Source of the DNA: Candidatus Saccharibacteria bacterium UBA5170
GTDB lineage: Bacteria; Patescibacteriota; Saccharimonadia; Saccharimonadales; Saccharimonadaceae
Direction: 5' to 3'
NCBI GenBank assembly: GCA_002413425.1
Contig: DHWY01000003.1
Location: forward strand, 17,693-81,692
DNA: 64,000 nt
Shown here: positions 1 through 64,000 of the stretch, piece by piece
How the letters are laid out: every line of letters starts with the position of its first letter
Position numbering within the stretch: the first letter of the stretch is position 1
Notes under the pieces: model-generated
What the model saw: the letters and a program-made list of their open reading frames with translations, nothing else
Told to the model about the DNA's origin: nothing
Databases searched by the model: none
Position numbers and translations under genes: made by a program

Positions 1-983
1 AGTTCACGGATATTGGTTTTAATATTTGTGGCCATATATTCAACCGTGTCTTGGCCGAGCGAGACGCCCGATAGTTCGGCTTTGGCAGTCAAAATCGCAC
101 AACGCGTTTCAAAATCAGGCATTTGGATATCAATCGTCATCCCCATTTCAAAACGGCTCCGTAGACGTTCAGTTAGGGTAGGAATACTTTTTGGCGGCTT
201 ATCACTACAGATAATAATTTGTTTATTGTTTTGGTGGAGGTGGTTGAAGGTGTGAAAGAATTCTTCCTGCGTCTTCTCTTTACCGGCAATAAATTGCATG
301 TCATCAACGATTAAAACATCAACGTTACGATATTTCTCTGAGAAACCTTTTTTCTTGAAACGAATATGTTCCAAGAATTCATTCACAAACGTTTCACTAC
401 TGATATATAAAATCCGGGTGCCAGGTTGGGTTTTAGTAATCTCATTACCAATCGCCTGCATCAGGTGTGTTTTACCAAGACCAACGCCGCCATAAAGATA
501 GAGCGGGTTGTATTTAATACCAGGATGAGCCGCGACTGCTTGACTAGCTGTGTAGGCGAGGTCGTTACTTGACCCGACAATGAAGTTATCAAAGGTGTAG
601 CGAGGATTGAGGCCACCAGCTGCCACCAAGGGAGCATTCTTGGTGTAGGTATTGGCGACAGGGGCCGTTATAAGGCTCTCGGCTGTTTGCTGGGCTTCGG
701 TCAGCGGGGTTGTTTCACGATTCACGCGGGTTTTTTTACTGGTCGAGGTGACGGTGTAGGTGATACGCTTGGGGGTTACGCCGTTTTTTGCGAGAACAGT
801 TTTGATTTGGTTATTAAACTTTACTTCGAATTGTTTCTTGGCGAATATGTTAGGAACGGCAATCACAATACCAGTATCGTTTTGATCGAGCAGCTCAGTA
901 TTTTTAAACCACGTCGTAAAGGTGGCATGGGAAACAGATAATTCAATTTCTCCGAGCACACTTTGCCACAACACGTGATGCAT
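1..983 (-). CDS. dnaA: Chromosomal replication initiator DnaA (5' part; gene continues past the left window edge)
   Basis: Not in the ORF track because it is open at the window edge. Own translation of the minus strand from ATG 983-981: MHHVLWQSVLGEIELSVSHATFTTWFKNT...YNPLYLYGGVGLGKTHLMQAIGNE...VDVLIVDDMQFIAGKEKTQEEFFHTFNHL. Walker A GGVGLGKTH and Walker B LIVDD of the DnaA AAA+ core. AAGGGAG SD about 8 nt upstream. Divergent from rpmH. Confidence 0.93.
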   Translation of the reverse strand, partial: MHHVLWQSVLGEIELSVSHATFTTWFKNTELLDQNDTGIVIAVPNIFAKKQFEVKFNNQIKTVLAKNGVTPKRITYTVTSTSKKTRVNRETTPLTEAQQTAESLITAPVANTYTKNAPLVAAGGLNPRYTFDNFIVGSSNDLAYTASQAVAAHPGIKYNPLYLYGGVGLGKTHLMQAIGNEITKTQPGTRILYISSETFVNEFLEHIRFKKKGFSEKYRNVDVLIVDDMQFIAGKEKTQEEFFHTFNHLHQNNKQIIICSDKPPKSIPTLTERLRSRFEMGMTIDIQMPDFETRCAILTAKAELSGVSLGQDTVEYMATNIKTNIRE

Positions 984-1034
984 ACTTCAACTCCCTTAAA
1001 AAACACACTTTAGTTCTTATTACTATACTATAGG

Positions 1035-1134
1035 CCGGAGGTTTTCCACAACTACAAATATATAGTATCCAAAAGGGTAGTAAAGGGTACCAGTTTTCCA
1101 CAATAACCTCCGACCTCGGTTAAAGTGTGGATAA
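1035..1134. promoter_or_regulatory. DnaA-box cluster in the dnaA-rpmH intergenic region (candidate oriC / dnaA autoregulation)
   Basis: TTTTCCACA at 1042-1050 and 1094-1102 (8/9 match to TTATCCACA). Perfect box on the other strand, TGTGGATAA, at 1126-1134. Inverted 8-mer CGGAGGTT (1036-1043) / AACCTCCG (1105-1112) brackets the first two boxes. Confidence 0.6.
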
Positions 1135-1239
1135 AAACAAGCTTTATGGGGAAAAGTTTTAAATACCAAATAATCGTTCTGGCTAAACTTCAACTATCGG
1201 CTTGCTAAAAAGGGTTAATTTCGGTAGACTAGGTGAGAT

Positions 1240-1377
1240 ATGCCAAAGCGAACATTCCAACCACACACCCGTCACCGAGCCCGTACGCATGGTTTTCGTG
1301 CCCGTATTTCCACAAAGGCCGGACGAGCTGTTATTAAAAGGCGCCGCATCAAGGGCCGCTCTCAACTAACAGCCTAA
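1240..1377 (+). CDS. rpmH: 50S ribosomal protein L34
   Basis: Own translation (too short for the track): [45 protein letters not shown], 45 aa. Canonical L34 sequence. Sits upstream of rnpA. Confidence 0.95.
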
Positions 1378-1385
1378 TGACGACA

Positions 1386-1418
1386 AAAACACCGCCTACC
1401 TAGAGCGGTGTTTTTATT
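1386..1418 (+). terminator. Intrinsic terminator after rpmH
   Basis: AAAACACCGC (1386-1395) pairs with GCGGTGTTTT (1405-1414), 9-nt loop, followed by a T-run. Confidence 0.7.
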
Positions 1419-1462
1419 ATTGCTACTACCGACCATCTGCCAAATACCATATACTAGGATTA

Positions 1463-1816
1463 ATGATCCCTTTTCGTAATCGTTTTCATGGCCACAATAG
1501 TCTTCGTTTCGTCTATAAAAATGGACGAATTGTTCGGTCGCGTTACGTAACGCTCAAATCGAGTCCAAACCAAAACCGTAGCCAACCTCGTATGGCGGTG
1601 GTTGTTAGTAAAAAGGTTTTAAAAAGCGCGGTGCGCCGCAACCGAATACGGCGCCGAATTTATGATTATATTCGCAACCAAATACCCCGTCTGAATCAAA
1701 ATTATGATATTGTCATTATCGTCTCCTCCAGCGAGCTCTTGTCGATGCCCTCCGAAGAGTTGGTCGCTCAACTCGAGCAACTGTTTGTGCAGTCAGAACT
1801 GTATAAAACCAGCTAA
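1463..1816 (+). CDS. rnpA: Ribonuclease P protein component
   Basis: 117-aa basic protein with KKVLKSAVRRNRIRRRI (RNR-type motif). Conserved position between rpmH and yidC. Confidence 0.9.
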   Translation: MIPFRNRFHGHNSLRFVYKNGRIVRSRYVTLKSSPNQNRSQPRMAVVVSKKVLKSAVRRNRIRRRIYDYIRNQIPRLNQNYDIVIIVSSSELLSMPSEELVAQLEQLFVQSELYKTS

Positions 1817-1868
1817 AACTGCTATAATATATCCCAGTATTGTGCCTTATCGTTGGAGTTTTTAGCTT

Positions 1869-2825
1869 GTGAATATTTTTGAAGTCTTAGTAGTTCAGCC
1901 AATTTTTAACCTGTTAATTGGGTTATATAGCCTGATTCCAGGTGGTGATTTTGGTATCGCCCTGATTCTGTTTACGATTATGATTCGATTCGCTTTGCTG
2001 CCGCTCGTTAAACGGCAACTGCACCAAGTCGGGGCGATGCGCAAACTTCAACCGCAACTTGCCAAGATAAAAAAAGACGCCAAAGGCAACAAACAACTCG
2101 AAAGCATGCAGATGATGGAGCTGTACAAGCAAAACGGCGTTAATCCTTTCCGTTCGATTGGAATCCTACTCATTCAACTACCTATTTTTATCGCCCTCTA
2201 TCAGGTGATTCAGATTTTTACTCTCCACCGCAATCAAATTGGCAAACTCACCTATAGCTTTATGCAAAACATCGAGCCGATAAAAAAACTGATTGAACAT
2301 CCCAATCAGTTCAACGAGAAACTCTTGGGGATTGTTGATCTGACGGCCCGTGCCTTGGGCGGTCCACATGGTATTAATGCCTTCTTGGTACTGCTGGCGA
2401 TTATCGCCGCCGTCACCCAATACATCATGTCAAAACAGACCATGCCGCAACAAGAAGGTAACAAGCGTTTGCGTGATGTTATGACTGAGGCGGCTGATGG
2501 TCAACCAGCCAATCAGGGTGAAATGAATGCTATCGTGATGGGAAAAATGACGAAAATCTTGCCTTTCTTCATGCTATTTGTCATGATGAGTCTGCCAGGT
2601 GCACTGGCGCTGTACTACGCAGTTTCAAATATGGTGGCGGTGATTCAACAACACTTTATCCTTAAACAAGATGTCGACGAACTGGAGTCTATCGCCGAGG
2701 AAGTCGTGCCGACAACCGGCAAAAAAGCCACGGCCAAAGCCCGCGCCAAACTGGCCACCGAGGCAAATATTATCAGGATTACCGCCAAAGACGGGGCTCC
2801 AAAAAAATCAAAGAAAAAGGAGTAG
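1869..2825 (+). CDS. yidC: Membrane protein insertase YidC (short Gram-positive type)
   Basis: 318 aa, GTG start with GGAG about 11 nt upstream. Multiple TM segments, lysine-rich C-terminal tail, rnpA-yidC-jag synteny. Confidence 0.9.
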   Translation: MNIFEVLVVQPIFNLLIGLYSLIPGGDFGIALILFTIMIRFALLPLVKRQLHQVGAMRKLQPQLAKIKKDAKGNKQLESMQMMELYKQNGVNPFRSIGILLIQLPIFIALYQVIQIFTLHRNQIGKLTYSFMQNIEPIKKLIEHPNQFNEKLLGIVDLTARALGGPHGINAFLVLLAIIAAVTQYIMSKQTMPQQEGNKRLRDVMTEAADGQPANQGEMNAIVMGKMTKILPFFMLFVMMSLPGALALYYAVSNMVAVIQQHFILKQDVDELESIAEEVVPTTGKKATAKARAKLATEANIIRITAKDGAPKKSKKKE

Positions 2826-2827
2826 GT

Positions 2828-3289
2828 ATGGACAAAGAACAATCAATTCAATTCGCGCAAAAATACTTAGAGGATCTCTTGTCATTCTTTGGGGCCAACC
2901 TGACCGTTCATTCCACCTGCGACGAAGACGTTATCGAATTATCGGTGCCCTCAAGCGAGTTGAACAGCCTGTTGATCGGCCGTAACGCCGAAACCCTCCG
3001 TAGCCTGCAATACATCGTCTCGACAGTTCTGCGTAACCAAGAAGCCGGTCTGACGCGCGTTAATATCGACATTGCCGACTACAAGAAGCAACGGGCCGAA
3101 CGCGTCGCCGAACAAGCCCATATATGGATAGCCGAAGTTCGTCGCACCGGTGATTCATATATTGCCAGCCTCAACGCCGCCGATCGGCGAATCGTTCACC
3201 ACGTCGCCAGTGAATACAGCGATATTATGACGTTCTCCGAGGGTGAAGGCCGCGACCGTAAGATTACTATTGCCCAAGCCAGTAGTTAG
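2828..3289 (+). CDS. jag: Jag/KhpB-like RNA-binding protein (KH + R3H)
   Basis: 153 aa immediately after yidC (AAAGGAG SD). C-terminal R3H-like segment LNAADRRIVHHVASEY. Classic yidC-jag pairing. Confidence 0.75.
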   Translation: MDKEQSIQFAQKYLEDLLSFFGANLTVHSTCDEDVIELSVPSSELNSLLIGRNAETLRSLQYIVSTVLRNQEAGLTRVNIDIADYKKQRAERVAEQAHIWIAEVRRTGDSYIASLNAADRRIVHHVASEYSDIMTFSEGEGRDRKITIAQASS

Positions 3290-4374
3290 GGTTTTAAAGC
3301 TTTCGTATAGACCTCGTGTGTCTGCTGCGCCATCCGCTGCCATGAATATTTTTTGAGTTGGGTGTAGCCTTCTTTGATCATTTCATTTCTCAACATATCG
3401 TTCGACAAGACTTCGTCAATCACCCGCGCCATATCGGTGGTGTCGCTCGGATTGAAATAGTGGGCGGCGTGACCGTAAACTTCGGGCAGGCAAGTGGCGT
3501 TGCTGCTGACCACTGGTGCGCCGTAACCCATCGCCTCTAACCCCGGGAGGCCGAAACCTTCCATCAGTGACGGAAAGACATAGGCAGCAGCCTTGGTGTA
3601 GAGCCAATCTCGTTGAGGGTCTTCAATAAAGTCAGTGAAGAGGATATTTTTGTAGTGACGCTCGGTAAAGTATTGTTCGTTTCGCAGCAGACCGGCGTTC
3701 TTTTTACCCACCAGAATTAACCCCAGGTCGGGGTATTTCTTAATCAGGCGTTGGTGAGCATCACCCAGTCGCCGAATGTTCTTGTAGTCGCTCTGCTGGC
3801 CAACGTACAATATAAAATGCTTAAACAGATGCGTGTACGGCTCAAGGGTGTCAATCGAGACATCGGCTGCCTCGTAGGTAACGGTTACTTTATTTGGCCA
3901 GATGCCGCTAAACTCAATCAGTTCTTTTTTAGTAAATTCACTAGGGGTAATAATCTGATCACTTGTTTTCGCGACTCGTTTAAAGACAAATTTACCGACC
4001 ACTTGTTTGGCGTGGAAGATGAGCCAGTTTTTGTCTGAATTATAGGTGTGAAGTAGGTTGAGGTCATGAAAAGTAGTGACTTTGGCGCCGCTATAAAAGA
4101 TCGGTTGCTGGGGCATGCAAAAGTGCACCAAATCCGGTTCCAGTTGATCGAGGAATTTTTTGAAACCGATCTGTTCGGCGAACGAATAGTTGGCAAAATC
4201 AGCCGTTTTAACGGTGAAGTTGTCGGCCGTTGGGGTCCAAAACTCTTTATCTTTGGACGGTACTAACACGGTGTAGGTATTGAGGTCATCGACTTCTTGT
4301 AGGTAATGAAGCAAGCGTTCGACGTAGCGCCCGGTTGAGGAGTTGATAATGCGGGCATCGATGACAATATGCAT
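3286..4374 (-). CDS. Glycosyltransferase, GT4 (GT-B fold)
   Basis: 362 aa with C-terminal PSLMEGFGLPGLEAMGYGAPVVSSN...E (EX7E-type GT4 motif). Confidence 0.85.
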   Translation of the reverse strand: MHIVIDARIINSSTGRYVERLLHYLQEVDDLNTYTVLVPSKDKEFWTPTADNFTVKTADFANYSFAEQIGFKKFLDQLEPDLVHFCMPQQPIFYSGAKVTTFHDLNLLHTYNSDKNWLIFHAKQVVGKFVFKRVAKTSDQIITPSEFTKKELIEFSGIWPNKVTVTYEAADVSIDTLEPYTHLFKHFILYVGQQSDYKNIRRLGDAHQRLIKKYPDLGLILVGKKNAGLLRNEQYFTERHYKNILFTDFIEDPQRDWLYTKAAAYVFPSLMEGFGLPGLEAMGYGAPVVSSNATCLPEVYGHAAHYFNPSDTTDMARVIDEVLSNDMLRNEMIKEGYTQLKKYSWQRMAQQTHEVYTKALKP

Positions 4375-4796
4375 TAAACTTCATCTTTCTTGAAAACATA
4401 CTTGGCGTACAGCACGTAATTCCAGACCAATGTCACCAGGGTGGCCAGCAGTTTACCGATAAACAGCACGATAGAGTTCGGAATACCCAAGTCACTTATC
4501 ATCCAGGCAACTCCGGTGATAATAATCGGCTGAATGACCCACAGGCCAAACAGGGTAATGACCAGGAAGAGGCCGAATTGCTTTTTGGTGTTGCTGGCCT
4601 TTGACTTAAAGGTGAAGGAGCGGTTGACAAAAAAGCTAAACACAAAGGCGATTGTCGTTGAAATATAGTTGCTGGCAATCCTATCAAAACCAAAGAACAC
4701 CAGGGTAAACAAAATACCAAAATCGAGCGCCGTATTGGCGCCACCGACCACGCCGAAGCGCAGTTTCTCAGCGTGTTTTTTTATCAGTTTTTCCAT
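4374..4796 (-). CDS. GtrA-family small polytopic membrane protein
   Basis: 140 aa, four hydrophobic segments, N-terminal RFGVVGGANTALDFG typical of GtrA. Overlaps the upstream GtrB-like gene by 29 nt. Confidence 0.8.
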   Translation of the reverse strand: MEKLIKKHAEKLRFGVVGGANTALDFGILFTLVFFGFDRIASNYISTTIAFVFSFFVNRSFTFKSKASNTKKQFGLFLVITLFGLWVIQPIIITGVAWMISDLGIPNSIVLFIGKLLATLVTLVWNYVLYAKYVFKKDEV

Positions 4797-5718
4797 GGTG
4801 GTACTCTTCTACGAAATATAACGGTCGTTGTTTGGTTTCGTTAAAAATTCGGCCGATGTATTCGCCAATAATACCCAGCGATAACAGCTGGACGCCACCC
4901 AGAAACAGGATGACCGCCATCATCGAAGGATAGCCCGCCAGATCGGTCCCGAAGAAGATAGTCCGAACAACTAAGTAAATGATGTAGACAAAGGCCGCCA
5001 CCGAGACTACCCCGCCCAACAGCGACGATAGGCGCAGCGGTGCGGTGGTAAACGAGGTCAGGCCGTCAATCGCAAAGTTAATCAGTTTTGGATAGTTCCA
5101 TTTAGTTTCACCCGCCAGGCGTTGGTCGCGGTCGTAGGTGATTTCTTTCTTGTTGTAGCCAATCCAGCTGAACATACCCTTGGTGTAGCGCTGTGATTCA
5201 CGAATTTGCGTCAGAGCCTGCACGCAGCGACGGTCAAGTAGGCGAAAGTCGCCGGTGTCTTGCTGAATTTCAATGTGGGTCGCTTTTTGAAGCAGGCGAT
5301 AGTAGAGGCGCGAGCTGGCTTTTTTAAACCAGCTTTCACCCTCGCGGCTGGTGCGTTTGGCATAGACATCGTCGTAACCGTCTTCCCAAAGCTTAATCAT
5401 CTGGGGGATTAACTCTGGTGGATCCTGCAGATCGGCGTCGATAATCACCGTGGCGTCACCGGTCACGTGATCCAGGCCGGCAATCATGGCGATTTCTTTG
5501 CCGAAGTTACGCGACAGGTTGACGTAGGCGATGCGCTGGTCTTTTTCGGCGTAATCCTGGATAATTTCGAGCGTTTTGTCGCGACTACCGTCGTTGACGA
5601 ATAAAAACTCAAACTCGTATGATTTGTTGTCGTTGGCTAATTTGCCAAGACGTTGGTAGAGCGCCTCTAAAACTTCTTCTTCGTTGTAAGCGGGAACCAG
5701 AATGCTGATTTTTTTCAT
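4768..5718 (-). CDS. GT2 polyprenyl-phosphate glycosyltransferase (GtrB / DPM1-like)
   Basis: 316 aa. ISILVPAYNEE, FVNDGSRD and IDADLQDPPE motifs plus two C-terminal TM helices. Confidence 0.85.
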   Translation of the reverse strand: MKKISILVPAYNEEEVLEALYQRLGKLANDNKSYEFEFLFVNDGSRDKTLEIIQDYAEKDQRIAYVNLSRNFGKEIAMIAGLDHVTGDATVIIDADLQDPPELIPQMIKLWEDGYDDVYAKRTSREGESWFKKASSRLYYRLLQKATHIEIQQDTGDFRLLDRRCVQALTQIRESQRYTKGMFSWIGYNKKEITYDRDQRLAGETKWNYPKLINFAIDGLTSFTTAPLRLSSLLGGVVSVAAFVYIIYLVVRTIFFGTDLAGYPSMMAVILFLGGVQLLSLGIIGEYIGRIFNETKQRPLYFVEEYHHGKTDKKTR

Positions 5719-5912
5719 GTGATATCAGTATAACACTCGGGGTGAGCTAATGGAATTTAGCTAATAGGGAAGAGTTATTTTTAATTACTAATAATTAATC
5801 CTTACTTTCGACGCGGAAAGTAATCAAACGCGCTTCTTTTGCTACCCAAAAGGATGCCTTTTGTTGCTTTGTGGCCAAAAAGCAAGGATTACCCCCTGTT
5901 AACTAACAGAAA

Positions 5913-6779
5913 TTATTTATTATCAACTATTAACTCAATCAATCCCGTAATACTTGTCGCCACGTGTGCACCGGCTTTTGCCAAAGCCTCCGTTTTACTG
6001 GCGGCGGATTCATCGGCGCTCCCCAGGATTGCTCCGGCATGGCCGAGTTGAACGCCAACCGGCGCGTGATGGCCGGCCACGTAGGCAAAGACCGGTTTGG
6101 TAACGGACGTGGCGATGTAGTCGGCCGCGAGCTGTTCGTCGGTGCCACCGATTTCACCAATCAGGACGATTTGATCAACTTCGGGGTCATTTTCAAATAA
6201 TTCCAGGCAGTCGATAAAACCAGTTCCACGGATGCGATCGCCGCCAGTCCCGATGACGTAGCGCTGGCCTATGCCCTTTGCGCTCAAGCCCGCCATTGTT
6301 TCATAGGTCAAGGTGCCGGAGCGGCTGACGATGGCTGTGCGGCCCGGCAGGGACATGTTGGCGGGAATTATCCCCAGCTTATTCACACCCGGAATGATAA
6401 CGCCTGGCGAGTTTGGTCCAATCAGGCTGCTACCCGAACCCGCCAGTCTTTTTTTAATCTGAATCATGTCATGAATCGGCACGCCTTCGGTAATACAGAC
6501 AATCAAGGGGATGTGGGCGGTAATCGCCTCGAAGATAGCCGATTTGGCAAACGGAGCGGGGACAAAAATGACCGTGGTGTCGACCGTGTGCTCTTTTTGA
6601 ATGTCGGCGATTGAGTCATAGACGGGCACGTCCTCGACAACTTGACCAGCTTTGCCAGGTGTTGTACCTGCAACAACATTCGTACCAGCCGCCAACATGG
6701 CTTTGGTCTGGAAGCGGCCGTGGCCACCGGTAATTCCCTGAACGATGACGTTCTGGGCTGAAAAGAGGGTGCTTTTCAC
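5913..6779 (-). CDS. sucD: Succinate--CoA ligase alpha subunit
   Basis: QGITGGHGRFQTKAMLAAGTNVVAGTTPGKAG and HAGAI (phosphohistidine loop). I prefer the GTG at 6779, which overlaps the sucC stop as GTGA. The track ORF extends to ATG 6812. Confidence 0.85.
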   Translation of the reverse strand: MKSTLFSAQNVIVQGITGGHGRFQTKAMLAAGTNVVAGTTPGKAGQVVEDVPVYDSIADIQKEHTVDTTVIFVPAPFAKSAIFEAITAHIPLIVCITEGVPIHDMIQIKKRLAGSGSSLIGPNSPGVIIPGVNKLGIIPANMSLPGRTAIVSRSGTLTYETMAGLSAKGIGQRYVIGTGGDRIRGTGFIDCLELFENDPEVDQIVLIGEIGGTDEQLAADYIATSVTKPVFAYVAGHHAPVGVQLGHAGAILGSADESAASKTEALAKAGAHVATSITGLIELIVDNK

Positions 6780-7843
6780 GACGAAACCTCTTGCTTGGCG
6801 GCTGCCAGGCATTCCTCGAGGGTGGCGAGGATAGGGATGTTTTCTTGTGAGAGTAGATCTGCGGCTGCCTCGAAGTTTGTTCCCGCCAGTCGAATAAATA
6901 GTGGGGGAAGGTTCTCGATTTGTTTTTTAGCAGCAATAATCGCCCGGGCCACTTCGTCACAGCGACTGATACCAGCGAAAACGTTGATCACAATCGCCTG
7001 GATGTTCGGGTATTCGGTAATGCGCCGAAAGGCAGCTACTAACGTCTCAGTGTTGGAGCCGCCACCGATGTCGAGGAAGTTAGCCGGTACCATGCCGTAA
7101 TCTGACACAGCGTCAACGGTCGCCATGGCCAGCCCGGCACCATTGGCGATCGTCGCCACGGTGCCGCCAGGATCCAGGGTGACGAAGTTAGCTTCGGCCG
7201 CCTTGTCTTCAAAGTTCCAATCGTGGCGAAAGGCCGCACTGTCGTCGAGCTCCATCTTGCAATCGCCAGCGACAAATTTTCCGTCATCGGTAAAAACCAA
7301 AGGGTTAATTTCTAGCAACGTGGCGTCATTTGCCACAAAACATTTGTATAAATTCTCTACCAGGTCCTGTAATACGAACGTCTGACTTGGTAAATTGTAA
7401 TAATCGGCCAATTGCTGTCCTGCTACCTCTACGGATTCACTGCTAATAGCTATATTCAAAAAGCTAATTGCCACATTTTCTTCTACTTCTACCCCGCCAT
7501 TGTTATGTGCCATCAAGCAAATCTCGGCCGCTGGCTTATCGATAACCAGCGAAAGGTAATATTCGTGGGCGATGGCTAGCTTTTCTTCCGCCAGAAGGGT
7601 CTGCGGTCGGTAGCCTTTGATTGAGAGCTCAAACAATTCATTGATTGTCTGCTGTAAACTATCTTTATCGTTAACAATTCGTATACCCCCCGCTTTACCA
7701 CGCCCACCGGTCGGGACTTGTGATTTTAAAACCACAGGAAATGTGAGTTGGGGCGAATCATTTCGATGAATTATAGATGAGCGGGGAGTCACAATCCCCG
7801 AAAGTGACAATAGATTCTTTGCCTCGTATTCCAGTAGCTTCAC
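6776..7843 (-). CDS. sucC: Succinate--CoA ligase beta subunit (short, 355 aa)
   Basis: MKLLEYEAKNLL start, ATP-grasp region, and NFLDIGGGSNTETLVAAFRRI...VINVFAGISRCDEVA, which matches the SucC CoA-ligase domain. Confidence 0.85.
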   Translation of the reverse strand: MKLLEYEAKNLLSLSGIVTPRSSIIHRNDSPQLTFPVVLKSQVPTGGRGKAGGIRIVNDKDSLQQTINELFELSIKGYRPQTLLAEEKLAIAHEYYLSLVIDKPAAEICLMAHNNGGVEVEENVAISFLNIAISSESVEVAGQQLADYYNLPSQTFVLQDLVENLYKCFVANDATLLEINPLVFTDDGKFVAGDCKMELDDSAAFRHDWNFEDKAAEANFVTLDPGGTVATIANGAGLAMATVDAVSDYGMVPANFLDIGGGSNTETLVAAFRRITEYPNIQAIVINVFAGISRCDEVARAIIAAKKQIENLPPLFIRLAGTNFEAAADLLSQENIPILATLEECLAAAKQEVSS

Positions 7844-7846
7844 CGA

Positions 7847-8857
7847 CTAGCCCTTACCGGTAAACAGTTTTCGCAGCTTTCGCACACCTGTCTGATCGGG
7901 AGGTAAATCGTTCCACAGGATGCTTTTGATATATTCGGTCGTGACGCGCCTATTCTTTTGTATTTGTCCACGCTCACCGAGTTTTTTGAATCCCAGAACA
8001 AAACTCATCCCAGCGCCTTTTAGCGCCGGTACGCCGTTGCCTTTGGCGATGGCGTTAAGCAAAATGAGCCAGTAGGCGAAATAAAACCGAACACCAACAG
8101 GGAACAATAGCCCGCGGGGCATATCCTTTAGAAACAATAACGGCAGGTTCTTGAACGTATGATAGGTGGTAAAGCCAGGGATTTTTTTGCTGGTGGCGCC
8201 TTGTTTGTGGTAGGCGATAGCCTTGGGGGTATAAGCGACTTTCCAGCCCGCCAGCTGGGCCCGGAAACTGATGTCGGCGTCTTCGTAATAAGCAAAAAAA
8301 TCCTCGTCAAATAGACCGATGTCCTTGAATAAGGCGGTTTTATAGAGACTGGCACCACCGGTGGCGCCAAAGACCGGCCCGGCCTTGAATGCTTTTGCGG
8401 TGTTGTCTCCCCGATTCCTCGGAAAGGCGAGTCCCCACGATGATAACCAGTCACCGCTGCTGTCGATTGTTTTACCGTTTTCGTGAAGCAGTAAGCCGGT
8501 AGTAATACCAACTTCTTTGGGCCGAGCAGCTTCGACCAGACTCTGCAACCAGTTTTTATCCGCTATGGCGTCATTATTAAAAAGCGCTACATATTCAAAG
8601 TCTTCATTAAGCGCCCACTCAATACCGGTGTTGACGCCGCCGGCGAATCCGAAGTTGATAGGGTTATAGAGTACTTCAACTTTATCTCTGTGCTTTGTGC
8701 GGTACGATTCTAATAACTCTTTTGAATTATCAACTGATCCATTGTCGATAACGACAATATGGAAATGTTTATAACTTTGCGATAATAGGGACTCAAGACA
8801 CAATAAAGTGTCTTCAATTCCGTTCCAGTTTAATACAACAATTGCAACTCTGTTCAT
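7847..8857 (-). CDS. GT2 glycosyltransferase (rhamnosyltransferase-like)
   Basis: 336 aa. VAIVVLNWNG, VIDNGSVD and YYEDADISFR motifs. Confidence 0.85.
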   Translation of the reverse strand: MNRVAIVVLNWNGIEDTLLCLESLLSQSYKHFHIVVIDNGSVDNSKELLESYRTKHRDKVEVLYNPINFGFAGGVNTGIEWALNEDFEYVALFNNDAIADKNWLQSLVEAARPKEVGITTGLLLHENGKTIDSSGDWLSSWGLAFPRNRGDNTAKAFKAGPVFGATGGASLYKTALFKDIGLFDEDFFAYYEDADISFRAQLAGWKVAYTPKAIAYHKQGATSKKIPGFTTYHTFKNLPLLFLKDMPRGLLFPVGVRFYFAYWLILLNAIAKGNGVPALKGAGMSFVLGFKKLGERGQIQKNRRVTTEYIKSILWNDLPPDQTGVRKLRKLFTGKG

Positions 8858-8970
8858 ATATGTGTATCCATCTTATAACAAAAGCCAGTGAGCGAATAAA
8901 AAGATACCTGTTTATTTTTATTCCGAACGGCGCATTGTCATATCAATCTGGTATAATTAATTGCAGACTT

Positions 8971-18804: not shown

Positions 18805-20205
18805 TTAATGAAGTCGCATAAGCATAAGCATAAGTATATATTGTGAAACTGCAATAGAAACAATAAGACCAATTGATAAATATCTTGATTTTTTATATTT
18901 ATCCAGAATATTATCTAGTAACATATAGAAGATTAATAATAAAATTACAGAAGGCACGTAGAGTGTGCGTACACCGGATGCGTACATTGTCGGAGACAAA
19001 GTTATCATAGCTATGCTCGCAATGACGGCACAATAAAGTAACCCCAACAAGTAACCCTTAGTCTTATTTCGGTATAGAATTGCTGGTGCAATTATGGTAG
19101 TAAATAGCGCTAACGTCCACGGCAAAAATATTAGTTGCGATAGACGACTGGGTAGCTGTGGCTTCCAGGTTGCATAAAAGTTACTCCAATAACCTACCGC
19201 GATAAACCCCTTGGCTAAACTAAAAAAACAAACTAAAGTAAGCATAAATGTAATTACATAGTCAAGTTTATCCTTATTCTCCTTCTTGGCGAAAAGAGCA
19301 ATAAGTAAACCCCAGGATCCCACGAGTAAGAATCCTGTGTGGTTTACAAAAGCATCTAGCAGCCACCTGTAGCCGTAGTTGACGTGCTGTATTAATGGTG
19401 TTGTGTAAAAATCCGGAAGCCAGCGAAGTGTTTCGGCCTTAAGGCGTACACCGTTTCCAGGCGCTAGCAAACTAACGAAAAGGAATACGCAAAAAACTAT
19501 ACAAAAAATAATCATGTAGGTTGGGATTTTTTTTAAACCATGTTTGGAGGAAATAATAAATTTGTAAATGGTTAAAATAACCGATAACATCAGAAGCACA
19601 ATCCCTATTTGCTCCTGCGAACTTGCTGCGACAATGGCGCCGAGAATACCTAAGATAGTTATAGTCCAGTGTGGCGCGCGGTTCCGAACAAAATAGTACG
19701 CCACGGGATAGAACGCAACAAGCCCAAATGCCGTTATCCAAAAGTAATTCATTGATCCCGTTACCCATAATGTACCATCGAAAAATACGTTCGTATCCAT
19801 AAGCAGCGGAAGTGTCAGCGCCAGTCCTAGCATAATGTAATCCTTGCCAGAAGACTGTTTGTTGGCAAAAAGCTTATAGTATAGAAAAATGGTGCCGCTC
19901 ATTATTCCGTAAATAATCAACGACACTGCTTTCCAAAAGGCTAGTGGTATTTGGCTAAATACATAGACAAATGATTCGGAAAAGATCCTTCCGCTCCAAT
20001 TATAATAACGGTAATTTAGCCAATCTAAAACTGATGCATAGGGGTGGATCTGTATTGGGAATACCGTATCATCTGATCCCACTATCCTTATGGATAGTTT
20101 TAACAATATAGCAAACAGAATTATTCCAAGTATATATATACATATAAGGGTGAGGTTGTGTCTATACTTTTTTATCCAAGAGTAAAATACAGAGTCTTTG
20201 AGCAT
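18805..20205 (-). CDS. Polytopic membrane protein, probable GT-C-like / polysaccharide-modifying (DUF6056-like)
   Basis: 466 aa with about 12 predicted hydrophobic segments. Lies in the glycan locus. Family assignment is from memory only. Confidence 0.6.
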   Translation of the reverse strand: MLKDSVFYSWIKKYRHNLTLICIYILGIILFAILLKLSIRIVGSDDTVFPIQIHPYASVLDWLNYRYYNWSGRIFSESFVYVFSQIPLAFWKAVSLIIYGIMSGTIFLYYKLFANKQSSGKDYIMLGLALTLPLLMDTNVFFDGTLWVTGSMNYFWITAFGLVAFYPVAYYFVRNRAPHWTITILGILGAIVAASSQEQIGIVLLMLSVILTIYKFIISSKHGLKKIPTYMIIFCIVFCVFLFVSLLAPGNGVRLKAETLRWLPDFYTTPLIQHVNYGYRWLLDAFVNHTGFLLVGSWGLLIALFAKKENKDKLDYVITFMLTLVCFFSLAKGFIAVGYWSNFYATWKPQLPSRLSQLIFLPWTLALFTTIIAPAILYRNKTKGYLLGLLYCAVIASIAMITLSPTMYASGVRTLYVPSVILLLIFYMLLDNILDKYKKSRYLSIGLIVSIAVSQYILMLMLMRLH

Positions 20206-20225
20206 ACTCGGTATATATTATCACG

Positions 20226-21080
20226 CTATAGTTTTATTAGATACTTACCGTAGCCTGATTTTATCAGAGGAGTCGCTTGCTCTGCCATTTGTGCATTTGA
20301 TATGAATCCCTCCCGAAACGCAACTTCTTCGGGACTGCCGATAATTAGGCCAGTACGAGTTTGGACGACGCGGATGTAGTCGGAGGCGTCGGTCATCGAG
20401 TCGATTGTGCCGGTGTCGAGCCAGACATCGCCGCGATCGAGCGTCGTGACGGTCAGTTTGCCGCGTTTCAAGTATTCTTCGTTGACGGAAGTAATCTCGA
20501 GTTCACCACGTTCGCTGGGCTGAACGTTTTTGGCAATTTCAACAACGTCATTGTCGTAAAAATACAGGCCGACGACCGCAAAGTCAGACTTTGGTTGGCT
20601 CGGTTTTTCCTCGATGGAGATTGCCTGGTTGTTCTGGTCAAATTCAACCACTCCGTAGCGTTCGGGGTCGGAGACGCGGTAGGCAAAGACCGTGCCACCG
20701 TTTGGATTAGTACAAGTTTTAAGTGACGTGCCTAGGTCCGAACCATGGAAAATGTTATCACCTAGTACCAGCGCGACGCTATCTCCGCCGATAAACTCCT
20801 CGCCGATAATAAAGGCTTGGGCCAGACCGTCTGGTGAGGGCTGAACGGCGTAGTGCAGGCTAATACCCCACTGCGACCCATCACCTAGCAGCCGTTGGAA
20901 TTGCGACTGGTCCTCGGGCGTCGTGATAATCAGGATGTCTTTGATACCGGCCAGCATCAGGGTGGTGAGCGGGTAGTAAATCATCGGCTTGTCGTAAATT
21001 GGCATCAGCTGCTTGCTAATACCCTTGGTAATCGGCCATAGCCTCGATCCGGATCCGCCGGCTAGAATGATTCCCTTCAT
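20226..21080 (-). CDS. rmlA: Glucose-1-phosphate thymidylyltransferase
   Basis: [38 protein letters not shown], near-canonical RmlA N-terminus. 284 aa. Confidence 0.93.
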
Positions 21081-21162
21081 AGAGTACCTCGCATTAATTC
21101 TCTAAAGTGATATTGAACTTTCTACATTATATCATGACCCCAGACGAAGGTGTGTTGTGGGG

Positions 21163-21969
21163 CTAGCTATCGAAGGTATTCGGTAGCTGTAGGCGTTGTG
21201 GCGCCTCATTGTCGGTTAGATCGAATGATTCCTCGGGATTTTGCCATATATTTGGTGACGGCGAGTCGGTAAGGAGGTCGAGCGTCGTCGTGAATATTTT
21301 AAACTCGTTATACAGCTCCTTCGTAAAATTAACAATTCTTCGTTCGGTAGAGGGATTGCCAGCGATAAAGAGAACGTGGGGATAGAGCCCCGCGTTCTCT
21401 TTATCGGCAAAGTTCTCGTGTTGTCTGATGCGTTTGCGAACAAGCCAACTAAGAGTTAATGCCGGGATGAAGTCGACCAGAAATTCTGGGGCCGTCCTGT
21501 TTTTTGGAACAACGCGGAGGAGTGGCGTTGGTCGTATGAACTTGTTTCTGTCGATTTGATACTGGGTATAGTACAGGAACTCGCCTTCGTGGTGGCGACG
21601 CAAACTCAAGAGTATATATGACATCCGCAAACAGCTGTCTATCTGATCCTCGCTAAAGGATTTGTCTTTGTAGCGTTGCTTGAGCCCACTCTGTTGAGTC
21701 AATTGAAGCGCCTCAAGCGTTCGGATGCCAGCGTTACCCAGACAATAGGTTGCTGGTCTCTGGCGGATACGGAATGAAGAATTGTATTGTTTGATAACGA
21801 AGTTTTGCTGTTCTAGTACGAAAAGTCTTTCATAGATTGTTGATCGATCTTTATGTAATAGTTCTGCGAGTATGTCTGTTGTGGTAAACCGTAGTGCGTG
21901 TAGAAGAGTAAGAATTTTAATTTGATTCTGTGTAAGGTGCCATCTATATGTAGGGTTGTAGATTTTCAT
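21163..21969 (-). CDS. Winged-helix protein, replication-relaxation-family-like (mobile-element type)
   Basis: 268 aa. N-terminal LTQNQIKILTLLHALRFTTTDILAELLHKDRSTIYERLFVLEQQNFV fits the wHTH pattern of Replic_Relax proteins (recalled, not searched). AT-rich. Interrupts the rml genes. Confidence 0.45.
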   Translation of the reverse strand: MKIYNPTYRWHLTQNQIKILTLLHALRFTTTDILAELLHKDRSTIYERLFVLEQQNFVIKQYNSSFRIRQRPATYCLGNAGIRTLEALQLTQQSGLKQRYKDKSFSEDQIDSCLRMSYILLSLRRHHEGEFLYYTQYQIDRNKFIRPTPLLRVVPKNRTAPEFLVDFIPALTLSWLVRKRIRQHENFADKENAGLYPHVLFIAGNPSTERRIVNFTKELYNEFKIFTTTLDLLTDSPSPNIWQNPEESFDLTDNEAPQRLQLPNTFDS

Positions 21970-22157
21970 GATGAAGTGAAGTGTCTGGCTGTGGTATTTT
22001 ATCTCCTATAGTATATATAATATAAAGGAGAGTAAAAGACAATATTAACAGGGGTGTTTGTTCGTAAAAGACATGTTTTCCATAGTGGGGAAAGCGGCCT
22101 TAGAAAATATCGTCACTTTCGTCAAAAAAAGCGGACGGTATTTTGTACCAACGAGTA

Positions 22158-23596
22158 TTACTTTGTCGTCTGAAGGTATTCTTTCAGCGCCGTCTGCCAG
22201 TCACGGGGCATAAAGCCGGTGGCTTTTATCTTATCGAGATTCAGGGTGCTTTGTAAGGGGCGCGGCGCAATCCCGGTCTTGCCGGCGTAATAGTCGGCCG
22301 TCGTCACTCCTGTCACATCTCTCCTGTCGTGGCCGGTTAGTTCGTAGACGTCAGCGGCAATATCTGCCCAGCTGGCGCTGGCGCCGTCGCCAGTGAGGTT
22401 GTAGGTACCGTATTGTATATGGGAGGTGGTATTTGGTAGATGGCCAGAAACTAAGTGTTTAATACCCTTCGCCAGGTCACTTGTGAAGGTGAGGCGACCG
22501 ATTTGGTCGTTGACGACACTGGGCTTGACGCCTTTCTCGGCCAGCGAGCGCATGGTGCGGACAAAGTTGTTGCCGTCGCCGATTACCCACGAGCTGCGGA
22601 CGATATAGCTGCGCTTGGAAGAAGTGATGACAAGATCACCGGCCGCTTTGGTTTGGCCGTAAACACCGAGAGGGCTGAACCGCTCGGTCTCGAGGTGATT
22701 GGCTATCGTGCCGTCAAAGACGTAATCACTGGAAATATGAACCAAGGTCACCCCATAGTTATTGGAAATGTGGGCCAGATTGGTCAGAGCGCTGGCATTG
22801 CTTTCCCAAGCGTCTTTGCGGCCCTCATCGGTCTCGGCTAAATCAACGGCCGTGTAGGCGGCGGCATTGAGGATTAAGCTGTATTGGCGCCAGTTGCGGG
22901 CAATGATAATCGCTGGGTCGCTAAGGTCAAAGGTATCGCGGTCGACGCATTCGGCGTCGGGAAATTCCAGCTGCAACGCCCGGCCGAGCTGGCCGTAAGC
23001 GCCAACGATGAGCGTCTTTTTGGGCTTCATTGGTATGACGTCGTCCAGGCTGGCGTGCAGTTTGTCTTTTTCGGATAACTCGGCCTGATCGAGCGGAATT
23101 GGCCATTGGATGTTGGCGGTTTTGTCAGCTAGGTTCAGGAAAGTGTACTGTGATTGCGCCTCGGCGCTCCAGTGCTCGTTCACCAAATAGGTGTAGGCGG
23201 TATTGTCTTCCAGGGCTTGGTAGGAGTTGCCGACGCCTCGAGGCACAAAGATGGCCTTTGACGGATCAAGCTCGGTTGTAAACACAGTCCCAAAGCTATC
23301 GCCCTCGCGCAGGTCAACCCAGGCGCCAAAGATTCGTCCGGTGGCGATAGAGATATATTTATCCCACGGCTCGGCGTGAATGCCCCGGGTGACGCCACGT
23401 TGTTCGTTAAAACTGATGTTGTTTTGAACCGGACCAAGGTCGGGCAGGCCGATAGAGGTCATTTTTTCATGTTGCCAGTTTTCTTTGAACCAGCCACGGC
23501 TATCGCCGTGAACGGGCAAGTGATAGACGATCAGACCGGGGATTGGCGTGGTGTGGGAGGTGAGTTGTTTGCCAAATTCGATCGGTGACTTACCCA

Positions 23597-23597
<1 letters not shown>
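22158..23597 (-). CDS. rmlCD: Fused dTDP-4-dehydrorhamnose 3,5-epimerase / dTDP-4-dehydrorhamnose reductase
   Basis: 479 aa. N-terminal cupin part PIPGLIVYHLPVHGDSRGWFKENW (RmlC). C-terminal Rossmann part LIVGAYGQLGRAL...ISSDYVFDG (RmlD). Start overlaps the rmlB stop (TAATG). Confidence 0.88.
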
Positions 23598-25175
<1,578 letters not shown>

Positions 25176-25230
25176 AGCCTTATTTAACCATAAGTAGCCG
25201 AGGGCTGGGTATGTACCGTATAATGGAACA

Positions 25231-25362
25231 ATGATTACAGTAGTTATCGCTGGCGGGTTTGGTACTCGTCTATGGCCACTATCAACTCCAGACGGTATAT
25301 TGGTTGCCCGTAAGGACGTCAGTCATCGGACGGGCGAAGTGGCGAAACAACTACAAAAATAA
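25231..25362 (+). pseudogene. Remnant (43 codons) of a sugar-1-phosphate nucleotidyltransferase gene, now a short upstream ORF of glmS
   Basis: Own translation MITVVIAGGFGTRLWPLSTPDGILVARKDVSHRTGEVAKQLQK*. The AGGxGTRLWPLS pyrophosphorylase loop is followed by unrelated sequence and a stop. TATAAT at 25219-25224 lies 6 nt before the ATG. Confidence 0.5.
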
Positions 25363-25374
25363 GGATATTATACT

Positions 25375-27195
25375 ATGTGCGGAATTGTTGGATACATTGG
25401 TGAACGTGGAGCGCAGGGTGTCTTAACGAGTGGTTTGCGACGGCTGGAATATCGTGGCTATGACTCGGCCGGGATTGTCACGCTGGGGGCGAATAATCAG
25501 GCAACGCTCCTGCGGGCGGAAGGCAAAGTCAGTGAATTAGACAAATTAGTTTTATCGCACGAAAATAAAGACACAGTTGGCATTGGCCATACTAGGTGGG
25601 CAACACACGGTGAGCCATCAGAGACGAACGCTCATCCTCACAAAGCCGGTGATATATATCTGGTTCACAACGGTATTATCGAGAATTATAAAGAACTAAA
25701 AGCCGAGCTGAAGAATCATAGTTTTGAAAGTCAAACTGACACCGAGGTCTTGGTAGCCTTGGTTGATTCGCTGTATGACAAAGAGACGTTGCTGGTAGAT
25801 GCGGTTACACAGGCGCTCAAGCTAGTCGTTGGCACCTATGGGATAGCAGTCGTCTCGACTCGCGAGCCTGATGTTATTATCGTTGCTCGGATGGGCAGCC
25901 CGCTAATTATCGGCGTTAATGACGACGAGACGATTATTGCCAGTGACGCCTCGGCGTTAGTCGGTCATACCGACCAGGCGATTTACTTGAACGACGGTGA
26001 AATTGCCGTTTGCCGACGCGATGGTGTTGAGTTGCAGGACATGAGCGCCCAACCAATCTCGACCCGCGTCGAAACGATCGAAGTCGATATGCAAGCCATT
26101 CAAAAACAAGGTTACGACCATTTCTTGCTGAAAGAAATTAGCGAGCAACCTGTCACGCTTCGCTCAACCCTTAGTGGGCGAGTGAACGTGGAAGATAAAC
26201 TTATTAAATTAGGTGGCTTGAACCTGAACACCGAAGAGCTGCGTGGCATTGAGCACGTCACGATCATTGGCTGCGGTACGGCCTATTATGCGGGGCTTTT
26301 GAGCTCGTACTACCTCGAACAATTGGTTGATGGTCTGACGATTGATGTCGCCACGGCTTCGGAACTACGCTACCGGTCATTCCATTTGCCAAAGAATACC
26401 GTCGCCCTGGTGGTGTCTCAGTCCGGCGAAACGGCCGATACCTTGGCCTGTCTGCGCGAGATCAAACGGCGAGGCGTCAAGACGCTGGGTATTATCAATG
26501 CCGTCGGTTCGACTATTGCCCGAGAAGTTGATGGCGGAGTTTACGTTCACGCGGGCCCAGAGATATCTGTCGCCTCTACTAAGGCCTTCACCTCACAAGT
26601 GGCGGCCATGATTATGTTTGGCATTCAGATTGCCCAGGCAAAGGGTGTGGGCGTGCAAGATACCTCGAGCTATATTGAGGAATTGGACCAATTGCCCAAT
26701 GAAATTGAAGCGGTGATTGCCAACTATAAAGAACAAATTTCAGCCATTGCCAAGCGCTATGCTCACTATGACCACGCTCTTTATTTTGGTCGTGACACAC
26801 TCTTTCCAGTCGCGCTCGAAGGCGCCTTGAAGTTAAAAGAAATCTCGTACATCCAAGCCGAAGGCTATGCCGCTGGCGAATTAAAGCATGGGCCGATTGC
26901 GCTGGTTGATGATACCTTTTTTGAAGTTGCCTTACTACTCGATAACTGGCTGTTCGACAAAAGTTTGAGCGCCCTATCAGAGGTCAATGCCCGCGGCGGA
27001 CACGTGTTCGCAATAACCAACAGTAAAAAAGAGATTGATGCCGAAGAGACGCTGCGGATCGATACCAAGTTGGATCTGTTGGCGCCGATTGTCATAAATG
27101 TCGTGCAACAGTTGTTTGCCTATTACGTGGCCGTAGCCCGAGGCAACGACGTTGATCAGCCGCGGAATCTTGCCAAGAGCGTGACGGTCGAATAA
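25375..27195 (+). CDS. glmS: Glutamine--fructose-6-phosphate aminotransferase
   Basis: MCGIVGYIG N-terminal nucleophile. Two SIS domains. C-terminal NLAKSVTVE. 606 aa. Confidence 0.95.
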   Translation: MCGIVGYIGERGAQGVLTSGLRRLEYRGYDSAGIVTLGANNQATLLRAEGKVSELDKLVLSHENKDTVGIGHTRWATHGEPSETNAHPHKAGDIYLVHNGIIENYKELKAELKNHSFESQTDTEVLVALVDSLYDKETLLVDAVTQALKLVVGTYGIAVVSTREPDVIIVARMGSPLIIGVNDDETIIASDASALVGHTDQAIYLNDGEIAVCRRDGVELQDMSAQPISTRVETIEVDMQAIQKQGYDHFLLKEISEQPVTLRSTLSGRVNVEDKLIKLGGLNLNTEELRGIEHVTIIGCGTAYYAGLLSSYYLEQLVDGLTIDVATASELRYRSFHLPKNTVALVVSQSGETADTLACLREIKRRGVKTLGIINAVGSTIAREVDGGVYVHAGPEISVASTKAFTSQVAAMIMFGIQIAQAKGVGVQDTSSYIEELDQLPNEIEAVIANYKEQISAIAKRYAHYDHALYFGRDTLFPVALEGALKLKEISYIQAEGYAAGELKHGPIALVDDTFFEVALLLDNWLFDKSLSALSEVNARGGHVFAITNSKKEIDAEETLRIDTKLDLLAPIVINVVQQLFAYYVAVARGNDVDQPRNLAKSVTVE

Positions 27196-27200
27196 ACATC

Positions 27201-28280
27201 GTGAAAAAAATCTGCCTCATAACCTGCTACAGCCAACCCGACTACGTCCGAGCCAAAACACTGCGGGCGGCATTTGGCAGTATGGCCGAGGTTGACTTGA
27301 TCATTATCAAGAATCGACATAAGGGGTTGCTGCGCTACCCTGAGGTTATGTGGAAGCTACTTGTCGCCCGCTTCAGCCGTCGGCCCGATTTGTACTTTCT
27401 GACCTTTCGTGGTTATGAGATGCTGCCATTTGTCCGCTTGGCAACGTTGGGTAAGCCGCTGGTGTTTGATGAGTTTATTAACCTGATTGAATGGGTGGTG
27501 TACGAACATCACAAATTGGACCCCGACAATATAGCGGCTAAAATCTTGCACAATATCTATCGATTTTGGCTTAAATCAGCCGATCTGATTGTCACCGATT
27601 CGGCTTCACACGCCCGCTATTCGGCCGAACTGATGAGGCTACCGCTCGACAAGTACGTTCCGTTGATCGTCAGTACCGACGAGAAAACATTCGGTATGTC
27701 GCCCGCGCTAAAAACGCGAATATCGCGGCCATTTGACGTTTTTTACTACGGCCTAATGATGACACCGCTGCAGGGACTGGATACCATCATCGCAGCGATG
27801 CGCCTGTTGAAAGACCAGGACATCAGGCTGACCTTGGTTGGCGGCAAAGACAAGGCGAAATCTATTATCGAGCAAGCCCAACACGACGGGGTCGCAATCA
27901 TACACAAAAAGTGGGTCCCAATAGAAGAACTGCGAGATTATATGCAGGTATCCGACGTCTGTTTGGCCGGTCCGTTTGGCGACAGTGTCCAGGCCCAGTT
28001 TGTGATTGGCGGTAAAACCTATCAGTATATGAGGATGGGCCGACCAGTCATTATAGGGCACAATTTAGAATCTGGCCTATGGGCTGACAAAAAGGATGCT
28101 CTGATTGTCGAACGGGCCAATCCGCAAGCCTTGGCTGAGGCAATTATCTGGGCCCAGCAGCATCCAGCCGAGCTTGCCAAGATTGGCCAGGCTGGCGAAC
28201 AGCTATACCAAGCTAAACTTTCAAATAAAGTTTTAGTAGAGCAGCTAGAGCTTTTGCTTACCAATAAACATATCGCGTAG
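27201..28280 (+). CDS. Glycosyltransferase (GT-B fold, GT1/GT4-like)
   Basis: 359 aa in the glycan locus with GT-B-like two-lobe organisation. Motifs are weaker than in the other GTs. Confidence 0.6.
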   Translation: MKKICLITCYSQPDYVRAKTLRAAFGSMAEVDLIIIKNRHKGLLRYPEVMWKLLVARFSRRPDLYFLTFRGYEMLPFVRLATLGKPLVFDEFINLIEWVVYEHHKLDPDNIAAKILHNIYRFWLKSADLIVTDSASHARYSAELMRLPLDKYVPLIVSTDEKTFGMSPALKTRISRPFDVFYYGLMMTPLQGLDTIIAAMRLLKDQDIRLTLVGGKDKAKSIIEQAQHDGVAIIHKKWVPIEELRDYMQVSDVCLAGPFGDSVQAQFVIGGKTYQYMRMGRPVIIGHNLESGLWADKKDALIVERANPQALAEAIIWAQQHPAELAKIGQAGEQLYQAKLSNKVLVEQLELLLTNKHIA

Positions 28281-29168
28281 GTGTAGGCTGCTGGACAGCA
28301 CGAACAGTAGAGCGAGAAAAACCACATAGATAGCTCGGTCGATGATACCGACAGCCACGATGGCGCTGAGAGGTATGTGGTGGAGCGACTGTGAGAAAAT
28401 CAGGAAAGCTTCACGAATACCAATTGCCCCCGGTGTGAGCGAGACAAACAACGACAGGTTGGCGCTGGCCGTGAAAGCCGCTATTTGGGCCAGGCTATAG
28501 TGGGCCGCCGGGTTGACGGCGCCTAGCTCGACCGCGTAGATACCGATCAGAAATACAATCTGAATGGCCGACAGCGCAAAGATATAGATGATATATTTTT
28601 TAAGAAAGCTGGAGGCGAATTTATAAGTACCCGCTGCCAGCATGGCAATCGCCAGGATAATGCCAAGTAGGCTCAGCCACGGCATAGTATTAACAAATAA
28701 TAGCGAGGTATTGAGGGCGGCAAACGAGAAGTAGTAAAACAACATAGCATAGGTAAAATCACGGATCCGCAAGCCGGTCTTGGCCTTTAAATAAACTGCT
28801 CGCACGCCTGGCCCGCTTTGGAGCGGACCGAAGAAATTGATGACACTGGAATAGATCATCAACAATACGCCGCTTTTAATTGGCAATTTTTTCTTACATA
28901 GGCGGATGGTGGCGTACATGATACCGACGTTTGTCAGCAAAACCGCTGTGTATCCACCGATGATTGATACGGTATTGGCGTAGCCGATATGGAGGATGTT
29001 TTGGATAATTTGGGGGTTGGCTATCAAGTAGTAGCCAATAAAGACGAAAAAGGCCAAAATAATTAAGCTGGCCAACAAGCGTTTATGGCGTCGCACTAAT
29101 CGAACTAACGGTGAGCGCGATACGGTTTGGGCGAGGGTGGTAAGTTTTGGTAAAAAAGTTTGTGACAT
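28245..29168 (-). CDS. Flippase-like polytopic membrane protein (LPG-synthase-TM / UPF0104-like)
   Basis: 307 aa, about 8 hydrophobic segments. TPGAIGIREA resembles the PGG.G..E motif of that family. Confidence 0.6.
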   Translation of the reverse strand: MSQTFLPKLTTLAQTVSRSPLVRLVRRHKRLLASLIILAFFVFIGYYLIANPQIIQNILHIGYANTVSIIGGYTAVLLTNVGIMYATIRLCKKKLPIKSGVLLMIYSSVINFFGPLQSGPGVRAVYLKAKTGLRIRDFTYAMLFYYFSFAALNTSLLFVNTMPWLSLLGIILAIAMLAAGTYKFASSFLKKYIIYIFALSAIQIVFLIGIYAVELGAVNPAAHYSLAQIAAFTASANLSLFVSLTPGAIGIREAFLIFSQSLHHIPLSAIVAVGIIDRAIYVVFLALLFVLSSSLHLRDMFIGKQKL

Positions 29169-29178
29169 AGATTATCGC

Positions 29179-30120
29179 TTACTTTTTATATTGGATTTCC
29201 CTTAGGCGCTCGGTCTGATCTTCGATTAAGGTACGGTTGATGCGGAGCAGGTCAGAGATGATGAGCAGGGCGAACGACAGCAGCGCCCCGACCAGCATGG
29301 CCGAGCCGAACACCAGCGACTGGACGTGGCCATCAGAGTCACCGCGCAGCACGGCCAAACCGAAGTTAACAAACGGGATGACACCGGCGATGGCAAACAA
29401 AATACCGAGGGCATTGAAAGCGATGTAGGGTTTGTACATCAGGTAGCTGCGGATAATGGCTTCGGCCGACTTCATAATGTGTTGGGCGGTATTTTTAAAT
29501 AGGCGCGATTCACGGGTTTTGGGATTGGTTTCAATCGCCACGCTCGACAGTCGTAGGCCCTTGTTACCGGCTTGGATAATCGTCTCCATGCAATAACTGA
29601 ACTGGGTGACGATATTCAGGCGATACAGCGATTGGCGGGAGTAGGCTCGGAAGCCACTGGCGGCGTCAGGCACATTGGTACCGGCGGCTTTGTTGACGAT
29701 GTAGCTACCGAAGCGTTGCATTAGTTTTTTAAACGGCGAAAAATGGGCAATTTTGTAGACCTGGCGGTCACCGATGACGATGTCGGCCTGACCGGTGATG
29801 ATCGGTTGGACCAGGTCGGCGATGCGGGCTTGGGGATATTGGTTGTCGCCGTCGGTGTTGACGACGATATCGGCGCCGTGGGACAGGGCATAGTCGACGC
29901 CGTCGCGAAATGACCGGGCCAGCCCCATGTTACGGGTATGGATCACGAAATCCTTGACACCCAGCCGCTTAGCGACCTTGAGGGTGCCATCGCTCGAGCC
30001 ATCGTCGATTACCAAGATTATGACCTCATCGACGTGTTTGATCTTGGTTGGAATCGACTTAACAACTGACTCCAGGGTGTCTTCTTCATTTAGGCAGGGG
30101 ATTTGGACAAATACTTTCAT
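29179..30120 (-). CDS. GT2 polyprenyl-phosphate glycosyltransferase (GtrB / DPM1-like) with C-terminal TM helices
   Basis: VFVQIPCLNEE, VIDDGSSDGT and NTDGDNQY motifs. Two C-terminal TM helices. Confidence 0.85.
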   Translation of the reverse strand: MKVFVQIPCLNEEDTLESVVKSIPTKIKHVDEVIILVIDDGSSDGTLKVAKRLGVKDFVIHTRNMGLARSFRDGVDYALSHGADIVVNTDGDNQYPQARIADLVQPIITGQADIVIGDRQVYKIAHFSPFKKLMQRFGSYIVNKAAGTNVPDAASGFRAYSRQSLYRLNIVTQFSYCMETIIQAGNKGLRLSSVAIETNPKTRESRLFKNTAQHIMKSAEAIIRSYLMYKPYIAFNALGILFAIAGVIPFVNFGLAVLRGDSDGHVQSLVFGSAMLVGALLSFALLIISDLLRINRTLIEDQTERLREIQYKK

Positions 30121-30170
30121 AAAATCTGGTTTCTAGTATAACACCTCGAGGTTATAGGTCGGCGCCATTG

Positions 30171-31673
30171 CTACCGGCCCAGTACGAATGGCGTGGCCAC
30201 TTTTTGGAGTCCTAGGTTAATATCGACCACCGTCTGATTGTCCCAATAATCACTGGTCTGGCTGTTGACTAGGAAGTCGGCCACGCCGCCGCCTTGGAGA
30301 AGTAGCAAAATCAGTAGCGCCGAGGCCAGCGGTACGGCCACTTTGGTCTGGACTTTGAAGATGGTGGTGAAAAACCGCCGATAGGCCAGACCCAGCCAGA
30401 CTAAAACCAGCGGCAGAATGACTATGGCGTAGCGGCCGTTGACGGCCACCAAGGTATGGTATTGGAGGTACTCAGAAAAGTTGTCATAGAGGAGGCTGAG
30501 CAGGTATAGTCCGGCGATGGCCATGAACAGCAACAGGTGCCGGTCGGTAGCCAGGATGGAGCGCCAATATACCAGACTAAGCACGATACCACTCAGTCCG
30601 ACCACCCCAGCCACTAGGACCGGGATCAGAAGAGGCGGGTACTCCTTAAAATTTCGATCGATGGCAAAATACAGCCGGTATAACATGTCACCCGTCCAGA
30701 CCTGCGGGAATTTGGCGATGGGAGGGTCAAGTGGCGGGTTATTGGCTTTGACGTTGGTCGCCAGCTGGTAGTTCCGCCCCCATGGGCCATACTGGAGGCA
30801 GCTTGGTAGCTCTTGGACGTCGCTGCAATCTGGCGCCAGGCTGTGGTATTGGACCAGATTGACACCATATCGTTCGACGAACAGACCTCCGCCCAGCAGG
30901 ACTGCGACCACTAGGCCTACCTGGAGGCCGCGGTCTAGCGACTTGAAAGAGCCGACTAGGCTGAGCCACAGGCCGGCTTTGGAAGGCGTTCGAATAACGA
31001 GAACTAGAAGATATATCATGATGGCGGCAATAACGGGTGCAAAGGCGTACTTGACCAGGGTGGCCAGGCTGCCGAGAGTCAGTAACAGCAGGAAACTGGT
31101 GGCCGGGAGTCGTCTGTGTTTAGTTATGGCGTTACTACAGGTAATCGCCAGGCTCGTGACTACCGCTACCATCAAAAAGACCAAGTTATCGTAGTTGATG
31201 GTGGCCGCCAGAAACGGGACGGTTGGAATCAGGGTCAGCGCCAGCAGTGCGAAATTGGTCAGGCGATCGGAGATGTGGACTTGGCGAAACAGGCGCCGGA
31301 ACATGAATAGGCCAGTTATAAATATAGCAATGTTGATCAGGCGGAGTAAAATGATCTGGACGACCTGGGCATCAGTAAACAGAGCGATCAAACGAAGCGG
31401 AAAGCTCATCAGGTAGTGGTATAGATAGGAGTCGTAGCGCGTCAGATCACCGTAACCGCTGGTGTAGTGCTCGGAAAGCGTCGAGATGAACGGCGACCAT
31501 TGGTGGGAATAGATCTGGATGATGCCGAAGTGGTAGCTCTCGTCAAAGGCCATCGGATACTGGACGTTGATGGCCATCCAGAGGGCCTGGACGGCAAACA
31601 GAATTATGAAGGCTGCGAAGAATTTCTTGGAGCCCAGGATGATAGATATCCGCTGTGTAATTTTTTTGGTCAT
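30171..31673 (-). CDS. GT-C fold membrane glycosyltransferase (ArnT/PMT-like)
   Basis: 500 aa with more than 10 TM segments. First periplasmic loop carries FDESYH (acidic DE motif typical of GT-C). Confidence 0.7.
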   Translation of the reverse strand: MTKKITQRISIILGSKKFFAAFIILFAVQALWMAINVQYPMAFDESYHFGIIQIYSHQWSPFISTLSEHYTSGYGDLTRYDSYLYHYLMSFPLRLIALFTDAQVVQIILLRLINIAIFITGLFMFRRLFRQVHISDRLTNFALLALTLIPTVPFLAATINYDNLVFLMVAVVTSLAITCSNAITKHRRLPATSFLLLLTLGSLATLVKYAFAPVIAAIMIYLLVLVIRTPSKAGLWLSLVGSFKSLDRGLQVGLVVAVLLGGGLFVERYGVNLVQYHSLAPDCSDVQELPSCLQYGPWGRNYQLATNVKANNPPLDPPIAKFPQVWTGDMLYRLYFAIDRNFKEYPPLLIPVLVAGVVGLSGIVLSLVYWRSILATDRHLLLFMAIAGLYLLSLLYDNFSEYLQYHTLVAVNGRYAIVILPLVLVWLGLAYRRFFTTIFKVQTKVAVPLASALLILLLLQGGGVADFLVNSQTSDYWDNQTVVDINLGLQKVATPFVLGR

Positions 31674-31740
31674 AAACTTTGTCTCAGTGTAAACGTGATT
31701 CCTTAAGTTAAGTTGAGTAGAGTAGGGTGCTGTCGGCCGG

Positions 31741-32862
31741 TTAGTCGGTCAGTTGATCGCTGACAATCTTATGGATTTTGGTAATGAACAGGCCTTTGTC
31801 GAACCGTTTGGCCTTGCGGCGCAATGTACCAGGGAGGAACGTCGTCTGCTCGGCTTTTTTAATCGCTGCCACCAGTGAGGCGACGGTCTGGTGCTTGAAC
31901 AGTATACCGCTCTCGCCGTCTTGAATGATATCGAGCGCCCCGCCTTTGGCGTAGGCAATCACCGGCGCGCCGGCGGCCAGGGCTTCGACCTGGACGATAC
32001 CGAAGTCTTCTTCGGCTGGGAACAGGTAGCCCTTGGTGCCGCAGAGGGCAGTTGCGACGGCAAGGTCAGAGGCGTCACCTCCACGATTGCTAAAAAATTC
32101 GACGGTCGGGCCAGCCATAGCCACTAGGCGTTGGTGTTCGCTACCGTTGCCATAGACGCGTAGTTGAATGCCAAGTTGTGTTGCGGCTGCAACTGCCAGG
32201 TCAATGCGCTTATAGGGCACCTGTCGGCCTAAAGCAACATAATAATCACCTCGCAGGCGGGTTGGTTCGAACCGATTCATGTCGACCGGCGGGTGGATGA
32301 CGGTTGAGGCTCGCTGGTAGTAGCGCTTGATACGTTTTTGAACCTCGGTGCTATTGGCAATAAACACGTCAATTGCCTGCGCGGCCTCGTAATCGGCTTT
32401 TTTCAGGGCCGGTACCGTCAGGGGTATGGCCAGGCGAATCAGCCAATTTAACTTACCGAAGCCGGGATCTTTTTTATACTGCGCGTAATGACTCCAATAG
32501 TAGCGGATGGGCGTGTGACAGTAGCATATGTGAATTTGACCAGGACGTGTTTTACGGACTTGTTTGGCTTCGGCGCTGGAGAAGCTCAGGATAATATCAA
32601 ACTCTGACAGATCAAGTTTTTTAAAGGCCCGCACCCGCAGGATCGGAAAAAATTTGTGCAGCTTTCGTAATGAGTAAGGCAGATCTTGGAGCCAGGTGGT
32701 GCGAATATCCAGGTCATCAAAGTCGGGCATTGCTTCGGGTGTGTAGACGCTGGTATAAATCGGTGCATCGGGAAACGCTTCGTGAGCCGCCAGCACAACG
32801 CGTTCGGCCCCGCCCATGTTGGTCAACCAATCAGTTACAATGGCAATTTTTGGAGTGGCCAT
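31741..32862 (-). CDS. Glycosyltransferase, GT4
   Basis: 373 aa. FPAEEDFGIVQVEALAAGAPVIAYAKGG (EX7E region). Confidence 0.85.
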   Translation of the reverse strand: MATPKIAIVTDWLTNMGGAERVVLAAHEAFPDAPIYTSVYTPEAMPDFDDLDIRTTWLQDLPYSLRKLHKFFPILRVRAFKKLDLSEFDIILSFSSAEAKQVRKTRPGQIHICYCHTPIRYYWSHYAQYKKDPGFGKLNWLIRLAIPLTVPALKKADYEAAQAIDVFIANSTEVQKRIKRYYQRASTVIHPPVDMNRFEPTRLRGDYYVALGRQVPYKRIDLAVAAATQLGIQLRVYGNGSEHQRLVAMAGPTVEFFSNRGGDASDLAVATALCGTKGYLFPAEEDFGIVQVEALAAGAPVIAYAKGGALDIIQDGESGILFKHQTVASLVAAIKKAEQTTFLPGTLRRKAKRFDKGLFITKIHKIVSDQLTD

Positions 32863-34298
32863 TATTTGGCGCCTCTTTTACGAAGCACGACGCCGATGGT
32901 TTTGAATAAAATTTTGATATCGAGCCAGAAAGTCCAGTTTTGGGCATAGAAGAGTTCGAGTTCGATCCGTTCCTCAAACGACAGTTCGCTGCGGCCCGAG
33001 ACTTGCCAGATGCCAGTCACGCCAGATTTGACGCTGTGGAGCAAAGATGTGCGGCCACTGGCCAGTTTGACTTCCTGGGGGAGGATGGGGCGGGGACCGA
33101 CCAGGCTCAGATCGCCTTTGAAAACGTTCAATATCTGAGGTAATTCATCAAGCGACGAGGCGCGCAGGAAGGCGCCGAACCTGGTGATACGCGGATCATC
33201 TTCAACTTTTCGATTCTTTTCGTATTCCAACGCCAGGTCTTCGCGTCCCATGTCGCGGAACTCATCGGCGGCATCACGGCTGCCATATTTGGCATCCATG
33301 CTGCGAAATTTGATCAGTCCGATTGGCTTTGAAAAACGACTGAGACGCTGGCTGACGTAAAAGGCTGGACCGGGGTCGACAGTCCTCTTGACGATAAACA
33401 GAATTAAGAAAACAGGGGAGAGCACGATAATCAGCAGCGTGCTCAGTAATTGGTCGAAAATTCGTTTGACGATAGCGCCCCAGCCAACCAGAGGCGTCTG
33501 GTAAACGGTAATCATCGGGTAGCCCAAAAAGACGTCGACGCTATTTTTGCCCGAATAGAATTCGGCCTCACCAGGGATAAAGCTATATTCGATATGATGC
33601 GTTTGAGCCATACTGAGGATACGTTGGTTACGCTCGACCGAGTCGTACAGGTCGGTTTGAATGATCGTGTTGATACCGTTGACCTGGATATCCTTTAGGG
33701 CCGTTTCAACCAGTGAATAGTGATGGGCACTGAGCTGATCGGGCATGATTTTCTTTGGTCCGGCCACGGCCACGATTTCATAACCACTTTTGGCTGTGTT
33801 GGCGAGGCTGAGGGCAATATCGCCCGTCGCATCGGACGTGCCGATAATCAGTACCCGTTTGACACCTTTGCCGTAGCGGAACATCAGACTGCGAACGACG
33901 CGTAAAATTTCACGCTCTACCACGATTAGCAGGAACGAGCCAGCCAAGACGTAGACCGCCACCAAGCGAGCCGGCAGGATGTTCTTGCCGCTGACGTACT
34001 GCCAGCCGATCACCAGCAGGATGCCGATAAACGAACCAATCAGTATCTTGCTCCATTCCACCAGGCGGCGATTGTAGGTATTGCGCTGGTACAGCCCCAG
34101 CGCCACGAAAATAAGAATCCAAAAGGGGATGATCAGCAGGAAGGCGTAGAGGTAGTCATAGGCGTGAACATTGGCCACCAGTGGGCGGGGATCGTACCGA
34201 ACGCGCAGGATGTAGGCCAGCGTAAAAGCAGCCAAGAGGACGAAGGTATCGATGATAATCAGGATGAGGCTGTAAAACTTGGTGTTTCTGCTTGGCAT
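32862..34298 (-). CDS. Polyprenyl-phosphate hexose-1-phosphate transferase (WbaP/EpsL-type initiating sugar transferase)
   Basis: 478 aa. N-terminal TM block, central Rossmann-like region, C-terminal bacterial sugar transferase domain with SLDELPQILNVFKGDLSLVGPRP. Confidence 0.88.
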   Translation of the reverse strand: MPSRNTKFYSLILIIIDTFVLLAAFTLAYILRVRYDPRPLVANVHAYDYLYAFLLIIPFWILIFVALGLYQRNTYNRRLVEWSKILIGSFIGILLVIGWQYVSGKNILPARLVAVYVLAGSFLLIVVEREILRVVRSLMFRYGKGVKRVLIIGTSDATGDIALSLANTAKSGYEIVAVAGPKKIMPDQLSAHHYSLVETALKDIQVNGINTIIQTDLYDSVERNQRILSMAQTHHIEYSFIPGEAEFYSGKNSVDVFLGYPMITVYQTPLVGWGAIVKRIFDQLLSTLLIIVLSPVFLILFIVKRTVDPGPAFYVSQRLSRFSKPIGLIKFRSMDAKYGSRDAADEFRDMGREDLALEYEKNRKVEDDPRITRFGAFLRASSLDELPQILNVFKGDLSLVGPRPILPQEVKLASGRTSLLHSVKSGVTGIWQVSGRSELSFEERIELELFYAQNWTFWLDIKILFKTIGVVLRKRGAK

Positions 34299-34341
34299 GT
34301 TGCGCTTATTATATCATTTTATGGGGTACAATATATGGTAG

Positions 34342-35655
34342 ATGGTAGGTAGTAGAAAAAGTAGCAGATTATCCTCGTTAGGAATAATCGAGAAGACGTA
34401 TCTGGGTATCCTGTTGGTGATTTTTGGTGGTATCGTCCTGCATGCCCCGCTGAGTGTCGGACTGGGCACGCTTGCCCCCAGTTATGAGCTTGTTTTTAAG
34501 TTATGGAAAGAGTTGTTGATGCTCGTCGCGGCAGTGGCGGTCGGCCTGATTCTGTATGACAAACGGCAGTTCAAAATCCTAAACGAGCCGTTAATGATTG
34601 CGATCGGTGTCTATGTCGCCATACATATAGTGCTACTCCCAGTCTTTTGGCAAGGACTGGCGCCGAGCGTGGCGGGTCTGATGATCGATCTGCGCTACCT
34701 ATTCTTCTTCGCTTTGGTGTATATTGCCCTCCGGCTGTATCCCTCGTCGCGTCGGCTGTTTATCAAGGTGGGAGTGGTTGGGGCATTGATTGCACTCATT
34801 TTCGCATTGTTGCAGGTATTTATTCTGCCGATAGACGTTCTAAAATACATTGGCTATAGTACTAAAACCATTGTTCCCTATTTGACTGTCGATCAAAACC
34901 ACGATTTTATTCGTATCAACAGCACGTTTCGAGGGCCAAACCCACTCGGTGCCTACGCTGGAATGGTCCTGACAATTCTGGTTGCCTTTACGATGAAGCA
35001 TCGTGTCAATATGGACTCGCGACGACTGACTATCGTCGGTATTTTGACAGTTGGAGGCATTGTGGCGTTGTGGGCAAGTTATTCGCGGAGCGCGCTGATT
35101 GCGGTGTGTCTGAGTATCGTAATTGTTCTGGGGGCGACAGTCGGTCGAAAATTATCGCGCCGCACCTGGATTATTAGTTCGGTGGTAGTCTTTGCTATTC
35201 TTGGTGGTCTGCTGCTCGGCCGAGGCAATAGTTTTGTGTCAAACGTGCTGTTTCACGAAAATCCAAGTGGTGGTAGCTCGGTGAGCTCGAACGAGGGCCA
35301 CGTTGAATCACTTCAGACTGGCATGAGCCGCCTTATTCGGCAGCCACTTGGCGGCGGCATTGGCAGTACGGGATCAGCCTCGTTATACGGCCATTCGCCG
35401 CTAATTGTTGAGAATCAGTATCTGTTTATTGCTCATGAAGCCGGCTGGGCTGGGCTGGTCGTATTTCTGCTTATCTTTGTCGGCGTACTGCGCCGTTTAT
35501 GGGAGCGACGCCAGGACTATCTGGCCCTCGGTGTGTTGGCGAGCGGTGTTGGCCTGGCATTAATTGGATTATTGCTGCCAGTCTGGGTTGACGATACGGT
35601 CGCTATTATCTGGTGGGGACTGGCCGCTGTTGCCCTGGGGGCTCATCATGACTGA
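34342..35655 (+). CDS. O-antigen ligase/polymerase-family membrane protein (Wzy_C-like)
   Basis: 437 aa, about 11 TM segments, with a large loop after ASYSRSALIAV as in O-antigen ligase-like proteins. Confidence 0.7.
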   Translation: MVGSRKSSRLSSLGIIEKTYLGILLVIFGGIVLHAPLSVGLGTLAPSYELVFKLWKELLMLVAAVAVGLILYDKRQFKILNEPLMIAIGVYVAIHIVLLPVFWQGLAPSVAGLMIDLRYLFFFALVYIALRLYPSSRRLFIKVGVVGALIALIFALLQVFILPIDVLKYIGYSTKTIVPYLTVDQNHDFIRINSTFRGPNPLGAYAGMVLTILVAFTMKHRVNMDSRRLTIVGILTVGGIVALWASYSRSALIAVCLSIVIVLGATVGRKLSRRTWIISSVVVFAILGGLLLGRGNSFVSNVLFHENPSGGSSVSSNEGHVESLQTGMSRLIRQPLGGGIGSTGSASLYGHSPLIVENQYLFIAHEAGWAGLVVFLLIFVGVLRRLWERRQDYLALGVLASGVGLALIGLLLPVWVDDTVAIIWWGLAAVALGAHHD

Positions 35656-36082
35656 GGTGCGATCAAGTAAGCGCCAAAGAGAACTGCTGAACTTTGTAGA
35701 CGGCTTTATTCAGGGGCATGGCTACGGTCCGAGCTACCGTGAAATTATGCGTGCCCTCGGCTACAAATCGGTTTCGACCGTCGCCATCCATATCAACGGG
35801 CTGATTGCTAAAGGCTACCTAAATAAACGAGATAATTCGGCCCGTTCATTAGAGATTGTCACGACTCATTTTGACGACGCCCCGACCAAAAAAGGCCCGA
35901 CGCCGGCCCAAGAAAAATGGCTGATTAACGCCGTAACCGAACGCTTCGATCGACTCGAGCAAGGCCATGACGAATCGGTGCTGGATGAGCTGTACGTTTT
36001 GATTGGTGCCCTCAAAATCCTTGGGCTCAGCGACGCCCATGTGGCCATGAAAGCTCGGCTCGTCGATTTGAAGCGCGTATAA
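35648..36082 (+). CDS. LexA N-terminal-domain-only DNA-binding protein (no S24 peptidase domain)
   Basis: Start set at MTEVRSSKRQRELLNFVDGFIQGHGYGPSYREIMRALGYKSVSTVAIHINGLIAKGYL (LexA wHTH pattern). The remaining ~75 aa are helical with no Ala-Gly/Ser/Lys S24 motifs. ATG overlaps the end of the upstream gene. Confidence 0.65.
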   Translation: MTEVRSSKRQRELLNFVDGFIQGHGYGPSYREIMRALGYKSVSTVAIHINGLIAKGYLNKRDNSARSLEIVTTHFDDAPTKKGPTPAQEKWLINAVTERFDRLEQGHDESVLDELYVLIGALKILGLSDAHVAMKARLVDLKRV

Positions 36083-36093
36083 TAGGCATAAGT

Positions 36094-37830
36094 ATGATTA
36101 AAGACTGGTCCGTCGGTGCCCATGGCTGGCTCGCGCTTCATTGGAAGCGAGCTCTGATTTTTGGTGGTGGTGGCATACTGGCGCTGATGACGTTGGTCCA
36201 GATTTTTTACCCAGCCGGGAACCTGCTGCCGTTCGCCTCGATTGAAGGGGTCAAACTGAGCGGCTGGAGCAAAACTGACGCCACGGCCGCCCTCGACAGC
36301 CGATACGCGCAGACCCCCTTGGCGATTTATTTTGGCGATAGCAAAGAGGCCTATCGTAACCCCAAACCGAGCGAAATTGGTACTGGTATCTCGAACGAGC
36401 AGCGCGTTAATCAGACAAACTACCCGTGGTACTTGCGGATAGCGCCTGGTTCGTTATTGTGGGGGCATTGGGCGGTTCAGACCGCCAGCGCTCCGTCCTA
36501 TAAGCATGACTCGGCCGCACTGGGGGTCTATATTAGTAAAGAGTTGGGTGATTCGTGTAGCGTACCGGCAAAAGACGCCGGGCTGAAAGTTGTCGACAAT
36601 AAACTTAAACTGCAAAAAAGTACCAATGGTGGTACTTGTACCGTGGCTGATGTCACAAAGAAACTAGCAACGGCTCAATTTAATTTGAGGGGTGACGTTA
36701 GGGTGACGATACCGGTCAAAGTCGTTCCTCCGGCAGTTGGCGATAGCGACGCGCAGGCTGTGGCCGATCAAGTTAGTAAGGGAATCAGCCAAGGTATAAA
36801 CGTCAAGGCGGGTAATCAAACGGTTTTGATTCCAAAAGATCAACTGATAACGTGGCTAGATTTTAGTGTTGTCGAGGGTAAGCTGGATTACTCGTTCAAC
36901 GTGGACCGGGCTGGTGCCTATCTTGATACCGCGCTGGCCGCAAAAGTGGCCGTCGCACCTGGCGTCACCAAAGTATCGACCTATGACTTTGTTGAAACCT
37001 CCCGACAAACCGGACCGAATGGACAGATACTCGATAAAGCCGGCACGCTGGCGGGTTTGAAGAGCTATGTGACGGGCGAAACCAAAGAGGTCACTGCGGC
37101 AACTGTGGCAGTGGCACCATCAACCACCTATGTCCGCGCCTACAGTCCGACCCATGTCGGGTTGTCGGCCCTGATGCAACATTATGCCGAAACTCATCCG
37201 GGTACCTATGGTGTGGCATTAACCGAACTGTCGGGCCAGTATCGACGGGCAACCTATAATAGTGATCAATCTTTTACCAGCGCCAGTACCTATAAGCTAT
37301 TCGTGGCCTACAGCACTCTCTTGCGGGTCGAGGCCGGAAGCTGGCAGTGGAGTGATCAAATTCAGGGTGGACGAAGTCTAGCCACCTGTTTTGACGATAT
37401 GATTGTCAAATCCGACAATGCCTGTGGCGAAGCCTTGCTGACAAAGATAGGTTACGCGGCCATTACGAACGAAGCGCACGCCATTGGCTGCGATGACACG
37501 TCATTTATGGGCAAAGACGGCATCAAGACGACGGCCAGCGATCTGGCGCTCCTGCTGGGCATGGTTCAGACGGGCCAGGTCCTCGGCCAACAGCCCAGCC
37601 GCGATCGCTTGATTGATGCCATGAAGCGCAACGTCTATCGTCAGGGGATCCCAAAAGGAGTCAGTAGCGTGGTGGCTGATAAAGTCGGCTTCATGGACGC
37701 CCTGCTGCACGACGCCGCAATCGTATATGGGCCAACCGGGCCGTATACCTTAGTTATTATGACCAACGGCTCGAGCTGGGCGAATATTGCCGAGCTGACA
37801 CGTCAAATTGAAGCTTTGCGTATTCAGTAA
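36094..37830 (+). CDS. Membrane-anchored serine hydrolase, class A beta-lactamase / DD-peptidase-like C-terminal domain
   Basis: 578 aa. N-terminal TM. C-terminal SxxK (SASTYK), SDN (KSDNACGE) and K-x-G (DKVGF) motifs. Confidence 0.75.
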   Translation: MIKDWSVGAHGWLALHWKRALIFGGGGILALMTLVQIFYPAGNLLPFASIEGVKLSGWSKTDATAALDSRYAQTPLAIYFGDSKEAYRNPKPSEIGTGISNEQRVNQTNYPWYLRIAPGSLLWGHWAVQTASAPSYKHDSAALGVYISKELGDSCSVPAKDAGLKVVDNKLKLQKSTNGGTCTVADVTKKLATAQFNLRGDVRVTIPVKVVPPAVGDSDAQAVADQVSKGISQGINVKAGNQTVLIPKDQLITWLDFSVVEGKLDYSFNVDRAGAYLDTALAAKVAVAPGVTKVSTYDFVETSRQTGPNGQILDKAGTLAGLKSYVTGETKEVTAATVAVAPSTTYVRAYSPTHVGLSALMQHYAETHPGTYGVALTELSGQYRRATYNSDQSFTSASTYKLFVAYSTLLRVEAGSWQWSDQIQGGRSLATCFDDMIVKSDNACGEALLTKIGYAAITNEAHAIGCDDTSFMGKDGIKTTASDLALLLGMVQTGQVLGQQPSRDRLIDAMKRNVYRQGIPKGVSSVVADKVGFMDALLHDAAIVYGPTGPYTLVIMTNGSSWANIAELTRQIEALRIQ

Positions 37831-37842
37831 AAATTACTATCG

Positions 37843-37943
37843 AGCCTCTCGGGTCCTGACGTCCGGTTTACCCCTAAAATTTTTATCGATTACGATCAAA
37901 CAATTTTGGGGTGGCCCCACCGGACGCCACCCGAGGCGAGGGA
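37843..37943. other. Long imperfect hairpin (~100 nt) between the hydrolase gene and the tRNA-Asn promoter
   Basis: Left arm has CTCGGGT..CGTCCGGT..CCCC.AAAATT. Right arm has AATTTTGGGG..ACCGGACG..ACCCGAG. That gives four helical segments (7+8+4+6 bp) with internal loops, and an apical ATCGATTACGAT mini-hairpin. Confidence 0.4.
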
Positions 37944-37957
37944 GTGACCAATAAACA

Positions 37958-37987
37958 TTGACTCGACTACCGAGGTAAGGGTATAAT
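37958..37987 (+). promoter_or_regulatory. Sigma-70-type promoter of tRNA-Asn
   Basis: TTGACT (37958-37963), 18-nt spacer, TATAAT (37982-37987). The tRNA starts 12 nt later. Confidence 0.6.
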
Positions 37988-37998
37988 ACTGTTTGTAT

Positions 37999-38073
37999 TC
38001 CGACGTAGCTCAATGGTGGAGCAAGAAGCTGTTAACTTCGAGGTTGCTGGTTCGAGTCCAGCCGTCGGAGCCA
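37999..38073 (+). tRNA. tRNA-Asn (anticodon GTT), CCA encoded
   Basis: Acceptor TCCGACG/CGTCGGA. D arm GCTC..GAGC. Anticodon loop CTGTTAA. T arm GCTGG TTCGAGT CCAGC. Discriminator G plus CCA. Confidence 0.93.
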
Positions 38074-38087
38074 AGCCTGGATAAATG

Positions 38088-38122
38088 AAGTCAGAACTGT
38101 TAATTCAGTTCTGACTTTTTGA
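38088..38122 (+). terminator. Intrinsic terminator after tRNA-Asn
   Basis: AGTCAGAACTG / CAGTTCTGACT stem, TTAATT loop, then TTTTTGA. Confidence 0.7.
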
Positions 38123-38276
38123 TACCCAAACTAGAGCTGAAACTAACGGTACGATTGGTTTACGGAGGCAGATTTACGCTTAGAAAGAACTAACAATTCA
38201 TTTTACCGAGTTGATGCATGGCTACACCTAATAGATGAAGTCGTTTTATAGGGCCAACGATTGTATAATACATACT

Positions 38277-39932
38277 ATGAACGAAATAACAGCCCGAGAA
38301 TTGATTTCAAATATTGAAGATGAACATACTGAACGCAAAGCAGCTCGTGGCCAGTATGATATTAAAAATGTATGTCGTTATACTGTTGCATTATCGAACG
38401 AAGGCGGCGGTCACCTTATATTAGGCGTTGATGATGCGGGTAATATTGTTGGATCACAATCTTTCCAGGACATTCAACGTCTCAAAATCGACGTACTTAG
38501 TCAGCCGAAAATGAGTAGACGAATTCGCGTTGAGGTTGATGTTTTTCAATTGGACATGAAAAGGATTGTTATTATTAGCATACCCGGACGTAATCGTGGT
38601 CAGGCTGACAGCTATGATGGTGCTTATTTGATGCGTAGCGGCGAAAGCCTCACCGGGATGAATAATGATATGATCAGGGATATTCTAGCAGAAAATGTCT
38701 CCGATTATAGTTCAGACATAATCGAGGGAGTGACGCCGTCTGATTTGGACTCTGAAGCTATTGAGAGGGCACGGTACCTATGGCTGTCAAAGTCGGGTAA
38801 TGAACAGGTGGAGATAATGACACCTGAGCAGGTGGTTCAGGGGCTGGGGCTCATAGACGAAAGGGGTGTTACCCGTGCTGGACTTATATTACTCGGAAAG
38901 TCTTCGGCTATAGCTCGCTATATACCGAATGCTGAACTTATATGGGAATATCGCCGGCACAATGCAGATGTTGAATATGTTGCCCGTAACGACCACAGGG
39001 AAGCAGTTGTATTGTATCTAGATAAGCTATGGGGTCAAATTGATGCTCGCAACGAAGTCGCCCACGTTAATGAAGGTTTCTTTATTCGTGACATACCAGC
39101 TTTTGCCGAGAGTACGATACGAGAGGCTGTTTTGAACGCAATATCACACAGAGATTATCAGGATTCAGGTTCTGTTTATATACGTCAATCAGCCGAAGAT
39201 ATGATAGTGGAAAGTCCGGGCGGTTTTATTGGTGGCATAACACCGGATAACATCATGAACGCTTCAAGTAAGCCGCGTAACCGTTTAGTCGCCGAAGTGT
39301 TCCAAAAGCTTGGCCTTGTGGAGCGGTCTGGGCAAGGTGTGGATAAAATCTTTGTAAATTCCATTTCATCGGGTAAAGGCCAGCCTAGCTATAAAGCATC
39401 CACATTGCATGAAGTAAAATTATCAGTGAGTGCTCAAGTTCAGGATGTCAGCTTTATACAGTACCTCGATAAGGTATCTAGAGAAGCTAATATTAGGCTA
39501 TCTGCATCTGACTATGTTCTGCTTGAAAAGGTTCGTCTTGGACTAATTGATTCTATAGGTCATGAAAGTGGTCTAGCTAAGCTCTCTTCTGCCGGTATTA
39601 TTGAAGGGTCTCGTAGCGGTCGCTTTACAAAGCCGATGCTAGCGAAGCGTTTTTATAGTGCGATGAACAAAAGTGGCGAGTATACACGTCAGCGAGGCTT
39701 AGATGTTCAACAAAAGAAACAGTTGATTTTGACCCATCTCCAAAACTTTCCAAAAGCTTATGTAGCGGATATTGATGAAGCTTTGGGGTATCAAGTGAAA
39801 CGCTCAACTCTAAATAATTATCTTAAAGCACTACATGAAGAGGGTAAGATCGAATTTATTGGTAACCGTCACATTGGGCGTGGTAACAATCGAGGTTACT
39901 GGACATCAAAAAAGAAAGATCTATCTAAGTAA
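38277..39932 (+). CDS. AlbA_2 (Schlafen-like) + HATPase_c_4-like + C-terminal wHTH protein (putative ATP-binding transcriptional regulator)
   Basis: Start set at MNEITARELISNIEDEHTERK. TGTATAAT at 38262-38269 lies 7 nt upstream (leaderless). The E..E..E.K opening is typical of AlbA_2. REAVLNAISHRDYQDSGSVYIRQSAEDMIVESPGGF matches the HATPase_c_4 core. Confidence 0.75.
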   Translation: MNEITARELISNIEDEHTERKAARGQYDIKNVCRYTVALSNEGGGHLILGVDDAGNIVGSQSFQDIQRLKIDVLSQPKMSRRIRVEVDVFQLDMKRIVIISIPGRNRGQADSYDGAYLMRSGESLTGMNNDMIRDILAENVSDYSSDIIEGVTPSDLDSEAIERARYLWLSKSGNEQVEIMTPEQVVQGLGLIDERGVTRAGLILLGKSSAIARYIPNAELIWEYRRHNADVEYVARNDHREAVVLYLDKLWGQIDARNEVAHVNEGFFIRDIPAFAESTIREAVLNAISHRDYQDSGSVYIRQSAEDMIVESPGGFIGGITPDNIMNASSKPRNRLVAEVFQKLGLVERSGQGVDKIFVNSISSGKGQPSYKASTLHEVKLSVSAQVQDVSFIQYLDKVSREANIRLSASDYVLLEKVRLGLIDSIGHESGLAKLSSAGIIEGSRSGRFTKPMLAKRFYSAMNKSGEYTRQRGLDVQQKKQLILTHLQNFPKAYVADIDEALGYQVKRSTLNNYLKALHEEGKIEFIGNRHIGRGNNRGYWTSKKKDLSK

Positions 39933-40298
39933 GTACATTAGATTAGACAGATACTTAGATAGTTTTGTGCTTTCGCCTCTGTAAATAACTATCTATCATT
40001 TGTGGTTTTGCATACATAGTTGAATACATACCTAAATACAGAGTAAGGTTGCATCTAATCAAAAATGTATTACTAAAGAGTAATCTAAAAGCTTAGGCTT
40101 TTTGGTTAAGAGCTAAGAATTAACTACTGATTAAATATGAGCTCATACTGAGATCATGTAATCTATTTTGATGGAATCTTATTTTAGACTTGAAGCTAAG
40201 TCTGTTTTCACTAAAGTTATAACTTCCTCTATTGTGGTGAGCCAAGCATAAGCACTATGATTTAGGTCATGGTGTTTTTGTTTGGTATGATATAGGGC

Positions 40299-40634
40299 AT
40301 GGACAAGAAAATACTTATTGTAACGATGAACGACATTCCAGGCTACGAGATAGTCGAGGTCTATGGGGAAGTTTTCGGACTCTTAGCGCGCAGTAGAAAT
40401 CTCTTCAGTACCGTGGGGGCAGGGCTAAAATCTATCGTTGGCGGTGAAATAGGTGGGTACACGAAACTTCTCACAGATAGCCGTATTGAGGCGACTGAAC
40501 GGATGAAGGAAGCGGCCGCAAAGAAGGGTGCGAACGCAATTATCGCTATGAGGTTTGATACGAGCGAAATAGGAAATAATATGAATGAAGTTGCTGCATA
40601 CGGTACGGCCGTAAAAGTTCAAAAACTCAAGTGA
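40299..40634 (+). CDS. YbjQ-family (UPF0145) protein
   Basis: 111 aa. IPGYEIVEVYGEVFG...SIVGGEIGGYTKLL...AIIAMRFD is the characteristic YbjQ pattern. TGGTATGAT -10 lies 7 nt before the ATG. Confidence 0.85.
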   Translation: MDKKILIVTMNDIPGYEIVEVYGEVFGLLARSRNLFSTVGAGLKSIVGGEIGGYTKLLTDSRIEATERMKEAAAKKGANAIIAMRFDTSEIGNNMNEVAAYGTAVKVQKLK

Positions 40635-40756
40635 AAAAAACAAAAGCTGAATTTAAAACTCATATCCCTGAACCACGATGGCAGCAAATAGTAAGTGTTA
40701 TTATTGTGATTCTTATCGCTGCGGCCGAACTACTATTTGTGTTAAAGATTCTGTAG
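40631..40756 (+). CDS. Possible 41-aa single-TM peptide, start overlapping the YbjQ-like stop (GTGA)
   Basis: Own translation VKKTKAEFKTHIPEPRWQQIVSVIIVILIAAAELLFVLKIL*. Basic N-terminus plus one hydrophobic helix. No homology evidence. Confidence 0.3.
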   Translation: MKKTKAEFKTHIPEPRWQQIVSVIIVILIAAAELLFVLKIL

Positions 40757-40774
40757 CTGATAATTTCGAAGTGC

Positions 40775-40838
40775 GACCACTAACGGGAGCCAAGATGAAT
40801 TCAAATTACAAAAAGCCATTCGATAGGATGGCTTTTTG
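40775..40838 (+). repeat. tRNA-Asn 3'-end look-alike + terminator module, unit 1
   Basis: GACC ACTAACGG GAGCCAAGA (40775-40795), then hairpin AGCCAT..ATGGCT plus TTTTTGAT. Confidence 0.6.
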
Positions 40839-40856
40839 ATTTTCTAGCTCAGTTGG

Positions 40857-41381
40857 TTACTGTCTAATTCCAGATTTGAAATCACCAGGTTGCCGACGAC
40901 CCTTCCTGTATTTACTGGGCTGGTAGCCTTCGAGATTAATTTCAACCCCAGAATCGGCTGCGTCCTTTAGAGCTTCTTCTTGATAGGCTGCTTCGTCATC
41001 GTGATAGTGGAGACCACCAGCTATAACAGCAGCTTCTGTATTAAGCTCTTCGTCGTAGTGATGGCGCTTGGCGTTCTTTAGTTGGTCCATTTTTGTCGCC
41101 TTCATTTCCTTTGCTAACTTTATTTCTTCCTTTTGATCACGTCCGTCACGACTTAGCAAGCGTAGCAGGGGCGCTCGGGAGCGGTATTTAGCGCGTTGTT
41201 CGTCAAGATACCTAGTCTCATATTCGGACGATGAGGCAGTTCTAAGAAAATCTTCAGTGGCGAATCCGCTTAACTTGTGGGCAGCTTCGTACCTATTGAA
41301 TGAATCGGCCGGAGACTCTATTCCTGCAAGATGTTCTGTTATCATTTTTTCTTTTTGTTGTTGGTATGATTCTATTGACAT
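40857..41381 (-). CDS. Hypothetical highly charged protein (174 aa)
   Basis: Long ORF with its own near-consensus leaderless promoter. No recognisable domain. Confidence 0.6.
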   Translation of the reverse strand: MSIESYQQQKEKMITEHLAGIESPADSFNRYEAAHKLSGFATEDFLRTASSSEYETRYLDEQRAKYRSRAPLLRLLSRDGRDQKEEIKLAKEMKATKMDQLKNAKRHHYDEELNTEAAVIAGGLHYHDDEAAYQEEALKDAADSGVEINLEGYQPSKYRKGRRQPGDFKSGIRQ

Positions 41382-41387
41382 ACCAAT

Positions 41388-41416
41388 ATATTAGCACAAG
41401 CTTGATAATTTGTCAA
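41388..41416 (-). promoter_or_regulatory. Leaderless promoter of the 174-aa gene
   Basis: On the minus strand: TTGACA (41416-41411), 17-nt spacer, TAATAT (41393-41388), 6 nt, ATG (41381). Confidence 0.6.
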
Positions 41417-41699
41417 CATGCCAACTACTACCCCTTGGCGCGTACACCTAGAGACCCATTACATAGACTTAACTCTGTAATTACTTAGCCATTTCACTGC
41501 TGCGGTGGCTAGCGACTTTGCCTGACACAAGAATGCTTAAGACAGCACATGTGATTGTAGACGGAAGGCTTATTGCCTTTCATTACTTTATAGAGAAAGT
41601 AAGCTTCTACTGGAAGTTGAACTTCGAGAAGAATGGTCAAGAAAATTATGTTGTTGCATCATAATCTTGAACTAATAGTTAATTAAAGTTGCGAAGTAC

Positions 41700-41759
41700 G
41701 ACCACTAGTGGGAGCCAAGATGATTATGCTTAAAGATCTTTGAACTGAAGATCTTTTTG
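41700..41759 (+). repeat. tRNA-Asn 3'-end look-alike + terminator module, unit 2
   Basis: GACC ACTAGTGG GAGCCAAGA (41700-41720), then hairpin AAAGATCTT..AAGATCTTT plus TTTTTGAT. Shares a 33-nt core with unit 1. Confidence 0.6.
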
Positions 41760-41892
41760 ATTTGTTATACTGACTTTATGCCTGAACCAGATATCATTGA
41801 CTCATCTGTACATAACAACAAGGAAGATTTAGTCATAATCCTAAAGATTATATTTGGTATCAATTTGTGGAATGGGTCGTAGGGTTATTATA

Positions 41893-42417
41893 ATGTTCCG
41901 AATACACGAATATGACACATCTTATCCGATATTATTCCAAAAAGAGAGCCAAAAATTAGCTGAAATATTAAAAGGCACCTGTCTCATCGAACATATCGGC
42001 AGCACAGCAATACCGGGCGTTGATGGCAAGGGAGTGATTGATATTATGCTTGTCTTTGATAAACCAGATGAAATTGAACCGATTATTGTATCACTTCAGC
42101 AACATGGTTATTATTTTACAGATGGCGGCGTTGATAGAAGAGATAAAGCGTTTATGTCATCGTCTGGCGAACGAGAGAGCGGTCCGGGTGATATACATCT
42201 ACACTTAGTCTCAATAGATAATCAGGATTACCCAAGGGCAATTTTGTTTCGTGATTACTTAATCCGTCATCCCAAAGCAAAACAGTCCTATGTTAATTTA
42301 AAATATGAACTATACAAAAAAGTTGCTGGTAATAGATCAGAATACACAAAATTAAAGAGTAGTTTTATAGAAAAGATCATCGCTTTAGCTCAGGATGAGA
42401 CCACGAGAATAGAGTGA
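41893..42417 (+). CDS. GrpB-family (UPF0157) nucleotidyltransferase-fold protein
   Basis: Start set at MFRIHEYDTSYPILFQKESQKL. IEHIGSTAIPGVDGKGVIDIML and HLHLV motifs are typical of GrpB. Confidence 0.8.
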   Translation: MFRIHEYDTSYPILFQKESQKLAEILKGTCLIEHIGSTAIPGVDGKGVIDIMLVFDKPDEIEPIIVSLQQHGYYFTDGGVDRRDKAFMSSSGERESGPGDIHLHLVSIDNQDYPRAILFRDYLIRHPKAKQSYVNLKYELYKKVAGNRSEYTKLKSSFIEKIIALAQDETTRIE

Positions 42418-42430
42418 GTCAAATCTCCGT

Positions 42431-42483
42431 GACCCGTATGCCGAGCCAAGAAAATTGTCAGACCTTTTAGTCTGGCATTTTTC
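42431..42483 (+). repeat. tRNA-Asn 3'-end look-alike + terminator module, unit 3
   Basis: GACC CGTATGCC GAGCCAAGA (42431-42451), then hairpin GTCAGAC..GTCTGGC plus a T-run. Confidence 0.55.
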
Positions 42484-42577
42484 ATGGCTTTATATTACGC
42501 AGAATACTTGAACTATTAGAACCCATTAGCCATTTGCCAACTATCTTTGAAAGTGTTACATTAAGTCAAAGTATCAT

Positions 42578-44527
42578 ATGAATAGAGAAACGCTTACAAA
42601 TGGGTATCACGAAGACGACCAACCCCTAGTAAGAGGTGAGATTCCTAGTGAAGAAGTACTTCAGTTATTAGCAAAGGCGCTTAATCCTTCGCTGGACACG
42701 CCTCCAGTGCTCATAGAACAGATTCTAGAAACCACTTCGCGGTGGAATAGTAAAGAGATACCTAAAGAGTTAGATTCCGTGCTTAATCGATTAGATTTTC
42801 ACCCTCGGGGAACTGCTCTTATACCGCAATTTGACACTATACCTTTCTTTAAGCGCGTAGGTGAGAAAATTGAAGTTTACAAAGATAAGCATGCCCGAAA
42901 CAGGGAGGAAAATGGCAAGTCGGAGGCTGCAGAATTTGGCGTCGGCAAAGTGGGCGACCAAGATGTCGTTGTCTACGCTATGAACTACGACTTTATGGGC
43001 GGCTCATTGTCGTCTGTTGCTGGTGAAAAGCTTTTACAAGCAATCGAGCTCGCGGAAGCGACCAAGCGGCCTTTATTAACAGTTTATTCGTCTGGTGGAG
43101 CACGACAAGACGAAAACGGTAGGGCGTTATACCAAATGGAACGTGGTGTAGTCGGCTTGGAGGTTTTAAAAGAAAAAGCTCCTAACGTACCGAATATTGC
43201 TATTTTACTTGGAGAAGTTTGGGGTGGAGTCACCGCCAGTTCTATGCCACGAGCAGATTTACGCGTCGCCTACACCGGCACCCGTATGGGATTTGCTGGT
43301 GGCCGCGTTATCGCAGCCCATGAGGGCTCTGAAGTGTCTGAAAGTGCTCAGCGGGTAGAAGTGCATGCTCTTCAGCGTAACGTTGACGTTCTGGTACGTA
43401 ATACCGATGAATTAATGAATCATCTGACGGCATTTTTTGCGAATTATTCACAACCTTCAACAAGATTTGAACCCAGTCTCATTCCCCCTACACACGTTGT
43501 GGGACCAGATGGAGACCAACGGCATTTCCGTTTGTCTGACCATGTCGTAGCCCCAGCGTTGTACAAAGATGATCTTAAAGGCGCTCCAGTCGTCGCTTCT
43601 ATGCGATTACGGACTGAGCGCGCTATCATGACACTATTTAACTCAGAACTGGCCGCTGGCAAAACTGAAGCAGAAGCCCGCAAAGCCGCAGAGGGTCAAA
43701 TGCTAACCGATCGTTATAGAAATCTACTTTTCGATGTGGCGCGACCTGATACCGAAATGATTTTACAACAAGCTTTCCAAGACGTAGTGCCACTGTATAA
43801 TCATTTTTACGATAAGGAACGTGGTGAATATGTATATCCCCCGATTATCGCAGGAATTGGCCGTATCGGTTTGCAAGCGTTTATGGTAGCAGGAAACCAA
43901 CCATCATATCGTGTCGTTGATAGTGAAGTCTCAAAAATACTTTCTACGCCAAAACCCGCCGACCTCAAATACCTATTACGAACACTTAATCTTGGAGATA
44001 GGTTGCAATTACCGCTCGTGCTGCTCACGGATACCCCAGGCGCTGAACCATCTTTAGACTCAGAGCTACAGGGGCAGTTTGAAGACATTGCAAACGTTCT
44101 AGCTCGCTATCATAAATACGGCAAGCCGATTATGAGTATTGTGACGGGCTTACAGGGAAGTGGAGGTGGATTAGTGACTTCTCCTCGTGGTGATTCGTTG
44201 GCGGTACTCAGCAAAGGACTTATGACTGTAGCAGAGCCAGGGGCAGCCTCGGTAATTGTCTATGGGGCTAACGCTACACACCAAAACCGCACGGATACTA
44301 TTTTGGCGCTTAGCCCAAGCAGTGAGATGCAGCGTAAAATTGGGTTGGTAGACGCCGTTATCCCAGAAGCAGACAACCCGTATGAAACTATTGCAGCAAT
44401 CAGAGAACATATTATCAAAACTTATGGTCGGCTTGCGCTTATTAAATCCAGTAAGTTACTCGCAGATCGCTGGAATGTCCGCTTGCGTGATGCCAAGCCT
44501 TTTAAGGTATCAGAATCGGGGTTCTAA
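42578..44527 (+). CDS. Fused acetyl-CoA carboxylase-type carboxyltransferase, beta (AccD-like) + alpha (AccA-like) halves
   Basis: 649 aa. N-terminal half: YDFMGGSLSSVAGEKLLQAIELAEATKRPLLTVYSSGGARQ (AccD FMGGSMG...SGGARMQ pattern) without the AccD zinc ribbon. C-terminal half: LPLVLLTDTPGAEPSLDSELQGQFEDIANVL...IVTGLQGSGGGL (AccA IDTPGAYPG...GEGGSGGAL pattern). Confidence 0.85.
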   Translation: MNRETLTNGYHEDDQPLVRGEIPSEEVLQLLAKALNPSLDTPPVLIEQILETTSRWNSKEIPKELDSVLNRLDFHPRGTALIPQFDTIPFFKRVGEKIEVYKDKHARNREENGKSEAAEFGVGKVGDQDVVVYAMNYDFMGGSLSSVAGEKLLQAIELAEATKRPLLTVYSSGGARQDENGRALYQMERGVVGLEVLKEKAPNVPNIAILLGEVWGGVTASSMPRADLRVAYTGTRMGFAGGRVIAAHEGSEVSESAQRVEVHALQRNVDVLVRNTDELMNHLTAFFANYSQPSTRFEPSLIPPTHVVGPDGDQRHFRLSDHVVAPALYKDDLKGAPVVASMRLRTERAIMTLFNSELAAGKTEAEARKAAEGQMLTDRYRNLLFDVARPDTEMILQQAFQDVVPLYNHFYDKERGEYVYPPIIAGIGRIGLQAFMVAGNQPSYRVVDSEVSKILSTPKPADLKYLLRTLNLGDRLQLPLVLLTDTPGAEPSLDSELQGQFEDIANVLARYHKYGKPIMSIVTGLQGSGGGLVTSPRGDSLAVLSKGLMTVAEPGAASVIVYGANATHQNRTDTILALSPSSEMQRKIGLVDAVIPEADNPYETIAAIREHIIKTYGRLALIKSSKLLADRWNVRLRDAKPFKVSESGF

Positions 44528-44535
44528 AAATTCAA

Positions 44536-44596
44536 GACCCGCGTACTGAGCCAAACAGGAGCATCATAAGAAGACCTTCCTAGGAAGTCCTTTTGT
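44536..44596 (+). repeat. tRNA-Asn 3'-end look-alike + terminator module, unit 4 (most diverged)
   Basis: GACC CGCGTACT GAGCCAAAC (44536-44556), then interrupted hairpin around the palindrome CTTCCTAGGAAG plus TTTTG. Confidence 0.5.
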
Positions 44597-44669
44597 TAAT
44601 CTAGTAATCATAATTACAGCAAAAAGACATAATGTTTTATAATGGCGGTAATGGTAAGGAGGATTAACT

Positions 44670-44876
44670 ATGGGTAGTCATGATGGGAAAACGGTCAAAG
44701 TTATTAACCGAGCAGGTCCAACTGGTTTTGTGTTTTTCCTGGCGTATATCGGCGCTGCGATCTACTTTATCCAGCAGTCATCGGGAGGATTCTGGGAAGT
44801 GATACTGGGGCTTCTGCAGGCGGCGGTGTGGCCTGTTTACGTTATTTATCACGTGCTTCAACTCTTGGGCGTGTGA
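44670..44876 (+). CDS. Small two-TM membrane protein (68 aa)
   Basis: AAGGAGG SD 7 nt upstream and TATAAT upstream. Two hydrophobic helices. Confidence 0.55.
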   Translation: MGSHDGKTVKVINRAGPTGFVFFLAYIGAAIYFIQQSSGGFWEVILGLLQAAVWPVYVIYHVLQLLGV

Positions 44877-45013
44877 GAAACGTTGGAGGCAAGCGAACAG
44901 GCATGTGTGTTGCTGAGTGGTCTATCGCTATGCAGACAATCTTTCCATGTAGTGCGATAATGGTTGTATAGGGCATAAACAACGTGTCTTGTGTTTAATG
45001 AGGAGGTATATGT

Positions 45014-45250
45014 ATGGCTAGCGAACAATCGCCAGAGTTACGTGATGATGAACCAAATAATGAATTAGGATTTCGGGCAGGTGAGCAAGACTCGGAGACT
45101 AGCTTCGACGACGACAAAGACGTGGACCCCAAGGTGCGAAAAGAGTTGTATCTCTTAGCAGCTGAACTTGACGAACGTTTAGCTGGTCAACCTGCCAATC
45201 CCGCGGCGACTAAGCCAGCCGAGGAGGGCTCAGACACTTACTTGGGTTAA
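45014..45250 (+). CDS. Small acidic protein (78 aa), unknown function
   Basis: GAGGAGG SD upstream. Very D/E-rich, probably disordered. Confidence 0.5.
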   Translation: MASEQSPELRDDEPNNELGFRAGEQDSETSFDDDKDVDPKVRKELYLLAAELDERLAGQPANPAATKPAEEGSDTYLG

Positions 45251-45283
45251 TCTAGATTTTTTATTCATGGTAGACTTATACAT

Positions 45284-46603
45284 ATGTCAGTTGATGTAAT
45301 TGTTGGTCTCCAACGGGGTGACGAAGGCAAGGGGCGCTTTGTCGATATGCTTTCGGAAAAGCACGATATTGTCACTCGATTTAATGGCGGTAATAATGCT
45401 GGGCACACCGTCGTGCTCCCAGACGGACGAGAGCTCGCCCTCCACTTAGTACCTTCGGGGATTGCGCATCCAGGGATTATGAACATTATCGGCAACGGCA
45501 CGCTGGTTAATCCGATAAAACTTGTTGAAGAAATTGATGATATCAAGTCTAAAGGGATTGAAGTCAACAGCAGGAATTTAATGCTCAGCTCGGCTGCTCA
45601 CTTGATTTTACCCCACCATATTTATGATGATGAGATTAGGGAAGCGGGCAAAGGTCGGCAGGGGAGTACTAAATCTGGCATTGCTCAAGTCGCTTCCCAA
45701 AAGGCGATGCGCGCCGGTGCCAGAGTCGAGTTAATCAATGACAATCCAGAAGGCTTATCGGACATAGTCTATGAAGGCCTGGTGGCCCAAAGACCACTAC
45801 GCCAAGAAGCCGGGCTCGAACCTATTGATGAAGCTGCCGTTGCAAAAGAGTATATTGAAAACGCCAAACGTATTAGAGGGTTTGTAACCGATACCGTACT
45901 GTATCTGAATCAACAGTTACGGTTAGATAAACCAGCTCGGGTTTTGGCTGAAGGTGCGCAAGCGTTCTGGCTCGATATTGACCATGGTATGTATCCTTAC
46001 ACGACATCTTCGTCCACGACCTCGGGCGGTGTGTGCACGGGGCTTGGTGTTGCCCCCGCTTTTATCGATCAAGTGACCGGCATTGCCAAGGCCATACCAT
46101 CGCACGTCGGCGGCGGTCCATTCGTGACTGAAATTACCGAGACTGAACAGTTAAAGCGTTTACATGGCGATATGACGACGATTGATGCCGAAAAGGGCAC
46201 CACAACCGGGCGAATACGTCGGCTTGGCCACCTTGATTTACCACAAATACGACGATCTCAGATGGTCAACGGCATAGAGGGAAAGCAAGATATGGCGCTC
46301 ACCAAGCTTGACTGGGTGCGTCGCTATGGTGACGAGGTAAAGATTTGTGTTGCCTATTCGCTGGAAGGCAAACGGATTGAGATTGCACCCGACGCGGCTT
46401 ATAAGTTAGAGCAGGTCACGCCTATTTACGAATCGCTACCGACCTGGCAAGAGGATATCCAGGATATTCGCCAGTTTGATGATTTACCCAAAGCCGCCCA
46501 GAACTACATTGAGTTTATTGAAGGTATTACTAAAGTACCTATTTCCCTGATCGGAGTTGGTCCGAGACGCGATCAAGTCATCGTTCGCGACGTGCTAGAC
46601 TAA
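45284..46603 (+). CDS. purA: Adenylosuccinate synthetase
   Basis: VIVGLQRGDEGKGRFVD P-loop, GGNNAGHT and TTGRIRR motifs. 439 aa. Confidence 0.95.
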   Translation: MSVDVIVGLQRGDEGKGRFVDMLSEKHDIVTRFNGGNNAGHTVVLPDGRELALHLVPSGIAHPGIMNIIGNGTLVNPIKLVEEIDDIKSKGIEVNSRNLMLSSAAHLILPHHIYDDEIREAGKGRQGSTKSGIAQVASQKAMRAGARVELINDNPEGLSDIVYEGLVAQRPLRQEAGLEPIDEAAVAKEYIENAKRIRGFVTDTVLYLNQQLRLDKPARVLAEGAQAFWLDIDHGMYPYTTSSSTTSGGVCTGLGVAPAFIDQVTGIAKAIPSHVGGGPFVTEITETEQLKRLHGDMTTIDAEKGTTTGRIRRLGHLDLPQIRRSQMVNGIEGKQDMALTKLDWVRRYGDEVKICVAYSLEGKRIEIAPDAAYKLEQVTPIYESLPTWQEDIQDIRQFDDLPKAAQNYIEFIEGITKVPISLIGVGPRRDQVIVRDVLD

Positions 46604-46608
46604 GACCT

Positions 46609-47415
46609 ATGAATACACTCCTTTCAATGGCCACCATCGCCCGCGAAGCCGGTCAATTTATGCTCGGTTCACTCGAGACCGAAAGCACCGACAAATCCAA
46701 TACCAAAGATTTCGTGACCGTCGCCGACATCAAGTCGCAAGCTATTTTACGCGACAGGTTGCTCGAAATTGAGCCAACCGCCGTGGTCTTGTCGGAAGAG
46801 GACCCGGAGGAAGAGCGCGCCGCGATGTACGCAACTGATTTTACCGGCTATGTACTCGACCCAATCGATGGGACGTATAACTTCAAGCGGGGTATGAAGG
46901 AATCGGCTATTTCGATTGGCTATATCGAGAATGGCTTACCGATCAGAGGCGTTATTTACGACTCATACAAGGACGAGATGTATACGGCCGAAAAAGGGAT
47001 GGGTGCATTTCGAAACGGTGAAGCCATTCACGTCAGCTCGCAGAGTGAAGTCGCCGGTGCCAGCGTCGCAATTAGCAATGGCTACAACGACGCGGCGTTG
47101 GCGGCTAACTTGCACCGCCACCTTCAAATCTATGAGCAAACGGGCGTGTTGCCATGGACGAGCTGTCCGGGTAGTGCGGTATTGGTCATGGCCTGGATTG
47201 CCTGTGGACGAATCGATGCACTTCACCACAATGGACTAAAACCATGGGATAACGCCGCCGCGTTCTTACTGGTTACCGAAGCTGGTGGCGAGTTCTGCAA
47301 ACTCGACGGCACGCCGGCTAAGTTTACGGAAAACGCCGTGATTATCGGCAATCCCGCGATTGTGGCAGTTTTGAAAGAAATTTTTGCTACGATTGACCCA
47401 ATCTTGCTGACCTAG
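46609..47415 (+). CDS. Inositol monophosphatase family protein
   Basis: VLSEEDPEE, LDPIDGTYNF and WDNAAA motifs of the IMPase/SuhB family. Confidence 0.88.
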   Translation: MNTLLSMATIAREAGQFMLGSLETESTDKSNTKDFVTVADIKSQAILRDRLLEIEPTAVVLSEEDPEEERAAMYATDFTGYVLDPIDGTYNFKRGMKESAISIGYIENGLPIRGVIYDSYKDEMYTAEKGMGAFRNGEAIHVSSQSEVAGASVAISNGYNDAALAANLHRHLQIYEQTGVLPWTSCPGSAVLVMAWIACGRIDALHHNGLKPWDNAAAFLLVTEAGGEFCKLDGTPAKFTENAVIIGNPAIVAVLKEIFATIDPILLT

Positions 47416-47473
47416 ACCAGAATCACAATTAGAAGCGCCCGGCTTGCAGGCCAAGGTAATGCTGTTCTCATAC

Positions 47474-47515
47474 TTGACACACTTTTCATACTAGCCGTAT
47501 AATCAATAGTTGATT
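47474..47515 (+). promoter_or_regulatory. Promoter plus palindromic candidate operator of the AbrB-like/MFS operon
   Basis: TTGACA (47474-47479), 18-nt spacer, TATAAT (47498-47503), immediately followed by the palindrome ATCAATAGTTGAT. Confidence 0.55.
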
Positions 47516-47538
47516 GTATAAAAGGAAAGGCTTGTAGT

Positions 47539-47778
47539 ATGCACGGAAAAAAGCTCTATGGTACCGCGACGGTTGGTACAAAAGGTCAGATAGTTATTCC
47601 GGCCGATGCCCGGGAAGAACTTAATATTCATGCTGGTGACAGGTTCTATGTCGTCGGTTCGCCTCGCAAAGGGGTGATTGGACTGTTAAAAGAAGATACG
47701 CTAGAACATTTTATTGAACAAACTAACCTCCAACTAGAAAATTTTAAAGCTATAAAAAATACGAGAGAAAAAAACTAA
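47539..47778 (+). CDS. AbrB/MazE/SpoVT-family DNA-binding protein
   Basis: 79 aa. TVGTKGQIVIPADAREELNIHAGDRFYVV is the swapped-hairpin barrel signature. Confidence 0.8.
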   Translation: MHGKKLYGTATVGTKGQIVIPADAREELNIHAGDRFYVVGSPRKGVIGLLKEDTLEHFIEQTNLQLENFKAIKNTREKN

Positions 47779-47783
47779 CAAAT

Positions 47784-49472
47784 ATGCACCATCATCTTAC
47801 TTTACGTAGCAAATTAATAATCATGATATCAGTTATGGCGAGCCTGTTTTTAGTGGCGCTTGACCAGACAATTATCGCTACCGCCCTTGGCAAGATTGTC
47901 GAACAGTTTAACGCCTTTGATTCACTCAGCTGGGTTGTGACGGCTTACCTGGTGACGACGACCATCACGGTGCCGATTGCTGGAAAACTGTCTGACCTAT
48001 TTGGTCGTCGTATCATGCTGCTGATTGGTGTGGCCGTCTTTACTATTGGTTCACTTTCGAGTGGTATGAGCGGTAATATTACCGAGTTGATTCTCTGGCG
48101 TGCCTTGCAGGGTATCGGTGGTGGTATCATTACAGCCAACGCCTTTACGATTGTTGGTGACTTGTTCGCCGCTAGGGAGCGCGGCAAGTGGCAGGGACTG
48201 ATCGGTGCTGTTTTTGGTCTCAGTTCGGTTGTTGGACCGCTGTTAGGTGGCTGGTTAACTGACGGCCAACATATCGTCGGACTTGTTACCGACTGGCGTT
48301 GGGCTTTCTTTATCAACGTGCCGGTTGGCGTTGTTGCCTTTATCCTCATTTCGATGTACTCACCGACCTTCCGGCATGCGACTAAACCATCGATTGACTA
48401 TCTGGGGGCTTCTATTCTGGCGCTGGCGCTGGGTACGTTGATATTTGCCGTCGACAATACCGAGACTATCTTTGCCAGCTTCTTAAGCTCGACAGGTATG
48501 ACAGTCGGAACCTTAAAAGCGATGATGTTTGGATTTGTGGCCATCCTCGTGGTCCTGTTCGTGTTGGTTGAAAGAAAGGCCAAACAGCCAATCCTGCCAC
48601 CACTCTTCTTCAAGAATCGGAATTTCGTGCTCATTATGAGCGTTGCCATGTTATTTGGATCTGCCTTTATGGGTTCGATTCTGTATCTGACCCAGTTTAA
48701 TCAACAAGTCTTTGGGGCAACACCGACCCAGTCTGGACTGATGCTGTTGCCAATGGTGGGGGGTATTATGGTATCGAGCATTGGGGCTGGCCAAATTATT
48801 TCACGGATTGGTCGCTATAAGATTTTTATGCAAGTCGGTTTTGTCGTGGCGACAATTGCCATGTTTTTCTTATCAACCCTGACACCAGAAAGTGGCTTTG
48901 GCTATGAAGCGATGATAATGATAGCCCTTGGCCTGGGGATGGGTGTTGCCATGCCGGTCATTAACCTGGCTGTCCAGAATGAGTTTGAGCAGAGTGAATT
49001 GGGCGCGGCGACGAGTTCCAGCCAGTTATTCCGTAGCCTCGGTTCTACCATCGGTATTGCGGTGTTTGGTGCGATGTTAACGTCCGGTATTGTGGCGCAT
49101 CTTGGCGATGTTCAGCAAAGCGCTTATCTGCAGACGTTAAAGAAAAATCCTGCGGTTTCAAAAATAGGTGACCTGAACGACGCCAATACTATCTTGAGCC
49201 TCAATATGCCGGACGCGAAGGGCTTGATAACCAGTTCGGCGCAAAAAAGTTTTGCCCAAATACATGAACCTGTTCGGACGAGCGTAACAAAGGAGTTTAA
49301 GGCCCAGCAAGATCAGTTCGCCGATACTGTGACGCATGCCTTTAGCGCGAGTTTGCAGCGTATTTTTTTGGTGGCAGCGGGGCTCATGATAACGGCCACA
49401 ATAGGGGTTTTTGCGCTGAAGGAAAGGCCACTCAGAAGCGCGAAACCGACCGAAACCCCTGGTGAGATGTAA
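47784..49472 (+). CDS. MFS transporter, DHA2 (14-TMS, EmrB/QacA-like) drug:H+ antiporter family
   Basis: 562 aa. LDQTIIATAL, GKLSDLFGRR and LWRALQGIGGG motifs. About 14 TM segments. Confidence 0.88.
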   Translation: MHHHLTLRSKLIIMISVMASLFLVALDQTIIATALGKIVEQFNAFDSLSWVVTAYLVTTTITVPIAGKLSDLFGRRIMLLIGVAVFTIGSLSSGMSGNITELILWRALQGIGGGIITANAFTIVGDLFAARERGKWQGLIGAVFGLSSVVGPLLGGWLTDGQHIVGLVTDWRWAFFINVPVGVVAFILISMYSPTFRHATKPSIDYLGASILALALGTLIFAVDNTETIFASFLSSTGMTVGTLKAMMFGFVAILVVLFVLVERKAKQPILPPLFFKNRNFVLIMSVAMLFGSAFMGSILYLTQFNQQVFGATPTQSGLMLLPMVGGIMVSSIGAGQIISRIGRYKIFMQVGFVVATIAMFFLSTLTPESGFGYEAMIMIALGLGMGVAMPVINLAVQNEFEQSELGAATSSSQLFRSLGSTIGIAVFGAMLTSGIVAHLGDVQQSAYLQTLKKNPAVSKIGDLNDANTILSLNMPDAKGLITSSAQKSFAQIHEPVRTSVTKEFKAQQDQFADTVTHAFSASLQRIFLVAAGLMITATIGVFALKERPLRSAKPTETPGEM

Positions 49473-49726
49473 CTAGACTGACGGTGCTGACCACGTCGCA
49501 TTTTAGCCTGAACATTGTACTTTTTACAATTTACCTACTTTATGGATAAATACACTTGCGCCAGCGCCGAAAGTGTTCTAAGATATAACCAATAGCGTTA
49601 TAGATATAGCGCACTCTTGACGTGCAGGTGTCTGTTTGGTAGTATAAATGATGTGCCTTGCGCCAAACTACATTTTTAAAGGTCGAAGCGCGTGGGGTTG
49701 TACATAGTACAAGGAGTATAAATCAC

Positions 49727-49819
49727 ATGCCAATAGCCATCGAATTTGTGTCGTCTCGACGCAAAAAGATAGCCGTGGATGTGGTGCCTGCCGAATGGCA
49801 ACTGTATATTGCACAGTAG
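49727..49819 (+). CDS. Possible 30-codon ORF inside an orphan promoter-to-terminator unit
   Basis: AAGGAG 9-10 nt upstream of the ATG. MPIAIEFVSSRRKKIAVDVVPAEWQLYIAQ*. No homology evidence, so the transcript may instead be a small RNA. Confidence 0.3.
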   Translation: MPIAIEFVSSRRKKIAVDVVPAEWQLYIAQ

Positions 49820-49870
49820 AGTCGTTTGACTCAAAATCCAAGTCTCATCACGAGACTTACAAAAACAAGG

Positions 49871-49906
49871 AAACACCCCAAGGCACCGGGGTGTTTTTGC
49901 TTTTTT
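49871..49906. terminator. Bidirectional intrinsic terminator
   Basis: AAACACCCC / GGGGTGTTT stem followed by TTGCTTTTTT. A-run on the other side serves the convergent DsbA-like gene. Confidence 0.65.
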
Positions 49907-49915
49907 CAGAACTAG

Positions 49916-50641
49916 CTACTTGGTGGTTGCTGGTGGGGTAGTACTGACTTTCTTGAGATCAGCATCGAGCAGCGTGCGGAGCTTATCGCCATTACCGCTT
50001 TGGACATCTTGAACAACATCGCCACTGACCTTGACTCCGTTGAGGAAGAAAGTAGGGGTTGAGTTGACGCCTATTTTTTCACCGATCGCTTGGTCGAATG
50101 AGATCTTCTGCGTGACGGAGCTGTCGGCGAGGCCGGCTTTGAACTTTGTCTCGTCGAGCCCCAGTGTTTTTGCGTAGCTGACGAACATATCGGTTCTGGC
50201 TGTCCCTGTTAGGGTTGACCATTCGGTTTGATTGGCGTAGACCTGATTGAACATTTCCCAATACTTACCCTGGAGGCCAGCTGCCTCGACGGTGGCGGCA
50301 GCAGCCTTGGCGTTCGGGTGGGTGGTGGCTGGGAGGGGGAAATTACGAAAAACAAAGGCAATCGTATCCTTGTATTCCTCGGTTATTTTTTTGATACCAG
50401 GGAAGGCGCTGCCGCAGGCAGGACACTGGAAGTCGCCGTATTCGACAAAGACGACTTTGCTGTCGGCCTTACCAAAAACATGTTCGGCAATATTACCATT
50501 TGCGGCTGAGGCTGGCTGAAGGCTGTTTGCATCGATAGAGCTTACGTCGATTTGGGGTCGGGCGTTGCGTGACGATACGGCAAGGACCGTCAAGAGTCCG
50601 ACAACAATAACTACAAATATAATCCACGTTTTTTTACTCAC
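49916..50641 (-). CDS. DsbA-family thiol:disulfide oxidoreductase, membrane anchored
   Basis: 241 aa. GTG start with GAGGAG SD. N-terminal TM. CPACG active site in a thioredoxin-like fold. Confidence 0.85.
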   Translation of the reverse strand: MSKKTWIIFVVIVVGLLTVLAVSSRNARPQIDVSSIDANSLQPASAANGNIAEHVFGKADSKVVFVEYGDFQCPACGSAFPGIKKITEEYKDTIAFVFRNFPLPATTHPNAKAAAATVEAAGLQGKYWEMFNQVYANQTEWSTLTGTARTDMFVSYAKTLGLDETKFKAGLADSSVTQKISFDQAIGEKIGVNSTPTFFLNGVKVSGDVVQDVQSGNGDKLRTLLDADLKKVSTTPPATTK

Positions 50642-50698
50642 CTATTTACTCCTCATTATTACTATAGTAATTGTAGCAAATAATCGTGCTAGCTCACA

Positions 50699-51745
50699 AT
50701 GCAACTGATGTACAATGGACCTATAATGTTTACGTCCCTCGTTGTAATAACTACCGTTGTTTTTCTGCTATTGCTTATTATATCCGGAATACGGCCGTCT
50801 CGAACTCCACTGAGCTCCTTTGAACTTGAGCGCCGCGATCAGGCTGGCGATAGTCAGGCGAAGGCCGCCTTGCGCCGCGATCAGCTCATTCCTGATGTCA
50901 TTTCCCTGCAACGCGTCATTAGTGCCCTTTTGCTGGTCGTGGCGGTCCTACTGAGCGTAGCGACGTTTGGTTGGCTTGTTGGCACGCTGGTTGGCCTGGT
51001 TGTTGCCCTCGAATATGGAGCCATCGCTCGTCTGGCGATTATCCAGCGACGATTTCAACGATTATATGAACGCTTCGAGCCTCCTTTGCTGGCTATTATT
51101 CCCAAGCACCCGTACATCTTTAAGTTACTTCGAAGTGTCCCCCAAGAGACTCAGGACGTTTTTCGGAGTATTGATTCACGCCAAGAGCTGCAGCATCTCG
51201 TTTCCCAATCAGGCGCAATTCTGTCCCCAGACGAAAAGAAATTGATTGTTCATAGCCTCTCTTTTAGCGATCAGCTGGTCAGTACTATCATGACACCGCG
51301 CAGTATGATTGATAGCATTAAAAAATCAGAGTTTCTGGGTCCCTTGACACTCGATGAGCTGCACAAGACGGGCCATAGTCGGTTGCCAGTTATTAACGGT
51401 GACATCGATCACATTATCGGTATGCTCCAGTTGCAAAGTTTGCTGGCGCTTGATATCAAACGCTCGATGACGGCCGAGAAAGCGATGGAGCCACGCGTAT
51501 TTTATATTCGCGAGGACCAAACGTTGCAGCACGCTCTGGCGGCCTTTTTACGTACTCATCATCATTTGTTTGTGGTGGTCAATGAATTTCGCGAGACGGT
51601 CGGGTTGTTGGCGCTTGAAGACGTCATTGAAGCATTGCTTGGCCGTAAAATTATTGATGAATTCGACGCTCACGACGATCTGCGAACCGTCGCGTTGCGT
51701 AACCCACGTGGCAATAACCACCCCGAAAAACGCGAAGACGTCTAG
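50699..51745 (+). CDS. Membrane protein with CBS-domain pair (CNNM/DUF21-like)
   Basis: N-terminal TM helices, then tandem CBS region (IMTPRSMIDSI...GHSRLPV...HHHLFVVVNEFRETVGLLALEDVIEALLG). Start uncertain (ATG 50699, 50708 or 50726). Confidence 0.75.
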   Translation: MQLMYNGPIMFTSLVVITTVVFLLLLIISGIRPSRTPLSSFELERRDQAGDSQAKAALRRDQLIPDVISLQRVISALLLVVAVLLSVATFGWLVGTLVGLVVALEYGAIARLAIIQRRFQRLYERFEPPLLAIIPKHPYIFKLLRSVPQETQDVFRSIDSRQELQHLVSQSGAILSPDEKKLIVHSLSFSDQLVSTIMTPRSMIDSIKKSEFLGPLTLDELHKTGHSRLPVINGDIDHIIGMLQLQSLLALDIKRSMTAEKAMEPRVFYIREDQTLQHALAAFLRTHHHLFVVVNEFRETVGLLALEDVIEALLGRKIIDEFDAHDDLRTVALRNPRGNNHPEKREDV

Positions 51746-51781
51746 CCTTATAGGGGTGGCAGTGGTACACTAAAAGTAATT

Positions 51782-53095
51782 ATGACAAGAACATTAGTCC
51801 GAGAAGTAGCAAGCAAAACTGGCGAAATAATTACTGTTCGCGGTTGGCTCCACAAGAAACGTTTACTCGGTGGCCTCAACTTTATTACCATCAGGGACCG
51901 TAGCGGTCTCGTCCAAACGTTAATTGACGACAAAGACGAGCTTGAAAAGCTGCGTGGTATGCAGACCGGCACCGTTCTGGCGCTGACCGGGACGGTTGTG
52001 GCTGATGAGCGCGCGCCAGGTGGTGCCGAGCTTCACGAGGTGAAAGTCGAAGTTGAAGTACCAGTGACCGAAGAATCACCGATTGAAATCGATAAACCAC
52101 TTGCGCATAAGCCTGAAAATCTAGATACGTTGTTTGATAATCGTGTTATTGGACTTCGTAACCTACAAGAACGTGCCGTCTTCGATATCCAGGCTACCAT
52201 TTGTCGGACACTTCGTAGTCACTTCGACGCACACGGTTTTACAGAGATGCATACGCCAAAACTTCTCGCTGAAGCCACTGAGGGTGGAGCTGAAGTTTTC
52301 ACAATGGACTATTTTGGAAAAACCGCCACGCTGGCTCAAAGTCCTCAGTTTTACAAGCAAATGATGGTGGGTGTTTTTGAGCGTGTTTATGAAATCGGAC
52401 CAGTTTATCGAGCAGAACTAAGTGCTACAACTCGCCATATGACAGAGTACACATCGATTGACGGTGAGATGGGTTTTATTACGCTCGACGATCTTATGAA
52501 ATTTTTGAGCGGACTCTTGGGCGAAGTTGTCGAGACGGTATGGCAGGCGCATGAGATTGAGCTAAAACGCTGGAATGCCACAAAACCTGTTCTTACAGCC
52601 GATATTCCAGTCATACCAATGTCGGAAATTCACGAACGATACAGTAAAGCCACTAATGAAAATAGTGTCGGAGAGAAAGATTTGCGTCCTGACGAAGAGC
52701 GTTGGATTTGTGAATATGCTAAAAAAAATCTAGGTTCTGAGGCAGTGTTTGTGAGCGAGTGGCCAGCCAGTGAAATGAAGTTCTACCACAAGGCAAACGA
52801 ACAGAATCCAGAGATTGCTGACCGTGTCGATCTGCTGTTCCGAGGTGTTGAGATTACGACTGGCAGTATGCGCGAGAACCGTTACGAAAAAGTTGTCGAG
52901 CAATTGAAGAAACTTACTGGAGCTGATTCAGATGATTCTGGCTTCCAGCCGCTACTCAGTGCCATGAAGTATGGCATGCCAGTGCATGGTGGTTTTGGTA
53001 TGGGGCTTGAACGAGTTACTCAGAAAATTGTCGGCTTCAACAACGTCAAAGAAGCCACCCTCTTTCCACGTGATATTAATCGCTTAACACCTTAG
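51782..53095 (+). CDS. aspS: Aspartate--tRNA ligase, archaeal/eukaryotic type (class IIb)
   Basis: 437 aa. N-terminal OB fold. QSPQFYKQMM, GPVYRAE (motif 2) and GGFGMGLERV (motif 3). Confidence 0.88.
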   Translation: MTRTLVREVASKTGEIITVRGWLHKKRLLGGLNFITIRDRSGLVQTLIDDKDELEKLRGMQTGTVLALTGTVVADERAPGGAELHEVKVEVEVPVTEESPIEIDKPLAHKPENLDTLFDNRVIGLRNLQERAVFDIQATICRTLRSHFDAHGFTEMHTPKLLAEATEGGAEVFTMDYFGKTATLAQSPQFYKQMMVGVFERVYEIGPVYRAELSATTRHMTEYTSIDGEMGFITLDDLMKFLSGLLGEVVETVWQAHEIELKRWNATKPVLTADIPVIPMSEIHERYSKATNENSVGEKDLRPDEERWICEYAKKNLGSEAVFVSEWPASEMKFYHKANEQNPEIADRVDLLFRGVEITTGSMRENRYEKVVEQLKKLTGADSDDSGFQPLLSAMKYGMPVHGGFGMGLERVTQKIVGFNNVKEATLFPRDINRLTP

Positions 53096-53105
53096 GAAAT
53101 TTAGT

Positions 53106-53564
53106 ATGGACGACACAAACATCGCAAATGCGCCTACTGCCACACCGCTCCCACCAACGGGTATCATTGTTCATAAGCAACGTCATTTCCTGGCTGTATT
53201 TTTCTTAAGCTTTATGTGGGGGGCGTTTGGAGTCGATCGATTCTATTTAGGTAAAGTCTGGACGGGGATTTTAAAATTACTGACGTTTGGCGGGTTAGGA
53301 TTGTGGATTATTATTGACCTCGTGCTAATTATGTCCGGTGGCATGCGCGACAAACAAGGCAACGAGATGCTCGAGGCAGCGCGCTACAAAAAATTTGCCA
53401 GTAATACCGTCTTAATCTCGGCTTTAGTACTGGGCGCCGTCATTCTGCTTTTCGGTATATCATTGATTTATACGTTAACGCAACTACTACAAGGTGGTGG
53501 ACTTGAGAAGCTTATTCCAACCGGCACGCAGTTACCGAGTGCTGACCAGCTTCAGAACCTATAG
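53106..53564 (+). CDS. TM2 domain-containing membrane protein
   Basis: FGVDRFYLGKVWTGILKLLTFGGLGLWIIIDLV is the TM2 signature. Confidence 0.8.
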   Translation: MDDTNIANAPTATPLPPTGIIVHKQRHFLAVFFLSFMWGAFGVDRFYLGKVWTGILKLLTFGGLGLWIIIDLVLIMSGGMRDKQGNEMLEAARYKKFASNTVLISALVLGAVILLFGISLIYTLTQLLQGGGLEKLIPTGTQLPSADQLQNL

Positions 53565-54203
53565 TGCGGGTTTGCTGTCAATTGAATGCCAAACGTACCA
53601 ACTAGCAATTGACTCGTAAGGATGCCAGTTATTATCACCCGCAATTCGTTCGATGTCGCCAATCGTCGGCACGTTCGCCATTCCATAGAGCCTTTGAATA
53701 CCGTTTTTTATACCTAAATCACCACTCGGTAATACGTCCAGCCGTCCCATACAAAATATTAAAAACATATGGACGGTCCACGAACCAACACCTTTTATCT
53801 GAATCAGTTCAGCGGTAACGGCGTCGTTCGACAAGCTGTCGAGATGATTAAAGCGAACCGTCCCGTCGAGTACTTTCCTGGCGATATCTTGAATATAGCT
53901 AGCTTTTTGGCGCGATAAGCCAGCCGTTCGCAGCCCATCGATATCTTTTTCAAGAATCTGATCCGGTGTCGGGAAGTCACTGCCCCTAAACAGCCCAACG
54001 AATCGCTTTAAGATAGTTGCCGCTGCTTTAACGCTCAGTTGTTGAGAAATAATGCTTTCAACAAGCTCTTGGTAGTAGTTTTTATGGGGTGTAATTGTTG
54101 CAATGCCTGCAGCCTCTATTATGGGCGCCAAGACGGGGTCGTAGCTCGACAAGTGTTTGGCAGCCAGACTAAGAGTTTTTGGGGTAGCGACTTCAAATAC
54201 CAT
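53559..54203 (-). CDS. DNA-3-methyladenine glycosylase II-like (HhH-GPD family)
   Basis: 214 aa. IISQQLSVKAA, helix-hairpin-helix IKGVGSWTVHMF, and catalytic-region D in LPSGDLG. Confidence 0.8.
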   Translation of the reverse strand: MVFEVATPKTLSLAAKHLSSYDPVLAPIIEAAGIATITPHKNYYQELVESIISQQLSVKAAATILKRFVGLFRGSDFPTPDQILEKDIDGLRTAGLSRQKASYIQDIARKVLDGTVRFNHLDSLSNDAVTAELIQIKGVGSWTVHMFLIFCMGRLDVLPSGDLGIKNGIQRLYGMANVPTIGDIERIAGDNNWHPYESIASWYVWHSIDSKPAL

Positions 54204-54209
54204 ATTGCC

Positions 54210-54842
54210 TTAGACTGTAATTGACAGGCCGTCGATTCGTTTATATTCGGCACCAACTTTTTTGGCGATTGTTGGCAGTAGGTAATCAGGGAGGGATTTA
54301 CCAATGTCCGATAGCACGGCGTCATGAGTCGGGAAGGCGAGTAGCGGTTTAGTAGCGGTCAGAAAATCCATCGCTTCACTCAGCTTGAGCCACGGGGCTC
54401 CCACAGGGAGCGCTAGGACGTCGACTGGTGTATTTGGTAGCGTGAATGAGTCTCCTGGATAATAGACCGTATCGTTAATCAGGACGCCAAGGTTATCAAT
54501 CAACGGTATGGTGGCGTGGATGAGGGCATGTTTGCCACCAAAGAACTTGAGTACAAAAGGTCCTATTTCTAGTTTGTCACCCGGACGAACGGCTGATGAT
54601 TTGTGGTCGGGCATTTTCTCGACAACGCTCGAAAGCGATACCAAGACTGCATTCGGATTCTTATCAAAAATTGCCTCCAATGTGGCGGGCTCGAAATGAT
54701 CAGTGTGTTCATGTGTTACAACAATCACCGCGATATTGTTGGTGACGACGAAATTTTTAGAGAAGGTACCGGGATCGACAACTAGCACTTCACCAGCGGT
54801 CTCGAGCGTAAAACAAGCGTGTTCATATTTAGTTAGTTTCAT
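54210..54842 (-). CDS. MBL-fold metallo-hydrolase
   Basis: VVTHEHTDHF (HxHxDH) motif. 210 aa. Confidence 0.8.
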   Translation of the reverse strand: MKLTKYEHACFTLETAGEVLVVDPGTFSKNFVVTNNIAVIVVTHEHTDHFEPATLEAIFDKNPNAVLVSLSSVVEKMPDHKSSAVRPGDKLEIGPFVLKFFGGKHALIHATIPLIDNLGVLINDTVYYPGDSFTLPNTPVDVLALPVGAPWLKLSEAMDFLTATKPLLAFPTHDAVLSDIGKSLPDYLLPTIAKKVGAEYKRIDGLSITV

Positions 54843-55372
54843 ACCTCAACCTCCTTAAACCACTGCGTATAGGTGGCTCGCGCTTTAATAATTTTTGGCA
54901 GGATAATGATTGAACAATAGCTATTTCCTGGATTTTTATCAAAGTAATCTTGATGTTCGTCTTCGGCCGGATAGAATTCATTAAGGGGAGACAGCTCAGT
55001 GACAATGTTATTACCCCAGTGACTTTTGGCTCGCTGAAGCGCGGCCGCAAATTCTGCTTCTTGGGCTTGGTCGTTGTAGAACATCGCCGACCGATACTCC
55101 GTGCCCTCGTCGGCCCCCTGCCGGTTAAGGGTCGTCGGGTCGTGAACCAGAAAGAAAATATCGAGAATAACCTCTTTTGGGATGACTGTCTCGTCAAAAG
55201 TAACCCGTACAGCCTCAGCGTGTCCGGTGTTGCCTGAGGTAACTTGATAGTAGATTGGCTCGTCGCCGTAGCCGCCTGTATAGCCGGAGACAACGTCAAC
55301 GACGCCTTGCAGTCGCCGATATAGGGCGTCTAGGCACCAGAAGCATCCTCCTGCTAGTACGTATGTTGCCAT
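54839..55372 (-). CDS. msrA: Peptide-methionine (S)-S-oxide reductase
   Basis: Start set at MATYVLAGGCFWC (GCFWC active site). 177 aa. The track's longer form adds 22 unsupported residues. Confidence 0.92.
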   Translation of the reverse strand: MATYVLAGGCFWCLDALYRRLQGVVDVVSGYTGGYGDEPIYYQVTSGNTGHAEAVRVTFDETVIPKEVILDIFFLVHDPTTLNRQGADEGTEYRSAMFYNDQAQEAEFAAALQRAKSHWGNNIVTELSPLNEFYPAEDEHQDYFDKNPGNSYCSIIILPKIIKARATYTQWFKEVEV

Positions 55373-55378
55373 AGTTTT

Positions 55379-55396
55379 ATTATACGCCGTTATACT
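55379..55396. promoter_or_regulatory. Back-to-back -10 boxes for divergent leaderless msrA and mutY-like genes
   Basis: The minus strand carries TATAAT (55384-55379) 6 nt before the msrA ATG (55372). The plus strand carries TATACT (55391-55396) 6 nt before GTG 55403. The whole intergenic gap is 30 bp. Confidence 0.5.
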
Positions 55397-55402
55397 AGAG
55401 AG

Positions 55403-56203
55403 GTGAATACGGATGATTTTCAAGCTCTGGTGTGGCAACGGGGCCGCAAGCTATACCGCGCTATGCCGTGGAGGGACAACACTGATCCTTTCCTTGTGCT
55501 TGTGAGCGAGTTGATGCTGCAACAAACTCAAGTCGAGCGGGTAATCCCAAAGTTTAGTAGCTTTATTGCGCGTTTTCCTGACGTCTTTAGTCTCGCTTCG
55601 GCCTCACTGGCCGATGTGTTGATTGCCTGGAGCGGCCTTGGTTATAATCGTCGCGCCAAGTATCTCCACCTCGCAGCCAAGAAAATTGTCGCTGATTTCG
55701 GCGGCCTGGTTCCACACACCCAGGCAGAATTAGTCAGCCTGCCGGGAGTTGGTCCAAATACCGCTGCCGCCGTGCTGGCCTACGGGTTCAATCAACCAGT
55801 TGTCTTTGTCGAGACGAATATTCGCAGCGTGTATTTTTATCATTTTTTTGAGGACGTGACGAGCGTCAACGACCAAGAGCTCCGTGAAGTCGTCCGGACC
55901 ACGCTCGATAGTGCCCAGCCGCAGCGGTGGTACTGGGCGTTGATGGATTATGGCAACTCCCTGAAACGTCAGGGAGATGGGCCTATTTCTAAAAGTTCGC
56001 ATTATAAAAAACAAACACCGCTCAAAGGTAGCCTGCGCGAGGTTCGGGGCCAGATTCTTCGCCGACTGACGAGGAGTGACGCGACTGAAGCCGAGCTAAG
56101 AAAAGAACTGGTGGCCGATAATCGTTTTGCAACTGCGCTGGAAGATCTAATCCAAGATGGCATGGTAGAGCGCAGCAGCGGTCAACTTCATTTGACCAAA
56201 TAG
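55403..56203 (+). CDS. MutY/EndoIII-family HhH-GPD glycosylase lacking the Fe-S cluster loop
   Basis: 266 aa. PWRDNTDPFLVLVSELMLQQTQVERV (MutY N-terminus with catalytic-position Glu). HhH LPGVGPNTAAAV. No cysteine anywhere in the protein. Confidence 0.8.
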   Translation: MNTDDFQALVWQRGRKLYRAMPWRDNTDPFLVLVSELMLQQTQVERVIPKFSSFIARFPDVFSLASASLADVLIAWSGLGYNRRAKYLHLAAKKIVADFGGLVPHTQAELVSLPGVGPNTAAAVLAYGFNQPVVFVETNIRSVYFYHFFEDVTSVNDQELREVVRTTLDSAQPQRWYWALMDYGNSLKRQGDGPISKSSHYKKQTPLKGSLREVRGQILRRLTRSDATEAELRKELVADNRFATALEDLIQDGMVERSSGQLHLTK

Positions 56204-56229
56204 CCCCCTTCGTTAGATAATAGAATGAC

Positions 56230-56778
56230 ATGCGTATTACAACCCAATCTTTGACCCTGTACCTGTTTATGGTGATAGCGCTGACGAGCGTGCTGTTTGG
56301 TATTGTATCGGCCCAAGCTGCCCCGATGACTGACGAGCAAATCGGGCGTATTCGTACCAGTTGTGTCAGCGCCAAAAATACCCTGAACCAACTTCATGCC
56401 AGTGATGCACTACTTCGCGTCAATAGGGGTCAACTCTACGAATCGATGTCGACAAAACTGATGGCGCGCTTTAATAGTCGAGCAGATAGCAATCATTTAG
56501 ACACTAAAGATCTAACGACAGTTACCCAAAGTTACGGAACGGTCTTAACGACTTTTCGTGAAGATTACAAAAGCTACGAGATTCAGTTGGCGACTGCGCT
56601 GACAATTGATTGCTTGAAGGAGCCTGTCTCTTTTTATGATGCTGTCGCTCTTACTAGAACCAAGCGAGCTCAGGTTCACGTCGACGTGATAAAGCTTCAC
56701 CAGTACATCGATGACTATAAAGTCGCCTTTGATGCCTTTGCGGCTAATCTCAATAAAACCGACGGAGTCACCAAATAA
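56230..56778 (+). CDS. Hypothetical secreted helical protein (182 aa)
   Basis: Signal-peptide-like N-terminus ending VSAQAAP. Stop overlaps the next start (TAATG). Confidence 0.55.
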   Translation: MRITTQSLTLYLFMVIALTSVLFGIVSAQAAPMTDEQIGRIRTSCVSAKNTLNQLHASDALLRVNRGQLYESMSTKLMARFNSRADSNHLDTKDLTTVTQSYGTVLTTFREDYKSYEIQLATALTIDCLKEPVSFYDAVALTRTKRAQVHVDVIKLHQYIDDYKVAFDAFAANLNKTDGVTK

Positions 56779-57152
56779 TGGATGAGCACGCTGAAGAACT
56801 GTCTATTGAGTTGTCGTTTTGGGATAAGCATCGGTTTTTGCTGCTTATTGCCATCACGATAGCGATTGCTCTATTCCTCGTTGGGGTGAGTATGGCGCTC
56901 TATGCCAGCAGTGGGGCTGCTCAACTTGACCTCAGCCGCCCTGGTTATCGCGCCGTCAGTAGCCAGGCTATTAACACCGATAGTGATTTTGAAAACTATG
57001 CGTCTTTTGGACAACTCGACAAAGCTGCTCTGGATGAATTTAACACTCTGTACAGTAAGCAGGCCTCGAAGGCAAAAGCCGTTGATGCGTTCAGCGGCGA
57101 TCCGTTGAATCCAGACGCCCTCGAAATCAGTGCACCAACGCCAACCAACTAG
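56778..57152 (+). CDS. Hypothetical membrane-anchored protein (124 aa)
   Basis: Single TM (FLLLIAITIAIALFLVGVSMALY). Translationally coupled to the previous ORF. Confidence 0.5.
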   Translation: MDEHAEELSIELSFWDKHRFLLLIAITIAIALFLVGVSMALYASSGAAQLDLSRPGYRAVSSQAINTDSDFENYASFGQLDKAALDEFNTLYSKQASKAKAVDAFSGDPLNPDALEISAPTPTN

Positions 57153-57155
57153 ACG

Positions 57156-58406
57156 TTATTGGCCGAGCTTTTGGCGTAACCAGCCGTCAATCGCACCGGC
57201 GCCCATCCCTAACACCAGCTTGCCCTCGTCGCGGGCTGCTTGAATGATATCCCAGAGTTCATCGTTAAAATCAGCCACATGAATACGTGCTTTGTTAGTG
57301 ATATTTTGAATTAAGTCTTCTGGCTGCAGGACCTCAAGGTTTGGATCTTCACGCGACAAATAAGTGGGGAGCCAATAAACATCTTCGGCTAGCTCGAATT
57401 GATTAGTATAGCCGTCGCGGATTTCGTGCTGCCGAATATTCTGGTGGGGTTGATATACCAGCACGACGTGGTCCGAGACCTCACGGGCTAGCTGCAGGGT
57501 GGCGGTAATCTCGACGGGATGATGACCATAGTCACTATATAAATTATCGGCTAGTTTCTCAAAACGTCTATCGGTGCCAGGGAAGTGTGAGACGACGCCA
57601 TCGGTATCTTGGATAAAGCCGAGACGTTTGATAGCTGTTTGCACCAGCGTGGCGTTACGGCGGTTATAGAGGCCACTGACGCCAATAGTCTGGTTGATTT
57701 GTGACGGGTCGAGCAGACTGACTTGAAAGAGTCCGTCGAAGACTTCGGCGTGTTGGTCATTCCAGGCGAGTACCTGCCGACTCTGAGAGGCAAACTGAGC
57801 AAACGCCTTCTGGTAATCTGCCTCCGCGGTATACGTATCAGAATGATCATAGTCAAGTGAGGTAATAATCGAGAGATACGGTGAAAAATGCAGAAAGTTG
57901 CGGTCAAATTCGTCGCATTCGTAGACAAAATACTCACTCTGGGGGTCAAAGCGTCCGCTCGGCCCAAAGCCTATGGTCGTCCCAATCGAATAACTGACCG
58001 GCACGTTGAGTTGCTGCAGCGTCCAAACAAACATTCCTGTGGCAGTTGTTTTACCGTGTGTGCCAGCTACAGCAATCAGTTTCAGCTGTTTTTCACTGAT
58101 AATATGGGCGAGCAACTCGTCCCGCTTAGCTACTCTTATGTTCAGTCGTTTGGCAAGTAGTAGCTCGGTGTGGGTGGGGGGTAACGCGGCCGTATACACG
58201 AACCAATCAATCGGTTGGGCATCGTGACTCGCTTGCAGGAAGCTTCCATCTTGGCCGATATGGACCTGTATGCCACGAGCTTGCAGCTTTTCCGTCATCA
58301 GACCTGTCTCACGGTCCGATCCCATAACGTTATAGCCAGCGTCATGGCAGATTTCGGCCAACGGGCCTAAGCCAACACCGCCGATACCGGAAAAGTAAAT
58401 ATTCAT
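57156..58406 (-). CDS. murC: Mur ligase, UDP-N-acetylmuramate--L-alanine ligase-like (MurC or Mpl)
   Basis: Start set at MNIYFSGIGGVGLGPLAEI. AVAGTHGKTTATGM P-loop. 416 aa. MurC versus Mpl cannot be resolved by eye. Confidence 0.78.
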   Translation of the reverse strand: MNIYFSGIGGVGLGPLAEICHDAGYNVMGSDRETGLMTEKLQARGIQVHIGQDGSFLQASHDAQPIDWFVYTAALPPTHTELLLAKRLNIRVAKRDELLAHIISEKQLKLIAVAGTHGKTTATGMFVWTLQQLNVPVSYSIGTTIGFGPSGRFDPQSEYFVYECDEFDRNFLHFSPYLSIITSLDYDHSDTYTAEADYQKAFAQFASQSRQVLAWNDQHAEVFDGLFQVSLLDPSQINQTIGVSGLYNRRNATLVQTAIKRLGFIQDTDGVVSHFPGTDRRFEKLADNLYSDYGHHPVEITATLQLAREVSDHVVLVYQPHQNIRQHEIRDGYTNQFELAEDVYWLPTYLSREDPNLEVLQPEDLIQNITNKARIHVADFNDELWDIIQAARDEGKLVLGMGAGAIDGWLRQKLGQ

Positions 58407-58477
58407 ATGACCAGTATAACACTTGCGAACCAGAGGCAATCTGTGTTCTAATAGAGAAAAGAAGAAACATAAACAGT

Positions 58478-59692
58478 ATGCTACAAAACCTTATTTATAG
58501 ACTACTTGAACGACGCCATTTTTGGCGATACGCTTCATTTAGCGAAGTAGCCGAACTCTATACGTCACGAACGCTTCGGATTGTTGCCGTCTATATCGCC
58601 TCTGGGTTCGCTTCGGTCTATCTGTATCAAGAAGGCTATAGCCTGACGTTTATCATACAGGCCTGGGCCTTTTATTATTGTTTTAAAGTTCTACTTTCGT
58701 TCTTTTCGGCATATTTTGCCGCCCGTTTTGGTCCAAAACACGGTATTTTGATCAGCAATGTACTTCATATTCCGGCCATGGTCGCACTTGGCTTTGTGCC
58801 TAATATTGGCTTTGTCGGTGTTGTTATATGGGGTGTATTTATGGCTTTGTCGGCCTCAATCTACCAAATTTGTTACATGATAGACTTCTCGAAAATAAAG
58901 AACGTCGAACATGCTGGTAAGGAAATTGCGTTTATGAACATACTTGAAAAAATTGCCGTAGGGCTAAGCCCAATCATAGGTGGTCTCATTGCCCTCTGGT
59001 TCGGTCCGCAGGTGGTAATGTGGGTAGCGGCAGTATTTTTTATTCTTGCTGCCTTACCACTTCTAAGAACGGGCGAACAGGTTCATACTCATCAAAAAAT
59101 CGAATTTCGTGGTTTCCCATGGCGCATGGCTATGAGGAGTATGGTGTCAGAAATTGGAATTGGATTCGATATAATAGCAACGGCGACCGTATGGGGTTTA
59201 TTTATTGCTATAGTAATTTTTCCTGGCATTGGTGATGCAGTCTACGTGAAGTTAGGTGCGCTCTCGTCGGTTACTATTTTGGCAGCTATCGCCACTTCTT
59301 ACGCCTATGGAAAATTGATCGATAGAAGCCAGGGTGGCAACTTATTAAAAATAAGCGTCATAGTAAATGCGCTCGTTCATATCTCGCGACCTTTTGCTAC
59401 TACGCCAGCTGCAGTTGTGAGTACGAATATTACGAACGAAATAGCCACAACCGGGATTACCATGGCCTATATGCGTGGTGTATTTGATACGGCTGACTTA
59501 TCGGGGCATCGTATTATATATCTGTGTGCGACCGATGCTGTCGCAAATTTTGGAGCAATTCTTGCGTGTGTAATTTTACTAGCTTGTATCGCTTTGTTCG
59601 GTGATAGCGATGGGATGAGAATATTTTTCTTCGTCGCGGCTGGCTTTGTGCTACTAACTGGCACAGCAAGTTTTCGTCTCTATCGCAAATAA
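58478..59692 (+). CDS. MFS-like polytopic membrane transporter
   Basis: 404 aa, about 12 hydrophobic segments in two halves. Confidence 0.6.
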   Translation: MLQNLIYRLLERRHFWRYASFSEVAELYTSRTLRIVAVYIASGFASVYLYQEGYSLTFIIQAWAFYYCFKVLLSFFSAYFAARFGPKHGILISNVLHIPAMVALGFVPNIGFVGVVIWGVFMALSASIYQICYMIDFSKIKNVEHAGKEIAFMNILEKIAVGLSPIIGGLIALWFGPQVVMWVAAVFFILAALPLLRTGEQVHTHQKIEFRGFPWRMAMRSMVSEIGIGFDIIATATVWGLFIAIVIFPGIGDAVYVKLGALSSVTILAAIATSYAYGKLIDRSQGGNLLKISVIVNALVHISRPFATTPAAVVSTNITNEIATTGITMAYMRGVFDTADLSGHRIIYLCATDAVANFGAILACVILLACIALFGDSDGMRIFFFVAAGFVLLTGTASFRLYRK

Positions 59693-59737
59693 CCCCTTGT
59701 GTTATACTGAATGTAATTACTTATGGTGGGGTTATAG

Positions 59738-60370
59738 GTGGCTGACAAACGGCGAATAAAGCGGAATATCAAAGAGTTGCAACGAATCAAAACGTGGCAG
59801 CTTATTATTCTACTTATTCTAGCTAGTTTTGTGGCAGCCACTTTTTTGCGGCTCAATAATATCGGGATGGTCGAGAGACGCACGGCCGTCGTGACGGCGG
59901 ATGAAGCCGGAAACAGTCAGGTGACGATAAATAGATTGTATGATTTACAACGTTTTGTATCTGCTCATATGAATACCGATATGGGGAAGGGGTTGTACCT
60001 CGAAACAAGCTACAAACGAGATGATCAAGCAGCCGTTGACAGGGCCTCCCAAGACAGTAATCCCAACGGCAATATTTACAAAAAAGCCCAAGAGGTATGT
60101 GCACCACAATTTACTCGATATTCGTATGCTTATCTGCAATGCACCACTGGTGAACTGGCTAAATATCCCGCAGCTAGTGGCCTCGTCGAGTCGGCTAAAA
60201 GGCCTAACCCGGATAGCTATCTACACGTCTTCGCTTCACCCCTTTGGTCGCCTGATTTTGCCGGCTGGTCGGTGGTCGTTTGCCTAGTGATTACCCTCAT
60301 AATTATCGTTCGTCTGCTGAGCCTCGCTGCCCTTAGAATTATCCTCCACCAGCACTACAAGAGTGTATAA
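59738..60370 (+). CDS. Hypothetical protein with N- and C-terminal TM anchors (210 aa)
   Basis: GTG start. TM near aa 20-40 and aa 170-195, with an extracytoplasmic middle domain containing two Cys. Confidence 0.5.
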   Translation: MADKRRIKRNIKELQRIKTWQLIILLILASFVAATFLRLNNIGMVERRTAVVTADEAGNSQVTINRLYDLQRFVSAHMNTDMGKGLYLETSYKRDDQAAVDRASQDSNPNGNIYKKAQEVCAPQFTRYSYAYLQCTTGELAKYPAASGLVESAKRPNPDSYLHVFASPLWSPDFAGWSVVVCLVITLIIIVRLLSLAALRIILHQHYKSV

Positions 60371-60440
60371 ATATTGACACGGCGCTTTGCAGGTTGTACG
60401 CTAATTCTCGTAATAGCACTAATTGGAGGTATAAGATCTT

Positions 60441-60647
60441 ATGGCTTACAGCCACACAAACTCAAAGGGCGTCACATACTACTTGCACAGCACAGAAGTT
60501 ACGCTTCGTGGTGGCAAACCACAAACTATTTTCTTTTTCGCAAAAGTAGAAAAGAATGCCAAGGGTCACCCAGTTGATCTTCCCGCAGACCGAATGGTCA
60601 AAGAAAACCCACGTAACGGTTTCTTGACTGTCTCAAAGAAAAAATAG
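60441..60647 (+). CDS. Small basic protein (68 aa), unknown function
   Basis: GGAGG SD 9 nt upstream and a TTGACA-containing promoter at 60374. Terminator downstream. The overlapping track ORF 60374..60577 has no SD. Confidence 0.6.
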   Translation: MAYSHTNSKGVTYYLHSTEVTLRGGKPQTIFFFAKVEKNAKGHPVDLPADRMVKENPRNGFLTVSKKK

Positions 60648-60718
60648 TCTGATTTTAGACTTGCACCATAAGCACGTTTGGTAGTATAGTTATACCCAAA
60701 CAAACAGGTGTCGAAACT

Positions 60719-60742
60719 GCCCCCTCCCCGGGGGCTTTTTTT
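60719..60742 (+). terminator. Intrinsic terminator
   Basis: GCCCCC..CCGGGGGC stem followed by TTTTTTT. Confidence 0.65.
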
Positions 60743-60781
60743 GTGGTTCTTTAAGGGGAGATATAGTAAAATAGGTTTAGT

Positions 60782-61015
60782 ATGACAGTGATGGTAGAAG
60801 CGAGTAATCTCAAGAAGCGTTATGGCGACAAGCAGGCTGTTGATGGCGTCAGCTTCTCGGTCGAAAAAGGCGAGATATTTGGTATTCTAGGCCCAAATGG
60901 GGCCGGTAAAACCACCACGCTCGAGATGATGGAGACACTCCGTTCCATCGATGACGGGCAAGTGTTGATTGATGGCATTGACGCCATCGCTTTCAAAGTT
61001 TTCCGCTGGGAGTAG
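60782..61015 (+). pseudogene. Truncated ABC transporter ATP-binding gene (N-terminal 68 residues only)
   Basis: MTVMVEASNLKKRYGDKQAVDGVSFSVEKGEIFGILGPNGAGKTTTLEMMETLRSIDDGQVLIDGIDA, then 9 unrelated residues and a stop. Walker A is present. Q-loop, LSGGQ and Walker B are all missing. Confidence 0.75.
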
Positions 61016-61016
61016 A

Positions 61017-61045
61017 TTGACTGTAGTTACTACTTATGCTATAAT
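61017..61045 (+). promoter_or_regulatory. Consensus leaderless promoter of the 220-aa gene
   Basis: TTGACT (61017-61022), 17-nt spacer, TATAAT (61040-61045), 6 nt, ATG 61052. Confidence 0.6.
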
Positions 61046-61051
61046 AAAGTA

Positions 61052-61714
61052 ATGAGCGAAAAGACCACTTCATTACCAGAACAACCTCACTTTAGAATTA
61101 CCGAAAAGCAGCTTGACGATTACGTTGATCGAAGAGGTTGTTCGTATGATGACGCATATAGACATTTTGGAGTTACGCCAGATGAAGTTGGTTATGAGGA
61201 TGACCAGTTGTCACCCGAATCATTACTTATGGTTGCAACAAGTGAAGATGCAGCCCAACCTAGTGTGGTGGATAATCTTGCTGCAAGTAATACTTCCAGT
61301 CTTGATTCGTTAAAAAATATTAAGCCTGGACCTTCTTTAAGTCTTCTCGGGCGAGCAAAAGCACTAGGGACAATTATGGATTACTTTAACCAGAAGAATA
61401 AGACCGAAGGGGCGGATTTTTCGTCGGATTATAATGGTATGACTCGACGCTATGGTGCTCGCACGAGCGAGGTCATTGGAAATATGCATTCGAAGGCAAA
61501 CACACTTGGCGTACAAGCGCTTAAGGCTTTGGACATACTGTCTAACGGTGATTCTGGGGTTGCTATGCCGGTAGGGTATGACTATAGTGGCTCGATTCAG
61601 TCCGATTTGCTGGAAGATTTCGGTTCAGGTAGGGCGTACAAGCGCGATAGAGAAAAATTTCTGACAAAAGTATTTAAAACAGCCGGTACCACCAAGTCGA
61701 AACATAGGAAGTAG
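61052..61714 (+). CDS. Hypothetical protein (220 aa)
   Basis: Long ORF with its own promoter and a terminator hairpin (AAAATAACTCATT..AATGAGTTATTTT, 61720-61752). No recognisable domain. Confidence 0.55.
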   Translation: MSEKTTSLPEQPHFRITEKQLDDYVDRRGCSYDDAYRHFGVTPDEVGYEDDQLSPESLLMVATSEDAAQPSVVDNLAASNTSSLDSLKNIKPGPSLSLLGRAKALGTIMDYFNQKNKTEGADFSSDYNGMTRRYGARTSEVIGNMHSKANTLGVQALKALDILSNGDSGVAMPVGYDYSGSIQSDLLEDFGSGRAYKRDREKFLTKVFKTAGTTKSKHRK

Positions 61715-61754
61715 CACTAATTAAAATAACTCATTACAAAATGAGTTATTTTTT

Positions 61755-61830
61755 TGGTGGGGCTGGATAGAGTTGAACTATCTACCAAGTGGTTATGAGC
61801 CGCCTGCTCTAACCGATGAGCTACAGCCCC
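61755..61830 (-). tRNA. tRNA with CAT anticodon (elongator Met or lysidine-modified Ile2), CCA encoded
   Basis: The minus strand reads GGGGCTG TA GCTC ATCGGTTA GAGC A GGCGG CTCATAA CCACT TGGTA GATAG TTCAACT CTATC CAGCCCC A CCA. One C-A mismatch in the anticodon stem. Confidence 0.85.
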
Positions 61831-61888
61831 GCTCTGACATAGTATAGCCTATTGTTACCCGTGTGGGCTATAATATACAGTAACAATC

Positions 61889-62335
61889 ATGCAAAAAATT
61901 AACACTCGTCGCCTATATTATCGGATTCGTCACAAATACCTCACCCTTAATAATGCGGTGATTGCGGTGGCCTTTATTATTGCTGTCAGTTGGGTATGGG
62001 GTTCGTTGGGCGTTATGGAGCGTAACTATACATTACAAAAAGAAGTTGACTCTAAAAAGCGCGAACTTCAACTGGCCCAACTTGCCACCAGTAGCCTCGA
62101 GCTAGAAAAGCGCTATTATCAGACAAGAGAATACCAAGAGCTGGCCGTTCGCGAAGACCTGGGCCTGGTGCTTCCTGGCGAAAGGGTGCTGGTGCTGCCG
62201 GCCAATAGCCAGGCAGTCAAGGCCGCCGATGCGGCGACGGCAGCGCAAACATCGACCACGGCTCTGTCTGTCAGTAATTTTCGGCAGTGGGCAAATTTCT
62301 TATTCGGCGGCAATAGTAAAAGTATTTCTGGCTAG
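61889..62335 (+). CDS. FtsB/DivIC-like septum formation initiator
   Basis: 148 aa. N-terminal TM, coiled coil (KKRELQLAQLATSSLELEKRY), then YQELAVREDLGLVLPGERVLVL, typical of the family. Confidence 0.7.
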   Translation: MQKINTRRLYYRIRHKYLTLNNAVIAVAFIIAVSWVWGSLGVMERNYTLQKEVDSKKRELQLAQLATSSLELEKRYYQTREYQELAVREDLGLVLPGERVLVLPANSQAVKAADAATAAQTSTTALSVSNFRQWANFLFGGNSKSISG

Positions 62336-62384
62336 TCACGGGGCTTGCAAAAATGTCCCCTATCTGTTAATCTTGATGATGTGC

Positions 62385-62463
<79 letters not shown>

Positions 62464-62691
62464 GAAAATTCCCTCAGTCCAATGACTGGGGGACTTTTCT
62501 TACGCTGCGCGTGTAAAATTCAAACCTGCGACTATCGCCAGACGAGCTGGCGAGTCGTAGGTATCGTCTCGCCTTTGGCGCGACTCCTCCGCTTGTTCGC
62601 AAAATGAGCAAGCTAATTTTGCCACACTGCGCTCCGCCAAATCCTGCCCCGAAGTATCTATTCGAAGGCATGAGCGTTATAATAAACGATT

Positions 62692-63219
62692 ATGAACAAA
62701 AGGTGGGCAAAGCGACAACTCGGGTTTACAATAATCGAACTATTAGTTGTTATTGTCGTGATTGCCATTTTGGCGACGATTGTCATTGTGGCCTATACTG
62801 GCGCCCAAGCCAGAAGCCGGGACGCGCGTCGTAAAAGCGATATCGGTATTATTGTAGGCTACTTGGAGCTCTATGCATCCGAACATCAAGGTCTGTATCC
62901 AGTCAGTAGTGGCAGTACTACGATTAACGGGAGTTGGTCAACAACAGCCGATGCTAGTTGGTCAACTTTAGAGACGGCTCTTGCGCCGTATGGCAAGATT
63001 CCGAAAGATCCAATCTCAAAGCAAGGTGTGAGTGGTCTCTCCTCGTCAAACTATTCTTATTTTGGTGGTTATCAACCAACGACGTACTGTGGTGGCGGTT
63101 TACAGTATCTCATAACCTATCAGTTAGAAGCTGAGCCTAACGTAGCAACTGGCACCTGCCCAGCGACCAGTTTATCTTACAGTCCAACTGTCACGACTTA
63201 TAGAAAAATTACTAATTAA
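62692..63219 (+). CDS. Type IV pilin / pseudopilin (prepilin-type N-terminal cleavage/methylation domain)
   Basis: MNKRWAKRQLG|FTIIELLVVIVVIAILATIVIVAY: class III signal peptide with the G/F cleavage site and Glu5. Confidence 0.85.
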   Translation: MNKRWAKRQLGFTIIELLVVIVVIAILATIVIVAYTGAQARSRDARRKSDIGIIVGYLELYASEHQGLYPVSSGSTTINGSWSTTADASWSTLETALAPYGKIPKDPISKQGVSGLSSSNYSYFGGYQPTTYCGGGLQYLITYQLEAEPNVATGTCPATSLSYSPTVTTYRKITN

Positions 63220-64000
63220 CTTAACTTGGCCGCCGCCACTCGAATCGCTTCGCTCCAGCTTAGAAAGGCGTGGGGGGTTTGGGCAATATCGTCGGCCGTC
63301 AGTCCGTACTTCACGGCCAGAGCTAGTTCATGAATCATTTCGCTGGCATGAGGGGCAACAATCGTTGCACCCAACACGACGCCTTTTTTATCGGCGATAA
63401 TTTTGACGAAGCCGTCGCGAAAATCAGACGTATTGCTGCGGGCGATACTGTTGAGTGGGGCGATTGCCTTGTTCATTGCCAGGTCGCGCTTTAAGCAGTC
63501 GTCTTCGCTGAGTCCAACGTGGGCAATCCCAGGATAGGTGAATATAATCCCGGGAGTCGCGGTATAATCTGGTATGGCTTTTGTTTTATGCAAGATATTA
63601 TTAGCGACAATGCGGCTTTCAAGTAACGCCGTGTGGGTATAACTATCACGTCCCAGGACGTCGCCGGCTGCAAAGATATGCTTGGCACTCGTTTGGAGGT
63701 ACTCATTGACCTCAATGCCCTTTGGGGCGTATTTGACGGTGGCATTTTCAAGGCCCAGGTCGACGTTGGGACTACGACCAGCCGCAATCAGGATTTCATC
63801 GACGCGAATTGATTTTTCTACCCCACCGCGCGAGATTGTCACGCGTTTGCCCAGTCCATCCTTAACAACCGACAATACCCGAGTCTGGGTTAAGGTCGTG
63901 ATACCTTTCTGCTCATGTAAGACCCGTTCCATCAGTGACCCAACTTCAGCGTCCTGGTGAGGTAGCAGACGACTGGCTCGTTCAGCGATGTAGACTTTGG
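63216..64000 (-). CDS. Pyridine nucleotide-disulfide oxidoreductase, class I (dihydrolipoamide dehydrogenase/mercuric reductase-like), 3' part; gene continues past the right window edge
   Basis: The frame stays open upstream of the track's Met to position 64000 (KVYIAERASRLLPHQDAEVGSLMERV...). FAAGDV FAD motif and C-terminal dimerisation domain. Confidence 0.8.
   Translation of the reverse strand, partial: KVYIAERASRLLPHQDAEVGSLMERVLHEQKGITTLTQTRVLSVVKDGLGKRVTISRGGVEKSIRVDEILIAAGRSPNVDLGLENATVKYAPKGIEVNEYLQTSAKHIFAAGDVLGRDSYTHTALLESRIVANNILHKTKAIPDYTATPGIIFTYPGIAHVGLSEDDCLKRDLAMNKAIAPLNSIARSNTSDFRDGFVKIIADKKGVVLGATIVAPHASEMIHELALAVKYGLTADDIAQTPHAFLSWSEAIRVAAAKLS

Follow-up and report, generated by a model that had tools for sequence, protein, structure and literature searches.

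The stretch analyzed here (the window, 64,000 nucleotides) comes from a Candidatus Saccharibacteria genome. It carries a plus-strand tRNA-Asn(GTT) gene with an encoded CCA plus AG at 37999-38075 (ARAGORN, 37999-38073; Rfam tRNA, 65 bits), and the frame between this gene and purA is filled by an array of low GC content (0.40-0.44 at 38-43 kb versus 0.52-0.54 upstream). A preliminary description, made from sequence alone, had recorded the AT-rich stretch, and this held, as did all of its cargo calls (AlbA_2/HATPase_c_4, YbjQ, GrpB, a fused carboxyltransferase, and purA). It had also recognized four look-alikes of the tRNA-Asn 3' end, whose positions proved exact, and missed a further unit at 40206-40246 (ending ...ACTTCCTCTATTGTGGTGAGCCAAG, with hairpin 40250-40277 and a T-run). 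This unit separates the AlbA_2 gene from YbjQ, and thus there are five cassettes rather than four blocks. We consider it likely that 38076-44554 consists of five mobile gene cassettes, each of 0.55-2.2 kb with one or two genes, anchored at the tRNA-Asn 3' end. The anchor, an attB/attI-like site, is probably GAGCCAAG at 38068-38075, the last 8 nt of tRNA-Asn.

All five cassettes and their closing units read on the plus strand. Cassette 1 (38076-40246, 2171 nt; Pfam, hairpin, and type II HMM evidence) has terminator module B (hairpin 38089-38116 plus T-run), a TATAAT at 38264-38269, and the AlbA_2/HATPase_c_4 gene (Pfam), which runs from 38277 (or 38235) to 39932; it ends in the type II unit W0 (40206-40246, TTAAAGTTATAACTTCCTCTATTGTGGTGAGCCAAG; type II HMM E = 2.5e-12). 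Cassette 2 (40247-40794, 548 nt) carries terminator module A (hairpin 40250-40277), an extended -10-like TGgTATGAT (40283-40291), YbjQ (40299-40634), and an overlapping 41-codon membrane-like ORF (40631-40756), and is closed by the type I unit W1 (40760-40794). Cassette 3 (40795-41719, 925 nt) contains a bidirectional hairpin (40811-40836), a minus-strand gene for a 174-aa charged protein without a family match (40857-41381), and a 43-codon ORF (41533-41664), and is closed by W2, also type I (41685-41719). Cassette 4 (41720-42450, 731 nt) comprises a TTATGCTTAAA box (41726-41736), a hairpin plus T-run (~41732-41756), GrpB from 41893 (or 41854) to 42417, and the closing type III unit W3 (42414-42450; type III HMM E = 5.7e-7). 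Cassette 5 (42451-44554, 2104 nt) has a hairpin plus T-run (42456-42477), a fused AccD/AccA-like carboxyltransferase (42578-44527), and W4 (44518-44554), a divergent type III-like unit with GAGCCAA then AC (type III HMM E = 4e-5), followed by a weak hairpin (~44576-44592). A homolog of the carboxyltransferase (80% aa) lies 4 kb downstream of purA in contig L021, with only a decayed unit.

This anatomy is directly shown. Every unit has a stop codon on one side and a terminator on the other and, for most cargo, lies on the sense strand. After tRNA-Asn and each of W0-W3 comes a hairpin plus T-run, as is also the case for each GAGCCAAG octamer in the window. The folding z scores of the downstream 60 nt are -6.0 for the tRNA, -2.3 for W0, -4.0 for W1, -1.7 for W2, -1.3 for W3, and -0.2 for W4; given the last value, the hairpin 3' of W4 is unsupported by folding, and the earlier claim of a hairpin plus T-run after each unit held only in part.

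The motif is confined to the array within the window. GWCC-N8-GAGCCAA has five matches in 64 kb, all on the plus strand between 38056 and 44554; the pattern GWCCNNNNNNNNGAGCCAA matches at exactly 38056, 40775, 41700, 42431, and 44536, while shuffled sequence gave a mean of 0.03 matches and never reached five. The GAGCCAAG octamer also occurs five times, all on the plus strand (38068 to 42450), against 1.5 expected, a count reached by 1 of 100 shuffles. The motif is not a general terminator companion, as terminator-like hairpins of the window outside the two tRNA loci carry no unit; the single flag in the hairpin scan (49896, minus strand) is a CAACCA within a coding region. HMMs of all unit types found no other match in the window or the adjoining loci L063 and L066. 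The GWCC-N8 skeleton, previously proposed as the constant feature, failed: there are three different families, and what is conserved is the 3' GAGCCA(AG) common to all of them. A longer core in W1 and W2 was confirmed (88.6% over 35 nt; nhmmer E 2e-10 and 2e-11). The units had been taken for partial tRNA copies; they are instead members of conserved ~34-nt element families (types I, II, and III) and not decayed copies.

Conservation of the unit families, and their confinement to arrays behind the matching tRNA, is shown by other genomes. At least six Saccharibacteria genomes carry arrays of these families behind tRNA-Asn, their cargo being unrelated, and the families recur in unrelated sequencing projects. 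The array begins at tRNA-Asn in all six genomes with a visible start (the window, L058, L035/L056, L054, L083, and L087), and in three of them (the window, L083, and L087) it occupies the same interval from tRNA-Asn to purA, but the cassettes differ or stand in another order. Among type I units, 30 distinct ones have invariant columns in common; types II, III, and Met also recur between genomes, type II in L058, L035, L033 (twice), L051, L054, and L087. Unit types and downstream terminator modules assort freely, in that module B can stand behind the tRNA, behind a type I unit, or behind a unit of another type, and module A behind the tRNA, type I, or type II. The same unit type borders unrelated cargo, and one His_Phos cassette is 89% identical (nt) between two species, versus ~80% for the flanking core. 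There are irregularities. In L083 (same array as L021), the first cassette is closed by a longer true tRNA-end copy of 15 nt, CTTTCCCCGGAGCCA, and some units do not keep the CCA (GAGCCG, GAGCTG, GAGCCC). L041 has units on both sides of an 8-kb housekeeping block (LeuRS and others) and no tRNA on its 12.9-kb contig; thus, units are not always in a simple tRNA-proximal array. We also observed an ORF-less cassette in L083 (9441-9625); ORF-less GC-rich cassettes of L083 and L087 have a tRNA-like fold ending in CCA, with covarying pairs.

Comparison shows that cassettes are gained, lost, and swapped exactly at the tRNA-end copies, with breakpoints on the shared 8-9 nt. L058 990-1097 corresponds to window 37969-38076 (98%) and L058 1089-1143 to window 40239-40293 (94.5%), and these two alignments overlap solely in GAGCCAAGC. 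L058 thus joins tRNA-Asn directly to window 40247: cassette 1 is absent at that position, and terminator module A comes straight after the tRNA. The window's tRNA terminator (38067-38144) turns up in L058 at 3798-3875, where a type I unit immediately precedes it. At window 38075/38076, two assemblies made independently are interrupted. L036 does not differ from L058 until after ...GGGAGCCA, and the two rejoin after ...GAGCCAAG; between these joints lie different cassettes, one with a minus-strand gene and the other with an EEP-family gene, and the swap has GAGCCA at both borders. Because all comparisons use metagenome contigs of different strains or species, the events themselves are inferred rather than observed. 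Exact-protein look-ups gave one gene order only for this strain's own array, and no circular cassettes or empty-site reads were seen.

A second tRNA gives independent support to serial insertion. The plus-strand tRNA-Met(CAT) at 62385-62464 (ARAGORN) ends ...GCAACCAAG, has its terminator at 62468-62495, and is likely an empty second anchor site in this strain. L065 matches the window up to 62464 and then again from 62456; between these, exactly after window 62464, lie three cassettes, each ending ...TGGGCAACCAAG, that is, in GCAACCAAG, the last 9 nt of tRNA-Met itself. Identity between L065 and the window is 99.6% left of tRNA-Met and ~84% right of it, and L065 could be chimeric or from another species. 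The indel remains exact, although it does not count as a polymorphism within one strain.

No integrase or recombinase gene was found in the window beyond its first ~1 kb, and no recombinase, integrase, or integrase fragment was found in or beside any array-bearing locus examined; within that scope, the earlier claim of an integrase-less island stands. We think it likely that the units are att-like sites of a tRNA-3'-end-anchored, integron-like cassette system whose recombinase is encoded elsewhere. That recombinase is unidentified, and recombination is thus inferred from comparative anatomy; the reaction, a circular intermediate, and a trans-acting recombinase are all inferences. Each cassette is a self-contained transcription unit: it opens with its own intrinsic terminator (closing the tRNA or the previous cassette), after which come a promoter-like box, its one or two ORFs, and finally the ~34-nt unit, which starts with a T-loop-like GTT box and ends, 29-30 nt on, in the anchoring tRNA's last 8-9 nt, GAGCCA(AG) for tRNA-Asn or GCAACCAAG for tRNA-Met. 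In the proposed mechanism, the unit plus the start of the next module would form the att site; the recombinase would cross this site with any resident unit or with the tRNA 3' end, and the exchange would fall inside ...GAGCCA or immediately behind it. This would allow cassettes to be inserted, to be excised (presumably as circles), and to be replaced or reordered with the tRNA undamaged. The preliminary description had proposed such serial insertion, in an integron-style array with a tRNA-end mimic plus terminator as junction, and is supported, with recombination inferred. It had named three outcomes as refuting: general occurrence of the motif, fixed gene order in relatives, and chance. None of the three applied: within the window the motif occurs only in the array, relatives show cassettes gained, lost, and replaced between unit borders, and shuffling excluded chance.

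The array could alternatively be what remains of ordinary elements with an integrase (islands, prophages, or tycheposon-like elements) that each inserted at tRNA-Asn, left a partial-tRNA attR site, lost the integrase and most genes, and are no longer mobile. Prochlorococcus islands are a documented case of elements that integrate at tRNA 3' ends with a partial tRNA repeat and accrete in tandem, with partial tRNAs scattered among them (10.1101/2020.12.28.424599), and both the 15-nt tRNA-end copy in L083 and the absence of an integrase fit. We consider debris unlikely, however. The non-tRNA 5' parts of units are conserved between species, as in the invariant columns of the 30 type I units; the same unit type borders unrelated cargo; not even an integrase fragment was seen in any of the arrays; a cassette holds a single gene in 0.2-2.2 kb and brings its own terminator; and the His_Phos cassette is more similar between two species than its flanking core.

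Within the cassette reading, one sub-hypothesis about the enzyme is that the junctions are dif-like and that the cassettes rely on the host's Xer recombinase(s) in the manner of IMEX elements and Acinetobacter pdif modules, which would explain the lack of a dedicated integrase. The XerD arm sequence is TTATGTTAAAT. In some junctions (window 41726-41736, L033, L044, L051, L041, L065, L083 twice, and L087, among others), exactly 6 nt separate ...CCA from a TTATGYTTAAA box that matches this arm at 9/11 positions; with this box as XerD arm, the inferred crossover falls at the border between arm and central region. Nevertheless, we doubt this route. Such boxes are not enriched overall (26 found versus 28 expected in the window) and are missing from most junctions, the tRNA's own included; the box-bearing junctions all come from one homologous terminator-module family and hence are not independent; and the left arm (...GGGAGCCA) is unlike known XerC arms.

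It is very unlikely that the units act in RNA, as 3'-UTR elements (a tRNA-like tag, protein-binding site, or processing site setting mRNA 3' ends), with the variation due to homologous recombination or transformation on repeats. In its favor are the position of the units between stop codon and terminator, the tRNA-like fold of the ORF-less cassettes, and the natural transformability of Saccharibacteria. However, folding gave no structure for the units (z between -0.3 and +1.9), and there is no covariation among the 30 distinct type I units, whose only plausible hairpin lacks compensatory changes and pairs worse than shuffles (alifold consensus, -0.7 kcal/mol). The earlier suggestion that the units serve RNase P/Z or a CCA-adding enzyme as a tRNA-like 3' tag is thus unsupported. 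In some cassettes (40857-41381; L065 14219-14863; L036), the main gene is on the opposite strand, and the unit is therefore not its 3' UTR. An RNA role also leaves unexplained why the ending of a unit matches the 3' end of the particular tRNA at the head of its array, and why joints occur between partners with only 8-9 nt in common, which is too short for RecA-type exchange. Finally, although the pattern was defined after being seen and the related data are all metagenome assemblies, chance resemblance or assembly artifact is all but excluded by the shuffles, by >15 independent assemblies (JGI, ENA, NCBI, Logan) giving the same strain-level sequence, and by the unit families shared among unrelated projects.

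The cassette system resembles integrons (IntI, attI, attC) in several ways: cassettes with unrelated cargo, mostly of one ORF but some ORF-less, stand in tandem and run in one direction, repeat families are common to unrelated cassettes, and the platform is fixed while its content differs between relatives. A recombination-site-like repeat closes each cassette, as in integrons including sedentary chromosomal ones with near-identical attC (e.g., VCRs). In contrast, no intI lies next to the tRNA-Asn array, the anchor is a tRNA 3' end rather than attI, the units are ~34 nt and unstructured, without R''/L''-L'/R' palindrome or GTTRRRY core, and the cassettes carry their own terminator and promoter-like boxes rather than depending on a common Pc. 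Tycheposons in Prochlorococcus islands are integrative elements that target tRNA genes and accrete there in tandem (10.1101/2020.12.28.424599), and cis-mobilizable elements (CIMEs) are a further tRNA-targeted comparison. Such elements likewise insert at an intact tRNA gene's 3' end, leave the tRNA end directly repeated at their distal border, push older inserts outward when one tRNA is reused, and have integrase-less members presumed to be moved in trans. However, the inserts here are single-gene rather than multi-kb with integration and replication modules, no array has an integrase or remnant, each insert begins with a terminator, and just 8-9 nt of the repeat is tRNA, the rest being its own conserved unit families. 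IMEX elements and pdif modules are integrase-less modules that use host XerC/XerD; the likeness lies in small modules without their own recombinase, short conserved bounding sites in serial arrangement, and, at some junctions, a box like the XerD arm with the canonical 6-nt spacing. Here, though, the target is a tRNA end rather than dif, the sites are all in direct orientation rather than alternating as in pdif modules, the left arm does not look like an XerC arm, and most junctions lack the box.

We found no description of such a system in the literature searched. Because its cassettes are gained, lost, and swapped exactly at the tRNA-end copies, the tRNA-Asn locus looks like an integron-like gene-capture site without a nearby integrase. 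If this reading is true, it would be a variant of tRNA-targeted integration not previously described in that literature.

The array lies on the plus strand between tRNA-Asn and purA (38076-44554), where five elements of about 34 nt, here called units, delimit five cassettes of 2171, 548, 925, 731 and 2104 nt. Each cassette is closed by its unit: W0 (40206-40246), W1 (40760-40794), W2 (41685-41719), W3 (42414-42450) or W4 (44518-44554). The tRNA-Asn(GTT) gene at the head of the array (37999-38073, plus strand, then AG) is called intact. The octamer GAGCCAAG has five copies in the 64 kb, all on the plus strand and between 38068 and 42450; after the tRNA it is repeated at 40239, 40787, 41712 and 42443, and GAGCCAA is found at 44548. 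The preliminary description had proposed the pattern GWCC-N8-GAGCCAA, and this held, with exactly five matches in the window, all on the plus strand and where it had placed them; shuffled sequences gave a mean of 0.03 matches and never five. Its gene calls in the array were borne out by domain scans. Its list of four units after the tRNA held in part: it omitted the unit between the AlbA_2 gene and YbjQ (octamer 40239-40246), which is followed by a hairpin (40250-40277) and a T-run, hence five units and five cassettes. It had also placed a hairpin after every unit. Terminator-like hairpins were indeed detected after tRNA-Asn and after W0, W1, W2 and W3, with fold z values of -6.0 for the tRNA, -4.0 for W1, and a marginal -1.7 and -1.3 for W2 and W3, but the hairpin 3' of W4 is weak (z = -0.2). 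This anatomy is shown directly.

GC content is 0.40-0.44 at 38-43 kb versus 0.52-0.54 upstream. The window sequence is also present in GCA_002405365.1 (contig DHLR01000008.1) and in many JGI, ENA and Logan assemblies, and the nearest purA relatives in the genome collection are Saccharibacteria MAGs. Two further features of the window may be recorded here: a long imperfect palindrome, GC-rich with an AT-rich loop, which separates the beta-lactamase-like gene from the promoter of tRNA-Asn (37848-37945), and an ORF of 268 aa (21163-21969, minus strand) on the margin of an AT-rich region of glycosyltransferase genes, with weak, below-threshold matches to Replic_Relax and MarR/TrmB winged-helix domains. 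Cargo from beyond the window's array, taken together with the window, includes AlbA_2/Schlafen-type, NUDIX and GNAT proteins, methyltransferases, phosphatases, a heliorhodopsin and a carboxyltransferase; a T6SS-immunity (Tdi1) domain is matched only weakly, below threshold. This mix suggests roles in defense, host interaction and metabolic patching. The fused carboxyltransferase (window 42578-44527) is split into three ORFs in one assembly (locus L009, 2058-3983), which is 99.4% identical with two gaps and is either a variant with a frameshift or wrongly assembled.

A metagenome scan with the core common to W1 and W2 returned 31 loci, about 16 of them on AT-rich, Saccharibacteria-like contigs where the motif lies between a stop codon and a hairpin with a T-run. 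Profile searches showed that these contigs and a related MAG, UBA5145 (locus L021, the same array as contig L083), each hold several same-strand units, which separate small unrelated genes. The units fall into types. Type I (consensus AAGTTGCGAAGTRCGACCASTAGNGGGAGCCA) includes W1 and W2 and has 30 distinct copies with many invariant columns; type II (consensus AGTTATAACTTCCTCTATYGTGGTGAGCCA) includes W0; and type III (consensus TCCGTGACCNGTRTGCYGAGCCA) includes W3 and, more loosely, W4. Identity between unit and tRNA is confined to the last 8-9 nt. On direct reading, units of type I, type II and a further Met-type carry a T-loop-like GTT box 29-30 nt before the final CCA, while the T-loop GTTC of the tRNAs themselves lies 24 nt from CCA; thus, the units mimic a tRNA 3' half with a spacer 5-6 nt longer. 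The units belong to conserved families and are not tRNA copies in decay. A 15-nt copy of the tRNA end was found in L083, and some UBA5145 units have lost CCA.

The tRNA-Asn array is the only part of the window with units, all of them on the strand of the tRNA; searches with profiles of every unit type gave no further hit across the window or in the neighboring loci L063 and L066. These distribution results rest on about 85 kb of this genome. In related loci, the units likewise keep to one strand within each locus. On contig L041, which has no tRNA, units stand on both sides of an 8-kb block of housekeeping genes. Two units on the reverse strand of this contig (around 2030-2048 and 11455-11475) read ...GGAGCCAAACCAAG, with an Asn-type core that passes straight into the ACCAAG of Met-type units, which looks like a fusion of the two kinds of site.

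A second and independent array, behind tRNA-Met, shows that unit ends are not tied to tRNA-Asn. The tRNA-Met gene of the window (62385-62462, plus strand) is called intact, ends in ...GCAACCAAG and has its own terminator directly 3'. The match between contig L065 and the window runs to 62464 and resumes at 62456; between the two stretches L065 has three cassettes, whose genes are a GC-rich one on the minus strand, a His_Phos_1 gene and one for an alpha/beta hydrolase. Each cassette opens with a hairpin and T-run and closes with ATTAAGTTCCAAT-N-CYTGGGCAACCAAG, and GCAACCAAG recurs three times. Since the units of the Met array end in the 3' end of tRNA-Met, unit ends follow the 3' end of whichever tRNA heads the array. 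Such matching is predicted if the units are attachment sites; it is not predicted if they are RNA tags or generic terminator companions. The unit families and their confinement to arrays behind a matching tRNA are shown. L065 is 99.6% identical to the window strain left of tRNA-Met and about 84% identical over more than 4 kb to the right (window 62464; L065 13985 and 17036-21215), a drop that would fit a recombination boundary at the tRNA, sequence from a more distant relative, or a chimera made in metagenome assembly. Homologs of the 214-aa protein of the GC-rich cassette were sought as evidence of a possible host-derived gene, and only 3 anonymous matches were found.

Evidence for movement of whole cassettes comes from breakpoints. 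In contig L058, a tRNA-Asn 98% identical to that of the window over 108 nt runs on, after ...GGAGCCAAG, with the window sequence 3' of W0. The two alignments overlap by GAGCCAAGC only, so relative to L058 the first cassette of the window (38076-40246) is inserted exactly at the core. The tRNA-Asn terminator of the window (38067-38144) sits in L058 after a type I unit, where it heads a cassette with a different gene and the same type II end; it is also found 3' of tRNA-Asn in L054 and 3' of another unit type in L033. Contigs L036 and L058 are 100% identical through ...GGGAGCCA, continue with unrelated cassettes of 690 and 887 nt, and resume at 94.5% identity directly after ...GAGCCAAG. At both tRNA-Asn and tRNA-Met, indels start right after ...CCAAG. 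These breakpoints on the 8-9-nt common core are shown, and the recombination reaction itself is inferred from such comparisons of metagenome contigs.

The same frame holds different contents in different genomes. The array starts at tRNA-Asn in all six genomes with a visible start, and what follows this tRNA varies among the window, L058, L035, L083 and L087. The latter two come from two species whose core flanks are about 80% identical; their arrays start at tRNA-Asn and stop before purA, as in the window. Some of their cassettes are common to both and stand at different positions, others differ, and one common cassette is 89% identical, above the identity of the core. Within-strain evidence is limited to one indirect hint, two assemblies that break at 38075/38076; otherwise, the case consists of cross-contig metagenome comparisons. 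Those two contigs, L016 and L020, end at 38075-38076, and two others start close by (L075 at 38047, L074 at 38108). Contig ends and starts at the tRNA-Asn 3' end in several independent assemblies would be expected if populations hold alternative continuations. Look-ups by exact protein (PurA, the beta-lactamase-like protein, YbjQ and GrpB) led back to this one strain every time, with its gene order unchanged. Homologs of GrpB are uninformative on cassette mobility because they are at most 61% identical and come from other CPR lineages without units. In one unrelated CPR contig (L089, 9001-9604), a GrpB homolog and a tRNA-Gln converge, with 26 nt between the end of the gene and the 3' end of the tRNA; units of the described families are absent there.

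L083 and L087 also hold ORF-less cassettes, consisting of a terminator and a GC-rich element of about 145 nt (L083 9441-9625 and 10443-10625; L087 around 8011-8200 and 8867-9056). In the first of these L083 cassettes, the element itself takes up 9478-9625. The ends of this element pair like an acceptor stem, leaving ...CCA at the 3' end, and two long internal hairpins are formed by copies of the tRNA-Asn T-arm, one inverted and one direct. Nine of its 44 predicted pairs covary, among only four copies. It has no Rfam match and is absent from the window. It is possibly a tRNA-like small RNA or a structured recombination site.

We propose that a site-specific recombinase encoded elsewhere would exchange strands within or just after ...GAGCCA, pairing a cassette junction (a unit plus the start of the next module) with the tRNA end or a resident unit. 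Because this crossover would fall at the extreme 3' end, the tRNA would never be disrupted, and the terminator at the head of every cassette would always restore one to the tRNA or the cassette before it.

What could this recombinase be? No integrase, resolvase or transposase was found among the called genes of the window from 966 to 64000 or in the 5.7 kb beyond its end (precomputed Pfam hits covered 966-21868 and 26094-64000, and dedicated scans closed the gap). Pfam and NCBIfam detected no integrase or other recombinase domain in the cassette proteins, nor any recombinase in about 50 ORFs of the window and L021, L033, L034, L041, L050, L051, L055, L056, L058 and L065. L083, from 9 kb upstream of tRNA-Asn through purA, and L087 likewise have none. 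Scans of viral contigs with four queries (the core of type I, the 3' end of tRNA-Asn, and the units of type II and Met-type) gave no match, and so led neither to an attP of a phage or plasmid nor to an integrase linked to one. A possible clue to the enzyme is a TTATGYTTAAA box exactly 6 nt after CCA in about nine junctions of a single terminator-module family (window 41726-41736; also L033, L041, L044, L051, L065, L083 and L087). Of the 11 positions in the XerD arm of dif, the box agrees at 9, and it has the canonical 6-nt central spacing. However, most junctions lack a box of this kind and there is no overall enrichment. The left arm of the units is unlike known XerC arms. The resemblance to dif/Xer is a weak lead, and a Xer connection is possible and unproven.

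Other readings of the units were considered. One of them, that they act in RNA as a tRNA-like 3' tag or structured 3'-UTR element, would require a conserved structure backed by covariation, and none was found. The related idea of a T-arm or mini-helix fails on both folding and covariation: the 40 nt ending at the core have fold z between -0.3 and +1.9, the single possible type I hairpin shows no compensatory change and pairs worse than column shuffles, and the RNAalifold consensus of the units is essentially nothing (-0.7 kcal/mol). An Rfam scan of 36-47 kb with E up to 10 found only the tRNA, and nothing else reached the gathering score. If the units were general companions of terminators, the other terminator-like hairpins of the window should carry them, and they do not. 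A dispersed REP- or MITE-type repeat would occur in both orientations with terminal inverted repeats or palindromes, but the units are confined to the array and to a single strand, within the roughly 85 kb of this genome that the analysis covered. Ends of IS200/IS605 type are argued against by post-junction hairpins that are mutually unrelated, a LexA (Cheo) box by the missing second half-site, and a ribosome-binding site plus start for ORFs of 7-14 codons (GGGAG...ATG in W1 and W2) by its absence from the other units.

Every cassette opens with a terminator-like hairpin and T-run. At 38264-38269 and 40286-40291, -10-like boxes stand 7 nt before ATG without a Shine-Dalgarno sequence, and in several related loci (e.g., L035, 2783-2830) the "terminator" hairpin lies inside the spacer of TTGACW...TAWTTT pairs, so that terminator and promoter overlap. 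These boxes and hairpins suggest that the cassettes may be compact, partly leaderless expression units, an inference from sequence alone, with expression untested.

Among known systems, the array resembles integrons in that single genes are captured and shuffled at a fixed platform, and it meets the description of a tandem array of mostly single-ORF cassettes whose content varies among relatives. However, integrons have intI beside attI, and none was found at the array head. Their attC sites are imperfect palindromes of 57-141 bp (RYYYAAC...GTTRRRY) that fold as single strands, whereas the units are about 34 nt and unfolded, and direct reading found no GTTRRRY at the junctions. Integron cassettes are promoterless and served by a common Pc; these have their own terminator and -10-like boxes, whose promoter function is untested. 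Like tRNA-targeted elements and the accretion islands they build, as tycheposons do in Prochlorococcus (10.1101/2020.12.28.424599), the array shows insertion at an intact tRNA's 3' end and, at the far end of each insert, the 3' segment of the tRNA again as a direct repeat. It differs in lacking an element-encoded integrase, in its single-gene scale and in its dedicated unit families. Integrase-less modularity is shared with IMEX and pdif modules; their 28-bp dif-like site combines an 11-nt XerC arm, a 6-nt center and an 11-nt XerD arm. About nine array junctions of one module family have the XerD-like box 6 nt after CCA, without overall enrichment, and the left arm is unlike known XerC arms. 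No description of such arrays in Saccharibacteria or Patescibacteria was found in the literature searched.

It is tempting to go further. In a bolder reading, which we consider as likely to fail as to hold, Saccharibacteria (CPR) carry an integron-analogous gene-capture platform that docks at tRNA 3' ends. Complete terminator-promoter-gene cassettes, tagged with a mimic of a tRNA 3' half of about 34 nt with its last 8-9 nt matched to the tRNA, would be shuffled by a recombinase whose gene lies elsewhere (either a new family or a housekeeping enzyme of Xer type is possible), and this would be a main route of accessory-gene exchange in these reduced-genome epibionts. If true, the integron concept of site-specific single-gene capture would extend past IntI/attC, and tRNA-end integration would be shown to work gene by gene with no resident integrase. 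The units can serve as search markers of the lineage's flexible gene pool, and genetic tools for the few Saccharibacteria that can be cultivated might use the unit-terminator junction as a landing pad. These and other CPR bacteria have tiny genomes, few recognizable mobile elements and strong strain-to-strain differences in accessory genes; a tRNA-anchored site that stockpiles and swaps single-gene cassettes would, if confirmed, supply a concrete mechanism for this variation.

Follow-up and report, generated by a model that had tools for sequence, protein, structure and literature searches.

A fused carboxyltransferase without a zinc ribbon in a Saccharibacteria genome lacking a detectable biotin carboxylase or BCCP

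AccD/AccA-type carboxyltransferases are textbook biotin-dependent enzymes, and the GSGGG motif of the canonical enzymes forms the biotin oxyanion hole. Canonical AccD-AccA fusions adjoin FabH and BirA, or BCCP and biotin carboxylase. The PccB, AccD5, 12S and GcdA-type enzymes carry both crotonase domains on one chain and require a biotin carrier protein. AccD homologues can confer resistance to andrimid; the andrimid-resistant AccD homologue AdmT, which lies outside the usual fatty-acid synthesis context, is a lone beta subunit that belongs to a biosynthetic cluster and acts within the host acetyl-CoA carboxylase (ACC). MdcD and MdcE are AccD/AccA homologues with the crotonase fold, which decarboxylate a malonyl thioester independently of biotin and can use malonyl-CoA in vitro (PMC5534430). 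They are two separate subunits that occur with MdcA and the MdcC carrier. The window, which is the whole 64,000-nucleotide stretch of DNA that was analysed, encodes a protein, P0001, that has the beta-then-alpha order, the glycine-rich motifs of both halves and the fold in common with AccD/AccA of heteromeric ACC and their natural fusions. However, P0001 has no Cys4 ribbon, its linker is longer, its motifs include family-specific variants and its position in the tree is separate, and AccB, AccC, BirA and FAS II were not found in its genome. Unlike the canonical fusions, it does not adjoin the genes listed above.

By its sequence, P0001 is an intact putative single-chain carboxyltransferase in which a linker joins an AccD-like to an AccA-like half, encoded as follows.

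42578..44527, + strand: coding sequence of the fused beta-alpha carboxyltransferase P0001 (649 residues, ATG start)
42578..42871, + strand: residues 1–98, the position of the AccD zinc ribbon (cysteine-free; residues 1–42 predicted disordered; dN/dS 0.15)
42872..43447, + strand: AccD-like (beta) half, residues 99–290 (FMGGSLS, SSGGARQDEN, GEVWGGVTAS, GFAGGRVI; dN/dS 0.049)
43448..43732, + strand: inter-domain linker, residues 291–385 (from the alignment; dN/dS 0.19–0.27)
43733..44524, + strand: AccA-like (alpha) half, residues 386–649 (DTPGAEPS, ELQGQ, GLQGSGGGL; dN/dS 0.035)

A sequence-only reading of this DNA had described one open reading frame of this length that joins AccD-like and AccA-like halves. 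Profile searches bore this out: Carboxyl_trans of Pfam matched residues 115–267 (E 1e-21) and ACCA residues 387–633 (E 1e-26). Every motif named in that reading was found in the translation, where YDFMGGSLSSVAGEK occupies residues 137–151, SSGGARQDEN residues 171–180, TDTPGAEPS residues 484–492 and TGLQGSGGGLVT residues 523–534. Residues 1–100 contain no cysteine, and P0001 therefore lacks the Cys4 zinc ribbon, as the same reading had proposed; the CxxC...CxxC pattern is present in canonical AccD-AccA fusions in the same alignment. The linker is longer than that of canonical fusions and is the least constrained segment of the protein, as judged from the alignment and dN/dS. The beta half was aligned to the AccD structures 9m70_A (E 1e-23) and 2f9y_B, and the alpha half to the AccA structures 2f9y_A (E 1.5e-17) and 8uxz_A. 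Residues G174, R176, E179, G216, G217, F239 and G241 of the beta half, and D485, T486, A489, E496, G499 and G527–G530 of the alpha half, are invariant in the ribbon-less family described below and in canonical proteins, and P0001 keeps all residues that these groups have in common. The AF2 model of P0001 is confident (pLDDT 85.5, pTM 0.86), and the glycine-rich catalytic motifs of both halves are intact. The best whole-chain Foldseek matches of the model were PccB, AccD5 and 12S carboxyltransferases (probability 1.0), with TM-scores of 0.5–0.57 by query length and 0.64–0.71 by target length. Nevertheless, sequence identity to the PccB/AccD5/12S/GcdA-type enzymes is 15–19%, and the halves of P0001 are each nearer to AccD and AccA.

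Sequence comparisons assign P0001 to a distinct, uncharacterised family of putative carboxyltransferases without the zinc ribbon. At 50% identity, the family resolves into about 60 clusters, all of which lack a ribbon. Its members are approximately 600–660 residues long, have the beta-alpha order, and carry the motifs GxRQxEN, VWGG, DT(L/P)GAxP and LGSGGG, which in the clade of the window read GGARQDEN, EVWGGVTAS, DTPGAEPS and LQGSGGGL; P0001 has this length, order, lack of ribbon and set of motifs. The family is monophyletic with respect to ribbon-bearing fusions (SH-aLRT 100), to which P0001 is 23–29% identical. Family-specific invariants adjoin the catalytic glycines: VWGG replaces the canonical (T/M)xGG, and RN precedes the DVLV strand. 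Further variants are xLGSGGG for the canonical GEGGSGG and DT(L/P)GAxPT for DTPGAYPG. All NCBIfam matches of P0001 are far under the respective cut-offs, with 113 bits against 317 for TIGR00515 (accD), 101 against 300 for NF041504 and 81 against 319 for TIGR00513 (both accA), 49.5 against 278 for TIGR03133 (MdcD), and 26.5 against 237 for TIGR03134 (MdcE). A literature search on ribbon-less carboxyltransferases in CPR returned nothing relevant.

Members of the family are found in a few CPR lineages and in a single subclade of Acidimicrobiaceae. Carriers amount to about 440 genome loci and 312 metagenome loci, and roughly 50 family members are unbinned. The gene was detected in none of the 60 relatives of the window's genome, in one of nine genomes from the genus of UBA5145, and, among 401 sampled Patescibacteria, in the window's genome alone. 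The fusion is not the standard ACCase form of the lineage; a finding that it was had been named as one that would speak against the interest of the gene. Its description as an orphan holds in that partner genes are missing, but the gene belongs to a sizeable family, and in one Patescibacteria lineage it lies off-island amid housekeeping genes with synteny stable in at least eight contigs. In the Acidimicrobiaceae genome examined, the ribbon-less fusion is an extra, third carboxyltransferase and biotin enzymes are present, and the family is therefore not limited to biotin-free cells. A divergently transcribed PLP enzyme, BhcC-like and with the D-Ser-dehydratase fold, adjoins the gene in Acidimicrobiales carriers, and a divergently transcribed Ser/Thr-dehydratase-like PALP protein does so in a rhizosphere Patescibacteria lineage; no PLP-enzyme neighbour was found beside the gene in Saccharibacteria carriers. 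Purifying selection on the gene within Saccharibacteria is strong (dN/dS 0.07). Compared with the copy from UBA5145 (L011), P0001 as a whole has a dN/dS of 0.073; the values are 0.049 in the beta half and 0.035 in the alpha half, and the linker reaches 0.19. Among the three Saccharibacteria copies, which come from different genera, dS is saturated. The GSGGG motif is fully conserved and belongs to the alpha half, where dN/dS is lowest.

The host had been supposed to be of CPR type, which agrees with its 780-kb genome and with the labelling of the closest P0001 carriers as Candidatus Saccharibacteria. The genome is 97.9% complete and consists of four contigs that are not closed. It contains one carboxyltransferase gene. 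Searches of the whole genome, in which positive controls were detected, gave no matches to biotin carboxylase (Biotin_carb_C), BCCP (Biotin_lipoyl) or biotin ligase (BPL_LplA_LipB). The absence of biotin carboxylase and BCCP, noted previously for the vicinity of the gene, thus extends to the nearly complete genome, and the accB, accC, fab and biotin ligase genes whose presence elsewhere had been named as refuting were not found there. A host without fatty-acid synthesis had also been supposed, and the searches for its genes, made with the KAS and ACP models ketoacyl-synt and PP-binding, had no matches in the genome. The same was true of the malonate-decarboxylase partners MdcA and MdcC (PF16957, PF06857). 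CoA metabolism is very sparse; CoaE, which performs the final step of CoA synthesis, was not found in the genome. The four other CPR carrier genomes contained no match to Biotin_carb_C, and three of them none to Biotin_lipoyl, with a single marginal 22-bit match in the fourth. Neither a biotin carboxylase nor a clear BCCP was found in any of the five CPR carriers tested.

Several metabolic connections of the carboxyltransferase were considered and rejected. Uptake of free biotin via BioY was ruled out by the lack of BioY in the window's genome and the four other CPR carriers (five of five searched). Conversion of acetyl-CoA to ATP via Pta-AckA was ruled out, as AckA is present in the window's genome and Pta was not found there. 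A link to a PLP enzyme was ruled out for this genome, in which no PALP enzyme was found. Supply of a dicarboxyl-CoA by SucCD was considered because of sucCD-like genes at window positions 5913–7843. However, sucCD is missing from all four other CPR carriers, and it occurs without the carboxyltransferase in seven of 40 same-genus genomes.

The carboxyltransferase is a horizontally exchanged accessory gene, located in a variable region beside a tRNA gene.

37999..38073, + strand: tRNA-Asn (GTT), conserved and marking the left edge of the variable region (ARAGORN; Rfam, 65 bits)
38074..47783, no strand: variable region of about 9.7 kb, integrase-free (from GC content and synteny with relatives)
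45284..46603, + strand: purA, an accessory gene (from purA identity comparisons)

The tRNA-linked island that had been proposed is confirmed as a region adjoining tRNA-Asn with different content in each same-genus relative examined. A beta-lactamase-like gene followed by tRNA-Asn is present in all six same-genus relatives fetched. In the relative G013 (L109), 5 kb of unrelated small ORFs follow before synteny returns at an MFS gene (window position 47784). The GC content is 0.40–0.44 at 38–44 kb, compared with 0.51–0.53 upstream. The genes of the region are those of an AlbA_2/HATPase_c_4 protein, YbjQ, a hypothetical protein, GrpB and the carboxyltransferase, two small ORFs, purA, and the gene of an inositol-monophosphatase-family protein. 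The neighbours of the carboxyltransferase gene are different in every Saccharibacteria carrier. Ten of 40 same-genus genomes have purA, and in the Saccharibacteria genome UBA5145 it is positioned 4 kb from the carboxyltransferase. The purA of the window is 83% identical to that of UBA5145, and 65–74% identical to same-genus purA genes. From these identities, purA appears to share the history of the carboxyltransferase, and both genes are probably of foreign-genus origin.

Based on the retained catalytic residues and the missing partners, a function can be proposed. P0001 may be a free-standing enzyme that decarboxylates a malonyl-type thioester independently of biotin, like MdcD-MdcE, its closest functional analogy; we put this forward tentatively, as a reading that falls somewhat short of probable. 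The window's genome and the four other carriers lack biotin machinery, and P0001 is therefore probably biotin-independent and would act alone. The likeliest chemistry would be the first half-reaction of carboxyltransferases, in which the beta half would bind a malonyl-type (beta-carboxy) thioester and the glycine oxyanion hole would stabilise the enolate as CO2 departs. With no biotin to accept the CO2, the enolate would be protonated, and the net outcome would be a decarboxylation, for example of malonyl-CoA to acetyl-CoA as by MdcD-MdcE. The active site is probably formed where the beta half of one chain meets the alpha half of its partner in a homodimer, as in other carboxyltransferases. 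Since CoaE was not found in the episymbiont, the host or spontaneous side reactions would have to supply the substrate, which would make the reaction a salvage or clean-up step. Among the options of the sequence-only reading, decarboxylation or acyl-CoA salvage fits best, although it is a role that we infer, whereas a transcarboxylase or GcdA-type role found no support, because it needs a biotin carrier, which is missing here. The decarboxylase is disfavoured by the lack of an evident malonyl-CoA-like source (no ACC, CoaE or ATP-yielding Pta; acyl-CoAs are not known to pass through membranes), by the invariant GSGGG of the alpha half, which would also suit a carrier-dependent reaction, by match scores that place P0001 nearer to AccD/AccA (113 and 101 bits; for MdcD/MdcE, 50 and 27 bits), and by the occurrence of the family in an Acidimicrobiaceae carrier with biotin enzymes.

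The carboxyltransferase fold may instead have acquired a novel role within the crotonase/ClpP superfamily, with a substrate other than a malonyl-type CoA thioester, perhaps a beta-carboxy or beta-hydroxy acid metabolite tied to PLP-dependent enzymes. This would be consistent with the family's own invariants beside the catalytic glycines, with the sparse CoA metabolism, and with the divergent PLP enzyme next to the gene in two unrelated carrier lineages. However, all residues common to canonical beta and alpha subunits are retained, which argues for conserved thioester-enolate chemistry, and the PLP link is confined to those two independent lineages, PALP being missing from the window's genome and PLP neighbours from the Saccharibacteria carriers. 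We consider a new chemistry unlikely, though by no means negligible. The invariant GSGGG, in the half with the lowest dN/dS, also favours true carboxyl transfer via free biotin or an unrecognised carrier, perhaps a small molecule or a host-derived protein; free biocytin is a routine substrate in reverse assays of the E. coli carboxyltransferase. Such a transfer is improbable, given that BioY and a clear biotin-lipoyl domain are missing from the carriers, a biotin ligase from the window's genome, and an ATP-dependent carboxylase that could charge the carrier was not found. Free carboxybiotin is unstable, so the free-biotin route would still result in net decarboxylation.

That P0001 belongs to an ordinary ACC, whose AccB, AccC, BirA and FAS II partners were missed through incomplete assembly, would agree with AccD and AccA as its best sequence matches and with the unclosed genome. 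However, six separate families are missing from a 97.9% complete genome in which controls were detected, four other carrier genomes show the matching absence, the scores are far under equivalog cut-offs, the zinc ribbon is lacking, and none of the 60 relatives has the gene; this highly unlikely explanation is already close to refuted. The location in a variable region, the patchy distribution and the lack of evident partner genes could also mark a recent passenger that is functionless in its host and neutral or decaying. The low dN/dS with saturated dS among copies from three genera, the intact frame, the invariant catalytic motifs and the stable housekeeping synteny in one Patescibacteria lineage make this very unlikely. 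A decoy that confers resistance to carboxyltransferase inhibitors, in the manner of AdmT and andrimid, had been suggested as well, and the gene does lie among accessory cargo. Nevertheless, the genome offers no ACC that such a protein could protect or complement, the gene has GrpB, YbjQ and purA as neighbours and not a biosynthetic cluster, and P0001 is a beta-alpha fusion, whereas AdmT is a lone beta subunit; the suggestion is unsupported, and we give it next to no credence.

A well-conserved carboxyltransferase is thus kept in at least five genomes without detectable biotin handling, and in the window's genome without fatty-acid synthesis genes found and with scant CoA metabolism. If P0001 is a biotin-free decarboxylase, it would be a second, independently evolved case beside MdcD-MdcE, and would define a family of about 60 clusters now mislabelled 'acetyl-CoA carboxylase carboxyltransferase'. 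Metabolic reconstructions that rely on such annotations can wrongly attribute malonyl-CoA synthesis to CPR genomes. We speculate that the ribbon-less fusions might constitute a new enzyme class, either of decarboxylases that are free-standing and biotin-independent or of carboxyl-handling enzymes with an unrecognised acceptor, which spread horizontally among CPR episymbionts and into one Acidimicrobiaceae clade and, in CPR, process a host-derived carboxylated thioester. This broader proposal is possible but doubtful; were it correct, the presence of the gene would signal that CoA-linked metabolites pass between host and episymbiont. The gene also raises the testable question of which carboxylated substrate a Saccharibacteria-type cell encounters.

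Two short elements lie between the GrpB gene and that of P0001.

42456..42477, + strand: terminator-like hairpin closing the GrpB cassette, with GAGCCAAG just ahead (42443–42450)
42534..42562, + strand: promoter-like candidate with TTGCCA, a 17-nt spacer and TG-TACATT (from a consensus scan alone, 9 of 12 matches)

The element GAGCCAAG resembles the 3' end of a tRNA and is present in five copies at 38068–42443, with terminators after them. A Rfam search of the region found nothing but tRNA. A classical tRNA-derived att repeat with an integrase was ruled out, as the region has no integrase and no long direct tRNA repeat, and the short look-alikes are the only resemblance. With the candidate promoter, the leader ahead of the P0001 start codon (ATG) would be very short.

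The 649-residue open reading frame noticed in the sequence-only reading lies at 42578..44527 on the forward strand, and each motif quoted there is found in its product, P0001. Pfam assigns residues 115-267 to Carboxyl_trans and residues 387-633 to ACCA. Residues 1-100 contain no cysteine, and therefore the zinc ribbon of AccD is absent, as had been claimed; ribbon-bearing AccD-AccA fusions in the same alignment carry CxxC...CxxC, whereas P0001 does not. The best solved relatives are AccD for residues 99-295 (9m70_A, E 1e-23; also E. coli 2f9y_B) and AccA for residues 409-620 (2f9y_A, E 1.5e-17). No NCBIfam match comes near its curated threshold (accD 113 bits against 317, AccA 101 against 300, MdcD 50 against 278, MdcE 27 against 237). 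The AlphaFold2 model, calculated from 30 sequences, is confident (pLDDT 85.5, pTM 0.86), is disordered only in residues 1-42, and matches the two-domain carboxyltransferases PccB, AccD5 and 12S with a probability of 1.0.

The selection acting on the gene was estimated from a codon alignment of three Saccharibacteria copies. Relative to the copy of Saccharibacteria UBA5145, dN/dS is 0.073 for the whole gene (dS 1.6), 0.049 for the beta half, 0.035 for the alpha half, 0.15 for the N-terminus and 0.19 for the linker; dS is saturated relative to L012, the locus in genome GCA_964632215. The residues common to canonical AccD/AccA and the ribbon-less family are all retained (G174, R176, E179, G216, G217, F239 and G241; D485, T486, A489, E496, G499 and G527-G530). 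The alignments indicate that P0001 is a catalytically plausible enzyme under selection and not a relic.

The genome containing the window (779,530 bp in 4 contigs, completeness score 97.9%) has no other Carboxyl_trans gene. Whole-genome profile searches, in which control genomes were positive every time, found no Biotin_carb_C, Biotin_lipoyl, BPL_LplA_LipB, BioY, ketoacyl-synt, PP-binding, PTA_PTB, CoaE, MdcA or MdcC; acetate kinase is present. The finding was to lose interest if accB, accC and a fab pathway lay elsewhere in the genome, or if the fusion were the standard form of its lineage; the searches showed neither to be the case. Biotin_carb_C and BioY are also absent from four other CPR carrier genomes, three of which have no Biotin_lipoyl match, the Levyibacteriota carrier having a single marginal one (22 bits). 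Thus, the biotin-free setting is recurrent among CPR carriers and is no assembly accident. In the same genome where the CoaE and Pta searches came up empty, a SucD-like gene (CoA_binding and Ligase_CoA) overlaps a SucC-like gene (ATP-grasp_2 and Ligase_CoA) at 5913-7843 on the reverse strand; seven of 40 genomes from the genus have the pair, and no other carrier of the carboxyltransferase does.

Since the cell lacks a biotin carboxylase, carrier, ligase and transporter, canonical two-step carboxyl transfer is impossible. The nearest precedent for P0001 without a biotin system is MdcD-MdcE, homologues of AccD/AccA for which decarboxylation of a malonyl thioester requires no biotin and malonyl-CoA serves as a substrate in vitro (PMC5534430). 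In this pair, the beta-like subunit carries the oxyanion hole, and its alpha-like partner contributes the residues presumed to bind the malonyl group (PMC5534430). Because this division of roles fits the strong constraint on both halves of P0001, we tentatively favour a free-standing, biotin-independent decarboxylase, which alone would decarboxylate a malonyl-type thioester. The main weakness of this reading is the origin of the substrate: in a cell without ACC, CoaE and Pta, nothing explains where the thioester would come from or what the product would be used for.

A new chemistry, or a substrate not linked to CoA, is to be taken seriously as a rival and is somewhat unlikely for a protein that keeps the canonical residues. 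An unrecognised carrier or free biotin would restore a carboxyltransferase role and is possible, at low probability given the empty carrier, ligase and transporter searches. ACC partners are unlikely to have been missed in so complete a genome, and neutral cargo, compatible with a variable region, is unlikely at the measured dN/dS. The suggested AdmT-like decoy is likewise unlikely in a cell without ACC. The observation made from the sequence alone is thus confirmed, and its interpretation is supported in part only. P0001 owes its interest to being a clean "biotin enzyme" without biotin that is tractable by experiment.

P0001 is not a singleton: when 1.84 billion representatives were searched exhaustively with HMMER, about 60 clusters at 50% identity were recovered, 600-660 residues long and without the ribbon. 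Their motifs GxRQxEN, VWGG, DT(L/P)GAxPT and xLGSGGG differ from the canonical GGARMQE, (T/M)xGG, DTPGAYPG and GEGGSGG. The enzyme is of a known kind, and the variant family to which it belongs is uncharacterised.

Occurrence of the P0001-type gene in genome samples
Same genus (36) and same order (24): 0 of 60
Patescibacteria, even sample: strong match in the window's genome only, of 401 (six others match weakly, to other carboxyltransferase types)
Genus of Saccharibacteria UBA5145: 1 of 9
Acidimicrobiales, even sample: 2 of 121

The best 80 of 439 loci in species-representative genomes are mainly from Acidimicrobiales MAGs (35-38% identity), with a few from CPR (Saccharibacteria at 81%, 75% and 38%, one Levyibacteriota and one "Patescibacteria group" MAG). 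The MAGs that hold the nearest carboxyltransferase relatives carry the label Candidatus Saccharibacteria. One complete Acidimicrobiaceae chromosome encodes the family protein as a third carboxyltransferase, alongside two enzymes of the PccB type and two BC-BCCP proteins. A quick maximum-likelihood tree separates the ribbon-less family from ribbon-bearing fusions as monophyletic (SH-aLRT 100) and groups P0001 with a metagenome protein and the two close copies from Saccharibacteria (100). In it, the Acidimicrobiales make up a single shallow clade within CPR and unbinned sequences, a hint that Acidimicrobiaceae were recipients rather than donors, from a tree whose deeper nodes are weak and a family most of whose members lack taxonomy.

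The gene and its surroundings in the window are as follows.
42456-42477, terminator-like hairpin
42534-42562, promoter-like site
42578..44527 (+), carboxyltransferase gene
44670-44876 (+) and 45014-45250 (+), small ORFs
45284-46603, purA, 750 bp downstream of the carboxyltransferase gene

A beta-lactamase-like gene followed by tRNA-Asn is shared by the window and six same-genus relatives, each with different sequence after the tRNA. In one relative, G013, unrelated small ORFs fill 5 kb before synteny returns at the MFS gene (window 47784); the corresponding stretch in the window is 9.7 kb. GC falls to 0.40-0.44 over 38-44 kb. These data, with those on purA, support the proposed island cargo as cargo of a variable region adjoining a tRNA, in which neither an integrase nor a long att repeat was found. 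This setting is not universal in the family: in a rhizosphere Patescibacteria lineage, synteny of the gene with dnaB, dnaX and rplJ is stable. The purA gene is accessory in the genus (10 of 40 genomes); the window copy is 83% identical to that of UBA5145, from another genus, and 65-74% to same-genus copies. In UBA5145, purA lies 4 kb from the carboxyltransferase gene, and nucleotide homology of the window to the other Saccharibacteria is restricted to these two coding sequences, which probably share a history.

The 8-mer GAGCCAAG at the end of tRNA-Asn has five forward-strand copies within 4.4 kb (38068, 40239, 40787, 41712 and 42443), with terminator-like hairpins after at least four, including the tRNA end; genome-wide, 34 copies were observed against about 24 expected. 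It also occurs in the tRNA-Asn-adjacent variable regions of same-genus relatives (L106, L107, L109 and L110). The copies resemble either the borders of cassettes or scars left by serial integration. Two lie within a 35-nt repeat (40764-40798 and 41689-41723, 89% identical).

The carboxyltransferase gene looks monocistronic, and no partner gene is conserved among carriers. Upstream and downstream neighbours are GrpB and the two small ORFs with purA in the window; an ArsP permease and a CsoR-like repressor with a copper ATPase in UBA5145; and an MFS gene and terminase-small-like, Dam and serine recombinase genes in L012. Acidimicrobiales have a divergent BhcC-like PLP enzyme, trehalose genes, a Liv-type ABC transporter and at times an acyl-CoA synthetase. 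Both small ORFs have a strong Shine-Dalgarno sequence; their products, one 68 residues and hydrophobic, the other 78 residues and acidic, have no Pfam match. In L012:10201-17251, the carboxyltransferase gene is followed by the terminase-small-like ORF, the Dam-type methyltransferase and the serine recombinase beside tRNA-Glu, a stretch resembling what is left of a prophage or mobile element. A PLP enzyme is transcribed divergently from the carboxyltransferase gene in two unrelated carrier lineages: Acidimicrobiales (L050:487-1758(-) and relatives; BhcC-like, D-Ser-dehydratase fold, 248 bits, under the cut-off) and rhizosphere Patescibacteria (L161:8808-9821(-) and relatives; a Ser/Thr-dehydratase-like PALP protein that also matches BhcB weakly). 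These two independent cases may reflect a functional tie to beta-hydroxy amino acid metabolism.
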